Shown here piece by piece: positions 1-63,833 of a stretch of 63,833 nt of DNA; within the stretch, counting starts at the first letter, position 1, and the number at the start of each line of letters is the position of its first letter. Both the position numbers and the translations under genes were made by a program. The DNA comes from Eledone cirrhosa (lineage: Eukaryota). Below the pieces are notes generated by a model. That model did no database searches. It had not been told where the DNA came from and saw only the letters and a list, made by a program, of their open reading frames with translations. The DNA lies in the NCBI GenBank assembly GCA_964016885.1, contig OZ024742.1:108934001-108997833 (forward strand), given 5' to 3'.

Positions 1-177
1 CTACAAGAGCATCCTTGTCTGAGTGCTCTTGGGTTTGTTGGTGATATGGGCTTTCATGTTTTTAGCACATTAGTAGCAGATTTTCACTGTATGGCAGTTA
101 AAATTTGGTCTTAACACAACTGCTTAGTTGAAATTATTTCATTTGGGGGAATGGGGTGCCTAACTGAAATAATGGGC

Positions 178-355
178 CCCACATTGTAGAACTAGTCTAG
201 GGTACTAAATACCTAGGTGCCAGCATTAGTGGAATAAGGGTGTGCATATTGTAGAGCTAGCTTGGGGTGCTAAATATCAATGAAACAGTATAAGTGGTGT
301 AAAGGAGCACACATTGTAGAGCTAGTCTATGGTGCTAAATACCCAGGTGCTGGCT
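178..355. repeat. degenerate ~65-bp tandem repeat (about 3 copies)
   Basis: CAYATTGTAGARCTAG...GGTRCTAAATA recurs at ~180, ~245 and ~310. Confidence 0.7.
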
Positions 356-544
356 CTAGATGTGTCTAAACCTTGAATGCCTAAATCAAGGATTCTATTA
401 CTTCTTAGACCATTGCTACCTTGATGGAATCCTTGACCCCTCATTGAAGCCAGGCATGTACTAAAATAGATAAATATGTAAATTAGAAAAAAAAATCAAT
501 AATCAAAATATAAAATCGAAAATAATAACTAATATATTAGCAGG

Positions 545-1010
545 TGTGGAGGAGGGCTTCTTATTATGAAGTCGGCAGATGGTCTGCCAGAACACTTTAT
601 TTGCTGATCTGAAGTCGGATTCCAGCTTAACACCAAATTTCTCTGTCTTCATTTTGGACGCCTTTAGTGTCTCTGCTGTGGTTCCTTGTGCCTGTTTGTA
701 CTGCAAGTGCAAGAAGAAGGACCTATTTCCAAGCCAAGCTTTGTAAGCCTATTTCTTTGCATGGGTGGCATCTTTGACCTCTTGATTGAAAAACAAAGGG
801 TCCTCCTGCCATCCGGCAGGAGACCAATGGGTAGACCCTGAACAAGATGGTTGGATAACATCCATGAGCTTGGCTGGTCTTGCTTGGGGATCCAGGCAGG
901 TCAGTTGGAGACGATTGCTTCTGACAGGAGCCGCTGGAAGAGGTGTTTTAAGGTGTTGCTCCCACGACCCTCTCAAGAATAAGTGGGCGAAGGAGGAGGA
1001 GAAGAAGAAA
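545..1010. mobile_element. RTE-clade (Rex3/Expander-like) LINE fragment with an inverted 5' part
   Basis: Minus strand 545-800 encodes FNQEVKDATHAKK and EKFGVKLESDFRSANKVFWQTICRL (EN-RT linker). Plus strand 810-1010 encodes the C-terminus SGRRPMGRP*TRWLDNIHELGWSCLGI...LPRP. Confidence 0.65.
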
Positions 1011-1189
1011 TCTGTATAAGCAAGTTGTATTGTATTGTAATGTTTTTATGTATTTTCATTTCTTATTCAACTATCAAGTTTTGGTCCAAATATATAATCG
1101 AACCCATGTGTAGTCCCATCGACTCGTGGGTCGATAGCGATAACTTTGAGAACCCCTAACCGAAACCCTCACTATATTCTATTCTATCA

Positions 1190-1332
1190 AATAACGGTTT
1201 CTTATTTAGGCACAAGGCCAGCAAATTTGGTGGGAGGGAAAAGTCGATGAAATTAACCACAGTGCGTGACTGGTACTTTATTTTATCGACCCCGTAAGGA
1301 TAAAGGCAAAGTTAACCGCGGCGGGATTTGAA
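1190..1332 (-). mobile_element. tRNA-derived SINE, 5'-truncated
   Basis: Reverse complement of the SINE body GTTCAAATCCCGCC...TTGCCTTT..TCCTTACGGGGTCGATAAAATAAAGTACCAGT seen at 36119. Confidence 0.75.
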
Positions 1333-1547
1333 CATCAAATAATCATTCATTATCCACATACAAAAAAGATCAGAATTATTTCAAGGGACATAATTCATTA
1401 TATTTTAATACATTCAACGTGTTGTCTCCCTTAAAGAAATGTCCGCTCCCTCCCATTTCTTCGCTTTGCGATACGGTGAAAATTTTATTTCATTCTTTCT
1501 TTACCTTTTCCGACCTGTGGTCATGCTGGGGCACTGTATTTATATAA

Positions 1548-1730
1548 TAATTGTTTCTACTTTAGGAACAAGGCCCAGCAATTTTCCAGTTCATTACTGG
1601 TACTTTATTTTATCGACCCCGCAAGGATGAAAGGCAAAGTCAACCTCGGCGGGATTTGAACTCAGATCGTAAAGGGACGTAACTATGCTAGAAAGCATGG
1701 CGTCCGACCCTCTACTGATACTGCCAATGC
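1548..1730 (-). mobile_element. tRNA-derived SINE
   Basis: Near full-length reverse-complement match to the SINE at 36119-36305, including the B-box GAGTTCAAATCC. Confidence 0.8.
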
Positions 1731-2057
1731 GTTTCTTTATGTTAAATATTTATTTCCCAGGCAAATAATATAAACGTTGTATCTATTATACATGATGTCT
1801 TTAATTTCGTTCCATCGTTTATCAATCAATTTCATCGATGCATTTTTTTATTTTAACGTTATATTTAAAAAAAAGCTTAGCCCATTTATTCTTTGATTTT
1901 TTACTGGTTTATGTCATCAAACTGCGGCCATACTGAACCACCGACTCCAGTACTTTTTTTTTAAAATCTGGTACTAATTTTATCGATCTCTTTTTTTTCT
2001 CAAACAGATAACAGTAGATAAAAATACTGACGTTATCAGACACACACAAATATATAA

Positions 2058-3140
2058 TCATCATCATCATTATACGTCTGTTTTCCTTGCTAGCAAAGGT
2101 TGGATTTGTCACAAATTTGTCAGTACCTGCGCTCTACATTGGGCATTTAATCGTGGCACCAACACCGGGGAAGTTGTCATATTCTTAGCGTAGCAGAAGA
2201 GTCTTCCATATTCTTTTTTGGCAGATTTTCTATGGTTGGATGCCGTTCCTATCGTCAACCACTTTACAGAGTTTATTGGATGATTGTAGATCACCAACAC
2301 TAAGTAGGTTGCATGTCTATGATAAACTAAACAGTCCTCCCGACTCTTTGACCGTTTTCTATGGCTGGATGCTCTTCATATCACCAGCCACTTTACAGAG
2401 TACTGGGTACGTTTATAGTATAAATCACCAATACTAGAAGGGTTGTCATACCCCTGACACAACTGAAGGGTCCTATCAACTCTTTGGCATGGTTTCTAAT
2501 GCAAGGTGCCCTTCCTATCAGCAACCACATTACAAGCTGGAGTAGGTGCATTGTGGCACAGACACTGGAGAGGCTGTCTGTATTGACTCAATTGTAGAGT
2601 AACCTCAGCCTTATGAATAGGGCAGATGCCAAGGTATTTAACAGGGTAATGGGAGGGGATATCTCTTCATCTTTAATATGGGAGGTATCGTTATGACAAC
2701 AGTTACTTAGGGGCTATGTTTGGTGTGTCAGTGTTTGGGGGGAGGGTGATCTTGAGTAGTGTAGGAGGGTGGGTGGGGTGTGACTGTATAGAGTGTAGGT
2801 ATTAGGGTTTAGATATGGTGGAGGTGAAATAACAGTGAAGATAGCTACTAAGAGGTTATAGTGGGTGCGGGTGATACGTGAATAGGTTAGTCAAGTCAGG
2901 CCAGGTTTTTGGCTGATAGATAAGTTTTCATCAGCACAGCATATCAACAGTCCTCAAGGTCATTTGTCATCTTTGATGTGAGGTTCAACTTCTTAAGGTC
3001 AGCCATCTCTAATTCGTCCCATGTATTCCTGTGTCTGCCTCTTCCATGAATTCAATCCATTGTGATTTGTCTGCTCCTCTTTATACGACTCATCTTCAAT
3101 GCTCATCACATGTCCATAGCAACACAGTTTTCTCTCTTAA
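2058..3140 (-). mobile_element. RTE LINE 3' portion, degenerate
   Basis: (CAT)n tail, repeated GGATGCCCTTCCTA-type 3' motif, and decayed C-terminal coding sequence at 2900-3140. Confidence 0.6.
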
Positions 3141-3164
3141 ACATCACATCCATACACACACATG

Positions 3165-4800
3165 TCATCATCGTCACTGTTTAATATCCATTTTTCCACG
3201 CTAGTATGGGTTAGACGAGTTGTCCCATTGAGACAAGACAGGTTAATGACCATGTCTTGTTCATGCAGAACTGATTTAGTTTGGTTTCTATGGCTGGATG
3301 CCCTTCCTAACTCCAACCACATTTACAGTGTATGCTGGGTGCTTTTTGACATGACATCTACACAACCACTTCGCAGTGAGAGCTGGGTATTTTTTGTCAT
3401 GTCACCTACACAACCACTTTACAGTATGGGCTTCAGCAATTTTTTTCGTGGCACCTACACGACCACTTTACAGTGTGGGCTAGGAACTTGGGTGGGATCT
3501 AGGGACTTGTATGAGTGGGGTGTTAAGATATGGGATATTCAAGAGGGAGGGACATGGATGAAGGGAGGGGGGTTAGACAATGACATGTATGGAAGGGGCA
3601 GAGAAAGAATAGTGCATACAAGATGTATGCTTCAACTCATGCACATGGGACAGCGAGTCTTCTGTATTATTGCATAATACCAGAGATCTCGATCCTGTGT
3701 CATTGCTTTTGAGAGGTGCAATTGTCAGCATTTATCATCTCATCTCAAGTCTTCCTAGTCTTCCTACACCATAATTTCAATTGAGGGACTGCACCTTTTT
3801 ATACAGCTATCATACTTCATACGCATCACATCTCCATACCAACACATTCTCCTCTCCTGCACACTGCATCTGATCCTTCTTATTCCCAGTTTCTCTCTCA
3901 GTTTATTTATGCTTTGCTGTTCATGTATATTACTATATATTACAATTACATATCCATAAAAGCATGGAAGCTTCATTTCTTTCCAATCTTCATAGGTCCT
4001 CTGCATACAGCGCCCAAGGTCTCACTGCCATGCAACATTGCTGTTTGTATACATGCATCATACAATCTGCCCTTCATTTTGATTGAAAAACCTTTTTGTG
4101 GTTAGCAACGGTAGTAATTCCCTGAACTTTCTCCATCCCGTTTTCACTCTAGCTACATTACTTTTGGAACACCCACTTCCACTACAAATTTAGTTGCCTA
4201 TGTAACAGAAACTATCAACTATTTCTACTGAGCCCTCTGGGCATTTAAAGCAGTTAGTATCCTGAGGGCTTTTGTAACTTACTGCACCTGTGCAATGAAA
4301 ATATAAAACCTGCATTCTTTCTTTCCACTACATTTCTTGTGTACCCATAGTTTGAATTTGGGGTATATGATGGAATTTCTACCTACTCCTTTCTTGCACA
4401 CTGAGCAAGGCGATTTTCCTGAGGAAATCTGGACCCTGCTATCCTTTCTACATACTTGGACTTTGGTCTTTGCAAAGTTGACTTTAAGACCTTTAGATTC
4501 TAGGCCTTGCTTCCAGGTTTGGAATTTCTTCTCTAGTTCTGCCATAGATTCAGCTATAGGGGTTAGATCATCTGCATACAGAAGCTCTCACAGGCAGCCA
4601 GTCTTAAACTCTTTTGTTATAGCCTGCAGGACAATAATAAATAGTAGAGGGCTAAGAATAGAGCCTTGATGCACTCCTACCTGCATGCTAAATTCTTCAC
4701 TAGAGTTGCTAATTCTAAGCTTGCTGACTGTTCCTCTATACATGACTTGTACTACCCTCACAAGCCATTCATCTACTAGTTTTCTAAGAGCCACAAGAAG
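3165..4800 (-). mobile_element. RTE LINE, 5'-truncated and decayed
   Basis: ORF fragments QVGVHQGSILSPLLFIIVLQAITKEFKTG, LESKGLKVNFAKTKV, CSVCKKGVGRNSI and RRMCWYGDVMR, plus the RTE 3' UTR motif. Confidence 0.85.
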
Positions 4801-5423
4801 ATTACTGTAGCCAGATTGAGAATGGTATAGAATAAGTTTAGTGTGCAACTACTGCTACTAGCTACAAAATGCTTTTTCCTCTAAATCAAGGGCAGATTGA
4901 CGAACAGCAATGCCGCATGGCAGTGAGACCTGGGCACTATGGAAAAAAATGGACGTTAACTGGTGATGATGATGATAATGATATATAGACATACACACAT
5001 GAAATTGAGCAGTTGAAGTCTACTAAATTCCATTCACAAGGCATTGGTCAACCTGAGGCTATAGTAGAAGACAGCTAGTACTGTGCAATGTAACTGAATT
5101 TGAGACCAGATGACTGCTGTGATGACAACAGTTATGTTGTTGAGGATCACATTGATGATAAATAATTCAATATTCATCTTTTGTATTTCACACCCCACAC
5201 ACATGCATCAACATCTTTCTCATACTCACACACACACATATTTACTCACATACATACACAGAAAAATCCTATTAGGCAAAAGATTTCACAGATTTGTGTA
5301 GTCTGTCTTAGAAATATTAGTTACACACACATACACACACTCACGTGTTTGTTTTCATTCATCAATTGATTTCCCATGGAAACAACAGTTCAGAAATAGT
5401 TTTCAGCTAAACTATAATTCTTT

Positions 5424-5505
<82 letters not shown>

Positions 5506-5548
5506 ATATCTATATATTTCCCTCTCTCTCTCTCTATATATATATATA

Positions 5549-5641
5549 CATGGTGTCCCTAAAAATGTATACACACATTGATTACCTGTACAGACAATAT
5601 TTATTAGAATGCTGTTGAAGTCTGTATACATTTTTGGGGGA

Positions 5642-5645
<4 letters not shown>
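5549..5645. mobile_element. ~97-bp Tc1/mariner-type MITE in a TA tract
   Basis: TIRs GTGTCCCTAAAAATGTATACA and TGTATACATTTTTGGGGGACAC, flanked by TA. Confidence 0.7.
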
Positions 5646-5709
<64 letters not shown>

Positions 5710-5759
5710 CACTTTCCCTCCATCACCCCTTCCATACACCATGTTGTAACACCCCCACA

Positions 5760-6180
5760 TATGTCCTAACACTCCACCCATGTCCTAAAACACCACCCTC
5801 ACCCATGCCTCAAAATGTACCTTCCCAAGCCCCTTGCACCTCCCCCACCCAAGTCTCCAGTCCACACTGTAAAGTGGTTGTGTATGTGTCATGACAAACA
5901 ACACCCAATCCACAATTTAAAGTGGTTACTATTTTACCTGTTCCAGCCATCCAGCTGAGGGTGTAGGTGTCACAACAAAAGGCACCCAGTATATACTGTA
6001 AATGGGGTTGTCATTAGGAAGGGCATCCTGCTGTAGAAACCAAACCCAAATCAGTTCTGTATGAGCAAGACAGGGTCATCCAACCTGGCTTGTCTCACAA
6101 CAGGACAGCTTGTCTAACCCATGCTAGCATGGAAATTGAATGTTATAAGGTGATGGTGATGATGATGATGAGGATGATAT
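5760..6180 (+). mobile_element. RTE LINE 3' UTR and tail
   Basis: TTAGGAAGGGCATCC motif, CCCATGCTAGCATGGAA and a (GAT)n tail. Confidence 0.7.
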
Positions 6181-6599
6181 ATATAAAATTTGAGTGAAGA
6201 CAGGAAAATTAACAAATACAGAGAGTCCCATCTCATCAGTCGACCACTAGAGATATGTTATTTCAATGATTTAGATCGATACAACTGGCTCTAGTGCGCA
6301 AGGGACAGTAACAAATGAACAGTGGACAAGACGATAGTCTTAATGGCTATTTACAAATAAGAGAATTTGCCACTAACCCATGAACTGCAAATGAAAAGAA
6401 GAGATATCGATGAGGCCCAACATATTGATTAGCTAAGAAGAAGAAGTAAAAGAGGTGGAAGAGATAGAAAATTTACACACGTTAATAAAAGTATTTTCTG
6501 TTTGTTTGATATATATATATGTATATCATCATCATCATTTAACGTCCATGTTCCATGCTAGGATGGGTTAGACGAATATATATATATATATACACACAC

Positions 6600-7092
6600 A
6601 CGGTGGGTGGAAAAAAATCTCTATTAAAACTTTTTAATAACTTTATTCAATTTTCATGAAACATGTTTTATTTTGAACAGTATAATGGTAAAAGTACAGT
6701 ACAGTGTTAACACCCTACATAGGCACCAGTGTTTGCAATCATCTGGATATATCCTCAACTGACTTCATCAGGAGCTCAGGCAGTATGATGGTCAGTACAT
6801 GACAAATACATTCCTCTAATTGAGTTAGAGTTATTGGTTTTGAACTATAAACCTCTCCCTTCGGCTATGCCCTCAGGAAAAATAGCATGGTGTTAAGTCA
6901 GGGTTTCTTACGGGCCATTCATATGGACCTTGACAACCCAGCCAATGTCCTGGAAATTGGACATCAAACCACTTAGAGACAGTGTGTGCAAAATGAAGAG
7001 GGGCCCCCATCTTGCATGAATATCAGGTCATTGATGTTGTTCCAAGTGGTCACAGTAGGCCAAAAGTTAACTAATTTTCAATTCACCCTATA
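6600..7092 (-). mobile_element. Tc1/mariner transposase C-terminal remnant
   Basis: Minus-strand translation LIFMQDGGPLHF...FPGHWLG...EWPVRNPDLTPCYFFL resembles the QDGAPxH and WPPRSPDLTPCDFFLWG motifs; contains stops. Confidence 0.75.
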
Positions 7093-7107
7093 TATATATA
7101 TATATGT

Positions 7108-8560
7108 ATCATCATCATCATTTCCGTTTAGTGTCAATTATTTCATGCTTGTATGAGTTAGACGGGTTGTCCATGCCGGGAGGCAAGTCTGACCATGGTT
7201 GGCCATGTCGCACCTTGCTCCAGTGAGGACTATAAATTTGGCCGGGTATTTTACAGCTGGATGCCCTGCCTAACACCAACCACATTTACAGTGTGTGACT
7301 GGATGGCTCCGTCATGAGGAGGGATAGACCAGTTGGCCGCACCAAACCCCTCTCACAAACGAACCAGTTTTGGAGCCTGACCCATCTCATGAAGGAGCCA
7401 TAGTTAAGGAGCCCGGTACTGAAAGGCACCACCAATATGAGGAGCCTGACCCATCTTACAACATAGCCACCGTTTTAGGGACTGGTACTGGATGAGGAGG
7501 GACAGGTGTAGGGTCACAGTTTGGGAGCCTGGTGTTGGATGACACCACTATGTGAAGAGGCGAGTTGGAACCCAGTACTGGATGGCACTGATGCAAGGAG
7601 CCTAACCCATCTTACAGCATAGCCATAGTTTTGTGGTCCAGTATTGGATGATACCGCCATGAGGAGGGACAGGCCAGCTGGCTGCACCGAACCCATTTCA
7701 CATTGTACGCATAGTTTAGGGGCCTGATATTGGTTGATGCCACTATGACGAAGGATAGGTCCGGGACCACAGTATGGGAGCCTGGCTCATAGTAGGAACA
7801 CAGTTTTTGTAAACACCACTATGGGAAGGGACAGACCAATTTAGTTGCACCAAACCTCTCCCACAGCGACACCACAGTTTCGGGGCTGGGTAGTCTCCAC
7901 GCGATGAACCCTTCTCCGTACGAAACCACCATTTGGGAGCCTAGGTCTGGATGGCACCACTACGTGCAGGGACAGGCCAATTGGCCACACCAGACCCTCC
8001 ACTCAGCAGACCCTCATTTCAGGTTCAGAGCCCGGCGCTGAGTGACCCGGGCACTCTCCACATGATGAACCCTTCACAAGATCACATTTTACTTCTGGAG
8101 CCCCGCACTGGATGACCGCGATGAAACTCTTGTGGACCTGCCATTGACCTTGTTTGCAGTGTGGGGCTGGGCTTGCCATTTTGATTCGAGTCCGACAGTG
8201 AGTTGTTGGAACAGGTCTTTGTTGAATTTTGTAGCTCCAGAGGACTTGGTCCTGTGTCATCCCCATTGGGAGATTTAGTTGAGTTAGGTTTGCCCTTATC
8301 GTTTCATTCCACATCTTCCTGGGTCTTCATCTCTTGGGGCTTCCCGCAACTCTTAAAGCCCTACACCTCTTTAAGTAGCTGTCATTCTTGTGCATCATGT
8401 GACCATACCACCGCAGTCTTCTCTCTTGCACAGAATTTGATGCCTCTTATACCTAATTTTACTTTTAATACATTAACACTTTGCCATTCACATACACTTC
8501 TGTTACACATCCATTTGACCATGCTTCGTTTCTTTCCAGCCTCTGTAAGTCCTCGGTACG
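7108..8560 (-). mobile_element. RTE LINE 3' portion with an expanded GC-rich repetitive 3' UTR
   Basis: C-terminal coding remnant at 8230-8560, GGAGCCTGACCCATCT-type repeats at 7320-8100, RTE 3' motif and (CAT)n tail. Confidence 0.7.
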
Positions 8561-8624
8561 CATAGTAAAAGTTTGGTAGAAATATCCAAGGATAAGAACA
8601 CTCAGTCCATAGGACAAGTTAAGT

Positions 8625-9696
8625 ATAATTAGTTACAACAGTGACATATACAGGTACTGAAGTTTTGTTAGGTTATGCACCTCAACTCATTCAGCCTGTT
8701 ATAAAAACAAAGATGTCCTTCAGTGGTTGAATCTGATTTCTTTTATGAAGATTATTCAAGAGTTCTAACAAAGGCATGTGATTTCAAAAATAGTTATAAA
8801 AAGGTATAGTGAAAATAGGATACTCATGTATTAATAAAATTAAAATCCTCATCACTGGCAAACACAAAAGCCCTCCACCATACGGATGCGCATGCAGAAG
8901 ACCAGAGACATGCCCACTAGACAAACAGTACAGCACTCCGGCAATAATATATCAAGTAGAAGTTACTTCCACCAACCAGAACCACCAAACTGAAGCCTGG
9001 ACTTATGTTGGAATGTCTGAAAAGCGGTTCAAAAACCGGTACCTGAACCATGAAACAACCTTCAGGCATCCTGACAAAAAATATGCCACCTAGCTCGCAA
9101 ACCATGTATGGAGTCTTAAAAATAATGGCACACATTTTCCCATCAAATGAAGTATATAAGAAAAATCTACCGCCTATGTTAATGTGATGAAATTTTGCCG
9201 CCTTTGTCATTTGTAAATGTGGAATACACTCTCTCAGCTGGCTTCAGATAAACACTGCTTAAATACAAGCCTTGACTGCTTTAGCTGCTGTCCACATGAA
9301 ACAAAGTACATTCTGAGTAAATGGTATAGACCTGACTAACTAATCTTAATGTCTAGGAATGTATTTTCTTTGAATTACTAACTAATTTGTATGTCAAGGC
9401 AAAAAATTTCCCCTGACTAACTAATCACACTGTTTAGGAATATATTTTCTTTGAATTAATAACAAATTTGTATGTCAAGATAAAACATTTCCCTACTCTT
9501 GATATTGGTTTCGAAAGAGTTACCTCCCTTGAACCTATCTAATAATTTTGGTTATTTATAGCTATTTATAACTATTTTCGAAATTACCTACCTTTCTTTG
9601 AACTCTCAAAGAATCTGCATAAAAGAAATCAGATTCAACCACCATTTTTATAACGAAACTCAAGTACCTATATATGTCACTATTGTAACTAATTAG
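8625..9696 (+). mobile_element. Penelope-like element remnant with inverted terminal copies
   Basis: 8625-8765 is an inverted copy of 9600-9695 and encloses a GIY-YIG coding remnant. Confidence 0.8.
8809..9335 (+). pseudogene. PLE GIY-YIG endonuclease domain, disrupted
   Basis: CACRRPETCPL...IIYQVEV...TYVGMSEKRFKNRYLNHETTFRH...T*LANHVWSLK...CRLC is the typical Penelope-like EN pattern; contains in-frame stops. Confidence 0.8.
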
Positions 9697-10049
9697 ATAT
9701 ATATATGTGTGTGTACATATATGTACATATATATTCCAAGATGGCTGATTAACAATAGCATATGCTTTTTCTCCTCTCTACCTTTTTTTCCATATTTTCA
9801 TTTGTTACTCTTGTTTGTCTCCTCTTTTCTTCTCTCTTCTAACCCTTTAGCATTTAAACCAGCTGTATCCGGCCAGAATTCTCTCACCTCTTTCTGTTCA
9901 ACCTGGCAATATCTGGCCAGTTATACTGATGTTAAGGTATTGTTCTCAATATAAACAATATCAGAATCTCATAGATTCGAAAGCCTTTACTACAAAAATA
10001 CAACAGTAAATATAGAGTAATGTAAATGCTAAAGGGCTAAACATCCTCT

Positions 10050-10400
10050 TTTCTCTCTGATTCTCTCTTTCTATGAAGGGCTAATATCCACATTGAGACT
10101 CTTTTCCTACTATGTCAAGTGTTAAACTAATATACCCTTATTGTAGTGTATAACTTTCCTATCTTTTTTTTTGTTGATTTTTCTTTATATATATATAAAG
10201 AAAAGTCAACAAGAAAAAAAAACAAGATAGGAAAGTTATACACTACAATATATATATATGCAAAATGTCAATGAGTAAAAATAAAGAAAGGAGAATAATG
10301 CAGTACAATGACAATATGTATTTGTTGGTATTGTAGGAAAAGAGTCTTAATGTTTCGGATGCTAGTCCTTCATCAAAAGATAGAATGAGTGATAAAAGAA
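10050..10400. repeat. inverted pair of PLE-like terminal sequences around a TA spacer
   Basis: ATTGTAGTGTATAACTTTCCTATCTT pairs with AAGATAGGAAAGTTATACACTACAAT; GAGACTCTTTTCCTAC pairs with GTAGGAAAAGAGTCTT; a degenerate hammerhead lies on the minus strand at 10345-10380. Confidence 0.6.
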
Positions 10401-10828
10401 GAAATACGATAGATGAGAGTGAGAAAAAAAAAAAAATTTACAAGGAGAAAGTATGTGTGTCTTTAGTCAGCCATATAAAGTTTTCTAATTTGGAGGATCC
10501 AGTTTACACAACAACTATCTGAATTATTCTCTGATGAAATGTCCCTAACAGATAAATTAATATCTGGCTCATGTGGATTGAACAACTTTGTTTTAGTTGA
10601 TGCAAGGATGATTACAGAATAGGTTAACACATTATAATCCTATTCTTGTATACTGTAGCTCATGTAAGAAGGTGAATAAATGCAATTTTTAAAAACAACC
10701 TCACTGCTTTTGTAATAATTCCAACATTCTTTGATTACTATATATATATATATTGCTGTGTCTATATATACATACATACACCCACTTTTACATTCCCTGT
10801 TTCATATATATATATATATATATATATA

Positions 10829-11716
10829 CGAGGTGTGTCAGAAAAGTTCCAGGACTGATGTCACAAAAGATTTATTTTAAACCCAAACTTCACACTAAGA
10901 GTTTTCTCCTTCAAAGTAATCCCCCTGGAGTCTAATGCACTTTTCCATCCTTTTCTGCCACGCTTGCATGCACTGCTGAAAGGATTCTTCTGGGAACCTC
11001 TGCAGTTCTGTCGTCACGGCCTTTTTGATGTCGTCCACGTCTTCAAAACGAGTCCCCTCCGGGTCGTACTCGAAGATCCATGTCTCATCACCAGTGATGA
11101 CTGTCCCTAGCAAATCTGGTTCGGTTTCAAGACGCTCGAGGATGTCCTGGCACACTTGCATGCGTCAACCCTTCTGGTCATCGTTCAGCAGTTTTGGCAC
11201 CATCTTCGCGCAGACTTTCCGCATGCCCAAATCTTCAGTGAGAATCTTCCAGACGCTATCCCGATTCATGCCCAGCTCATTTGCTATCAGTCGAATAGTC
11301 AGCCGACAATCGCTACGCACCATCTGCCTGACGCACTCAACGTTGACCTCAGTCCTCGTTGTTGAGGGCCTTCCGCTCCTGAGGTCATCTTACACCACTT
11401 AAAAACACGTGAGCGCGACATCGTCTCATCTCCATACACTTGCTGCAGCAATCCCAGTGCTTCTGACGGAGTTTTCCCCAACCGTACCAGAAACTTCAAG
11501 TTTGTTCGTTGCTCTGTGCACATTGCTTGACGACCTGAATTAGAGGACATGTATATAAAATTATGAAGAAAAAAGTTTGATCGCTGCAGAGAGCTAAGAT
11601 TACAGTTACATACTCCAGGGGGATTACTTTGAAGGAGAAAATTCTTAGTGTGAAGTTTGGGTTTGAAATAAATCTTTTGTGACATCAGTCCTGGAACTTT
11701 TCTGACTCACACCTTG
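10829..11716 (-). mobile_element. internally deleted mariner (DD34D-type) element with ~104-bp TIRs
   Basis: EQRTNLKFLVRLGKTPSEALGLLQQVYGDETMSRSRVFKW (HTH), ITGDETWIFEYDPE and KCIRLQGDYFE; TIRs 10829-10931 and 11612-11716; TA flanks. Confidence 0.9.
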
Positions 11717-12099
11717 TATAAATATATATGTATATGTATATATGATAATGTCATTTATTTTGTTTGACCTGTTTAGCTTGACTTGATTTTTGGCTTAGGT
11801 GGTCTATAGGTTCTTGACCGCCTTCTCAGTTTGTATGGCCTTTATAACATATGTTTATTGCTCTAGTCTTTTAGACTATGGAGCGCTTGCCAGCATGACT
11901 CGGAATTTGCGTTATGTTTCGCTTTTTCTACTCGCCGAAATGCGATTCTCGCTGAATTTATATATATATATATATATATATATTGTATTGTTTAGCTCTG
12001 GTTTTTAACTATTGAGCACTTTGCCAGTATCATTTCTGATTTTTGTGTTTCGCTTTGCCTTTCCTGCCCGCCGAAATGCGATTCTCGCTGAATCTTTAT

Positions 12100-12100
12100 T

Positions 12101-12142
<42 letters not shown>

Positions 12143-12144
12143 TA

Positions 12145-12196
<52 letters not shown>

Positions 12197-12629
12197 TTTA
12201 TACATACACACACAAGTATACATACGCAACTATACTTACTAATACATGCATGTATGTCTGAAAGAAAGAAAATATGAGTTTGATGTGGTATAGTGTGAGT
12301 TGTGTGGTTGTCTAACCCATCCAACCATCCAGGCAGACAGCTGGACACAGCCTAGTGAGGCAGATCAAAATGCTTTTAATTAGTATTGTCCTTCAATTCT
12401 CTGATCTCGTTGCCAGCCAGTTGTTCATTAGTAGTCACATATTGCTGTCTAAGCTCTTTATTGGAATAAATGCATTTTTTTCGCTTCAGTTCAGAACAAA
12501 TATTGACCAAAGCAGCACACACTAGGTTAGCAATAGCTTAGTGATAAAGAATTGTACTGACCTTTTTTTTTTATTATGTTTATTTAGTTTTTAACTTAGG
12601 TTTTATTCCTCTTTATTTTTCTTTTGCAT

Positions 12630-12662
<33 letters not shown>

Positions 12663-12786
12663 GAATATATATATGAATGCATATATATCTATATATATAT
12701 ATCTATATATATATACATACATATATATACATATATATATATACATACATATATATGTATATATATGTATGTATATACATACATAT

Positions 12787-12842
<56 letters not shown>

Positions 12843-13085
12843 TGTTGGTTTTGTGGTCTCATCGACCCTATCCCACCCCAATTTATGTTATACTTTGTTT
12901 TATCTCCTGTAGACTGTTGACTATCAGAGATTGGTGAGTAGGTGGGTTGGTTGGTAAGTAGGTGGGTATGTTGGTAGGTAGATAGGTTTGTGGGTGGGCT
13001 GGCTGGTAGTTAGTAAGTTAGGTAGGTAGGTAGGTATGAATGTAGGTTGGTAAGTATGTATGTATGTAGGTTGGTAGGTAGGTTG
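12100..13085. repeat. microsatellite cluster: (TA)n, (CA)n, (GGTA)n
   Basis: Directly visible simple repeats at 12100-12240, 12630-12840 and 12935-13085. Confidence 0.9.
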
Positions 13086-14185
13086 GAACTATTTCCGGGT
13101 GTTTGGATAGTGTCTGTCAGCTAAATCCATCGATGGAGGCTTTGATGGTTGAATTATTTCAGGAACAATGGGCTGAGTGGTGGTGGAGTATTGGGGAGGT
13201 ATTTTTTAAAAAGATTTTTGTTTTACAATTTTTTTTAGTTTCCCTCCTAATTCCTCTTCTTTAGTTCAATTTCATCCTTGTAACTCAGTCTTCCTTCTCC
13301 CCCACCTTCTTCTCTACTTCCTTCTCCTCATCATACTAAATATAAATATGGGGGGGGGGGGGGGTTACGTATGTAATGTAGTGAATAGACCTATTGTTCA
13401 GGGTGTCAGTGTACTTGGCCTTGTAGTTAGGGTGTTGGACTCACACTCATAAGGTTGTGGGTTCATTTCCTAGACTGAGTTGCTTATTATGTTCTTGAAC
13501 AAGATGCTCCATTCATGTTGCTTTTCATCATAAGACTGAGGCTCATATCATTAAAACACTTAAGGAATTATAAGATACAGCTTCGTAGGAGACCAAGTAA
13601 ATCCTACATAGGTGTGAGCTGTACCAACAACAAATGAGCTGCAACCTTATAGGAAGCCAGCTTACTCTACATAGGTGTGAGCTGTAAATTTAATTTCAAT
13701 TAAGGAGTTTACCTTTTGGATGAGGAGTTGTTAGTTAATATCTGACCTCTGGTATATTGCTGTATTTTCTTTTGAATTACCTTACACTATGTGGCATGGT
13801 TGGTAAGTAAACAGAAATATTGTAGGGCAGTGAGAACTCTTTAGTCATGTCAAGGACATGGCAGCTTCTCTACTGCTGGTGCTATGATAAAATGCATTAG
13901 AAACCATGCGAAACATTTCTCTGACCCATCTAGTCTCAGACTGTGATAACCAACACTAACTCATGCCAGCAGAGAAAACAGGTGTAAAATATTGAAAGTT
14001 TTAGGTGGGTAGGGTTATTATTTATATGGAATAATATGTATGTATGGACATGTAACTTCTGATGGAGTTGCAGAGTTGCTGTAGTGACATAGAGCATGTT
14101 TTGGGCATTTCTAAAACCAAGCAGAGCTCATCCTCATTCTATGTGTGGAAACAGCCAATTCTTTTTCAGACAAGGTGAGAGTGAG

Positions 14186-14238
<53 letters not shown>

Positions 14239-14416
14239 GAGAAGTGAGAAAGATATAGAGTAATAATCAGCCCAGTACTGAACTGGTACTTTTTTATTTA
14301 CCTCAAAAGGATGAAAAGCAAAGTTGACCTTGCAGAAAGCCAGAGCAAATACCACAAATCATCCTATCTAATGTTTTAACAACTCTGACAATCTTGTTAT
14401 ATGGAATTAAGGAAGG

Positions 14417-14461
<45 letters not shown>

Positions 14462-16151
14462 GTTTCTACTTTTTGGTACAAGGCCAGCAATTACCCAGTG
14501 CATTACTGGTAATTTATTTGTGAGTGTGTGTGTGTGAGAGAGAAAGAGGGGGAAAGAGATACTGACTTACTAATGAGGTATTTAAGAATGTGTTGTTGGT
14601 TTCTACTCTGTGCTGCCACTTCTGTGATAGAATTATTGTCTCTTACTTTAGAATCTGAACCAGACTGTGTTAGTGTCACTCTTACCACAGACCAGTCAAA
14701 GTGGAGCTTTTAACTAGAAAATGATGACAGATAGAAAAGAATTTTGAAGCTAAGAAATGCATTTTTGACAATTCATTTGTATATTTACAAAAGTGATGAT
14801 AAACTTAGAAGTAGAATATACATCTTTGAAAAACGAAAAATTAAATTGATAAATAAATCAATAGAGAAACAAGGAAATGCAATTTGTTACTTTAAAAGCA
14901 AGAAAACAAGCAGTTTTAGATATTTTTTTTTGTTTTTCACGTTAAAGCTAGCAATTGATTTCAAACTAGATGGAAGATTGTGGAAGAAGAAGGAGCCTAT
15001 ACTTCAGTGTCAACCTTATTCTTGGCTGATCTTATTTCCTTGCTTTAACTTATTTACTTAATCCTACTAAATACTAATGCCTTGGGAGGGAAATTTGGTA
15101 GACGGAAACTGCAGAAATCTGTCATCATCATCATCATTTTAACATCAGTTAAATGTTCCTGATGACAGGGGTTGACCATGTGGTTACAGACCAGAGCTAC
15201 TATTTTCACTTATGTGCATTCTGATTTTGGCAGGGTTTCTACAGCTGGATGCCCTTCTTATCATTAACTTCTTTACAAAGTACTACATGAATTTTATTGT
15301 GGCTATAGATGTTATCATGACCTTGACACAGCTGAAGAATCCTTCCAAAACTGTTTGGCATACTTTTTATGGTTGGATGCCCTTCTTACACTAACCACTA
15401 ACCAGTGTACAGCATGCATTATATCAGGGTAGCAGCCCTTGACTCACAGTTGCTGTGTGTATATTTGTTTCTCATGTTGCTTATTCACTAGTAGCTATAG
15501 CTTTGTAAGCTACTGATGCAACTATAAACCCTGTACCATCCTAATATCGAAACCAGTTTTCGTAATCTATATGGGTGGCTGAAGAGATGAGCATGATTTC
15601 CTATGTTGTCTCATATGTATTTGTGTCCTCATTGTGCTATAATGCAATTCACTAATATAACCACTCTGCATCATACCATGTATTGAATACTTCTCTGATT
15701 TGTGGTTTTCCTGGTCCCCATACCAGAGACTATCAATATATATAGATATATATAGACATAGATATAATGAAGTTATCAGTATACAAAAAAATTGCTGACC
15801 AGATAACACCTTAATGTATTGGCACTAAAATTTCCGAAACAGAGGTAACACACAAAACACCATTATCGGTACACCTTGAATAAAAAAAAACAAAAAAAAA
15901 AACATAGCACATACAATCAGAACAACGAAATATTACTTACTTTATATTAACAATACATTCTTCTATAGTTCATCATCATTTTTACATCGATTTTTCCATG
16001 CTTTAAAATAAAGAAACCTTATAAACATCTCATTCTAGGGGTAAACTTCTTGTCAAGCAACCTAAATCTAGAGAGCTTAACAAATTTTTCCCCTTACTGC
16101 TGTTTCTCAAGCTTAAATAAGAAAATCTGCCATCTTATTCAATGCGCAATC

Positions 16152-16360
16152 TTATGTGATGCGCATGAACAATAATCGTTGGGTGAAGGAGTACCAGAAA
16201 ATGCCAGTGGAAGGAAGCCACAATAGAGGAAGACCAAGAAAGATCTGGGCAGAGATTGTGAGAGCTGACCTCAAATCACTGAAACTCACTGAGGCGATGA
16301 CCGGATCGCGGCGTGGGGAGAGATGCCATGCTGAGAAGGACCCATCCAACCCATGATGAT
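16152..16360 (+). mobile_element. RTE LINE 3' end fragment
   Basis: VMRMNNNRWVK...RGRPRKIWAEIVRADL followed by a (GAT)n tail. Confidence 0.75.
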
Positions 16361-16422
16361 GTTCTACTGTGATCTTCCCTTTGGTCAATTCTGAGCCTTA
16401 TTTGAGATAGTTCTATATTTGC

Positions 16423-16453
<31 letters not shown>

Positions 16454-16989
16454 TCCTGGGGCGAGATGTCACCAGTGTAACCATATGCCTTACCAGTTGG
16501 AGGGAAACATGGAGGTACCATAGCACCTTGAGCAGAAGAGTGTGCTGTATGGAAAGGCCAATGGTCGGTATGAAATTGTGTTGGGCATACCACTTAAGGG
16601 CAGATGAGGGCTAATTCCTATGGCTTGGAATAGATGCCCCAATGACCAGTATGCCTATGTGAGCCCCAGCTTGGTCGGCCCACTGACCGCCTCATATGTC
16701 CATACATGGTGATATGTGTCTCTATCTAAGTCCATGCCAAGTCATGACACATGAGGATTGTAAGTACAGAAGAGAGTCACTTACTTGCTCGCAGATCTGA
16801 GGCCTGTTCCCTCATACTGTGAAATTACTAACCCACTACTAACTCTCATGGAACAACAATTACTACTACTTGTCGGTGAGCCATGTCTCTGCAACATTCT
16901 TAAAAATATGATGAGCCGTGGGGAAAACCAAAAGGACCCCATTGTTCTGATTTGCACAGGCAAGCTCACAAGCTTGCAAAGCAAGTAAA

Positions 16990-18720
16990 GACTGCCTCTT
17001 GGAATGCGAGAACGATGTCTGACACCATGCCATTCAAGCGCCAGGCTCTAGAATGAATGTCTGTACTAATAGCCATAGAACTGAAGCATTTTAACATTGA
17101 CGTAGTCTGCTTCAGTGAATGCCTTATCTCTGAGGAAGGTGAGTTTCTGGATGGGGATTACGCCTTCCTCCACTCAGGAAAACCAAACGACCTACCTAGA
17201 CTTGAAGGTGTAGCTATTGCACTCATGACCACTCTGAGACGATTAGTTGTATCCAACTCAAGAATTATGTCCTTGCGCATAAATGTCAGCAATGCCGGCT
17301 ATGCCTCAGTTATCAGTGTCTGTACACCAACTATCAAATGACCATTAGAGGAAAAGACTTTATTCTATGGTCATTTCTCTGATGTATTGTCAGCAGTTCT
17401 TAAGGATGTCTAGTTATTTCTGCTTGGGGACTTCAATGCCAGGATTACTGCTGCTTGAACTCTGTACCTGCTTAGGCCTTGCCATCAGCAATATGATATT
17501 CTGCTATCCTAATATTTATTAGGGCACATTAAAGCACCCCAGATGACAAAGTTGGCATCAGACTTCATTATTGCATGGCAGCACTACAAATCTGATCTGC
17601 TGGCTCTTCTGTTTGACACAGTGCTGATTGTTGAACTGACCATCAAAAGGTCTGTGCTAGGCTAAAGTTACGCTTCCATATGTCTGTCCAAAAGAGACGC
17701 AACACTGGTACCAAATGACTTAACACCAATCGTCTGAAAGTTCCAGAAATAAGAGTGCAAATCTGTCAGAATATCACCAATTTGAACCAAGTCAAAACAA
17801 CCTCCTTAGACCAACATTGGCAGTTTTTAAAAGACGTTCTGTATGAAACAACAAGGGAGTGTTGGCTTGCAAAAAAGATGTCATAAAGGCTGGTTCGATG
17901 AGAACAACCTCATCATTATAGACCTGTTAAAACAGAAATGTGATAGCTTTCAGACAATTCTTAGAGATAATTCTTTGTGAAACAGAACTGCTAGAAACAA
18001 ATGTCAAACCGAGTTGTGCCATATGCAGAACCAGTTACGGCTTGACTGCACCTAAAATTGAACAACAAGTAGAATGCCATGATCCAAGGAGTTTGCTGTA
18101 AAATTTATCAGGCAGTGTTGATCATCGGAGCTGACACTCATCAATGATTCGGCTGGCAACAAAATCACGGAGAAGGATGACATCCTCAAGCATTGGAAGG
18201 AACATTTCAGCATACTGCTAAACCAGCCAAATAGCACCAACCTGAATATACTTGAAGATATTTCTCAGGGGAGCTTCCAACAGAATTGGAAAATCGACCA
18301 ACAATTGAGGAGCTCTCAAAAGTTCTTAAACAGCTCTCTTGCAAAAAAGCTCCTGGATGAGACTGCATTCCATCAGAAGTCCTGAAAGCAGGTGACCATG
18401 ATCTTGAACAAGAACTGATGAAATTTCTCTATTCTATTTGGTAGGAAGAATGGATGCCCCAAGATTTCAAGGATGGAAACATTATTTCTCTTTATAAAAA
18501 GAATTGTTGCTTCACTTATGAGAACCACTGAGGCATCACTCTGTTAGCAAAGAAACACTTCAACTGAATCTGGCCAACTGTTGAGAAATTCCTTCCAGAA
18601 GCACGGATTCAGGGGAAACAGGTCGACCAATGATATGATGATGTTCGCCTTATATTAGCTTCTTGAGATGTGCCGTAAAGGCCCATAACTTTATGCTGTG
18701 AAGCATGTTGTCTGATGCTC
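16990..18720 (+). mobile_element. old RTE (BovB-like) LINE, APE-to-RT region, heavily decayed
   Basis: ELKHFNIDVVCFSE...FLHSGKP...GVAIAL...SRIMSLRI...VISVCTPT (APE domain), then LLGDFNAR, WKEHFSILLN and KAPG remnants. Confidence 0.75.
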
Positions 18721-19229
18721 TACCAATACTTCCAATCCACTAAGAAGATATATATGTTCTTTAGAGAATATGTGATTCGGTGTCTCTCTACTATCCCAGC
18801 CACCAGAAGATCGAGCATCTAGAGTACCCTGTCAGCTACTGGTGCCTGAGGTCCTTTATCCATTTGATGCTGATGGATGTCAGAATAATAGAGTTTAATA
18901 ATAGTACTAATGTCTGATGGTCTTGTGATTATATATACATAACAGCTACCAGGTAGCTAAGAGAGAATCTAGACGACAGGTATACACAGCTCGGAGAGAG
19001 ACTGAAAAATAAGTTTGCCAATGTCTTGAGATGTGAGGATAGGGATGTGAAGTGTTCCACAGTGTGTCGGTGTAAATCGGGATGTTGGGGAAAAGTGTGT
19101 TAGAAATTATACTGGTAAATTTAGCACCACTGATATTCAAAAGAAAGAGGCCTGGAAATGTTACTATGAGAGACTAATGAATGGAAAGAATGAATGCAAG
19201 GAAGAGAGACTACCTGCAACTTAATCAAC

Positions 19230-20605
19230 AGAAGGACCAGCTATTGAAGTTTACAGAGTTTCCAGTTATTGGGTCAAAGAAGCAAGCAAAGAGATGAAGA
19301 ATGGTAAAGCTGTAGGACTGCCAGAGATAGTTATTGAGATGCTAAAAGCATCAGGAAACATAGGTGTCAAACTAGTAACCCACGTAGTCAACTAGGTTAT
19401 ACAAGGGCAAAGGTGATGCTCTAGAAAGGAGCAACTATAGAGGAATAAAACTAATGGACCAAGTTACAAAAGTGATACAAAGAGTTCTAGCACAACTAAT
19501 TAGGGAAAAAGTCAAATTAGAGGAGATGCAGTTTGGTTTCATGCCTGGGAAAAGTACTACAGATGCCCTCTTTCTAGTGAAGCAACTACAAAAGAAGTTT
19601 CTAGAAAAGAATAAGCTGCTATATTTAGCTATTGTTGATCTAGAAAAGGCTTTCGGCAGAGTGCCTTGATCTGGTAGTCCTTAAAGAAATTAAGTGTAGA
19701 TGAATGGCTCATGAGAGCAGTGCAAGCTATATACAGAGGAGCTGGCAGTAAAGTAGGAAGTTAGTATAGTGAGGAATTCAAGGTACAGGTAGGAGTTCAG
19801 CATTTACTTTTCAACCTACTGCTGTTCATCATAGTTCTCCAGGCCATAACAGAGGAGTTTAGAATTGGCTGTCCATGGGAAAGTTTCTATGCAGGTGATC
19901 TGGTCCTTATAACTGAATACATAATAAAACTAGAGAATAAGTTCTGACTATGGAAACAGTATTTGGAATCAAAAGGCCTGAGCGTAAACTTAGCCAAAAC
20001 TAAAGTGTTAGTAAGTAAGAAAGAAGATAGGACCCTGATTCTTCAGGGAAGTGGCCTTGCTCAGTATGTAGAAAAGGAGTAGGCATAAATTCCATATGAT
20101 GTACATGATATAAATCTTGGGTACACAAGAGATGTAGTGGGATAACGGGTAGACTAACAGGAAGGCAAGATATTGTATGTAAAAGATGGTCAGGACTGCA
20201 TAGGACATGCATAGGCTGGAGAGAAATGAAGCAACCATGCTTTGCTAGATGTGCAATGTTAATGTGAGAGAAAGGCAGAGCTTGGATTAACTGAAGGAAA
20301 AACTGGGCTTAAGAGGAGGAATCTGAAGAGGTATACAAGAAAGATGACTGCATTGGTATGGACATGTGATACACATGGATGATGATTACTAGGTGAAGAA
20401 GTACCAGGAAATATCTGGAAGAAAGCCACAGTAGAAAAAGACCTGGACAGAGGTTGTGAGAGCTGATCTCAGGTCAGTGAGACTCACACAGGAGATGATG
20501 AAGGAACATAGCATGTGGATAGATGCTATACCTTAAAGGATCTACCCAGCACATGCAAGTGTGGAAAAGTGGCCATAAAAACAATGATGATGGTGATGAT
20601 GATAA
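19230..20605 (+). mobile_element. RTE LINE, decayed
   Basis: NYRGIKLMDQVTKV...MQFGFMPGKSTTDALF...VDLEKAFGRVP; the 3' end has a (GAT)n tail. Confidence 0.85.
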
Positions 20606-20607
20606 TG

Positions 20608-20638
<31 letters not shown>

Positions 20639-20673
20639 TTCCTGAGTTATATGTATATATATACACACATATA

Positions 20674-21226
20674 TGGTCGGGTCGTTGGCGACTAAACTGG
20701 CAACCCCACCAAGGTTTCTTGGTGAGGAGGGTGACTTTGGACATCCTGCAGGACTAAAAACAAAACCTGTCAAAGGGCAAAGGAGCTCTTAAGAGTCAAT
20801 GGCCATCCAAAATCACTGGGAGAGATGACCCCTTAGCCTTTGTCAAGGCAGAATTCTAGGAGAAGGAAAACTCTGATATAACACCTGCAACCCTGATGGT
20901 ATCCAATGATGTTGACTTGTTCTTCTTTTTGGTAAATATCATCTTGGTTAAGAGAGTGGGACTGGCTTTGTGCAGTGCCTTTGCTCACTATAAAAGCTTC
21001 ACGGCACAGGCATTGCTTTATATCTGGAGATCTCTCTGCACTTGCCGTCACATGGTACCATGGGCCCAGCACTATGTGTCAATAATTGTCACAAGTGTAG
21101 TGTTTGTACCAGAGTTTTCAAGTCGCTGGCTGGACTAAAAAGTCACACTCGTTCAGCGCATCGGTAGGGGTTCTCCTACATGGATATAAAGTAGTGGCCG
21201 TACTCGAAAACGAGTTGGCAGCCACC
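20674..21226. repeat. unclassified interspersed element between TA tracts, possibly derived from an RTE 5' UTR
   Basis: Sharp TA-tract boundaries, a CTAGGAGAAGGAAAACTCTGA motif reminiscent of RTE 5' UTRs, and a terminal hairpin. Confidence 0.35.
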
Positions 21227-21679
21227 ATATATATGTATATATACATATATATGATGAGGATATATATAGTGAAGGTGTGTGTTTTATTGATCTTATGCAT
21301 GTTTAAGCATGTTGTGTAATTAGTTAAATCAAACTAATAAAAAGCTGGTATTTAATTCAGTGATCAACTCTTGCTAGCTCGGAAAGTGTACTTCAAATGA
21401 AGATGATGATGAGTCCCAGAGTATAAAAAACAAAATAACCATTCCAGGAGTTGAACTCAGAATGTTGTAATACAAAACTAGATATTGAATGGCCATTAGT
21501 TTAGCCTTCTTCCTTTACTGATATTCCAAAAATATTATTTTCTTATAATTATGATAATAATAATAATAATTAATATTCTGATTAATAAATGTTTTCTTTA
21601 GATTAATGACTGTAATTATAAATGTAATCTCATTACCATGGTGACAGAACATCTCTGGAGAATTTGTGCTGGTTGTGGT

Positions 21680-21695
21680 ATTACTACTGCTGCAC

Positions 21696-21746
<51 letters not shown>

Positions 21747-21790
21747 TTGCTGCTGCTACTACCGCACCACCATCACTACAACTACTAAGA
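21680..21790. repeat. (TAC)n microsatellite
   Basis: Directly visible. Confidence 0.95.
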
Positions 21791-21935
21791 TTTTCTTTTT
21801 TTTTTTTCAAGTAAAATCCATTATAATTTTATACAAGAACCTTTTGTTAAGTTGTGTTACAAATACCATCTTAATAATGAAATAATTAATAATTTAAGTA
21901 AATCCCACCTAATTCTTCAGAAAAAAAAAAAAAAG

Positions 21936-22090
21936 TGCAGGCATAACTTTGTGGTTCAGATGTTTGCTTTGTAACCACATGGTGTTGGTTCAGTCACACT
22001 GTGCAGCACTTTGGACAAGGGTCCTATTATAATTTCAGGGTGACCGGTGCTTTATGAGTGGAATTTCATAGATGGAAATTACAGAACCTC
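21936..22090 (+). mobile_element. decayed tRNA-derived SINE (second family)
   Basis: GTGGTT...AACCACATGG...GGTTCAGTC head followed by GAGTGGAATTT..AGATGGAAA; resembles cephalopod SINE heads as I recall them. Confidence 0.5.
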
Positions 22091-22721
22091 CTCCCTCTCT
22101 CTCTCTCTCTCCCTCTCTCTATCTCTCTCTCTGTCTTTCATACACACACACACACACACACAAATTGTATGGAAACACTGGCACATACTTGTGTATCTGA
22201 TTAGGAACAGCTACATCGTATCCCTGTATGTTATAAGAAGTAACTAAAAGGATTGATGTCAGGAACAACATCCGACTTAAAACATTGCCTGAAAAAGTCC
22301 CATCTAACCTATGCTAGCATGAACAGATGATATAAAAATGATGATGATCATCACCATCATTTTCTTTGCTAATATATATATATGCGTGTGTGCGTGTGTG
22401 TGTGTCCATGCCTATTTTTACATTTATGTCTGTGTTTATGTCTCATAACTTAGTGGTTCAAGTAAAAAGAAACCGGAAGAATAAATACTAGACTTTAAAA
22501 AAAAGAAGACATGTCATGACTTAAGGCAGTGTGAATTTGATTGATTTTGTAAATTTAGATTTGAAATTTTCCTTATCTGAATTCCCTCCTATTTTACATA
22601 TGTTCTTTAAGTACATGCTGTAAAACACTTATTACATTATTTTGCCCACAAGATCTAATGATGTCAATTTTCTGTTGCTATTCAGAATGTAAAAGTAGAA
22701 ATTACATATAACAGACTTCTG

Positions 22722-22755
<34 letters not shown>

Positions 22756-22899
22756 AGTTTGCAAACATTTTAGTTTCCTACATTTACTTTATTGATGCAA
22801 AATCTTCAATTGGTCCAGTGCCATCAATAATGATGGCAATAGCATCATATATTTTTGGAGTCCATGATTGGTATAACATATATACCAGGATTATTAGAT

Positions 22900-23167
22900 A
22901 TAAGTGGTCGTGGAGGTGCCACGGCAAAAAAAAGCACACAGCCCACACTGTAAAGTGGACGTGTAGGCGCCACGGGAAAAAAGCACCCAGCACTCACTGT
23001 AAATGAGGTTGGTGTTAGGAAGGGCATCCAGCTGTAGAAATCAAGCAAGAATCAGTTCCCGTATGAGCAAGACAAGGTCAGCCAACCTCACACTGCCCTC
23101 AACAGGACAATCCATCTAACCCATGCTAGCATGGAAGAATGGATATGAAACGGTGACGATGATGATG
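22900..23167 (+). mobile_element. RTE LINE 3' UTR and tail
   Basis: Near-identical to 43040-43305; GGTTGGTGTTAGGAAGGGCATCCAGC motif and (GAT)n tail. Confidence 0.85.
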
Positions 23168-24049
23168 AACAAAAATACAAACTGGGAATTCTTCATTTTG
23201 ATAAATTAATGATCTCCATAAGAGATACCCTATAGGTTATGTTGATTACTAACACATGGAAGTGATTAAATATAAGAATAGTATTTTAATTTATTTCTAG
23301 GATATAATTACATAAATATTTAGTATATATGTACAAATGACATGCAGCATTAACTGTACGAGTAACTTTGGAGAAATAATTTTTACAGGTACGAATGTAG
23401 AGTTGAAACCCAGGAGGTTGTGATTGGAAAGTGAACTTCTTATTGTAGGAACATTACTGAGATAACAAATGCATTGTATATAAGTGTGTGCACATTTTAA
23501 AGAGTTACAAACAAAATCACATGGCATACTATTATATTTGATTTTTACCTACAAGATATGATGAGGTCAATTTTCTGATAAAAATAGAAGTTGCATCTAA
23601 CCAATTTTTGATGTATATATATCTGTGAGCATTATGTAGTTCCCTACAGGTTCTTTCTTGATGTATATTCTTTACCAATATCATTAATTCTCTTTGATAA
23701 GACATGAACACACAGCATCCTATTTATCATTCTATTGAGACTCACAAGTTCCATATCACTTGGCTCAAAAAGAAACCAACTTTCTTTTCAAAGTTCTTTA
23801 TATTTCTTCCCACGTATCATGTAGTTCTCCCCTCACCTCCCCATTTATTTCATTTACAGATGACATCATTATCAAAACTTTACATTTCTCACTCTAAGCA
23901 TGGTGTCATAGTTTTGTTTACCATTTTAATACTGTCAGCATTGTTGTTGTTACTTTGTCATGCAGTGTAGATGGAACATGCACTGGAGTATTTAGTCATT
24001 TGTTATGTCACAACAAGGACCTCAGACAGATAATACTTTCCTTAAAATG

Positions 24050-25790
24050 TGCAGAGTGCCTAGATACCAATCTTGCATGGTATCGCCAACCACTTTAATC
24101 AGTCTTGGAGTTTCAATGGAATTGATTCTAATGCCCTGATCACAACTGGTATCACTTTCACATCTCCCTTTTGCATTCCAAACAGTCTTGCTATCTCCAC
24201 TTTCATTTTGGAGTACTTGGTGATTGTTTCAATCTCCTTACTCACAAAATTCATGTCATTTGATATGGCTATGTCAATGATCTGACAGTATATGTCTTTC
24301 TTGTTCAATATGACAATGTTCATTTGACACTGCTTACTATAAGTTTGAAAATCAGAATCCCAGAATACTGTTGCTTTCCCCTCCTCCCACATTACTTTAC
24401 AAGACACATGCTCATACCAATTCTCTATTACTTTGTATTGGTATTTATGACATAACAGCCAATGAAAGTACAAACAGACTTTATCATGGCAACATTTGTA
24501 TTTTTTTCTGCACTTATCAAGTGGGTTACATTTTTTACATTTGTTTCACAGACTCTTCATGTCTGAGTGTCAGAAGTTTTGTAGATGATATTCTTCACCT
24601 AATTCGTAACACAAGCTAGTCTTGTGCTGCAATTATAAAGCTTTCAGTGGTACACTTCAAATCGCCTTACTTAAGCCATATCCATGATGTTATTTTAACC
24701 TTGATATCCTGCATATTTTTTTCAAACTGCCTATGCATTCTCATTTCCAGATCTTTCCTTACCAACCATTTTATTTGCATTTATACCCATATATTCTACT
24801 ACATATTACAACTGTTTACTGAATATTCTGCAAGCATTCTCCTTTCACATACATTAATCCACACTGATGAAACCTCTACCACCATTCATTCTCTTCATGT
24901 ACAATTTATTTATATTTGCTTTAGGGTCTAAAGCTCTGTACAATGTCATTAACTTTCTCTTCTTTCTATCTATCCAACTTTGATATTTCTTCTTCAATCT
25001 ACCTGTGAATGGATGCCCTATATCTAACCATTGCAACTTCCCAGATATTTATTGCAGTGAGTAGATTTCTTGCAATCGGGTTGGATTCTAAAATCCTTTT
25101 TACTCTTTTTAAATATGTTTTTCTAACCTTTCCTTTCATTTCTGCATGTAAAATATCATCCAGTGCTAAAATCCTCAAATACTTGTTTCTACTATCTTCT
25201 GGTTCCCCTATAATTTCTTCTGTGGCAGCCATAATCCTATACAAGCTACTGTCTCCTCTCTTTTCATATTTAGAACAGAGCATTTGGAAATCCCAAATTT
25301 CATACTGATGTCACTGCTACATAGATGGACTGTTTTAACCAAAGAATTTATCTGATTTTCAGACTTCCTGTATAGTTTGAGGTCATCCATAACCATCCTC
25401 AGATGTACTAGGGTTCAATCTATAACCTTAGCAGCCCTCTCTGTCTTATCCTAGTTTCCCTGTTCCTGTTGTTCTCTCTGAGTTCAACTTTAGAAATAGC
25501 TTCAGTTCTACTCAAACCTCCATTTTTTGCTTATCTGCAGGTTCCCTTAAATGTTCTCTAATCCAAGATATTTCTACCTCAGTTAACCAACTCTTTCTAC
25601 TAATCACCTTCCCTAGGTCCGTTTCCATCCAAAAGTCAAACGTATTTTGCCCTACTCTACAGCTTCCTTCCAGTCTTGTACTTTCATGACATTCAATGAT
25701 TGTAATACACTCTTCGTCCACTTGAATCTAGCTACATGCACATTTTTTGTGTGCTCTGTTGCTTGGTAACAACCGTCCAGGGCCAGATAT
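24050..25790 (-). mobile_element. R4/Dong-like RLE non-LTR retrotransposon, old copy
   Basis: MDDLKLYRKS...MKFGISKC, YLKRVKRILES.P.ARNLLTAINIW, KLYMKRMNGGRGFIS, IIDIAI...KYSKMKVEIARLF; N-terminal remnant RKSWLTEVEI at 25512-25730. Confidence 0.75.
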
Positions 25791-27620
25791 TATTATTATT
25801 TTTTTCATTTATCTTGCTTTATGTTCATACAAGTTATCACCAAGTCATAACCAGTGACCTCAAGAGACAAGGTCTGCCATGTTCAAGAAAAAACACATAC
25901 ATGTATCTTTATGTGTTTACACTTGTGATATACTGATATTAACAGAATCTTCCTTAGTATATGGGCAGTTCCCTAGTACTATCTTTTGTATTTCTTCTAT
26001 ACGCGGGTTTCCTGGGATTTGGGATAAGTAATCATTTGATCCCTTAGGTATTATTCCCAGAGCGCCTACAACCACTACTATTGTTTTAGTTTTCAACTTC
26101 CACATTTTTCCAATCTCTATTTCCAGATCTTTATATTTGCTCAATTTTTCAAATGTTTTTATAGATACATTCTTGTCTATTGGAACGGACATATCAATTA
26201 GCAGGCATACCCTCTTTTTAAAGTCCTTCAGTATTATATCAGGTCTATTTGCATCTATTTTTCGGTCTGTTTGGATGCTAAAGTTCCACAAGATTGAGAT
26301 GTGATCTTTTTCAAGTATGGGAGGTGGTTGATGCTCCCACCAATTCTTTTGATGGAGCAGGTCAAAATGCTTACACATTATCCAATGTATGTATTGTGCA
26401 GCTCTGTCATGCTTGTTTAGGTATTCAGTTGGAGCTATAGGACTGCACATTGAAATTATATGATCAATGGTCTCTGGTTGTTTTTTACATACACAGCATA
26501 ATGGGTTGCATCCATTTTTTATTATGTTGGCTTGGTAATTTTTTGTTGGCAGACACTGATCTTGTGCTGATATAATCAGTCCTTCAGTCTCCGATTTCAG
26601 TCCAGAGGATGCCAACCACTGATGGGTTAAAGTTTTGTCAACATCAGGATTGTTAGTTCTTTCTGGGTATTTTCCATACAGAGGCTTTTCTTGCCATTTC
26701 TTAGCCAGTTTCTGTAGCAGTTCTTTCTTTGCAGTTACTTTTACCTGCTTTGCTTTTTCTGTATTTTTCATATCAGCAGTAAAGGGAACTTCTGAAATTT
26801 GTAGTTCATTATTGTTTCTATGTGCATCTTTTGTAATGGAGTATGATCTTTTGCTGCTTTCATGTTTCAAAACGAGTTTGATCATCCAATCATGTGATTC
26901 CCTTAGATATGTAGATAATTCAATTGTTGCAGTTTTCAAAGAAATATCTAACTCGATTAATCCACATCCTCCTTCTTTCCTTGGGAGATATATTCTATCT
27001 ATCTGATATAGGATGATGCATTCTCTGCATGGTTAAGAATTTTCTCATTTTTGCATCGAGTTTGCAATTCTCTGTGCTTAACCGGTTGATGACATTGAAA
27101 CTGTAGGTTACTACTGCTATGGCAAGTGTGTTTATGGCATCGATCCTATTCCTTGCATTCAATTCCGTTCTTAAGATTGCTCTTACTCTGCTGTAACATT
27201 CCTTCCTTATCCTTCCCCTCATTATCGAGTGTTTGATTCTGTCTCCTTCACAAACACCTAGAAACTTATAAGTTTCTTCTTGATCAAGTTCTCTTATCAC
27301 ATTCTCCCAATCAAGATTAATGTCTGAACTTTTCAACAGCTCTCCTCTGATGAATGTGGCTTTGGCTCATTTATCTAGTCCAAACTCCATTTTAATATCA
27401 TCACTAAACTGCTTCACAGTGGATAATAGCCCTTGCAGTTCATTACTTTTTGCAAATAGCTTCAGGTCATCCATGTAGAACAAGTGATTAATGGTTTTGT
27501 CATAGACTTTATATCCATGTTTTGTTTCATTGAGCATTTTACTTAATGGTATAAGTGTGATGCAGAATAAAAGTGGCGATAAAGAATCACCCTGAATATT
27601 TCCACAATTAATATCAACTT
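25790..27620 (-). mobile_element. R4/Dong-like RLE non-LTR retrotransposon, better preserved copy
   Basis: RT motifs QGDSLSPLLFC and FYMDDLKLF (27340-27600); the 3' end runs into (TAA)n at 25789-25800. Confidence 0.9.
25917..26939 (-). pseudogene. C-terminal zinc knuckle plus restriction-like endonuclease (RLE) of the R4/Dong element
   Basis: 340-aa ORF with CxxC..ETIDHIISMC, KHD, RPDIILKD, LIDMSVP and KLSKYKDL motifs; frameshifted from the upstream RT. Confidence 0.85.
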
Positions 27621-29019
27621 CTGCTTCCAGTCATTTTTTTACATTGTTCAAAATGTGTGTTGTTTTCCATGTTTTCATACTGAATGATGGGAAGCTCTGT
27701 TGTTGTTGTTTCTGCAGCTGCTGTTGTTGTTGTCAATATTATTTGTATTTTATGTATGTCTGCTTGTTCCAGTACATATTTCAAAGAATGCTTGCTTTAC
27801 ATCTTGGGAAGACATTCATCATCATCATACTTAGCACCAAAATTCTTCATGGTTAATTAATGGCAGTGTCAGCAATTTCTTAAGATAGGAGTCATTCTCT
27901 AAGCTCCATCCACCTGTTGTTCTATGTTGTTTCTGCAGGTTGTTGTTCTCACAGGCAGACAAATATCTTTGAAAGATTCTTTCAAATTGCTAAATTTTAA
28001 TTGCTGGAATCACGTCCTCACTTCATACACTGCTGTCATTCTTGAACTTATTTCATTTTTATATTTTTATTATTATGTTTTTTGTGACCTTTCATCATTT
28101 TCTCTTTTAACTATTAATTCTTTTGACACCAAGCTACTTAAAAACTGGCCCTTCCATGATACTAGGCTATTTATTTTAAAGCATCGATATTTATATTTTA
28201 AAACATTTATATTTGTCTAAAACCCTTCCATTATAATTTTATGCATGAACCTTTAAGTTATGCTAAAAAAAACAAAACAAGCTTGAACACGAGATAGATA
28301 TATTACTAAATCTTTCCAAATTCTTGATTATTTTCAAAATTATTTGAGAGAAATAGGAAGTGACTTTCAGTGGTTTCTATAGCTGCATGCCCTTCCTAAT
28401 TCCAAGTACCTTACAATCTATCCTTTGATCATTTTATTATGACTCCAACACCACCACATTTCAGGGTGAACTGAGTGCATTCTGTTGTAGCATTAGCACC
28501 ACCAACTTACATGGTGAACTGGGTGTGAGTATAACTTAACAAAGGTTTTTACATAACATTAGGATGGAGAATTTTTAGATAAATTTAACCACTTTAAAAT
28601 AAACAACTTTGTATTGTAGAATCAGGCAGTTAAATATTTACAAATGTGTGCCAACAACCGCTCAGCCTATGAAACTATTAAGGCCCTAAGCTTAAACTAA
28701 TGCCATGAATTAAATATATATATATACACACACACATATACAGATATTTTGTTTTCTAATCTTTCTGGTTTTTTTTTTCAATTATTTTAATCTTCGAAAT
28801 TGCAGCTTCCTTTTGTTCTTCAATATGTCTTCCAAATCTGTCTGTTTGTCTTATTGATTTTAATCCCAGCCATATTGTCCTCCCCACTCCTCTGTTAATG
28901 CTGCTAATATCCCTTTCCAGTTAATAATCTTTTTCAATCTTGGCGATTTGTGTAATGTTTGTATCCAATTATTATTATTATATTTTTTTTGTGAATGGGG
29001 GGATATTCACTTTGTATTG

Positions 29020-29320
29020 CCACCACCACTACAACACAACAACCACAATCATTATCATGACAAACACCAGTATGTCATGACACCCACCACCACCACCTAC
29101 ACTACAACATTAACCATTACTACCACAGCTACAACAATCACAATTACAACCACAACAATCACTACCATCACCATCGCCACCACAGCAATCATGACCACCA
29201 CCACCACAACAATCACCATCACCACCATGACTACCACCATCACCACGACTACTACCACTATCACCACCACAACAATCACCATCATCAACACCCACCACAA
29301 CAATAACCTCCACCACTACC
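29020..29320. repeat. (ACC/ACA/ATC)n low-complexity tract
   Basis: Directly visible. Confidence 0.9.
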
Positions 29321-29699
29321 ATATCTATTGCAACAGATCCAACTTTAATATTTTCTGTTTACATCAAGGGTGGTGCCCCAGCATGGCCTCAGCCGGATGG
29401 CTGAAACAGGTAAAAGGGTAAAAGAGTAATACCAGTAATGTATGTAGTTTGATGTTTAAATAAAAGGGAATAAAACCTTGAAACAATGGATCTAATCACT
29501 GTATGGACGGAAGAAACTGTGTGTGTGTTCGTGTTTGTGTAGAAGTAGTTGATAGCTTTTTTCCCTAGGTGATTTAACTACCGTATCTTTTGTGTATGCT
29601 GCGCAGCTTTTTTTACTTTTCTCCTTGTTTGTTTTGGAGGTCCATGGTATACACCAAAACTAGGCTTTCCCAGACATTTTCCTGGTCAAAAAGGGGTAC

Positions 29700-30315
29700 G
29701 CATTATACATGAATGCACAATACACAGAAGAATACAGTAACAGTGGAGGATATTGCTCTGAAAGCATAGTAGTTAGAAAAAGAACAGGATGGAAAAAAGT
29801 TCAGTGGGTTGCTGTCACTATTGACAAAGAAAGGGATTTTATCTCTGAGTAAAACGTAGGTTGTATGATGCTTACATGAGAAGTGCGATGTTGTCTGGTT
29901 GGGAGACATGGACAATAAATGCAGAGGATATGAAAAGGCTGGAGCAAAATGAAGTGAACATGCTTCGATAGATGTGTAACATTAATGTGCATGAAAGGCA
30001 AAGCACAGAGGAGCTAAGAGAAAAATAAAGTATAGGAGGAATGAGATATTGTGTGTGAGAGAGAAGATTACACTGGTTTGGTCATGTGATGCATATAGAT
30101 GATGATCATTGGGTGAAGAAGTTCCAAGCAATCCCAGTGGGGAAAGAAGCTGTAGAAAAAGAAGACCAAGAATAACCTGATCAGAGTTGGTGAGAGCTAA
30201 TCTCAAAATATTAGACCTCACAGAGATGACAAAGAACATATAGAGCTTTGTCAGAAAAGACCTGTCCAACCCATGCAATCATTGATGGATAAAATAAGGT
30301 GGTGATGATGATGAT
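29700..30315 (+). mobile_element. RTE LINE 3' region, decayed
   Basis: Remnants homologous to 40924-41484 (KKFSGLLSLLTKKGFYL, WFGHVMH) and a (GAT)n tail. Confidence 0.7.
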
Positions 30316-30489
30316 GGGTATGTGTGTTTGTTTTTATTAAGTGGTTTTGATGAGATTAGAGTTTCTAAATGGTCTGAAGAATGAGGAAGTAATAAATGAT
30401 ACAAAAGACAATTGGAAGCAAAGTAGAGCAACAGCAACAACAACAACAACAGCCCAAATAATAAAAACAAGTAAATAGTAAATAAATAC

Positions 30490-31240
30490 TTAAATGATAA
30501 TGGTGGTTGTGAAGATGGTGATCCTTTGGATGATGATGGTGATGATGGTAGTGATGGTGATGGTAGTGGGAATGATGCTAATCATGAGGATGATTGTGGT
30601 GATGGTAGGATTGGGGTGGTGGTGATGATAATGGTGGCAGAGATGGTGATGCTGGTGGTAATGGTTGGAGTGGGAATGATGATGGTGATACTTCACTGAT
30701 GCTCAAGACATCTCCAAGAAAGATTAATTCCATGTTCCTTTTTTTTGTCTTTGTTTTATATGCTTAATTTGTAAACGTAGTAGTAGTAGTGGTGGTGGCA
30801 GTGGTATTAGTAGCAGTAGCAGCAGCAGCAGTAGTAGTAGTAGTAGTAGCAGCAGCAGTGACGGTGGCGGTGGTGTTAGTAACAGCAGCAGTAGTAGTAG
30901 TAGTGATAGCAGCAGCAGCAGCAGCAGCAGCAATGACATTGATAATAACAATAGCAATAATCATTATGATTTCATTTATTGGCCACAAGAGCCCCCGACA
31001 TTGTGGGACAAGACAAATAGGAAAAACAACAGCAATAATAACAAAAACAATAATAATCATTATTTATTTTATTTGCCACAAGGGCAGCAGATGGGGACAT
31101 TATGTTACTACTACTACTACTACTACTAATAATAATGATGATATTATAGTAGTAGTAGTAATAGTAGTAGTAGTAGTAGTAGTAGACATGATTGTGATAA
31201 TAATAATGATACTAGTGATGATAATAATAATAATAATAAT
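30490..31240. repeat. mixed trinucleotide repeats (GAT/GGT, TAG/CAG, TAA)
   Basis: Directly visible. Confidence 0.9.
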
Positions 31241-31775
31241 TTAGTTGAAGTCTTGAGGAATTTTTCTTCATTTCCTGTCACAGTGTGTTTATTCTACTTT
31301 ATGAGAATTAAAACTATATTGATTTTATTGATCTTTACTATTTCTGAGATAATTTATCAATGCAACTTGTTCTGTTGATTAATAATAACGAAGGGTTTGG
31401 TTAATTAAGTTAGCCATTTCTATTGTCTCGATTGGTTTATTGATTACCTGATTGGTTTATTACTATCACTTCACTAAACTAACTATCACACCACTAACCT
31501 ACTATCTCTGGCAATAGATTGTACTTATGTCTCTGGCTTCACTATAGGACCTATCACATAACAGATTAACTATCACACCACTAACCTACTATATCTGACA
31601 ATAGACTGTACCTATGTCTCTGGCTTCACTATAGAACATATCACATGACAGATTAACTATCATATCACTAAATTACTATAACTGACAATAGACTGTACCT
31701 GTCTCTGGCTTCTCTATAGAACCTATCACATAACAGATTAACTATCACACTTCTAACCTACTATCTCTGGCAATA

Positions 31776-34643
31776 CAGTGAGCGACAACTGGCCCCCATC
31801 TTCGACGACTTTGAGATCTACGCATCTCTCTGTCAGCCGGGAGGTGGGGGTGGGGTTGCCGTTTTGCTGCGGAAACACCTGGACCTCGTAACATAGATGG
31901 TACATCTGGATCCGGAGGGTTGACTGGTGGTCCTAGACGTTGACGGTAGTGAAGGTGGAGCCTTCAGGCTGGTGGCCACATATGCCCCATCCAGGACACC
32001 GCGGCCAGACTTCTTCAAACGTCTAGAGACTTTTCTGGGAACGTCCCGCTCCCTGCTGTTAGTGGGGGACTGGAATGGAATCCTAGATGCACGTTGAGAC
32101 TATGTGGGAGCATGTCCCGATAGAAGGGGGTGTCACAGCCTCAAACAGTTAATCGGCCGATTTGACCTGGCTGATAGATATCGACTAGATTTTCCGACTG
32201 TGCCACTGTGGACGTGGACTAATCGCAGCGGAACATCTAGATCGTACCTAGATAGGGTTCTAGTTAGAAAGAAGGATAGGGACATGTTAAGCTGTCCACA
32301 AATGTTCATGGTTGCCTATTCAGATCACAAATTAGTGACCTGCTTAGTCAACCTTGACAAAACCCATAGTCAAGGACCCGGCTACTGGAAACTGAACTTG
32401 TCGTTACTGACAGGCAAAGCCTACAGTAGACGGATTAGCACTTTAGTTAAGCAGCACTTGACGGTGGCCATTGTCAACAACAGATGGTGGTACTCTCTCA
32501 AGAGGGCAGTTAGATTAGACTCGATAGGTTTTAGTAAAGAATTAGTGTTAGATAGAAATAAGACCGAAAAGGAACTGGTAGATAAAGTAGAAGAGGCACT
32601 TATGAGTGGCAATGTAGCCAGCGTGCTAGCGACGAGAACGGCCTTGGACCAGTTCTTCGACGCAAAGCATGAAGGCTGCGTTGTCAGAAGCAAAATACAT
32701 GCTCTGGGAAATGAGGGAGCCAAAGCTGTTAGCTGGGCCCGAGTGATGGAGGCGAAAAGTGGCAACAAGTCCACGATTCAGTCTTTGAAGGACCAAAACG
32801 GACGCGTGATACGTGAGTCGAAGCAGATGTGTGCAGCCTTTCAGAGGCACTTTGCTCAACTGTTCGGGCGGGGCGCCGCGCCGGGAGAGGCTATGGATTT
32901 TGGTCCATACCTCGACGGCCTACCGCGACTCTCGGACAGCGAGGCAAAGTTCTGCGAAAAGCCGATTTCAGCCACTGAGATAGAGGACGCGCTGAGCCAA
33001 TGTGGCAAACGCAAATCTCCAGGTCTCGACGGTCTACCTTATGAATTTTACGTAGCAATGCCGGACTTGTTCTCCGGTCTCCTGGAAGCGGTCTACTGCA
33101 ACTGGCAGCAGAACGGGAGAATTCCCAGTCATGTGACCAAGGGCGTAATTACGTTAGTCAGGAAGGACGAGAACAAGGGGGATGACATAGGCAACTTCCG
33201 GCCCATAACTCTGCTCAGCACAGAGTTACAGATTTTGGCCAAGGTGTTGGCAAAGAGGCTGGCGCTTGTCGTCGAAAACCTGGTGGGAGAAGCGCAGACA
33301 TGCGCAATCCCGACCAGGTCCATACATGACAACCTCCACCTCATGCGATACATCATAGAGAGGGTAGGGTGTAAACCCGGCTTCGGTGGGGCCCTGATCA
33401 ACTTGGATTAGTCTAAGGCTTTCGATAGGGTTGAGTATCGTTACCTGGATGTGGTGCTCGAGGCGGCAGGCTTCGGTCCCGTGTTCAGGGGCTTGATTGC
33501 TGCAATGCACAACAGCAACATCTGCTCAAGGGTCAAGGTGAACGGCTACCTCTCGGAGCTGTTCCATATCACGCTATCCATCCCACAGGGATGCCCTCTC
33601 TCCTCCCTTCTGTACGTACTGACTCTCGAGCCACTATTGCGGAAGTTGGAGCTATTGCAGGGCATCCCTTTGGAACCGGGACTGCGAAAAGTGACATGAC
33701 AGTAATGGTGTCGAGCACCTCGCAAATCGGAGGAGATCGGCACCTTACTGGAGGAATACGAAAGGTTCACAGGAGCGAAGCTGAACTGGGACAAATCCGT
33801 CGGTTTGCAACTCGGAACGTGGAGAGGCAAACCGATGCCTTCCGATGACGTCGTCGGACGCTGGACGGAAGGACCGGTAAAGCTGCTCGGGGTCTGGTTT
33901 GGTCCTGTCCTCCAGGTAGAGAAGAACTGGAACGAGGTGACGGCCAAGATGTTTGCGCTCACCCAGAAGTGGGCCGAGTGCAAACTATCCTTGAAAGGTC
34001 GAGCGGAGGTGGCAAACACTTTTATAGCGTCCGTCATCTACTACCGCTTGACCGTTGTGGCTTGTCCAGCCAAAACGCTCACCAATTCGTGAGGCGAGCC
34101 TTCCCACGACTCGTCTCGCTGACCGAGCTGCAGATCTGGGTCAAGCAAAGACCGAGGAAAATGGGCGACTGGCATATCAAGCTCTACAGACGCGAGCGCC
34201 CGGGTAGGGACCCTTCGAAAAAGACCTGTCCGAGATGCGTGCGCGACGAGGAAACCGTCGCGCGTGCATTTGTACACTGCCCGGGCGTTACCGACCTGTG
34301 GGGCTATGTAGAATGACTATTGTCGTGGGTGGGACCAATCTAGTTGACCACCGAGTCCATTATCATGATCAAACCGCCACCCTCCTTCAAAAACGAGAGA
34401 GAGGCGGTTTTCCTATGTGTTATGGCTATGGTGAAAGAGGTTATATGGTGGACGAGGTTAAAAGAGCTGAGGTCAGACACCTTTCTCTCCAGCGAGCAAC
34501 TGATTCGTTTTTTCAAATATCATTTTGGAAGAAGAATCAGAATGGAGAGAGAGGTGCTGTACCCCAGCAAATTTTATAAAAGGTGGGCGAATGTGGCAAA
34601 GTTGGCCCGAGTGGTTGGGCCTTCTCTCTATATAAGCCTGTAG
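31776..34643 (+). pseudogene. L1/Tx1 ORF2 (APE plus RT), disrupted
   Basis: VGDWNGILD, SYLDRVLV, SDHKLV, GPGYWKLN, KSPGLDGLPYEFY, NFRPITLL, LD*SKAFDRV and QGCPLS; has stops and frameshifts, and no YADD motif is visible. Confidence 0.85.
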
Positions 34644-34868
34644 GTTGAGGAAAGAGAGGAAGGGAGTACTCACTCTTGGTGCTCCTGGAGATGAGGGTTG
34701 TACATTTTTTCGGGGTGTGTACAACCCCTGTGTAACACATCCCCCCTATTGGGGATTTCAATTGTTATTTGTTATTGTATTAATAGTTTTATTTTCATAT
34801 ACCTGTATGTAAACTCCCCATTTGTATTTGTCCCCTTCTTTTGTGCCCTTGTGGCTAATAAAGAAATT
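31776..34868 (+). mobile_element. Tx1/L1-clade LINE, 5'-truncated, with a 14-bp TSD
   Basis: TSD TATCTCTGGCAATA at 31762-31775 and 34869-34882; APE, RT and C-terminal CPRC..ET..A.VHC motifs; AATAAA near the 3' end. Confidence 0.9.
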
Positions 34869-36117
34869 TATCTCTGGCAATAGATTGCACTTAAGTTCTA
34901 TAGTGGAGCCAGAGACATATCTCATAACAGATTAACTATCATATCACTAACTTACTATATCTGACAAAAGACTGTACCTATGTCTCTGGCTTCTCTATAG
35001 AACTTATCACATAACAGATTAACTATCATACTTTTAACCTACTATATCTGGCAATAGATTGCACTTATGTCTCTGGCTTCACTATAGAACCTATCACATA
35101 ACAGATTAACTATCATATCACTAATTTACTATATCTGACAATAGACTGTACCTATGTCTCTGGCTTCACTATAGAACCTATCACATCACTAAATTGACTA
35201 TCATGCCACTAACCTACCATATCCATCAATAGAGTGCACCTATCTCTATTGCTTCACTATAGAATCTTCTATCATGTCGCTAACCCACTATATATATCTA
35301 TTGCTTCACTGTAGTATCTTCTATCATACCATTAACCTAGTTTATCCATCATCAACAGACTGTACCTCTCTCTATTGATTCACTATAGTATCTTTTATCA
35401 CTTCACTAATCTGTGGCAATAAACTGTATCTATGTCTGTCACACCACCAACCTACTATCTCTCGCAATAGATTATACCCAGCTCTGTCATATCTCTAACC
35501 CACTATATCCATCAATAGACTGTATCTATTATTCACTATAGAACCTTCTGTTGCATCACTAATCCACTATATCCATGAGTAGTCTACTCCACAAAATTAC
35601 TGTTCAGTCCATTACTTGTTCTCTCTTGTTCCTGTATTTCATCTATCTTCTCATCTTAAACATATCTGTGCTGCAAAAACAGAGTGGATTGCTGCTTCAG
35701 TCCCAAGAGATCTCCAAGGAGCAGTGGGAGTGAGGTTTGGGCCTGGGAGTGAGAGTGCCAAATCTCTTGTGGTTAAAATAGAAACGGAATGGAATCATAG
35801 CTGACTCTCAAGTCTCAGAGGGGATATGTGACAGTGAATAACATTTCCATAGAAGTGTTCTTCAGTTCTTGTTCTTTTCTTTTTTTCTTTTCTTTTTTTA
35901 ACATTTCCATCATGTAACAGTGGAATGGTGGAGAGTGGGGATGGGGGTGAGAAATGAGGGTTGGGTGGGAGTGAGAATAAAGTGAGAAGTGAGCAGTGTT
36001 CTGATGTTGGTTAATCCTTTTGATACCAAACTGCCTGAAACCAGCCCCGGTTCTATGATACAGAACTGTTTATTTTAAAGTTTATATTTATCTAAAAACC
36101 TTCCATTATAATTTTAT

Positions 36118-36506
36118 AGGGCGGTGGATTGGCAGTATCGGTAGAGAGTCGGACACCATGCTTTGAAGCATAGAGTTACGTCCCTTTATGATCTGAGTTC
36201 AAATCCAGCCGAGGTTAACTTTGCCTTTCATCCTTACGGGGTCGATAAAATAAAGTACCAGTAATGAACTGGGTAATCGCTGGCCTTGTGCCTAAAGTAG
36301 AAACAATTATAATTTTATAGGGCGGTGGATTGGCAGTATCGGTAGAGAGTCGGACGCCATTCTTTGAAGCATAGAGTTACGTCCCTTTATGATCTGCGTT
36401 CAAATCCCGCCGAGGTTAACTTTGCCTTTCATCCTTACGGGGTCGATAAAATAAAGTACCAGTAATGTACTGGGTAATTGCTGGCCTTGTGCCAAAAGTA
36501 GAAACA
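36118..36506 (+). mobile_element. two head-to-tail tRNA-derived SINEs (201-bp period)
   Basis: A-box-like TGGCAGTATCGG and B-box GTTCAAATCC; ATTATAATTTTAT occurs before, between and after the copies. Confidence 0.9.
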
Positions 36507-36949
36507 ATTATAATTTTATGCAAGAATATTTCTTAAGTTATGTTCCAAGCACCAACTTAATAAGAAAGTTAGTTATATCATTAAATTCCTCCAAATTCTT
36601 GAGTATTTTCAAAATTATTTGAAAATCATAAAGCAGTGACTTTCATCAGGAATATGGAAACAAAAAGTTTAAAGTTCTTATATTTACCTAAAACCCTTCC
36701 ATTATAATTTTCTGTGAGAGCCTTTCTTAAGTTATGCTCCAAACACCAACTTAATGAGTAAGTTAGTTTTATCACTAAATCTTCAAAAATTCTTGAGTAT
36801 TTTGAAAATTATTTGAAATCGTAGGCAGTGGCTATCATTAAAAATAGGGCAATAAAAAAGGTTAATTTATGTTAGAAACTTGTTGGATAAGAATAGTCAC
36901 AATTAAAACACTACAACAATATGTTTAGAATGTCTGATTCTATATTTAT

Positions 36950-37220
36950 TATTGTAAAGGTACATGGTTTAGTGGGTAGGGTGTTCAGCTCATGATCATA
37001 AGATCGTCGTTTTGATTGTTGATAGCACTCAACAGGCAAAAAGGAGTTGTACCTGTAGGTCAAAGAACCCACCTTGTTGTACACTGTCATGCTGAATCAC
37101 CCTTAAAACTACGTTCAGAGTACATATGTCTGAGGAATGCTCAGTCACTTGCACATTAAGTTTCATTGATTGAACAACTGGAACACTTGTTATTGGTATC
37201 ACCTGAGATCCAGCAAACAA
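36950..37220 (+). mobile_element. decayed tRNA-derived SINE (third family)
   Basis: tRNA-like head TGGTTTAGTGGGTAGGGTGTTCAGCTCATGATCATAAG; a related head lies at ~13415. Confidence 0.45.
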
Positions 37221-37869
37221 CTACTTATATTTTACAAATTTATTGAAAGAGAACAACCACAATGGAACATTGTCTATCTAGGACTGCACTATCCAATGTG
37301 TGCCCTCTGTTTTTAAAGGTGGACGCATATGGTATAAAGGAAAATCATTTCTATCAGATCAAAGGGTCTTCAATGGCTCATAATATACATTTAATCTTCT
37401 AGTGGCCCTGTGTCATCAATATTGATGGCAGTAATGTTGAGCATATGAAATTTATGGAGCTCATTTGTATTCAGTATATACCAGGATTACCAGATATATG
37501 AATAATCATTCAAACTGGAAGATTTGCATTTTAATAAATTTATAGTTTGCAATAGTTAATGTTGATTACTAACACGTGAAAGTGATTAAAGATAAGAATG
37601 GCGTTTTAATATTCTATTTCTGGGATATAATTACATATATTCAGCATATGTTCAGCATATATGTACAAATGACATACAGGATTTAATGTATGAGTAACTT
37701 TGGAGAAATAACTATTTACATGGACAGATTAGAACCTAGGACCTTGTAATTAGAAAGAAAACTTTTTATTGTAGCAACATGACTTATATAGGAAATGGAC
37801 TGTGTGTATGTTTGTGTCTGCACATTTTAAAGACTTACAGGCATATATATATATATATATATATATATA

Positions 37870-40148
37870 CTACAATGCGAGGACCAAAAACGTGAGGTGT
37901 TCAGGATTGCTTGGCAATGTGTCAAGGAAACTGTGATATTGTTGGGGAGAAGTGTGTCCTTAACGATGATGGTGTACTTGCCATCACTGATGCTGATAAG
38001 AAGGTAGCTTGGAAGTGTCACTATGAAAGGCTACTAAATGAGGAGAATAAATGGGAGAAAGACAGTCTCCCCCACATCGATCCAATAGAGAGACCAGCAG
38101 TGTTAGTCGAAGGTAGTATAATAAGTAAGGCAATGAAAGATATGACGACGAGTAAGGCGGCTGGGCCTTCGGAAATAGTTGCTGAAATGCTGAAAGCTTC
38201 TGGAACGGTGGGACACACCATGGTCACCCGGATAGTAAACCAAGTCATACAGAATGGGGTTGTTCCGAAGGACTGGCATAGCAGCATCATCATTAACTGC
38301 TACAAGGGTAAAGGAGATGCCCTAGATAGGAGTAACTATAGAGGCATTAAATTAATCGACCAGGTCATGAAGGTCACAGAAAAAGTAATAGCGCAACTAA
38401 TCAGAGAGAGAATTGATCTAGATGAAATGCAGTTCGGGTTTGTGTCAGGTAAAAGTACCACAGATGCTCTTTTCATTGTACGACAACTACAGGAGAAGTA
38501 CCTAGCTAAAAGTAAACCCCTATACTTAGCTTTTGTCGACTTGGAGAAAGCCTTCGACAGAGTCCCCCATTCCATTATCTGGTGGGCTCTTAGAAAACTA
38601 GGTGTTGATGAATGGCTTGTGAGAGCTACACAAGCCATGTATAAAGAAAAAGTCAGCAAGGTTAGAATTAACAACGAATATAGTGAAGAGTTTAGCGTAA
38701 AAGTTGGTGTTCATCAGGGCTCCGTTCTTAGCCCCCTACTATTTATTATTGCCCTTCAGGCTATAACAGTGGAGTTCAAGACCGGCTGCCCATGGGAACT
38801 CCTATACGCAGATGATCTAACGCTCATAGCTGAATCAATGGCCGAACTAGAGAAGAAATTCCAAACATGGAAGCATGGCCTAGAATCAAAAGGCCTTAAA
38901 ATTAACCTGTCTAAGACTAAAGTTCTAGTTTGTAGGAAGGAAAATAGGGCACCGGTCCCATCCGGGAAATGGCCATGCTCAGTGTGTAGGAAAGGAGTAG
39001 GGAGAAACTCCATTTTATGTCCCAAATGCAAAGTATGGGTGCATAAAAGATGTAGTGGGATCACAGGTAAGCTAACTAAGAACATAGATTTTATATGTGG
39101 CCGGTGCTCTGGTGCAATAAGTAGCAGCAAGTGCCCACAGAATACTAGCTCATTCCATTGCACAGAGGGTTCTATAGAAATAGTGGACAGCTTCTGTTAC
39201 CTGGGTGACAAAATCAGCAGTGGTGGAGGGTGCTCTGAAAGTACAGTAGCTAGAGTCAGAACTGAATGGAAAAAGTTCAGAGAGCTTATACCACTATTAG
39301 CCGCTAAAGGGTCCTACTAAAAATGAAAGGCAGGCTGTATGATGCCTGCATATGAACAGCAATGTTACATGGCAGTGAGATCTGGGTATTGTGTAGAGGA
39401 TATACGCAGACTGGAGAGGAACGAAGCTTGCATGCTCCGCTGGATGTGTAATAGTAATATACATGAACGGCAAAGCTTAAACGAACTAAGGGAAAAATTA
39501 GAAATAAGGGGGATCAGATGTTGTCTACTCGAGAGAAGACTACGTTGATATAGTCACGTGATGCGCATGAAAGACGACAGCTGTATAAAAAAATGCAGGG
39601 CAATAAAAATAGACGGTAGCCATGGAGTAGGCAGACCCAGAAAAACCTGGGACGACTTGATAAATTCCGACCTCACACACTTACACCTCTCCAAGACAAT
39701 GTCACTGGACCGAGATCTTTGGCACTACACAGGAATACAGAAGACCCGCCTTACCTAAGTACAAAGTGAAACCTACTACAGTCAGTAGGCACCTCTAACA
39801 AAATACATCCCCGTTCGACTACCCCCACCCCATCCACACCACCCCTTTCAATGTAAAGTTATGTTGGTACCACAACATCCAGTCCGAAACAAATGAGGTC
39901 CTGTAGGTGTCACGACAAAAAAACACACAGTCTACGCTGTAATGTGGCCGTGTAGGTAACACGGTAAAAACCTCCCAGTCCACACTGTAAACGTGGTTGG
40001 TGTTAGGAAGGGCATCCAGCCATAGAAAACCCGCCAGTCAGTCCTATGCGAGCAAGACAACCACTCTTGCCTCAAGTGGGAAAACTCCCGTCCAAACCCA
40101 TGCAAGCGTGGAAGATGGACGTTAAACGATGATGATAATGATGATGAT
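37870..40148 (+). mobile_element. RTE LINE, 5'-truncated, relatively young, inserted in (TA)n
   Basis: 469-aa RT ORF, C-terminus RLR..HVMR...GRPRKTW, 3' UTR stem-loop motif, GTTAAAC(GAT)n tail and TA flanks. Confidence 0.95.
37911..39320 (+). pseudogene. RTE reverse transcriptase with a PHD-like zinc finger
   Basis: NYRGIKL, QFGF, FVDLEKAFDRVP, GVHQGSVLSPLLF, LYADDL and FCYLG, plus a C4HC3 motif; frameshift after LAAKG. Confidence 0.9.
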
Positions 40149-40156
40149 ATATATAT

Positions 40157-40575
40157 CCAACCCGCACTGTAAAGTGGTCATATAGGTCTCACCATAGAAG
40201 GTACCCAGCCCATACTGTAAAGTGGTCGTGCAGGAGTCACATCAAAAAGCACTCAGCCCTCACTGTAATTTGGTCGTGTAGGCATGACAACAAAAAGCAC
40301 CCAGTCCACACTATAAAGTGGTCATGTAAGTGTCACGACAAAAAGCACCCAGCTCACACTGTAAAGTGGTCGTGTAAGAGTCACAACAAAAAACACTTAG
40401 CACACAAGGTAAATGTGGTTGATGTTAGGAAGGGCATCCAGCTGTAATCTAGCCAGAAACAGTTTTATATGAGCAAGACACGATCACCTGACATGACTTG
40501 CCCCAAATGAGACAACCTGTCTAACCCATGCTAGCATGGAAAGTGGACGTTAAACGAGCATGATGATATTGATGA
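40157..40575 (+). mobile_element. RTE 3' UTR with ~44-bp internal tandem repeats
   Basis: CACTGTAAAGTGGTCGTGTAGG units repeated about 6 times, then the RTE 3' motif and tail. Confidence 0.8.
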
Positions 40576-40884
40576 TATATATATATATGTGTGTGTGTGT
40601 GTATATATTAGCAATATCACTAACATAGCGTGGTTTCATATGCAAAATTTCATATAAAATTTAGCTTATTCTTGTTCCAGTTATGAGTGAGAAAATGTCA
40701 TCAATGATGGCTAAAAACCCAGAAACAGCTGTCTGGCAATCTCACCAGCTACTGAGTTAACTGTGACTTGATCACAGCTTAAAATATTAATTGCAAGAAC
40801 CTTGTATGTTTATTATATATAAACATATCGTATATGCTTTCATATACATCCTATTATATATAAATATTATAAACATAAATATAT

Positions 40885-41980
40885 ACTAGCTCTTTCAATT
40901 GCGCAGAGGGTTCTATAGAAATAGTGGACAGCTTCCGTTACCTGGGTGACAAAATCAGCAGTGGGGGAGGGTGCTCCGAAAGTACAGGATGGAAAAAGTT
41001 CAGAGAGCTTATACCACTATTAGCCGCTAAAGGGTTCTCCCTAAAAATGAAAGGCAGGTTGTATGATGCCTGCATACGAACAGCAATGTTGCATGGCAGT
41101 GAGACCTGGGCATTGTGTGCAGAGGATATACGCAGACTAGAGAGGAACGAAGCTTGCATGCTCCGCTGGATGTGTAATAGTAATATACGTGAACGGCAAA
41201 GCATAAACAAACTAAGGAAAAAATTAAAAATAAGAGGGATCAGATGTTGTTTACTCGAGAGAAGGCTACGTTGGTATGGTCACGTGATGCGCATGAAAGA
41301 CGACAGCTGTATAACAAAGTGCAGGGCAATAAAGATAGATGGTAGCCACGGAGTAGGCAGACCCAGAGAAACCTGGGACGAGCTGATAAATTCCGACCTC
41401 ACACACTTACACCTCTCCAAGACAATGTCACTGGACCGAGACCTTTGGCGGTACTCAGTAATAGAGAAGACCCGCCTTACCTAAATACAAAGTAAAACCT
41501 ACTACAGTCAGTAGGCATCTCTAACAAAATACAACCCCCGTCCCACCACCCCCACCCCATCCACACCGCCCCGTTCAATGTAAAGTTATGTTGGTGCCAC
41601 AACATCCAGGCCGAAACAAATGAGATCGTGTAGGTGTCACGACAAAAAACACACAGTCCACGCTGTAATGTGGCCGTGTAGGCAACACGTTAAAAACCTC
41701 CCAGTCCCACACTGTAAATGTGGTTGGTGTTAGGAAGGGCATCCAGCTGTAGAAAACCCGCCAGACAGTCCATGCTGTAATGTGGCCGTGTAGGCAACAC
41801 GGTAAAAACCTCCCAGCCCCACACTGTAAATGTGGTTGGTGTTAGGAAGGGCATCCAGCTGTAGAAAACCCGCCAGACAGTCCTATGCGAGCAAGACAAC
41901 CACTCTTGCCTCAAGTGGGAAAACTCACGTCCAAACCCATGCAAGCGTGGAACATGGACGTTAAACGATGATGATGATGA
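40885..41980 (+). mobile_element. RTE LINE 3' fragment
   Basis: 186-aa ORF DSFRYLG...LHGSETW...RRLRWYGHVMR...GRPRETW, with a duplicated 3' UTR block. Confidence 0.9.
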
Positions 41981-41997
41981 TATATATTATATATATA

Positions 41998-42598
41998 TTG
42001 TTTACTCGAGAGAAGGCTGCGTTGGTATGGACACGTGATGCGCATGAAAGTCGATAGCTGTATAACAAAGTGCAGGGCAATAAAGATAGACGGTAGCCAC
42101 GGAATAGGCAGACCTAGAAAAACCTGGGATGAGCTGATAAACTCTGACCTCACACACTTACACCTCTCCAAGACAATGTCACTGGACCGAGACCTTTGGC
42201 GGTACTCAGTAACAGAGAAGACCCGCCTTGCCAGTAGGCATCTCTAACAAAATACACCCCGTCCCGCCACCACCCCCACCCCATCCACACTACCCCGTTC
42301 TATGTAAAGTTATGTTGGTGCCGCGCCATCCAGGCCGAAACAAATGAGATCGTGTAGGTGTCACGACAAAAAAAAACACACAGTCCACGCTGTAATGTGG
42401 CCGTGTAGGCAACACGGTAAAAACCTCCCAGACCCACACTGTAAATGTGGTTGGTGTTAGGAAGGGCATCCAACTGTAGAAAACCTGCCAGACAGTCCTA
42501 TGCGAGCAAGACAATCACTCTTGCCTCAAGTGGGACTACCCCCGTCCAAACCCATGCAAGCGTGGAACACGGACGTTAAACGTTGATGATGATGATGA
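41998..42598 (+). mobile_element. RTE LINE 3' fragment
   Basis: Near-identical to the 3' part of 40885-41980. Confidence 0.9.
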
Positions 42599-42605
42599 TA
42601 TATAT

Positions 42606-42660
<55 letters not shown>

Positions 42661-42664
42661 CAAA

Positions 42665-43301
42665 GTCTGCATGCTCCGATGGATGTGTAATAGTAATATA
42701 CGCTAACAGCAAAGCATAAACAAATTGAAAGAGAGACTGAGCATAAGAGGAATCAAATGCTGTGTGCAGGAGAGGAGGTTGTGTTGGTATGGACATGTGA
42801 TGCATATGAAGAATGACAGCTGCATAAAAAGGTGCAGAGCACTAGAAGTCGACGGAAGCTGTGGAGTGGGGAGACCCAAGAAGACCTGGGATGAGGTGAT
42901 AAAAGTCGACCTTACCCAATTGCACCTCTCAAAGGCGATGACACATGACTGTGACCTCTGGCGTCATGCAGTAATACAGAAGACCCGACTCCCCATGGGT
43001 ACAAGCTGAAGCATATAGACAATATGCCCCCACCCCCTCCCACTGCAAAGTGGACGTGTAGGCGCCACGGAAAAAAGCACCCAGCCCACACTGTAAAGTG
43101 GACGTGTAGGCGCCATGGAAAAAAGCACCCAGCACTCACTGTAAATGAGGTTGGTGTTAGGAAGAGCATCCAGCTGTAGAAATCAAGCCAGAATCAGTTC
43201 CTGTATGAGCAAGACAAGGTCAGCCGACCGGACACTGCCCACAACAAGACAACCCGTCTAACCCATGCTAGCATGGAAGAACGGACGTGAAACGATGATG
43301 A

Positions 43302-43305
<4 letters not shown>
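42665..43305 (+). mobile_element. RTE LINE 3' fragment (related subfamily)
   Basis: ERRLCWYGHVMH...GRPKKTWDEVIK and a (GAT)n tail. Confidence 0.9.
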
Positions 43306-43340
<35 letters not shown>

Positions 43341-43532
43341 AAAAGAGTCTCAGAACCCCGACGGCTGAGCTCCAGCCATTTCGACAGCTAGTTTTGAATG
43401 TTATGGTCCTTCATTATATATATATACGGATTGAGTTCAAATCCCGCCCAGGTTAACTTTGCCTTTCATCCTTACAGGGTCGATAAAAAAAGTACCAGTA
43501 ATAATTGCTGGCCTTGTGCCAAAAGTAGAAAC

Positions 43533-43568
<36 letters not shown>

Positions 43569-44084
43569 TGTAGAAAAGTAACACATGAGTTGATATATAT
43601 ATAAACAAATAGTAGAAAGGAAAAAGATTCTTTCAGTAGAAAATGTTGAAGAGATTTTTTTCAGTGAGATATCAAAACATAAATTTATTTGCAATACCGG
43701 TTTCAGCATTAAATGCATTGTCAATTGTGGATATGCAGAATATTGTGAAGTTGCATATTTGTACAAATAGTGATAATAATAATAAAGAAAATGAAAATAA
43801 AAAGGGGAAGAAAAATTAATTTTCACATACATATTCATTCAGAGAAGAGAGGTCATTTCTCTATCCATCCTACTCTGCTTATAGCTTGTATATATATATA
43901 TCATCATCATCATCATCATTTTACGTCCGCTTTTCCTTGCTTGCAAGGGTGGGACGGGAACTGATTCTGGCTTGATTTCTACAGCTGGATGTCCTTCCTA
44001 ATACCAACCTCATTTACAATGAGTGCTGGGTGCTTTTTTGCCGTCGCACCGCCACGACCACTTTGCAGTGGAATGATAGGGACC

Positions 44085-44245
44085 CCAGTCCCTATCATCT
44101 CATTTCTACAGCTGAGTAAACTGGAGCAATGTGAAATAAAGTGTCTTGCTCAAGGAAACAACAAACACATCACCCGGTCTGAGAATTGAACTCACAACCT
44201 TTCGATTGCAAGGCCAATGCTCTAACCACTAAGCCATGTGCCTCC
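44085..44245 (-). mobile_element. tRNA-derived SINE head
   Basis: Reverse complement reads GGCACATGGCTTAGTGGTTAGAGCATTGGCCTTGCAATCGAAAGGTTGTGAGTTCAATTCTC (A and B boxes) followed by TTGAGCAAGACACTT. Confidence 0.75.
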
Positions 44246-44417
44246 ATCATATATATATATATATCCATTTATGTTTGTTGGTTCACCACTGGATAGAACT
44301 GGTCATTCCGTATAGTCAACTTTGATGTAATATTAGGAAGAGCACTCGACGTAATGCAATGCATCTTCGTTTATGTTGAATCTTGGTGGCTGTGCAAGAA
44401 TGGAGTTAATTATTGAG

Positions 44418-44833
44418 TAAAATGACAGGAGGCTGGACTGGTGAAACTCTTTAAAGGTTTATTATACTATGAACATTTCAACGACCAGGTTCAGTATGAA
44501 TCCGGTAACATCATCAGGTATTTGAAATTTAACAAAGGAATATAATAGACACAATCCATGGGGCTGAAAAGGCCGAGAGACAAGAGGGCGGCCAAACATT
44601 TAGCAGTTTCCAGTCCGGTTGAGGGCAGCCAACCGGACTGGAAACTGTTAAATGTTTGGCCGCCCTCTTGTCTCTTGGCCTTTTCAGCCTCATGGATTGT
44701 GTCTATTATATTCCTTTGTTAAATTTCGAATACCTGATGATGTCACCGGATTCATACTGAACCTGGTCGTTGAAATGTTCATAGTATAATAAACCTTTAA
44801 GGAATTACACCAGTCCAGCTTCTTGTTATTTTA
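44418..44833. repeat. near-perfect 204-bp-arm inverted repeat (8-nt loop) of a PLE-like terminal sequence
   Basis: Arms 44418-44621 and 44630-44833; each arm carries a hammerhead motif. Confidence 0.9.
44730..44787 (+). ncRNA. minimal type I hammerhead ribozyme motif (mirror copy at 44464-44521, minus strand)
   Basis: ATAC-CTGATGA-[stem II ACCGG..TTCA/TGAA..CTGGT]-GAAA-TGTTCA-TA-GTAT; the base of stem II is imperfect. Confidence 0.6.
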
Positions 44834-45731
44834 TAATATATATATATATATACAAAATTAAATTAAGGGTGTCGTGTCTGAGAGACATACCCCATATCCA
44901 TGTGATTTGACTACTGTGATTTACCGATTGATGGTGAAATATATTTCTTTATTTGATGAAATATATACAAAGGAGATTAATCATTTTAAAAGGTATCTAT
45001 ATTTGAAGTTCTAGTTAAACTTTAATTGGTTACCTACCTAACTGTGCTTACACACTTTACAAATTATTCCCTGTGATTGTTTCATGTTTATTTTATATAT
45101 ATATATGTCAATCAATTTCTAGTTGATATATATATATACAATGATATTAAATAAATGGAAACTATATTTATAAAACCATATTTATTTTATTATATATATC
45201 CCTCATAACTCATTAACACATTTATCTATAACACGATATACCCATCTATCCATTTATTTATCTATTTATCTATTTATTGTTTTATTGATTTTTTTTCTAT
45301 TGATTTTTCTATCTATTTTTCTATCTATTTTTCTATCTATTTTTCTATCTATTTTTCTATCTATTTTTCTATCTACTTATAACAGTAAATATTATTTTAG
45401 AAAAGAATTTTAACAACTAATTAATTGTAAATACACGTACCATTAGTAGATATATACTTAAAATATATTCCCCCATACTAACGTTACATGAGTTCTATTC
45501 ATCCTCTTGTTAATTTCTTCTCTCTATCTCTCTCGTAATATTTTTTATTTTCTCTCTCTTTCTCCAGTATCATTTAAATAAACGGTTGTTTTTTAATTAT
45601 TTACTTATTCATTTGCATATTCACACATAAGTTTGAATAATCCCTAATATATTTCCACTATCCAGTGAATTTCCAACCGATAAGGTATGATTTTCATGGG
45701 TACGTCTCTATTTATAAAACAAATTTTGTAG

Positions 45732-45790
45732 TTTATCTGATGAAAGCATACCAATGTTGTCTTGGTTGCCCTTGAAATATATATAATAAA
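45732..45790 (+). ncRNA. minimal type I hammerhead ribozyme motif
   Basis: TTTAT-CTGATGA-AAGCA..CCAA/TTGG..TGCCCTT-GAAA-TATATA-TA-ATAAA; the downstream flank has an inverted copy at 45139-45197. Confidence 0.65.
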
Positions 45791-45927
45791 ATAAATATGG
45801 TTTTATAAATACAGTTTCCATTTATTTAATATCATTGAATATTTACTCCAGTAACTTGTTGAGTGCTCTAAATCAGTTATAAATATTTATGTTTGTCGGA
45901 CTTCCAACAAATTAAATACAACTTCTA

Positions 45928-45969
<42 letters not shown>

Positions 45970-46017
45970 AGAGTGTTAAAGTTTACTTGAAGTATTGTGG
46001 ACTATGAAAAATAGTCA

Positions 46018-46207
46018 TTTTGGAAGCCTCTACAATGCAGATGGGTAATCTCCGGGTAACAAAATCAGATGGCAGTATGAGGGGAAAGAGGTACGTCGGG
46101 GAAGGGAACAAAGTGTGGCCTTTCTTATCTGCCGTATGCGTACAATTACTGCCACCTGATTTTGTCACCCGGAGATTTACCCATCTGCATTGTAGAGGCT
46201 TCCAAAA
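46018..46207. repeat. foldback element with ~60-bp inverted arms
   Basis: 46018-46077 is the reverse complement of 46147-46207. Confidence 0.85.
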
Positions 46208-46549
46208 CATCTATTTATATATATATATATATTATACAAACTTAATGATATGACATATTATTGTGTTTGATGATTGTGTAACCTTTTCGGTTCTACTAAG
46301 ACAAATATGGAGACATGTCCTATCTTTATGCAAATTATAGTGAAAATATTCTGTTCTAAGACATATAAACACATTAATGCACACATGCTTACACACACAT
46401 CTACATACACCTACACACACACAAACTGTGCTCTAATTGGGAAGAAAAAAAACATGAGAATGATGAGGAATGGATTAGGAAAAAATCTGTTTCCATGGTT
46501 ACATCAGGATACCTTGTTAAATATTTAGACAGAATGTTCTTTAGTTTTT

Positions 46550-47080
46550 GACATCATCATCATCACCATCATCACTATCAACATCATCACCGCCATCATA
46601 ATTATCACCATCATCACAATAAATCATTGTCATCGTCCTAATCATCACTGCTATCATCATCATCGTCATCAATATCGCCATTACCATTACCATTATCCTT
46701 ATCATCATCATCATCATCATCATCAACATGATCATCACCATCATCATGATCATTACCATCATCATCATTATTATCATCACCATCATCATAATCCTCCAAA
46801 ACATCATTGTTATTATGTTTCTCCTTACGATAATCATTAACATCCTCTTCCACCTCCTAATCATAATTTTCCTAGTCATCCTCATCATCACCATAACAAT
46901 CATCAACATCACCAACATCATCATTGCTATCATCACCAACATAATTATCATAATTCTCCCTATCTTCCTTCTCACTCTCCTTATCATGTCCCTCCTTATT
47001 ATAATCATCATCATCCCCACCCCATCATTATCTTCATAATCATCACCATTGTCAGCATTAGCCTCATCATTATCATCACT
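46550..47080. repeat. degenerate (ATC)n tract
   Basis: Directly visible. Confidence 0.9.
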
Positions 47081-47449
47081 GCCATTGATAGAGTTGTTAG
47101 AGCATCAGTTAGTTGCTTAGCAGTATTTGTTCTGGTTCTTTATGTTCTGAGTTCACATTCTGCTGAGGTCAACGTTGCCTTTCATAATTCTGGGGTCAAT
47201 TAAATAAAATACCAGTTAAGTACTGGGGTCAATTTAGTTGACATTTCTCTCCCTTAATTGCTGGTCTTCAGCCTAAATAAAAGATCATCATCATTGTCAT
47301 TGTCGTCATCATCATCATCACTATCATTGTTTTATTAATGTCTATTTCACAATACTAACAATGGTTAGATAGCTCTGCTAAAAGATCATTGGCAGAATCA
47401 TTAGAAAATTGGCCAAAAGGCCTTGAAAAACTTTGTTCTAGCTTTTTAC

Positions 47450-48170
47450 ATTCTGCCAGGAGTTGCAGCCGACAGATCGTATCGGCAATTGAAAGACCAA
47501 TGGAAACACTCTTTCCTTGATCCAATCTGACTCCTTTCTTCTCGCCAGAAGTTGTGACCAGATAGTATCAACAATGAAAAAACTCTTAGAAATATTGATT
47601 CCTTGGTATGATCTAATGATCAGCATTTTCCTCTGCCAGGAATTGCAACCTTCAGATAGTATCAGCAATGGAGAAACATTGTTTCCTTTGTCAAATCTAA
47701 CAATTGATTGTTTTCTGCTGCCGTGAGTTGTGACCGGCAGAGAGTATTAGCAATGTAAAGAGCAATAGAAACATTATTTTCATAGTACAATCTGATGATC
47801 AACTCTTTCTTCTGCTAGAAGTTGTGACCAACAAATAGTATCAGCAATGGCCTGGTCTAACTATCAGCTTTCCTTTTCTCTGTCAAGAGTTGCAACTGCT
47901 AGATAGTATCAGCAATTGAAAGACCAATGGAAATATTGTTTTCTTGGTCTGATCTAACTATCAGCTTCTTTCCTTTTCTCTGTCAAGAGTTGCAACTGAT
48001 AGATAGTATCAGCAATTGAAAGACCAATTAAAGCATGGTTTCCTTGGCCCAATCTGATGGTTGGCTCCTTTCCTTTCTTCTGCTAGCAGTTGTGACCAGC
48101 AAATAATACAGCAATGGAAAGACTAATAGAACCATTGTTTCCTTGGTCTGATCTATCAGTCAGCTCTTTT
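47450..48170. repeat. degenerate ~90-100-bp minisatellite
   Basis: AGTTGYRAC...ATAGTATCAGCAAT...AAAGACCAAT units recur about 8 times. Confidence 0.75.
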
Positions 48171-48851
48171 TATATAAAAGAGCTGTAATAAATATTACAA
48201 GTTATCTGATCTAACACTTTAACAACCACTACTCTATACTAATACTCTATTTATTTACTCCAACAGCAACAATAACAAGTGTTTAAAGGCCATTTTCCCT
48301 GTTAAAACAGGTTATGCTAGCAAACCACATAACAGTCTACATTCTCATCATGGGAGAGGTGTCTTTTTTTAGACAATATTTTATAGCAGGATGCCCTTCC
48401 TCATACCCACCTCTTTTATCATCTTGTATGACACCCAGGGATACAGTGTAACTGTTTGAGACAAGATACATAGAGTATTTTTTTATCTATTTACCCCAAA
48501 AGGATAAAAGCAAAGTTGACTTTGGTGTGATTTGAACTCAGAATGTCAACAGTTGGAAGAAATATTACTGCTGTTCTAGTATATCTGCTAATTCACCGAT
48601 TCTATTAATAGTTCTTTCTTGTGCCCAATCTTAGAATATATCCAACATTAATTTGATTCTTGGCCAGCCTGTCAGCATTGGTGTAATGTCTTCATTTCTA
48701 CAGTCATGTAATCTCTTCATAATTGGATACATAATCTTCAATTAATATTTCAGGCTTCAGTTAATGATAATAATAATAATAATTGTTTCTACTTTTGGCA
48801 CAAGGCCAGCAATTATCCTAGTGCATTACTAATAATAATAATAATAATGCT

Positions 48852-49115
48852 TTCTTTATTAACCACAAGGGTTTACACAAAGTAGACATTAAGGACAGTA
48901 CAGGACAATACAGGACGGTACAAATGGGCATTTCTGTGTGTAAAAAACAAAAAAACAGAGGATGTAATAAAAGAACAATGAAAAATTCCCCAATAGGGGG
49001 GGAGACTTCCGAGGGCCATCGTGGAGAAAGCCCATTAAAAAAAGCCACGGTGACCCTGACCACCAGGGCAAGTGTCCTCTCCCAGTTTTCCACCTTCAAT
49101 TTACAGGCATATACT
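48852..49115 (-). mobile_element. Tx1/L1-family 3' UTR fragment within (TAA)n
   Basis: Reverse complement ends CCCTTGTGGTTAATAAAGAAA and contains CCCCCCTATTGGGGA, as in 34640-34868. Confidence 0.65.
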
Positions 49116-49189
49116 CAGAGTAATAATAATAATAATAATTGTTTCTACTTTTGGAACAAGGCCAGCAATTATTAATAATAATGATAATA

Positions 49190-49740
49190 ATGGTTTCTTA
49201 TATAGGCACAAGGTCAACATTTTGAAGGAGGAGAAAGTCTCTTAAATTGATCCCAATGCATTACTGGTACTTTATTTTATCGACCCCGTAAAGACGAAAG
49301 GCAAAGGTAAGCTTGGCAGGATTTGAACTGAGAACATAAAAGGTCATAACTCTATGTCACAATAATAATGGTTTCTGCTTTACGAATAAGGCCAACAATT
49401 TTTGGGGAGGGGCAAGTCAATCAAATCGACCCAAGTACGTTACTGGTGCTTTATTTTATCACCCTGTAAGGATGAAAAGCAAAGCTAACCTCAGCGGGAT
49501 TTGAACTCAGAACGTAAGGGGCCGTAACTCTATGCTACACAGCATATTTTCCGGTGCCCTACCAATACTGCCAATTCTGATAATAATAATAATAACAATG
49601 ATTTCTACTATAGGCACAAGGCCATCAATTTTGGGGGTTGAGGGGAAAGTTGATTAAATCAATCCCAGTGCATTACTGGTACTTTATTTTATCGACCCTG
49701 TAACGATTAAAGGCAAAGCTAACCTTGGCGGGATTTGAAT
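49190..49740 (-). mobile_element. cluster of three SINE copies
   Basis: Repeated TTACTGGTACTTTATTTTATCGACCC...GGCAAAG...GGATTTGAA separated by (TAA)n. Confidence 0.8.
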
Positions 49741-50129
49741 AGTGATAATAAGGGTGCCCAACAAATACACTACACATGCTGTTTTATTCAAGGGTAAGTT
49801 TTTGTCCAATTTTGCATATTTACACTAACTGTAAGGGACAAAGCAAACACTGTTATATTTTCCACATGGAATAGACTTCTGGAAGCCGTTCCAAAGTTTA
49901 TTTTCTAATTCCTTGAAAAATTTAAAAATGCCCCGTAAAAACAATAATGATGATTTTTTTTACTACAGAAAATAGTTTAATAACAGGGCATATAAGCCCC
50001 ATGAAGAGAATAAAATAGGCATCAGCACATGTTAGCGTCAAACTCACATATGTTTGTTTTACAAGACTGCTATCATTTACACCAGTGTGACTACCTATTT
50101 CTTTCCATTATATTTAGAATAGTTAATGG

Positions 50130-50163
<34 letters not shown>

Positions 50164-50446
50164 AGTAGTTCAGTAGATTCATGTTTTACTGAGGAAGGTA
50201 CCAAAACCAGTAGAGTCTATATATTAAAAACAAAGCGAGGTTTCACATTGAGCTCTTTATTGATTATACACAGTTATCATCGTTTTTCACAGATGAGTGG
50301 CTAGGATCTGTGTAAACGTTATATACCTTGATATATATATATATCATCATCATCATTTAATGTTTGTTTTCCCTGCTGGCAAGAGCTGAATGGGTAGCCA
50401 TAGTCCAAGTTAGTACTTAATTGAAGCTACTGTCTGCTTAGACTAG

Positions 50447-50486
<40 letters not shown>

Positions 50487-50693
50487 TCATCATCATCGTT
50501 TAACATCCATCTTCCACGCTAGCATGGGTTGGATGGGTTTGTCCCACTTGAAGCAAGATTGGTCGGGTGACCATGTCTCGCTCGTACAGAACTGTTTCTG
50601 GCAGGTTTTCTATGGTTGGATGCCCTTCGTAACACCAACTACATTTACAGTGTGAACTGGGACCCTTTATGTATATATATATATATCATCATC

Positions 50694-51457
50694 ATAAAAT
50701 TGTAGGAATCTCAAACGTGGAAATAGCTGAATAGCTGTAAAGCAGCCAGTTGCTATTATGCATAGGAAAGAGTTGGGTTAAAACATAAACTTTTATCAGT
50801 GGAAGAATGGTCATAGGAGAAGGGAGAGAGGGAGAGAATGAAAGAAATAGAGTTTAAAGCATAATATGAGAAATGAGAGAAATATAAAGAGAGAGAAGAG
50901 AGGAAAAGCGGGAATGAGAATGATGGAGCAAACATTTTTTATAATACAGTAGAGAAAAGATAAAGAATGTAAATTAAAAAAGAAATAAAGAACTATAGCA
51001 TTGTAAGAATCTCATCAGCTTCCTTCTGGCCAACGTGCTTTTGCGCAGGAAAAAGGAAGTATAATTTATTTAAGGATAGCCTGTGCAACAGAATCAAAAT
51101 TTCTGTTCATATGAAGCTGGTATAAAGAGAAAGACAAGAGAGCAGTTGAACCACTTCTGTACACTAGAGAAAAGTTGAAGCATCCTTTCTCCACTGCTTT
51201 ATCTTTCGTAATTTTCCAAAACTTTTTTGTTCTATCGTTCTCATTCCCACTTTTCCTCTCTTCTCTCTCTCTATACCTCTCTCATTTCTCATCATATGCT
51301 TTAGACTCTGTTTCTTTCATCTTCTCCCTCTCTCCCTTCTTCTCTGACTATTCTTCCTCTCATAAGAGGTTATATTTTAATCCAACTCTTTGCTATGCAT
51401 AATAGCAGCTGGCTGTTTTACAGCTATTTCTGCATTTGAGATTCCTACAATTTTATT
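50694..51457. repeat. diverged ~240-bp inverted repeat (PLE-terminal-like)
   Basis: 50694-50935 is the reverse complement of 51225-51457, e.g. TTGTAGGAATCTCAAA and TTTGAGATTCCTACAA. Confidence 0.75.
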
Positions 51458-52154
51458 AAAAATTTTATGCACTCATTGCTCCAATTCATTTCAATCATAC
51501 ACATATATATATATATAGGTGTATGTATGTGTTTAAGAGAGAGATGGGGTGGGGAGAATCCAAATATTGTAGTTAGAGAATGTACTAGGTGCATTTTATC
51601 ATGGCATTACTGGCAGTAGTTTGTATGTTGTCTGCATGTTAAGACAATCAACAAATTACATGAAATAGAATATTTAAATTTTCTGGTGTTTCTATGGAAA
51701 GGGTGTATATTTTGTTGACATCAACAATTTTAAGCTACTCAAACAACAACTACAATAACAGCTATAATAACAATAACAATTACAACAATAACCAAAGTAA
51801 ATAAGTAAATAAATATATCACTAAAAGAAATAGAAAACAATAAGTACTATTGTTATTATCACAGCATGGAAAAGCAGACATAAAATATATGTAATATACA
51901 CACACACACACACACACATCCACACCCACACATACGCATCCACACACATGCACACACACACATAAATACACACCCACACATCCACACACATGCACACACA
52001 CACACACATAAATACACACACTCACACACACATACATCCACACACACACTCACACATGTATATATTCATGATGCCTGTTGGCATTTCTTGTGAGGAAAAT
52101 TAGTTGTGCCAATTGTCCACTGAATAGTTAATCAGATGTTCACAGTTGTCTTTT

Positions 52155-52578
52155 GTTCTTCCTCTTCTCTCTCTTCACTTTCTCTCTCTTCTTCTTCCTC
52201 ACTTCCTCTTCCTCTCTCTCTCTTCACTTTCTCTCTCTCTTCTTCTTCCTCACTTCCTCTTCCTCTCTCTCTCTCTTCACTTTCTCTCTCTCGCTTCACT
52301 TTCTCTCTCCTCCCTCTTCACTCTCTCTCTCCTTCATTTTCTCTTCCTCACATCCTCTCTCTCTCTTTCTCTCTCTCTCTTCTCCACTTTCTCTCTCTTT
52401 CCTCTTCACTCTCTCTCTCCTTCACTTTCTCTTTCTCTCCTTCACTTTCTCTTTCTCTCTTCCTCACATCCTCACTCTCTCTCACTTCACTTTCTCTCTC
52501 TTTCCTCTTCACTCTCTCTCTCTTCTTCACTTTCTCTTTCCCTCTTCCTCACTTTCTCTCTCTCTTCTTCACGTTCTC

Positions 52579-52636
<58 letters not shown>

Positions 52637-53002
52637 ACTTTCTCTTGCTCCTTCACTTTCTCATTCTCTCTTCCTCACTTTATCTCTCTTCTTCACATTC
52701 TCTCTCTCGCTCCTCTTCACTTTCTCTCTCTCCTTCACTTTCTCTCTCTCTCCTTCACTTTCTCTCTCTCTCCTTCACTTTCTCTCTCTCCTTCACTTTC
52801 TCTCTCTCTCCTTCACTTTCTCTCTCCCTCCTCTCCATTTTCTAACCATCTTTCACTTTCTCTCTCTTTCCTCTTCATCTTTTCTATACTTTCTGCTTCA
52901 TATTCTCTCTTCTCTTTTTTCCTTCATCTTTCCCCCCTCTCACTCTTCTCCTCTCTCTCTCTTCCTCTCTACTCTCACTCTTTATTTTCTTATCTCTCTC
53001 CT
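52155..53002. repeat. polypyrimidine (CT/CTTCACTTT) low-complexity tract
   Basis: Directly visible. Confidence 0.95.
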
Positions 53003-53106
53003 TGACCTTCCTTTTATACTCACCCACTTTCACCCAGAAACAACTCCAACACATGTGAGCAACTTTGTTGTTGTTCTTGCTTATGGTGAGGTGTTTGTCA
53101 TATTGT

Positions 53107-53154
<48 letters not shown>

Positions 53155-53261
53155 GTGAGGTTCTTTTACAAAATGAAAAAAAACAAGATGTCCAACACGA
53201 GTGAAAATATAAGGAAAAAAGATGAAATCGAAAATGCAATTGGAGTCTTTTTTAAAAAAGT

Positions 53262-53669
53262 CAGCTGACCATGCCTTGCTCATACAGGAACTGATTTTGG
53301 CTTGATTTCTACAGCTGGATGCCCTTCCTAACACCAACCTCATTTACAGTGAGTGCTGGGTGCTTTTTCCGTGGCGCCTACATGTCCACTTTACAGTGTG
53401 GGCTGGGTGCTTTTTTGTCGTTGTTTGCATTTGGGGCAGAGAATGGAGTTCCTACCTACACCATTCCTACATACTGAGCAAGGCCATTTCCCTGAGGGGA
53501 TCTGGGTTCTGTTTTCTCGCCTACTTACAAGGACCTTAGTCTTTGTCATGTTGACTTTGAGACCTTTTCTTTCTAGTCCCTGCTTCCAAGTTTGGAATTT
53601 CTTCTCTAGTTCTACCATAGATTCAGCTATAAGTGCGAGGTCATCAGCATACAGGAGTTCCCATGGGCA
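53262..53669 (-). mobile_element. RTE fragment with an internal deletion (RT joined to 3' UTR)
   Basis: PWELLYADDL...KWPCSVCRNGVGRNSILCPKCK is fused directly to 3' UTR repeats. Confidence 0.8.
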
Positions 53670-56880
<3,211 letters not shown>

Positions 56881-57116
56881 ATTTAGAAACACACAGATAC
56901 ATGCGGACGCACACATATATACATGAATGCATCCGCACCCAACTGTGAGTTAAGGGTGCCAACTTCACCGATGTTGCTCAATGAATGACTGGGACAGACC
57001 AATTCAGTTTGAACTAGACTGAACCAGTATCAGAGTTAAAAATACATTATGAAGAGAGAAGAAACATTTAGATATAATTAGTAATAAAATGTATCATACC
57101 TAAACTGTTCCTAAAT

Positions 57117-57204
57117 TCCTCGACTACGTAGTTTCGTGGCATAAACAAAAACAATATATCAAAGATATAGAGTCCTTGCGAGGTCTGCCGACTTATCAAG
57201 AGGA
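57117..57204 (-). ncRNA. type I hammerhead ribozyme, U3:A8 core variant (copy 1)
   Basis: Reverse complement of 60900-60987. Confidence 0.8.
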
Positions 57205-57707
57205 TACCTCATTTTACTAGTCTCAAGAACGCGTCTACACGACGTGAGAAAGAATCCCAAAAGGCGGAGGGGGAGATAGTCACGCGATATAACGGTCGAG
57301 AAACAGAGCTAAGCCTCTTATAACCACGAAGAAAATACCACGGAGGCGGAGGGGGTATTCATATCGAGGCCGTAGAAGAGGTAGTGAAGAAGGCGAGAAG
57401 TATGAGTAATGGAAGCTTTCCAGTTGTCCCCACACCTCAAAGATTGCTCGACCAGAGGGAGTTATTAATATATTTAGAAACACACAGATACATGCGGACG
57501 CACACATATATACATGAATGCATCCGCACCCAACTGTGAGTTAAGGGTGCCAACTTCACCGATGTTGCTCAATGAATGACTGGGACAGACCAATTCAGTT
57601 TGAACTAGACTGAACCAGTATCAGAGTTAAAAATACATTATGAAGAGAGAAGAAACATTTAGATATAATTAGTAATAAAATGTATCATACCTAAACTGTT
57701 CCTAAAT

Positions 57708-57795
57708 TCCTCGACTACGTAGTTTCGTGGCATAAACAAAAACAATATATCAAAGATATAGAGTCCTTGCGAGGTCTGCCGACTTATCAAGAGGA
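57708..57795 (-). ncRNA. type I hammerhead ribozyme, U3:A8 core variant (copy 2)
   Basis: Reverse complement of 60900-60987. Confidence 0.8.
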
Positions 57796-58298
57796 TACCT
57801 CATTTTACTAGTCTCAAGAACGCGTCTACACGACGTGAGAAAGAATCCCAAAAGGCGGAGGGGGAGATAGTCACGCGATATAACGGTCGAGAAACAGAGC
57901 TAAGCCTCTTATAACCACGAAGAAAATACCACGGAGGCGGAGGGGGTATTCATATCGAGGCCGTAGAAGAGGTAGTGAAGAAGGCGAGAAGTATGAGTAA
58001 TGGAAGCTTTCCAGTTGTCCCCACACCTCAAAGATTGCTCGACCAGAGGGAGTTATTAATATATTTAGAAACACACAGATACATGCGGACGCACACATAT
58101 ATACATGAATGCATCCGCACCCAACTGTGAGTTAAGGGTGCCAACTTCACCGATGTTGCTCAATGAATGACTGGGACAGACCAATTCAGTTTGAACTAGA
58201 CTGAACCAGTATCAGAGTTAAAAATACATTATGAAGAGAGAAGAAACATTTAGATATAATTAGTAATAAAATGTATCATACCTAAACTGTTCCTAAAT

Positions 58299-58386
58299 TC
58301 CTCGACTACGTAGTTTCGTGGCATAAACAAAAACAATATATCAAAGATATAGAGTCCTTGCGAGGTCTGCCGACTTATCAAGAGGA
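58299..58386 (-). ncRNA. type I hammerhead ribozyme, U3:A8 core variant (copy 3)
   Basis: Reverse complement of 60900-60987. Confidence 0.8.
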
Positions 58387-58889
58387 TACCTCATTTTACT
58401 AGTCTCAAGAACGCGTCTACACGACGTGAGAAAGAATCCCAAAAGGCGGAGGGGGAGATAGTCACGCGATATAACGGTCGAGAAACAGAGCTAAGCCTCT
58501 TATAACCACGAAGAAAATACCACGGAGGCGGAGGGGGTATTCATATCGAGGCCGTAGAAGAGGTAGTGAAGAAGGCGAGAAGTATGAGTAATGGAAGCTT
58601 TCCAGTTGTCCCCACACCTCAAAGATTGCTCGACCAGAGGGAGTTATTAATATATTTAGAAACACACAGATACATGCGGACGCACACATATATACATGAA
58701 TGCATCCGCACCCAACTGTGAGTTAAGGGTGCCAACTTCACCGATGTTGCTCAATGAATGACTGGGACAGACCAATTCAGTTTGAACTAGACTGAACCAG
58801 TATCAGAGTTAAAAATACATTATGAAGAGAGAAGAAACATTTAGATATAATTAGTAATAAAATGTATCATACCTAAACTGTTCCTAAAT

Positions 58890-58977
58890 TCCTCGACTAC
58901 GTAGTTTCGTGGCATAAACAAAAACAATATATCAAAGATATAGAGTCCTTGCGAGGTCTGCCGACTTATCAAGAGGA
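58890..58977 (-). ncRNA. type I hammerhead ribozyme, U3:A8 core variant (copy 4)
   Basis: Reverse complement of 60900-60987. Confidence 0.8.
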
Positions 58978-59480
58978 TACCTCATTTTACTAGTCTCAAG
59001 AACGCGTCTACACGACGTGAGAAAGAATCCCAAAAGGCGGAGGGGGAGATAGTCACGCGATATAACGGTCGAGAAACAGAGCTAAGCCTCTTATAACCAC
59101 GAAGAAAATACCACGGAGGCGGAGGGGGTATTCATATCGAGGCCGTAGAAGAGGTAGTGAAGAAGGCGAGAAGTATGAGTAATGGAAGCTTTCCAGTTGT
59201 CCCCACACCTCAAAGATTGCTCGACCAGAGGGAGTTATTAATATATTTAGAAACACACAGATACATGCGGACGCACACATATATACATGAATGCATCCGC
59301 ACCCAACTGTGAGTTAAGGGTGCCAACTTCACCGATGTTGCTCAATGAATGACTGGGACAGACCAATTCAGTTTGAACTAGACTGAACCAGTATCAGAGT
59401 TAAAAATACATTATGAAGAGAGAAGAAACATTTAGATATAATTAGTAATAAAATGTATCATACCTAAACTGTTCCTAAAT

Positions 59481-59568
59481 TCCTCGACTACGTAGTTTCG
59501 TGGCATAAACAAAAACAATATATCAAAGATATAGAGTCCTTGCGAGGTCTGCCGACTTATCAAGAGGA
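59481..59568 (-). ncRNA. type I hammerhead ribozyme, U3:A8 core variant (copy 5)
   Basis: Reverse complement of 60900-60987. Confidence 0.8.
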
Positions 59569-60071
59569 TACCTCATTTTACTAGTCTCAAGAACGCGTCT
59601 ACACGACGTGAGAAAGAATCCCAAAAGGCGGAGGGGGAGATAGTCACGCGATATAACGGTCGAGAAACAGAGCTAAGCCTCTTATAACCACGAAGAAAAT
59701 ACCACGGAGGCGGAGGGGGTATTCATATCGAGGCCGTAGAAGAGGTAGTGAAGAAGGCGAGAAGTATGAGTAATGGAAGCTTTCCAGTTGTCCCCACACC
59801 TCAAAGATTGCTCGACCAGAGGGAGTTATTAATATATTTAGAAACACACAGATACATGCGGACGCACACATATATACATGAATGCATCCGCACCCAACTG
59901 TGAGTTAAGGGTGCCAACTTCACCGATGTTGCTCAATGAATGACTGGGACAGACCAATTCAGTTTGAACTAGACTGAACCAGTATCAGAGTTAAAAATAC
60001 ATTATGAAGAGAGAAGAAACATTTAGATATAATTAGTAATAAAATGTATCATACCTAAACTGTTCCTAAAT

Positions 60072-60159
60072 TCCTCGACTACGTAGTTTCGTGGCATAAA
60101 CAAAAACAATATATCAAAGATATAGAGTCCTTGCGAGGTCTGCCGACTTATCAAGAGGA
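60072..60159 (-). ncRNA. type I hammerhead ribozyme, U3:A8 core variant (copy 6)
   Basis: Reverse complement of 60900-60987. Confidence 0.8.
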
Positions 60160-60899
60160 TACCTCATTTTACTAGTCTCAAGAACGCGTCTACACGACGT
60201 GAGAAAGAATCCCAAAAGGCGGAGGGGGAGATAGTCACGCGATATAACGGTCGAGAAACAGAGCTAAGCCTCTTATAACCACGAAGAAAATACCACGGAG
60301 GCGGAGGGGGTATTCATATCGAGGCCGTAGAAGAGGTAGTGAAGAAGGCGAGAAGTATGAGTAATGGAAGCTTTCGAGGAATTTAGGAACAGTTTAGGTA
60401 TGATACATTTTAGGTATGATACATTTTATTACTAATTATATCTAAATGTTTCTTCTCTCTTCATAATGTATTTTTAACTCTGATACTGGTTCAGTCTAGT
60501 TCAAACTGAATTGGTCTGTCCCAGTCATTCATTGAGCAACATCGGTGAAGTTGGCACCCTTAACTCACAGTTGGGTGCGGATGCATTCATGTATATATGT
60601 GTGCGTCCGCATGTATCTGTGTGTTTCTAAATATATTAATAACTCCCTCTGGTCGAGCAATCTTTGAGGTGTGGGGACAACTGGAAAGCTTCCATTACTC
60701 ATACTTCTCGCCTTCTTCACTACCTCTTCTACGGCCTCGATATGAATACCCCCTCCGCCTCCGTGGTATTTTCTTCGTGGTTATAAGAGGCTTAGCTCTG
60801 TTTCTCGACCGTTATATCGCGTGACTATCTCCCCCTCCGCCTTTTGGGATTCTTTCTCACGTCGTGTAGACGCGTTCTTGAGACTAGTAAAATGAGGTA

Positions 60900-60987
60900 T
60901 CCTCTTGATAAGTCGGCAGACCTCGCAAGGACTCTATATCTTTGATATATTGTTTTTGTTTATGCCACGAAACTACGTAGTCGAGGA
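60900..60987 (+). ncRNA. type I hammerhead ribozyme, U3:A8 core variant (copy 7)
   Basis: Stem I TCCTC/GAGGA; core TTGATAA (60905-60911); stem II GTcGGCA/TGCCAC; GAAA (60969-60972); stem III ACTA-CG-TAGT; GTC with predicted cleavage after 60982. Confidence 0.8.
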
Positions 60988-61490
60988 ATTTAGGAACAGT
61001 TTAGGTATGATACATTTTATTACTAATTATATCTAAATGTTTCTTCTCTCTTCATAATGTATTTTTAACTCTGATACTGGTTCAGTCTAGTTCAAACTGA
61101 ATTGGTCTGTCCCAGTCATTCATTGAGCAACATCGGTGAAGTTGGCACCCTTAACTCACAGTTGGGTGCGGATGCATTCATGTATATATGTGTGCGTCCG
61201 CATGTATCTGTGTGTTTCTAAATATATTAATAACTCCCTCTGGTCGAGCAATCTTTGAGGTGTGGGGACAACTGGAAAGCTTCCATTACTCATACTTCTC
61301 GCCTTCTTCACTACCTCTTCTACGGCCTCGATATGAATACCCCCTCCGCCTCCGTGGTATTTTCTTCGTGGTTATAAGAGGCTTAGCTCTGTTTCTCGAC
61401 CGTTATATCGCGTGACTATCTCCCCCTCCGCCTTTTGGGATTCTTTCTCACGTCGTGTAGACGCGTTCTTGAGACTAGTAAAATGAGGTA

Positions 61491-61578
61491 TCCTCTTGAT
61501 AAGTCGGCAGACCTCGCAAGGACTCTATATCTTTGATATATTGTTTTTGTTTATGCCACGAAACTACGTAGTCGAGGA
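61491..61578 (+). ncRNA. type I hammerhead ribozyme, U3:A8 core variant (copy 8)
   Basis: Same sequence as 60900-60987; predicted cleavage after 61573. Confidence 0.8.
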
Positions 61579-61650
61579 ATTTAGGAACAGTTTAGGTATG
61601 ATACATTTTATTACTAATTATATCTAAATGTTTCTTCTCTCTTCATAATG

Positions 61651-62396
<746 letters not shown>

Positions 62397-62440
62397 ATAA
62401 AGAACACAAGAGCGTCTACAACATAAAAAGATTTTTATTG

Positions 62441-62485
62441 GCTTACAATGTTTCTTCCTTACGTAACCGTAGGATTCGTCAGAGC
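62441..62485 (-). ncRNA. minimal hammerhead motif in a ~340-bp PLE-like insert (62397-62740)
   Basis: Minus strand GCT-CTGACGA-ATCCTACG-GTTA-CGTAAGGAA-GAAA-CATTG-TA-AGC; the closing pair of stem II is mismatched. Confidence 0.6.
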
Positions 62486-62952
62486 TATAAAAGGGGTTTG
62501 ATTGGTGTTATGGACTCTACCAACCAAACATTCAAGAACAAAGAGTAAAGAGAGTAAAGAGCAAAAGTAGGGGACGATAAGTCTAATTTTGGTGCGGGAG
62601 GGTGGGGTGTGGGTCCTTGTTTACTAGCTGCGGTCATATTCATTCCCGGGAGTCGAGTGGTTAGCTGAACCACAGATGGGGTGGCGTCGATAGTATGGTG
62701 CAGAGGGTGTGCAGAGGCTACACAAACACAAAGGGCATACAATATATATATATATAACGGAGGAGAAAGTACATGAAGTAATTAGAAATGGAAAAAGAGT
62801 AATAATAATAATCTATAATTAATAATGTATAATAAGGCATGCGGAAGATTACACTATAATAAGGTATATAATATATAAATATATATAATATATATATATA
62901 TATAATATATATATATATACATATATATAATATATATATATATATATATAAT

Positions 62953-62986
<34 letters not shown>

Positions 62987-63018
62987 ATATATATATATAA
63001 TATATATATATATATATA

Positions 63019-63729
63019 CATCATCATCATCATCATCATCATCGTTTAACATCCGTGTTCCATGCTTGCATGGGTTTGGACGGGAGTTTTCCCACTTGAG
63101 GCAAGAGTGGTTGTCTTGCTCGCATAGGACTGTCTGGCGGGTTTTCTACAGTTGGATGCCCTTCCTAACACCAACCACATTTACAGTGTGGGGCTGGGAG
63201 GTTGTTACCGTGTTGCCTACACGGCCACATTACAGCGTGGACTGTCTGGCGGGTTTTCTACAGCTGGATGCCCTTCCTAACACCAACCGCATTTACAGTG
63301 AGGGACTGGGAGGTTTTTACCGTGTTGCCTACACGGTCACATTACAGCGTGGACTGTGTTTTTTTTTGTCGTGACACCTACACGATCTCATTTGTTTCGG
63401 CCTGGATTTTGTGGCACCAACATAACTTTACATTGAAAGGGGCGGGGTGGTGGGACGGGGGTGTATTTTGTTAGAGATGCCTACTGCTGTAGTAGGTTTT
63501 ACTTTGTATTTAGGTAAGGCGGGTCTTCTCTATTACTGAGTACCGCCAAAGCTCTCGGTCCAGTGACATTGTCTTGGAGAGGTGTAAGTGTGTGAGGTCG
63601 GAATTTATCAGCTTGTCCCAGGTTTTTCTGGGTCTGCCTACTCCGTGGCTACCGTCTATCTTTATTGCCCTGCACTTTGCTATACAGCTGTCGTCTTTCA
63701 TGCACATCACGTGACCATACCAACGTAGC
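63019..63729 (-). mobile_element. RTE LINE 3' fragment within (TA)n
   Basis: Near-identical reverse complement of 41265-41980. Confidence 0.9.
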
Positions 63730-63742
63730 TATATATTATATA

Positions 63743-63833
<91 letters not shown>

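Follow-up and report, generated by a model that had tools for sequence, protein, structure and literature searches.

Anatomy of the locus

The window, i.e. the whole stretch of 63,833 nucleotides of Eledone cirrhosa DNA analysed here, contains two inverted arms of a 591-bp unit, which lie head-to-head inside (TA)n and amount to 5.9 and 2.2 units (Table 1). The 591-bp period is exact, with lag-591 identity running over 56877-59784 and 60409-61062, and alignment of the units of both arms shows no mismatch in a total repeat content of about 8.1 units. The original prediction, eight identical 591-bp units, was right as to period, identity and amount, but the units do not form one head-to-tail array. 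Each arm meets the microsatellite with the 3' end of its RNA sense: arm 1 at 56877 with a point termed site A (245 nt past the ribozyme cleavage site), and arm 2 at 61653 with site B (80 nt past it). In the monomer listed in Table 1, site B is at 61062 and site A at 61227. The inversion junction falls here on the cleavage site, although across the family such a coincidence is no commoner than chance. The insertion is very young.

Table 1. Features of the retrozyme locus (positions in the window).
Feature	Position	Strand	Remarks
Left (TA)n tract, insertion target	53669..56876	.	TRF 53669-56882
Arm 1, 5.92 identical 591-bp units	56877..60375	-	Ribozyme sense on minus strand
Six hammerhead copies on arm 1	57117..60166	-	C17 at 60077, 59486, 58895, 58304, 57713, 57122
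Head-to-head inversion junction	60374..60375	.	2-nt TC common to both arms
Arm 2, 2.2 units	60374..61653	+	Ribozyme sense on plus strand
16-bp local duplication near arm 2 5' end	60389..60428	+	Probable RT slip
Type I hammerhead, arm 2, first copy	60893..60987	+	Predicted cleavage after C60982
One 591-nt monomer, between successive cleavage sites	60983..61573	+	
Second hammerhead copy on arm 2	61484..61578	+	Predicted cleavage after 61573
Right (TA)n tract	61654..62395	.	TRF 61651-62395

The array had also been described as seated in (TA)n, rich in CpG and devoid of a credible protein, and all of this is borne out. TRF finds (TA)n tracts on both sides; the CpG observed/expected ratio is 0.97 in the array vs 0.41 in positions 1-52000 of the window, where 5 of 87 tiles of 591 bp are as high; and the longest stop-free frame in the unit is 86 codons, none of the frames checked staying open round the 591-nt circle. 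The GC content of the unit is 0.42. LTR structure is absent, the TA tracts enclosing pure unit repeats, and a tRNA scan of the window found none.

The hammerhead ribozyme

As predicted, each full unit bears one type I hammerhead. The descriptor finds eight in all, six and two in succession on the respective arms and confined to one strand of the unit, and matches none of 3000 dinucleotide shuffles of it. In the copy at 60893-60987, helix I is formed by 60900-60904 with 60983-60987, the core (60905-60911) is of the U3-A8 type, helix II is extended, G12 lies at 60969, and helix III is a 10-nt palindrome. The first six nucleotides (60893-60898) pair with the internal loop of helix II, a conserved extra pairing that is mostly invariant and so weakly tested. 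The core, initially regarded as atypical, is the U3-A8 variant already known from Schistosoma Penelope-like element (PLE) hammerheads (PMC4209133).

Rfam gives nothing at gathering score in the window and, at E<=10 over 60700-61300, eight weak miRNA-like hairpin matches and no hammerhead family, so the ribozyme call depends on the descriptor and on covariation. Among 33 related sequences, partly picked by pattern, 13 of the 37 hammerhead pairs are changed on both sides, a number reached in 0 of 500 shuffles and compared with 1-5 in slid controls; in alignment A1 the ribozyme columns fixed by the search patterns are invariant by construction. The pairing covaries across subfamilies down to ~70% identity, which include three palindromic versions of helix III. 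Helix III variants that lack the common first base number 148; in a hand count of the first 100, perfect palindromes make up 65, those pairing via G-U 23 and those with a mismatch 12.

For a self-duplex of helix III the computed energy is -12.9 kcal/mol. In the monomer, the hammerhead is not the fold of lowest energy (z -0.5), and when constrained it lies 1.1 kcal/mol above the MFE. As a circle, the unit folds with z -6.9 on the ribozyme strand vs -1.9 on the antisense strand, and an old 589-nt copy with -4.3 vs -0.6; the predicted circle sequesters helix I. For Xenopus retrozyme dimers, in vitro cleavage has been reported in just one of nine (bioRxiv 10.64898/2026.07.22.740005).

The family in the genome

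The exact ribozyme 22-mer has 7,531 copies in the genome, and the control has none. The insertions are dispersed, vary in unit number and are of several ages, with subfamilies down to ~70% identity. Dispersed arrays of variable copy number with TA flanks were thus correctly foreseen; the freely permuted ends also expected are not found, the 3' ends being at two sites. In a tally of 76 insertions with 121 arms, 118 of the 121 RNA-sense 3' ends are at site A (58) or site B (60), and variation is confined to the 5' ends, which are spread over the unit. (TA)4 lies within 20 nt of the end in 116 of the 121 arms.

Two arms, inverted, are present in 46 of the 76 insertions, and these combine the two sites almost without exception: 43 are A+B, one is A+A and two have one other end (p=5e-12 for A+B vs same-site pairing). 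At 41 loci of the ~70%-identical subfamilies, exactly A and B are found on opposite strands at 12, extra ends at three, A/A or B/B alone at none, and one end or none by motif at 26. The cleavage junction is crossed by 111 of the 121 arms, and 73 are longer than one unit. A junction at the cleavage site was considered as the mark of a linear cleaved template and fails family-wide, since 5' ends within 5 nt of that site number 2 of 121, with 2.0 expected.

Each insertion carries one haplotype. A minor allele is common to both arms in 109 of 119 cases (10 disagree), and 28 locus-private changes occur in every unit of their own insertion; for example, five such changes are spread across all 7-8 units of L095. 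Changes common in this way to all units and both arms require a one-monomer bottleneck at some step.

Words of the unit were also found in 20 sequencing runs with 17 organism labels from 16 studies, of which four runs were examined. No RNA run is listed among the 20, which speaks neither for nor against expression. X4 yielded one 621-nt head-to-tail contig at depth 7.8, and X16 three contigs, all partial, 2-4 deep and belonging to two subfamilies; for organism F, no read matched among raw DNA reads sampled at about 1 in 100 from X22. Horizontal spread was considered, and no transfer is claimed because, for the four of 20 runs examined, low-level carry-over of a high-copy repeat is the simplest explanation.

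Nature of the element and proposed mechanism

At the DNA level, the element forms multi-unit insertions in (TA)n with two fixed 3' ends, one per arm, and random 5' ends, and has a conserved hammerhead and an RNA-strand-specific fold. The unit has no ORF, as opposed to the RT plus GIY-YIG ORF that defines an autonomous PLE. With non-autonomous PLEs it shares an inverted 5'-truncated copy, partial tandems, two fixed internal 3' ends and a microsatellite target that a resident PLE also uses; with retrozymes, tandem non-coding hammerhead units, compensatory pairing and dispersed multicopy occurrence. The element is therefore probably a non-LTR, non-autonomous retrozyme that uses the RT/GIY-YIG protein of a PLE. 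These results support the original prediction of a very recent retrozyme insertion made by repeated reverse transcription of a 591-nt RNA, with a PLE as the likely mobiliser. Its further suggestion, an integrated exogenous viroid-like RNA, finds no support, because the lineage has resident subfamilies down to ~70% identity. A viroid or viroid-like replicon was likewise rejected: the hammerhead is on one strand, the antisense fold is weak, and there are thousands of genomic copies of several ages.

A PLE protein is known to cut and extend both DNA strands, its RT starting within the RNA at two positions between which the genomic tail lies (PMC11167929). In the mechanism proposed here, multi-unit loci would be transcribed, adjacent hammerheads would pair via the palindromic helix III and release 591-nt monomers, and these would be ligated into circles with helix I sequestered. 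The PLE protein would then cut a (TA)n tract on both strands and begin reverse transcription inside the RNA, one DNA end using site A and the other site B of a single molecule; the two cDNAs would copy round the template for 0.1-7 units before their ends are joined via 0-5 nt microhomology. Two-ended priming, rounds of copying and end joining would give the head-to-head 5.9 + 2.2 units seen here, and single-armed insertions would result when just one end is extended. That some PLE is the mobiliser is very likely; a circular template is likely, with somewhat less assurance.

The same element and machinery could instead use an uncleaved multi-unit read-through transcript, the hammerhead acting late or standing idle and a circle being unneeded. 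Hammerhead cleavage is dispensable in the anole PLE, since hammerhead mutants showed normal insertion in vitro and the template was mainly unprocessed RNA (PMC11167929); arrays of 6-7 units, possible sources of such a transcript, exist at the window locus and at L050; and alleles are mixed among the units of a few arms (L037, L043, L145). Nevertheless, a read-through template is rather improbable: the 28 changes found in all units and both arms would still need the one-monomer bottleneck, the median arm is merely 756 nt yet arms reach 4100 nt, and the retention of a palindromic helix III through three versions implies selection on dimeric cleavage.

It is far less probable that short insertions were expanded later at the DNA level by unequal crossover or gene conversion, the inversion being a subsequent rearrangement. 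A local-amplification, satellite-birth model has been proposed for retrozyme arrays (bioRxiv 10.64898/2026.07.22.740005), and recent DNA duplication likewise yields identical units, but it does not account for the many inverted insertions under the A+B rule, for 120 single-unit changes that are absent from neighbouring units, or for a strand bias seen in inherited changes and not in single-unit ones. An assembly artefact (fold-back or collapsed reads) is the least credible explanation, for although 4.8 kb without a mismatch lie between very long TA tracts and the unit count is known from the assembly alone, dozens of loci of differing ages have this anatomy too, each with junctions of its own, and run X1 has contigs with the tandem joint and with ends that pass into TA at exactly 61062 and 61227, evidence that is not independent of the individual since X1 may be the source sample.

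The candidate PLE partner

The retrozyme proposed above would need a helper, and for the young PLE family at L122 to be that partner, the most likely one, the chances are about even. The family encodes RT and GIY-YIG domains, and by descriptor it has a U3-A8 hammerhead with a palindromic helix III, whose 22-mer has 13,570 exact genomic copies. Its ends lie about +80 and +145 past the cleavage site in 27 of 29 matches, in (TA)n, and are found one per arm in L127, L131 and L170. Among the copies scored, 41 of 49 are 97-99% identical. One copy has an unbroken 775-codon RT-EN frame, which does not open with a start codon; in two copies checked for their upstream frames, these are broken. In L122 and L209 the C-terminal GIY-YIG domain is preceded by a CX2-5CxxC linker, a feature of Neptune/Nematis-type PLEs, which may be their clade. 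The named PLE relatives, at 53-60% identity, are bivalve or bivalve-associated records.

The unit has no DNA homology to the L122 element or to the other 36 PLE loci, which represent about five families vs 10,596 GIY-YIG candidates in the genome, and tblastn against 20 resident PLE ORFs gave no significant match. Similarity of end motifs was rejected as proof of partnership, since scores do not separate the L122 from the L125 family (7 vs 7 for site A, 9 vs 8 for site B). Site A also matches PLE ORFs on their antisense strand over 25 nt (E ~0.03), but the match is taken as chance because it is of low complexity and has no protein-level support.

Substitution bias and possible RNA editing

Read on the RNA strand, inherited changes include 32 A>G vs 16 U>C (p=1.4e-4 for composition), and A>G makes up 32 of 98 inherited changes vs 4 of 120 single-unit changes. 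A 3' G is enriched at the A>G sites (10/32, p=0.03) and a 5' G is low (3/32, p=0.08). Monomer positions 107, 194, 296, 340 and 490 are among these sites. This pattern possibly reflects RNA editing; RT error bias or mis-polarised sites may also be sources. Structural selection alone was rejected as the cause, since it would predict C>U above G>A too, and the counts are 14 and 18. A bolder reading, rather doubtful, holds that a ribozyme-made circle unrelated in sequence to its helper mimics PLE geometry, that one protein dimer primes both DNA ends at two dedicated sites of that circle, and that ADAR edits made at the RNA stage enter the genome and drive its evolution. If true, the insertions would preserve in the genome a dated record of RNA editing in the germ line and of PLE priming that is obligatorily two-ended.

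Comparison with known systems

Like the metazoan non-LTR retrozymes (Cervera and de la Pena 2020, PMC7229834; Li, Clavereau and Pollet 2026, bioRxiv 10.64898/2026.07.22.740005), the element is a non-coding tandem of units of a few hundred bp with one type I hammerhead each, GC below 45%, thousands of copies, a strongly folded RNA (predicted here) and PLEs in the same genome. The monomer was originally thought unusually long; it is above one published range, 170-400 nt (PMC7229834), but within another, 51-972 bp (bioRxiv 10.64898/2026.07.22.740005). Unlike those retrozymes as described, it displays PLE-type anatomy, i.e. inverted arms, two fixed 3' ends and (TA)n; the main text of PMC7229834 has no mention of 'inverted', 'target site' or 'microsatellite'. 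Its hammerhead differs in being U3-A8 with an extended helix II, and helix I is sequestered in its predicted circle, whereas for most circles of metazoan retrozymes a free ribozyme is predicted. No PLE pLTR homology was found among the roughly five PLE families compared, whereas in Xenopus 24 of 57 families have TE matches, almost all of them to PLEs (bioRxiv 10.64898/2026.07.22.740005).

With EN+ PLEs (Craig et al. 2021, PMC8557442; Frangieh et al. 2024, PMC11167929) the element shares partial tandems, a 5'-truncated copy in inverted orientation, a tail that is often confined to one end, a microsatellite bias and two internal RT starts downstream of the hammerhead. It differs in having no ORF, a tail of 165 nt vs 30-40 nt, and up to 7 units per arm; moreover, its one-site-per-arm rule is near-strict, whereas in vitro the start sites of the anole PLE showed no difference between the strands (PMC11167929). 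Features in common with the hammerheads of Schistosoma mansoni Cercyon and other PLEs (PMC4209133) are U3-A8 covariation, a G10.1-C11.1 pair, a palindromic helix III suited to dimers and a short helix I; peculiar to the present one are the 10-nt length of the palindrome, a helix II domain that spans ~57 nt and has a 15-bp hairpin distally, and the conserved 6-bp pairing of the strand lying 5' of helix I with the helix II loop. Non-autonomous Chlamys PLEs such as MRC1 (PMC8557442) also have multicopy insertions in head-to-tail order and depend on PLEs, as is proposed for the present element; they generally share 3' sequence with autonomous families, whereas the unit shares none with the PLEs checked. 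L1 elements offer a further parallel (PMC2837659).

In L1 twin priming, two primers on one RNA give rise to inverted arms with the RNA 3' ends facing outward. The element resembles this in both respects, but its start sites are both fixed and internal, and both arms may exceed one unit.

Significance

Mobilisation of animal retrozymes by PLE proteins via circular RNA is a standing hypothesis, drawn from co-occurrence and pLTR similarity, whose mechanism is open in the literature. The present family leaves a PLE footprint: two fixed starts, one for each end of the DNA, on a single template molecule copied for several rounds. Its fixed end points match those of PLEs resident alongside it, so that the suspected partnership can be tested. 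The 591-nt RNA, two predicted starts, the target sequence and a young candidate enzyme suffice for an in vitro test, which could weigh circular against linear template as well as strand-specific priming. The one-site-per-arm rule sharpens the account of the PLE tail and of inverted copies, and the A>G bias can be used to ask if RNA editing enters heritable retroelement sequence.

Structure of the insertion and its ribozyme

The insertion in the window is a real and very young member of an undescribed retrozyme family; its kind is already known, and its anatomy is a new variation. The original prediction of a tandem array of about eight units was right about their identity, as both arms match the reference unit with no mismatches, but not about a single array: mapping one reference unit along the stretch delimits two arms of opposite orientation, with a 2-nt TC common to both at the junction and a 16-bp duplication close to the start of arm 2. 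A tandem-repeat search of the window placed a long (TA)n tract on either side, in agreement with the predicted TA-microsatellite setting. CpG richness and the lack of a credible protein were also borne out, with an observed/expected CpG ratio of 0.97 in the unit (GC 0.42) vs 0.41 in window 1-52000 (a level reached by 5 of 87 tiles) and, in a scan of the unit, a longest frame of 86 codons. The tandem joint is confirmed by sequencing run X1, which may come from the source sample and also contains ends running into TA at 61062 and 61227.

Features of the window and of the candidate helper family
Feature	Position	Strand	Remarks
Arm 1	56877-60375	minus (ribozyme)	3,499 bp, 5.92 units
Arm 2	60374-61653	plus (ribozyme)	about 2.2 units
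Lone hammerhead-like motif	45736-45793	plus	C3-G8 core, palindromic helix III; predicted cleavage 45785
LINE-type reverse transcriptase fragment	25917-27032	minus	by eye; unrelated to retrozyme
LINE-type reverse transcriptase fragment	32098-33411	plus	by eye; unrelated to retrozyme
LINE-type reverse transcriptase fragment	37896-39320	plus	search over 37896-39317; unrelated to retrozyme
LINE-type reverse transcriptase fragment	40879-41484	plus	by eye; unrelated to retrozyme
Short 112-bp-repeat arrays	41653-41888; 63127-63357		mutually opposite orientation
L122-family PLE	L122:2240-8300; L209:7-2334	minus	young, two 3' ends

A hammerhead in each unit had likewise been predicted. An Rfam search of the window region detected none; a type I descriptor finds eight copies, six in arm 1 (minus strand) and two in arm 2 (plus strand), and has no match in 3000 shuffles of the unit. 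Helix I has 5 bp, U3 and A8 replace C3 and G8 in the core, helix II is lengthened by an internal loop and a 15-bp hairpin, helix III is a perfect 10-nt palindrome (computed self-duplex -12.9 kcal/mol), and cleavage is predicted 3' of GUC; the first base after it (window 60983) is monomer position 1. Both the U3-A8 core and a palindromic helix III that serves dimeric cleavage are known from PLE (Penelope-like element) hammerheads, according to PMC4209133. In 33 copies picked by hand across subfamilies pairing holds in 92% of cells, and 13 of 37 hammerhead pairs have changed on both sides, more than in any shuffle (500 made) or slid control, although alignment columns that the search patterns fixed necessarily show no change. 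Less bias attaches to a genome-wide list of helix III variants without the common first base: a hand count of the first 100 of 148 gives two further perfect palindromes (45 and 20 entries), 23 entries that pair via G-U and 12 with a mismatch. Against the ribozyme, the isolated monomeric motif differs from the computed minimum-energy fold.

The whole-monomer fold is strand-specific (z of -6.9 for the ribozyme strand vs -1.9 for the other), as is that of an old 589-nt copy (-4.3 vs -0.6). In the predicted circle, a hairpin directly before site B ties up the 3' strand of helix I, and a second long hairpin lies ahead of site A; these sites are the fixed RNA-sense 3' end points about 80 and 245 nt after the predicted cleavage site.

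Elsewhere in the window, the lone hammerhead-like motif may mark where another PLE-type element ends; a (TA)n tract lies 144 nt after it, and a similar motif is present in locus L133 at 5516. The 112-bp repeat belongs to a common dispersed repeat.

Copy number and the end rule

A search of the 3.0-Gb genome gave 7,531 occurrences of the ribozyme 22-mer and none of its reversed control. The insertion set comprises 76 insertions, namely the window, 35 loci from the best-scoring matches and 40 loci among the 100 matches listed first for contig C1; the longest insertion was taken per locus, and L032 was left out as a duplicate of L025, apparently one insertion present on two small contigs. Dispersed copies of variable number with TA flanks, as had been expected, are what this set contains, 116 of its 121 arms running into (TA)n. 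The expectation of permuted ends failed, since 58 arms end at site A, 60 at site B and only 3 elsewhere, and it is the 5' ends alone that are scattered over the unit. Two-armed insertions number 46: 43 combine an A with a B end, one has two A ends and two have one other end. The cleavage junction is crossed by 111 of the 121 arms; 73 arms are longer than one unit, 25 of them longer than two. No more 5' ends fall at the cleavage site than chance predicts (2 of 121; expectation 2.0), so the coincidence of the window junction with that site is probably fortuitous.

Both end sites persist in subfamilies of about 70% identity. By motif, 41 subfamily loci comprise 12 whose A and B ends lie on opposite strands, 3 with extra ends, 19 with one end, 7 with none, and no A/A or B/B pair. 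A more distant sister lineage (L164, L182, L185 and L186; 63-66% identity) differs in its end positions, in a helix II that lacks the bulge and in a C-A mismatch within helix I. Insertions of different subfamilies are stacked within one TA tract at L026:2074-4970, and L069 and L151-L153 are exact local duplicates of entire insertions.

Inheritance within insertions

Across 86 loci of at least 93% identity, the two arms agree in their minor allele in 109 of 119 cases. Changes private to one locus occur in every unit of their insertion in 28 instances, vs 120 changes limited to a single unit; this is the pattern expected from repeated copying of one monomer. A few insertions carry mixed alleles, which implies template switching or multi-unit templates at some rate. 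Run X4, which carries another organism label, yielded against window 60690-61280 one 621-nt contig of depth 7.8, self-closing at period 591; it is read as carry-over, and much less probably as a free circle in another species.

When inherited changes are polarised by means of older copies, A>G exceeds U>C on the RNA strand (32 vs 16; p=1.4e-4 given 133 A and 211 U), and A>G makes up 32 of 98 inherited vs 4 of 120 single-unit changes; G>A and C>U are even (18 and 14). An error bias of the reverse transcriptase is one explanation. RNA editing is another, and a rather doubtful one; the neighbouring bases lean towards the ADAR pattern (3'-G, p=0.03; 5'-G, p=0.08). The repeats flanking the element in the window seem to resemble octopod SINE-like repeats, a likeness of relevance only because coleoid cephalopods are known for heavy editing of their RNA.

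Candidate helper elements

Of 10,596 candidate GIY-YIG elements in the genome, 150 were scored. By its sequence features, the family of L122, a PLE locus with RT and GIY-YIG, is a candidate mobilisation partner. Each of the two pLTRs of L122 contains a U3-A8 hammerhead whose helix III is palindromic, the two lying 4,979 nt apart, and the family's ribozyme 22-mer has 13,570 exact occurrences. Among 29 family matches, 10 end at about +80 and 17 reach +145, two of the latter being upstream pLTRs that continue into the leader; L127, L131 and L170 have one end type per arm. The scored copies are 97-99% identical in 41 of 49 cases. One copy has an unbroken RT-EN frame of 775 codons without an initial ATG, and in most scored copies this frame begins after a TGA with no ATG near, so that translation may need frameshift, splicing or readthrough; both L122 and L130 have broken upstream frames. 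No DNA homology was found between the retrozyme unit and the L122 element, and end motifs do not separate this family from a second one (L125, L126, L128 and L132). The second family also has two 3' ends, about 60 nt apart, one of each in the inverted pair L128. A minimal C3-G8 hammerhead-like motif is seen by eye in its 3' UTR and was not picked up by the descriptor.

Proposed mechanism

The unit has every testable feature of non-LTR retrozymes as described in PMC7229834, bioRxiv 10.64898/2026.07.22.740005 and PMC6155905, and the inverted-copy and tail features of PLEs are present in the insertions here. Literature searches, in a collection with few subscription papers and repeat databases, found no description of a cephalopod retrozyme, of such an end rule in retrozymes or of editing fixed in retrozyme copies. 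Insertion anatomy, end rule, haplotype linkage, ribozyme covariation and strand-specific fold are established. In the proposed mechanism, retrozyme RNA would be transcribed, cleaved by hammerheads acting as dimers and circularised; a PLE protein would prime from two ends, the template RNA would be copied in a rolling fashion, and the cDNA ends would be joined via microhomology. This proposal leans on anole PLE results in PMC11167929, where the protein, a predicted dimer, cleaves AT-rich DNA on both strands and extends each, and reverse transcription starts at two internal RNA sites bounding the tail. In vitro, according to the same source, cleavage is dispensable and start-site use does not differ between the DNA strands; the alternative of an uncleaved, linear multi-unit read-through template thus stays alive, and the A+B rule becomes a new prediction. 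With this insertion, direct tests become possible both of the link between retrozymes and PLEs and of whether the template is a circle.

What the first reader, a model, noticed from the sequence alone, without database searches (positions are those of the whole stretch)
60900..60987. Hammerhead with a compensated non-canonical core (UUGAUAA, U3:A8) and a palindromic stem III
Seen: UCCUC-UUGAUAA-GUcGGCA-(~44 nt)-UGCCAC-GAAA-CUACGUA-GUC^GAGGA. All three stems pair and the site is GUC. The core differs from CUGANGA at exactly positions 3 and 8. Known: C3 and G8 form a Watson-Crick pair in the active hammerhead, and the compensatory U3:A8 swap retains activity. The double change therefore suggests selection for function rather than decay. 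Stem III ACUACGUAGU is self-complementary with only a 2-nt loop, the signature of hammerheads that cleave as dimers, which suits a tandem transcript. Loop II is unusually large and holds two small hairpins (CCU-CGCA-AGG and UAUC-UUU-GAUA). Stem I may extend through UAGUAAAAUG/CAUUUUAUUA. A search for CUGANGA would miss this motif.
Basis: partly seen in the sequence, partly recalled or inferred. Interest (0 to 1): 0.88.

Follow-up and report, generated by a model that had tools for sequence, protein, structure and literature searches.

The report
Hammerhead in a Penelope-type retrozyme
This is a predicted self-cutting RNA motif, with a core swap already known from nature, in every 591-base unit of an abundant non-coding jumping repeat, and the genomic copies look as if each insertion was copied round and round from one small, likely circular, RNA.

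Summary
The motif is real: stems I-III, the U3:A8 core and GUC are at 60900-60987. It is one of 8 copies in a two-armed array of 591-bp units inside (TA)n; 6,335 copies match genome-wide. The element works like a non-LTR retrozyme (non-autonomous Penelope-like element, PLE). U3:A8 is published for PLE hammerheads, and three autonomous PLE families here share it. Corrections: loop II is one long hairpin, not two small ones; a 6-bp pseudoknot is predicted; a dimer is possible, not shown. Across subfamilies about 18% apart the ribozyme has 0 of 57 fixed changes (19 sites fixed by my search); covariation is not significant. More interesting than the core: copies end at two fixed sites, and 26 of 28 two-armed insertions use one site per arm. 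Two A-to-G haplotypes occur at one locus each, in all units (7 of 7 across both arms; 2 of 2), which points to rolling-circle copying of one edited RNA. Cleavage, circles and expression are untested. The scan noted the same design in other families of this genome.

The parts
56877..61653 (.). Whole insertion: two arms of 591-bp units joined 5' to 5', 3' ends pointing outward
56877..60375 (-). Left arm, about 5.9 units, all 100% identical; 3' end at terminus T1 (unit position u245; u1 = first base after GUC); six hammerheads at 57117-57204, 57708-57795, 58299-58386, 58890-58977, 59481-59568, 60072-60159
60376..61653 (+). Right arm, 2 units plus 80 nt; starts at u1 (2-nt microhomology TC), has a 16-nt slippage duplication near 60389-60428, ends at terminus T2 (u80)
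60900..60987 (+). Type I hammerhead of the finding (stems I-III, U3:A8 core, GUC)
60905..60911 (+). Core UUGAUAA (U3, A8)
   Evidence: sequence; U-A in 32 of 33 aligned copies
60893..60898 (+). Predicted pseudoknot 5' strand UGAGGU, one base before stem I; can also fold back on stem I (GAGG-UAU-CCUC)
60920..60925 (+). Predicted pseudoknot 3' strand ACCUCG in the internal loop after stem II
   Evidence: 99% of cells paired; outer pair U-A 20, U-G 10, C-G 2 of 32
60926..60958 (+). Long hairpin extending helix II (60926-60932/60952-60958 and 60935-60940/60944-60949)
   Evidence: pair probability 0.98-0.99 for the outer part; 95-98% cells paired
60972..60982 (+). Palindromic stem III ACUACGUAGU and C17; predicted cut 60982/60983
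   Evidence: sequence; self-duplex -12.9 kcal/mol
60992..61062 (+). Hairpin u10-65 followed by terminus T2 (u80), likely a reverse-transcription start
61153..61227 (+). Hairpin u171-234 followed by terminus T1 (u245), likely the other start
61491..61578 (+). Second plus-strand hammerhead copy, the partner in cis if a dimer forms
53669..56882 (.). (TA)n target, left
61651..62395 (.). (TA)n target, right

Best explanation
The motif is a conserved type I hammerhead in the 591-nt unit of a young, non-coding, (TA)n-targeting repeat family that is likely a non-LTR retrozyme moved by Penelope-like (PLE) proteins. Likely cycle: a tandem array is transcribed (inferred); the ribozyme, held by a predicted pseudoknot between the 5' flank of stem I and helix II and possibly helped by pairing of two palindromic stems III, cuts at GUC to give unit-length RNA (predicted); the unit is ligated into a strongly folded circle in which stem I is predicted to be switched off (inferred); a PLE RT/GIY-YIG protein nicks (TA)n and starts cDNA at two fixed internal sites, u245 and u80, one for each target strand (fixed ends shown, enzyme inferred); the RTs run round the circle through the cut site, stop at scattered places, and the two cDNAs join 5' to 5', giving one or two arms of up to several identical units (anatomy shown, route inferred).
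For: Selection on the ribozyme: 0 of 57 fixed differences between old and young subfamilies against 81 of 447 elsewhere; without the 19 ascertained sites, 0 of 38, chance about 0.0005. RNA-level structure: circular unit folds at z -6.9 against 40 shuffles; 16 of 19 fixed changes in predicted helices keep pairing. PLE signature: in 55 loci taken in order along contig C1, 26 of 28 two-armed insertions have u80 at one end and u245 at the other, none has twice the same; single arms end 13 times at each site, once elsewhere. Autonomous RT+GIY-YIG elements of this genome have U3:A8 hammerheads with palindromic stem III, end in (TA)n and show two ends (family A: 3 of 3 inverted loci use one each); family A is young, 146 of 146 scored RT matches at 98-100%. 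Two RT starts define the PLE 'tail' in vitro (PMC11167929). One monomer as template: 75 of 82 arm rows run through the cut site; in 18 of 22 loci no other arm is closer than the partner arm; variants shared by all units of a locus are A>G 13 against T>C 5 on the sense strand, single-unit variants 4 against 8; an A>G haplotype of L146 stands at that locus only, in 7 of 7 units on both arms, one of L144 at that locus only, 2 of 2 units.
Against: No cleavage or circle was observed. Covariation is not above shuffles (score 47 of 500; one pair changes on both sides). The unconstrained fold of the 151-nt region gives stem I only 0.07-0.08 and stem III 0.01-0.02 probability (pseudoknot not modelled). 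5' ends do not single out the cut site: about 16 loci at u1 but about 12 at control position u577, and 0 of 81 at u1 in the ordered sample. No sequence homology to the pseudo-LTR of five PLE families (best 2-3 of 100 shuffles for the old subfamily), so the partner is not identified. The shared-versus-single A>G contrast has p = 0.06 and 8 of the 13 come from two loci. One two-armed locus in the score-selected set has u245 at both ends (L015). 8 of 9 Xenopus retrozyme dimers did not cleave in vitro, and PLE insertion in vitro did not need hammerhead cleavage.
Confidence: 0.75

Rival explanations
1. Same family and ribozyme, but the template is an uncut linear multimer transcribed from an older array; the hammerhead cuts rarely or only trims the 5' end, and no circle is involved.
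For: Unprocessed RNA is the main substrate of a Poseidon PLE in vitro; most arms read through the cut site; 5' ends next to (TA)n fall 28 times at u1-u15 and 6 times at u576-u591 in the 34 loci readable from the first 100 of 430 rows, as a cut 5' end would give.
Against: Independent editing of units in a multimer would not give the same A>G set in 7 of 7 units, and no source locus with that set is in the assembly. Copying with 5' truncation alone cannot lengthen arrays, yet arms of 5-6 units exist.
Confidence: 0.13
2. The RNA is cut to linear monomers and the RT jumps from the 5' end to the 3' end of the same molecule, making multimers without ligation.
For: Explains identical units, read-through and the minority of ends at or just after u1.
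Against: Junctions at the cut site are letter-perfect in all 8 window copies and in 32 of 33 aligned copies at U16.1-C17-G1.1; end-to-end jumps usually leave added or lost bases (recalled from R2 work, no call).
Confidence: 0.07
3. The arrays grew at the DNA level (unequal crossing-over, conversion, snap-back and endonuclease resolution) and the hammerhead is an inactive relic of a PLE terminal repeat.
For: DNA-level growth is the accepted model for satellites. Some inversion centres have the same position on both arms (L143, L150), as snap-back would give.
Against: The ribozyme is invariant across about 18% divergence; thousands of dispersed short arrays with fixed 3' ends and scattered 5' ends; sense-strand A>G bias in shared variants.
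Confidence: 0.05

Closest known systems
Metazoan non-LTR retrozymes (Cervera and de la Pena 2020, PMC7229834, passages and part 3 of 6 read; Li, Clavereau, Pollet 2026, 10.64898/2026.07.22.740005, parts 1-3 of 5 read)
   Same: Non-coding tandem units under 45% GC, one type I hammerhead per unit, thousands of dispersed copies, strongly folded predicted circle, PLEs in the same genome.
   Different: Unit 591 nt (170-400 nt in the 2020 paper, within 51-972 of the 2026 one); U3:A8 core; predicted pseudoknot and long helix II extension in place of the usual loop 1-loop 2 contact; two fixed ends 165 nt apart and two-armed insertions in (TA)n ('inverted', 'microsatellite' and 'target site' have 0 occurrences in the 2020 text). 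circRNA not tested here; no pseudo-LTR homology found.
PLE pseudo-LTR hammerheads, including the U3-A8 variant of Schistosoma Cercyon elements (Cervera and de la Pena 2014, PMC4209133, parts 1-2 of 4 read)
   Same: U3-A8 core, palindromic helix III, 5-bp helix I, bulged helix II, proposed dimer and circular template.
   Different: Not a minimal motif: helix III has two more pairs, helix II is extended, a pseudoknot is predicted; no ORF is attached.
Poseidon PLE of Anolis (Frangieh et al. 2024, PMC11167929, parts 1-2 of 4 read) and PLE insertion anatomy (Craig et al. 2021, 10.1101/2021.04.23.441226, passages)
   Same: Two internal RT starts downstream of the hammerhead, AT-rich targets, inverted 5'-truncated partner copy, tail on one end only.
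   Different: Tail is 165 nt, not 30-40; element is non-autonomous; in vitro both strands used both starts, whereas here the two arms use different starts in 26 of 28 loci.
Pseudoknotted and core-variant hammerheads (Perreault et al. 2011, PMC3088659, passages)
   Same: Natural U3-A8 covariation; helix I-II pseudoknot in about 40% of representatives.
   Different: Here both features sit in one repetitive animal type I motif.

Membership tests
Type I hammerhead ribozyme | Core with 3:8 Watson-Crick pair, G5, A6, A9, GAAA, NUH | tested here: met
   UUGAUAA/GAAA/GUC; U3-A8 in 32 of 33 copies
Type I hammerhead ribozyme | Three helices, helix I open | tested here: met
   96-100% cells paired; conserved, no significant covariation
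Type I hammerhead ribozyme | Helix I-II tertiary contact | tested here: inconclusive
   6-bp pseudoknot, one pair U-A/U-G/C-G; 47 of 500 shuffles reach the covariation score
Type I hammerhead ribozyme | Self-cleavage after NUH | not testable with these tools
   genomic 5' ends inconclusive
Non-LTR retrozyme | Tandem small units, each with a type I hammerhead | tested here: met
   8 motifs at 591-bp spacing
Non-LTR retrozyme | Non-coding, GC under 45% | tested here: met
   no frame of 150 aa or more inside the units; GC 0.419 at 58001-60000
Non-LTR retrozyme | Many dispersed copies, PLEs in the same genome | tested here: met
Non-LTR retrozyme | Accumulates as circular RNA | not testable with these tools
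   only indirect: fold and haplotypes
Non-autonomous PLE derivative | Two fixed 3' ends (tail), inverted 5'-truncated partner, microsatellite target | tested here: met
Non-autonomous PLE derivative | Sequence homology to the pseudo-LTR of an autonomous PLE | tested here: not met
   five families compared; no relative with the same stem III and other stems I or II; families beyond the 150 of 10,596 scored candidates not examined
Autonomous PLE | RT plus GIY-YIG ORF | tested here: not met
   tblastn on retrozyme loci gave EN or RT fragments in 4 loci only, whose link to the units I did not examine
Minimal PLE hammerhead (obligate dimer) | No stable helix III, no tertiary contact | tested here: not met
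   two pairs beyond 15.1-16.1 plus tetraloop; pseudoknot predicted
tRNA-derived SINE | tRNA-like head | tested here: not met
   ARAGORN 0 genes at 56800-61700; a decayed head would be missed

The most novel reading that the evidence does not exclude
Each insertion records one RNA molecule: a single, often ADAR-edited, 591-nt circle is reverse transcribed by two Penelope RTs that start at two fixed sites, one per target strand, and chase each other round the circle (twin-primed rolling-circle TPRT). The U3:A8 hammerhead with its pseudoknot/fold-back switch cuts the nascent multimer and is off in the circle, and RNA edits are written into the germ line in all units at once.
Probability: 0.45. 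Interest if true: 0.72.

Novelty: new variant of a known kind. Interest (0 to 1): 0.48.

Why it matters
The core swap itself is ordinary. The family matters because the circular-RNA route to PLE and retrozyme tandems was proposed in 2014 and the papers read here do not show it; locus-unique A>G haplotypes repeated in up to 7 units on both arms are close to a direct genomic record of it, and the strict one-start-per-arm rule says how the PLE 'tail on one end' arises. A young 591-nt non-coding substrate beside a young autonomous PLE makes both testable in vitro. It also shows that Rfam and CUGANGA descriptors miss thousands of hammerheads in such genomes.

Tried and rejected
Rfam: no match. Sequencing runs: no RNA holder listed; the four runs laid were contigs of unknown kind, so the 620-621-nt closed contigs in X4 and X5 say nothing on circular RNA, since a tandem collapses the same way. 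A loose-end motif of run X6 had 0 matches in the own genome. Looking for an autonomous parent by blastn on 40 GIY-YIG loci, local alignment to five pseudo-LTRs and two exclusion patterns found none. A pile-up of 5' ends at the cut site looked like proof of cleavage but the control at u577 gave a similar count, so I dropped it as evidence. A double compensatory change that I expected by eye in the u171-234 hairpin was not confirmed: 0 two-sided changes. My first helix coordinates (IIc) and the region labels of the 5' half were off by one or more bases; the coordinates given here are the corrected ones, and the pooled count covers u501-532, u572-591 and u1-5. Target-site duplications cannot be read inside (TA)n. 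No promoter was identified. A sequence look-up in earlier findings gave nothing.

Full report
Observation. The letters are as described: UCCUC 60900-60904, UUGAUAA 60905-60911, GUcGGCA 60912-60918, 44 nt, UGCCAC 60963-60968, GAAA, palindrome ACUACGUAGU 60972-60981, C17 at 60982, GAGGA 60983-60987. All stem pairs are Watson-Crick. Rfam finds nothing in the window. My descriptor found 8 hits in the window, all copies of this motif.

Surroundings. The motif lies in a 591-bp unit (u1 = 60983). The insertion spans 56877-61653 between (TA)n tracts: a minus-strand arm of about 5.9 identical units ending at u245 and a plus-strand arm of two units plus 80 nt ending at u80, joined 5' to 5'. The units encode no long frame. 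The genome is a 3.0-Gb animal assembly; its repeats remind me of a cephalopod, which is recalled and was not tested. The 19-nt 5' half of the motif has 6,335 exact matches, the reversed control 0; of the first 100 listed, 99 have U3:A8, one U3:G8, none C3:G8.

Family anatomy. I fetched all 55 loci holding those first 100 matches. 28 have two outward-facing arms: 26 end at u80 on one side and u245 on the other, one at u427/u80, one (old) was not resolved; none has the same end twice (chance 1.5e-8 for 26 of 26 at even odds; the duplicated L174 counted once). The 27 single arms end 13 times at u245, 13 times at u80, once elsewhere. In the score-selected set one locus (L015) has u245 twice. 5' ends are scattered, and 75 of 82 arm rows run through the cut site. 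An older subfamily, about 82% identical, has the same two ends.

Selection and structure. Old (31 loci) and young (42 loci) subfamilies differ at 0 of 57 ribozyme positions and 81 of 447 others. Nineteen of the 57 were fixed by my search pattern; 0 of 38 remains unlikely (about 0.0005). On 33 natural copies stems I-III are 96-100% paired but almost invariant, so covariation is not above shuffles (47 of 500). UGAGGU (60893-60898) can pair with ACCUCG (60920-60925): 99% of cells, outer pair U-A 20, U-G 10, C-G 2. This is the place of the helix I-II pseudoknot that Perreault et al. describe as common and needed for fast cleavage (PMC3088659, passages). The same strand can fold back on stem I; in the predicted circular monomer (z -6.9 against 40 shuffles) stem I is not formed. 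Both ends follow long hairpins, and 16 of 19 fixed differences in predicted helices keep pairing. These folds are predictions.

Partner elements. GIY-YIG frames are abundant (10,596 candidates, 150 scored). Among 40 loci examined, family A (L051; RT and GIY-YIG) has terminal repeats with a U3:A8 hammerhead and palindromic stem III, ends in (TA)n at two sites 68 nt apart, one per arm in 3 of 3 inverted loci. Families B and C also read as U3:A8, family E as canonical (read by eye). Family A is young. A cysteine cluster between RT and EN suggests the Neptune or Nematis type (definition; no tree made). No family is homologous to the unit, so the mobilising protein is inferred from shared behaviour only.

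Template. Arms of one locus are each other's closest match in 18 of 22 cases. Following a lead from earlier findings on RNA-editing scars, I counted variants in 47 loci (seven divergent or complex loci, an old fragment and the duplicate of L174 left out): those present in all units of a locus are A>G 13, T>C 5 on the sense strand (p 0.005 after composition), single-unit ones 4 and 8; the contrast has p 0.06. The A>G haplotype of L146 occurs 7 times in the genome, all at that locus, on both arms; that of L144 twice, both at that locus. The simplest reading is that one edited monomer was copied several times, as a circle would be. A source on another haplotype, in a gap or lost since cannot be excluded, nor RT errors as the origin of the A>G changes.

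Cleavage in vivo. The right arm of the window starts at u1, about 16 loci have clean junctions there, and TA-flanked 5' ends favour u1-u15 over u576-u591 by 28 to 6 (34 loci read from the first 100 of 430 rows). But about 12 clean junctions also lie at u577 (a shorter pattern that also catches old copies), and 0 of 81 ordered arms start at u1. This is inconclusive; stalls at structure would look the same.

Known and new. U3-A8 is published in nature and in PLE hammerheads (PMC4209133), with the dimer model and the proposal of circular templates. Non-LTR retrozymes and their PLE origin are published (PMC7229834; 10.64898/2026.07.22.740005). Two RT starts and the one-ended tail are published for autonomous PLEs (PMC11167929; 10.1101/2021.04.23.441226). 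In six searches (listings only beyond the six papers named) I saw no report of this family, of a pseudoknotted U3:A8 retrozyme hammerhead, or of single-molecule haplotypes across tandem units. Supplements were not read and may list such motifs; subscription papers are not in the library (a 2017 study of PLE hammerhead dimers is recalled only). Earlier notes of this scan describe two-armed and edited retrozyme families of 310 and 467 bp in this genome; they are AI notes, not support.

Verdict. A real, conserved hammerhead; the compensated core is ordinary; the element is a new variant of the retrozyme kind. My odds: family assignment 0.9, active cleavage 0.75, circular template 0.65, obligate dimer 0.3. 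Interest 0.48, carried by the mechanism evidence rather than the core.

Noticed in passing
L230 (reverse strand, about 871-958); also L059, L060, L228, L231, L234: PLE family A seems to have two overlapping frames: many copies show a 775-aa RT-EN frame overlapped by an upstream frame, with a U UUU UUA heptamer in the phase for a -1 ribosomal frameshift and a weak hairpin about 8 nt downstream. Endonuclease-bearing PLEs are described as single-ORF; L051 has the frames fused.
   Followed up: partly
L067, L063, L057, L048 (PLE family B): Terminal hammerhead reads UUGAAAA ... GCAA or UCAA instead of GAAA, a second core change beside U3:A8 (by eye).
   Followed up: no
L061:8068 and 8579: Two canonical-core hammerhead matches 511 bp apart with palindromic stem III: probably another retrozyme family.
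   Followed up: no
L040:1035, L053:9328, L063:5639, L064:2990: A recurring CUGAAGA hammerhead-like motif near unrelated loci, likely a further abundant repeat.
   Followed up: no
window 60389-60428 and L146 about 4533-4562: The same kind of 16-nt duplication just after the cut site occurs in two independent loci, suggesting an RT slippage hot spot.
   Followed up: no
L070:4061-6970: Three insertions of two subfamilies lie side by side in one (TA)n tract; L168 and L194 also pair old and young copies.
   Followed up: no
L081, L084: Both arms stop at u1 and join there, giving a palindrome centred on the predicted cut site.
   Followed up: partly
window 53669-56882: A 3.2-kb (TA)n tract whose interruptions switch between TTA and TAA polarity in blocks.
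   Followed up: no
window 25917-27032, 32098-33411, 37896-39320, 40879-41484: Open frames that look like fragments of LINE-type reverse transcriptases (recalled likeness, not searched).
   Followed up: no
window 31480-31775 and 34918-35264; 41653-41888 and 63127-63357: Two pairs of related minisatellites (87-bp and 112-bp units) recur far apart in the window.
   Followed up: no
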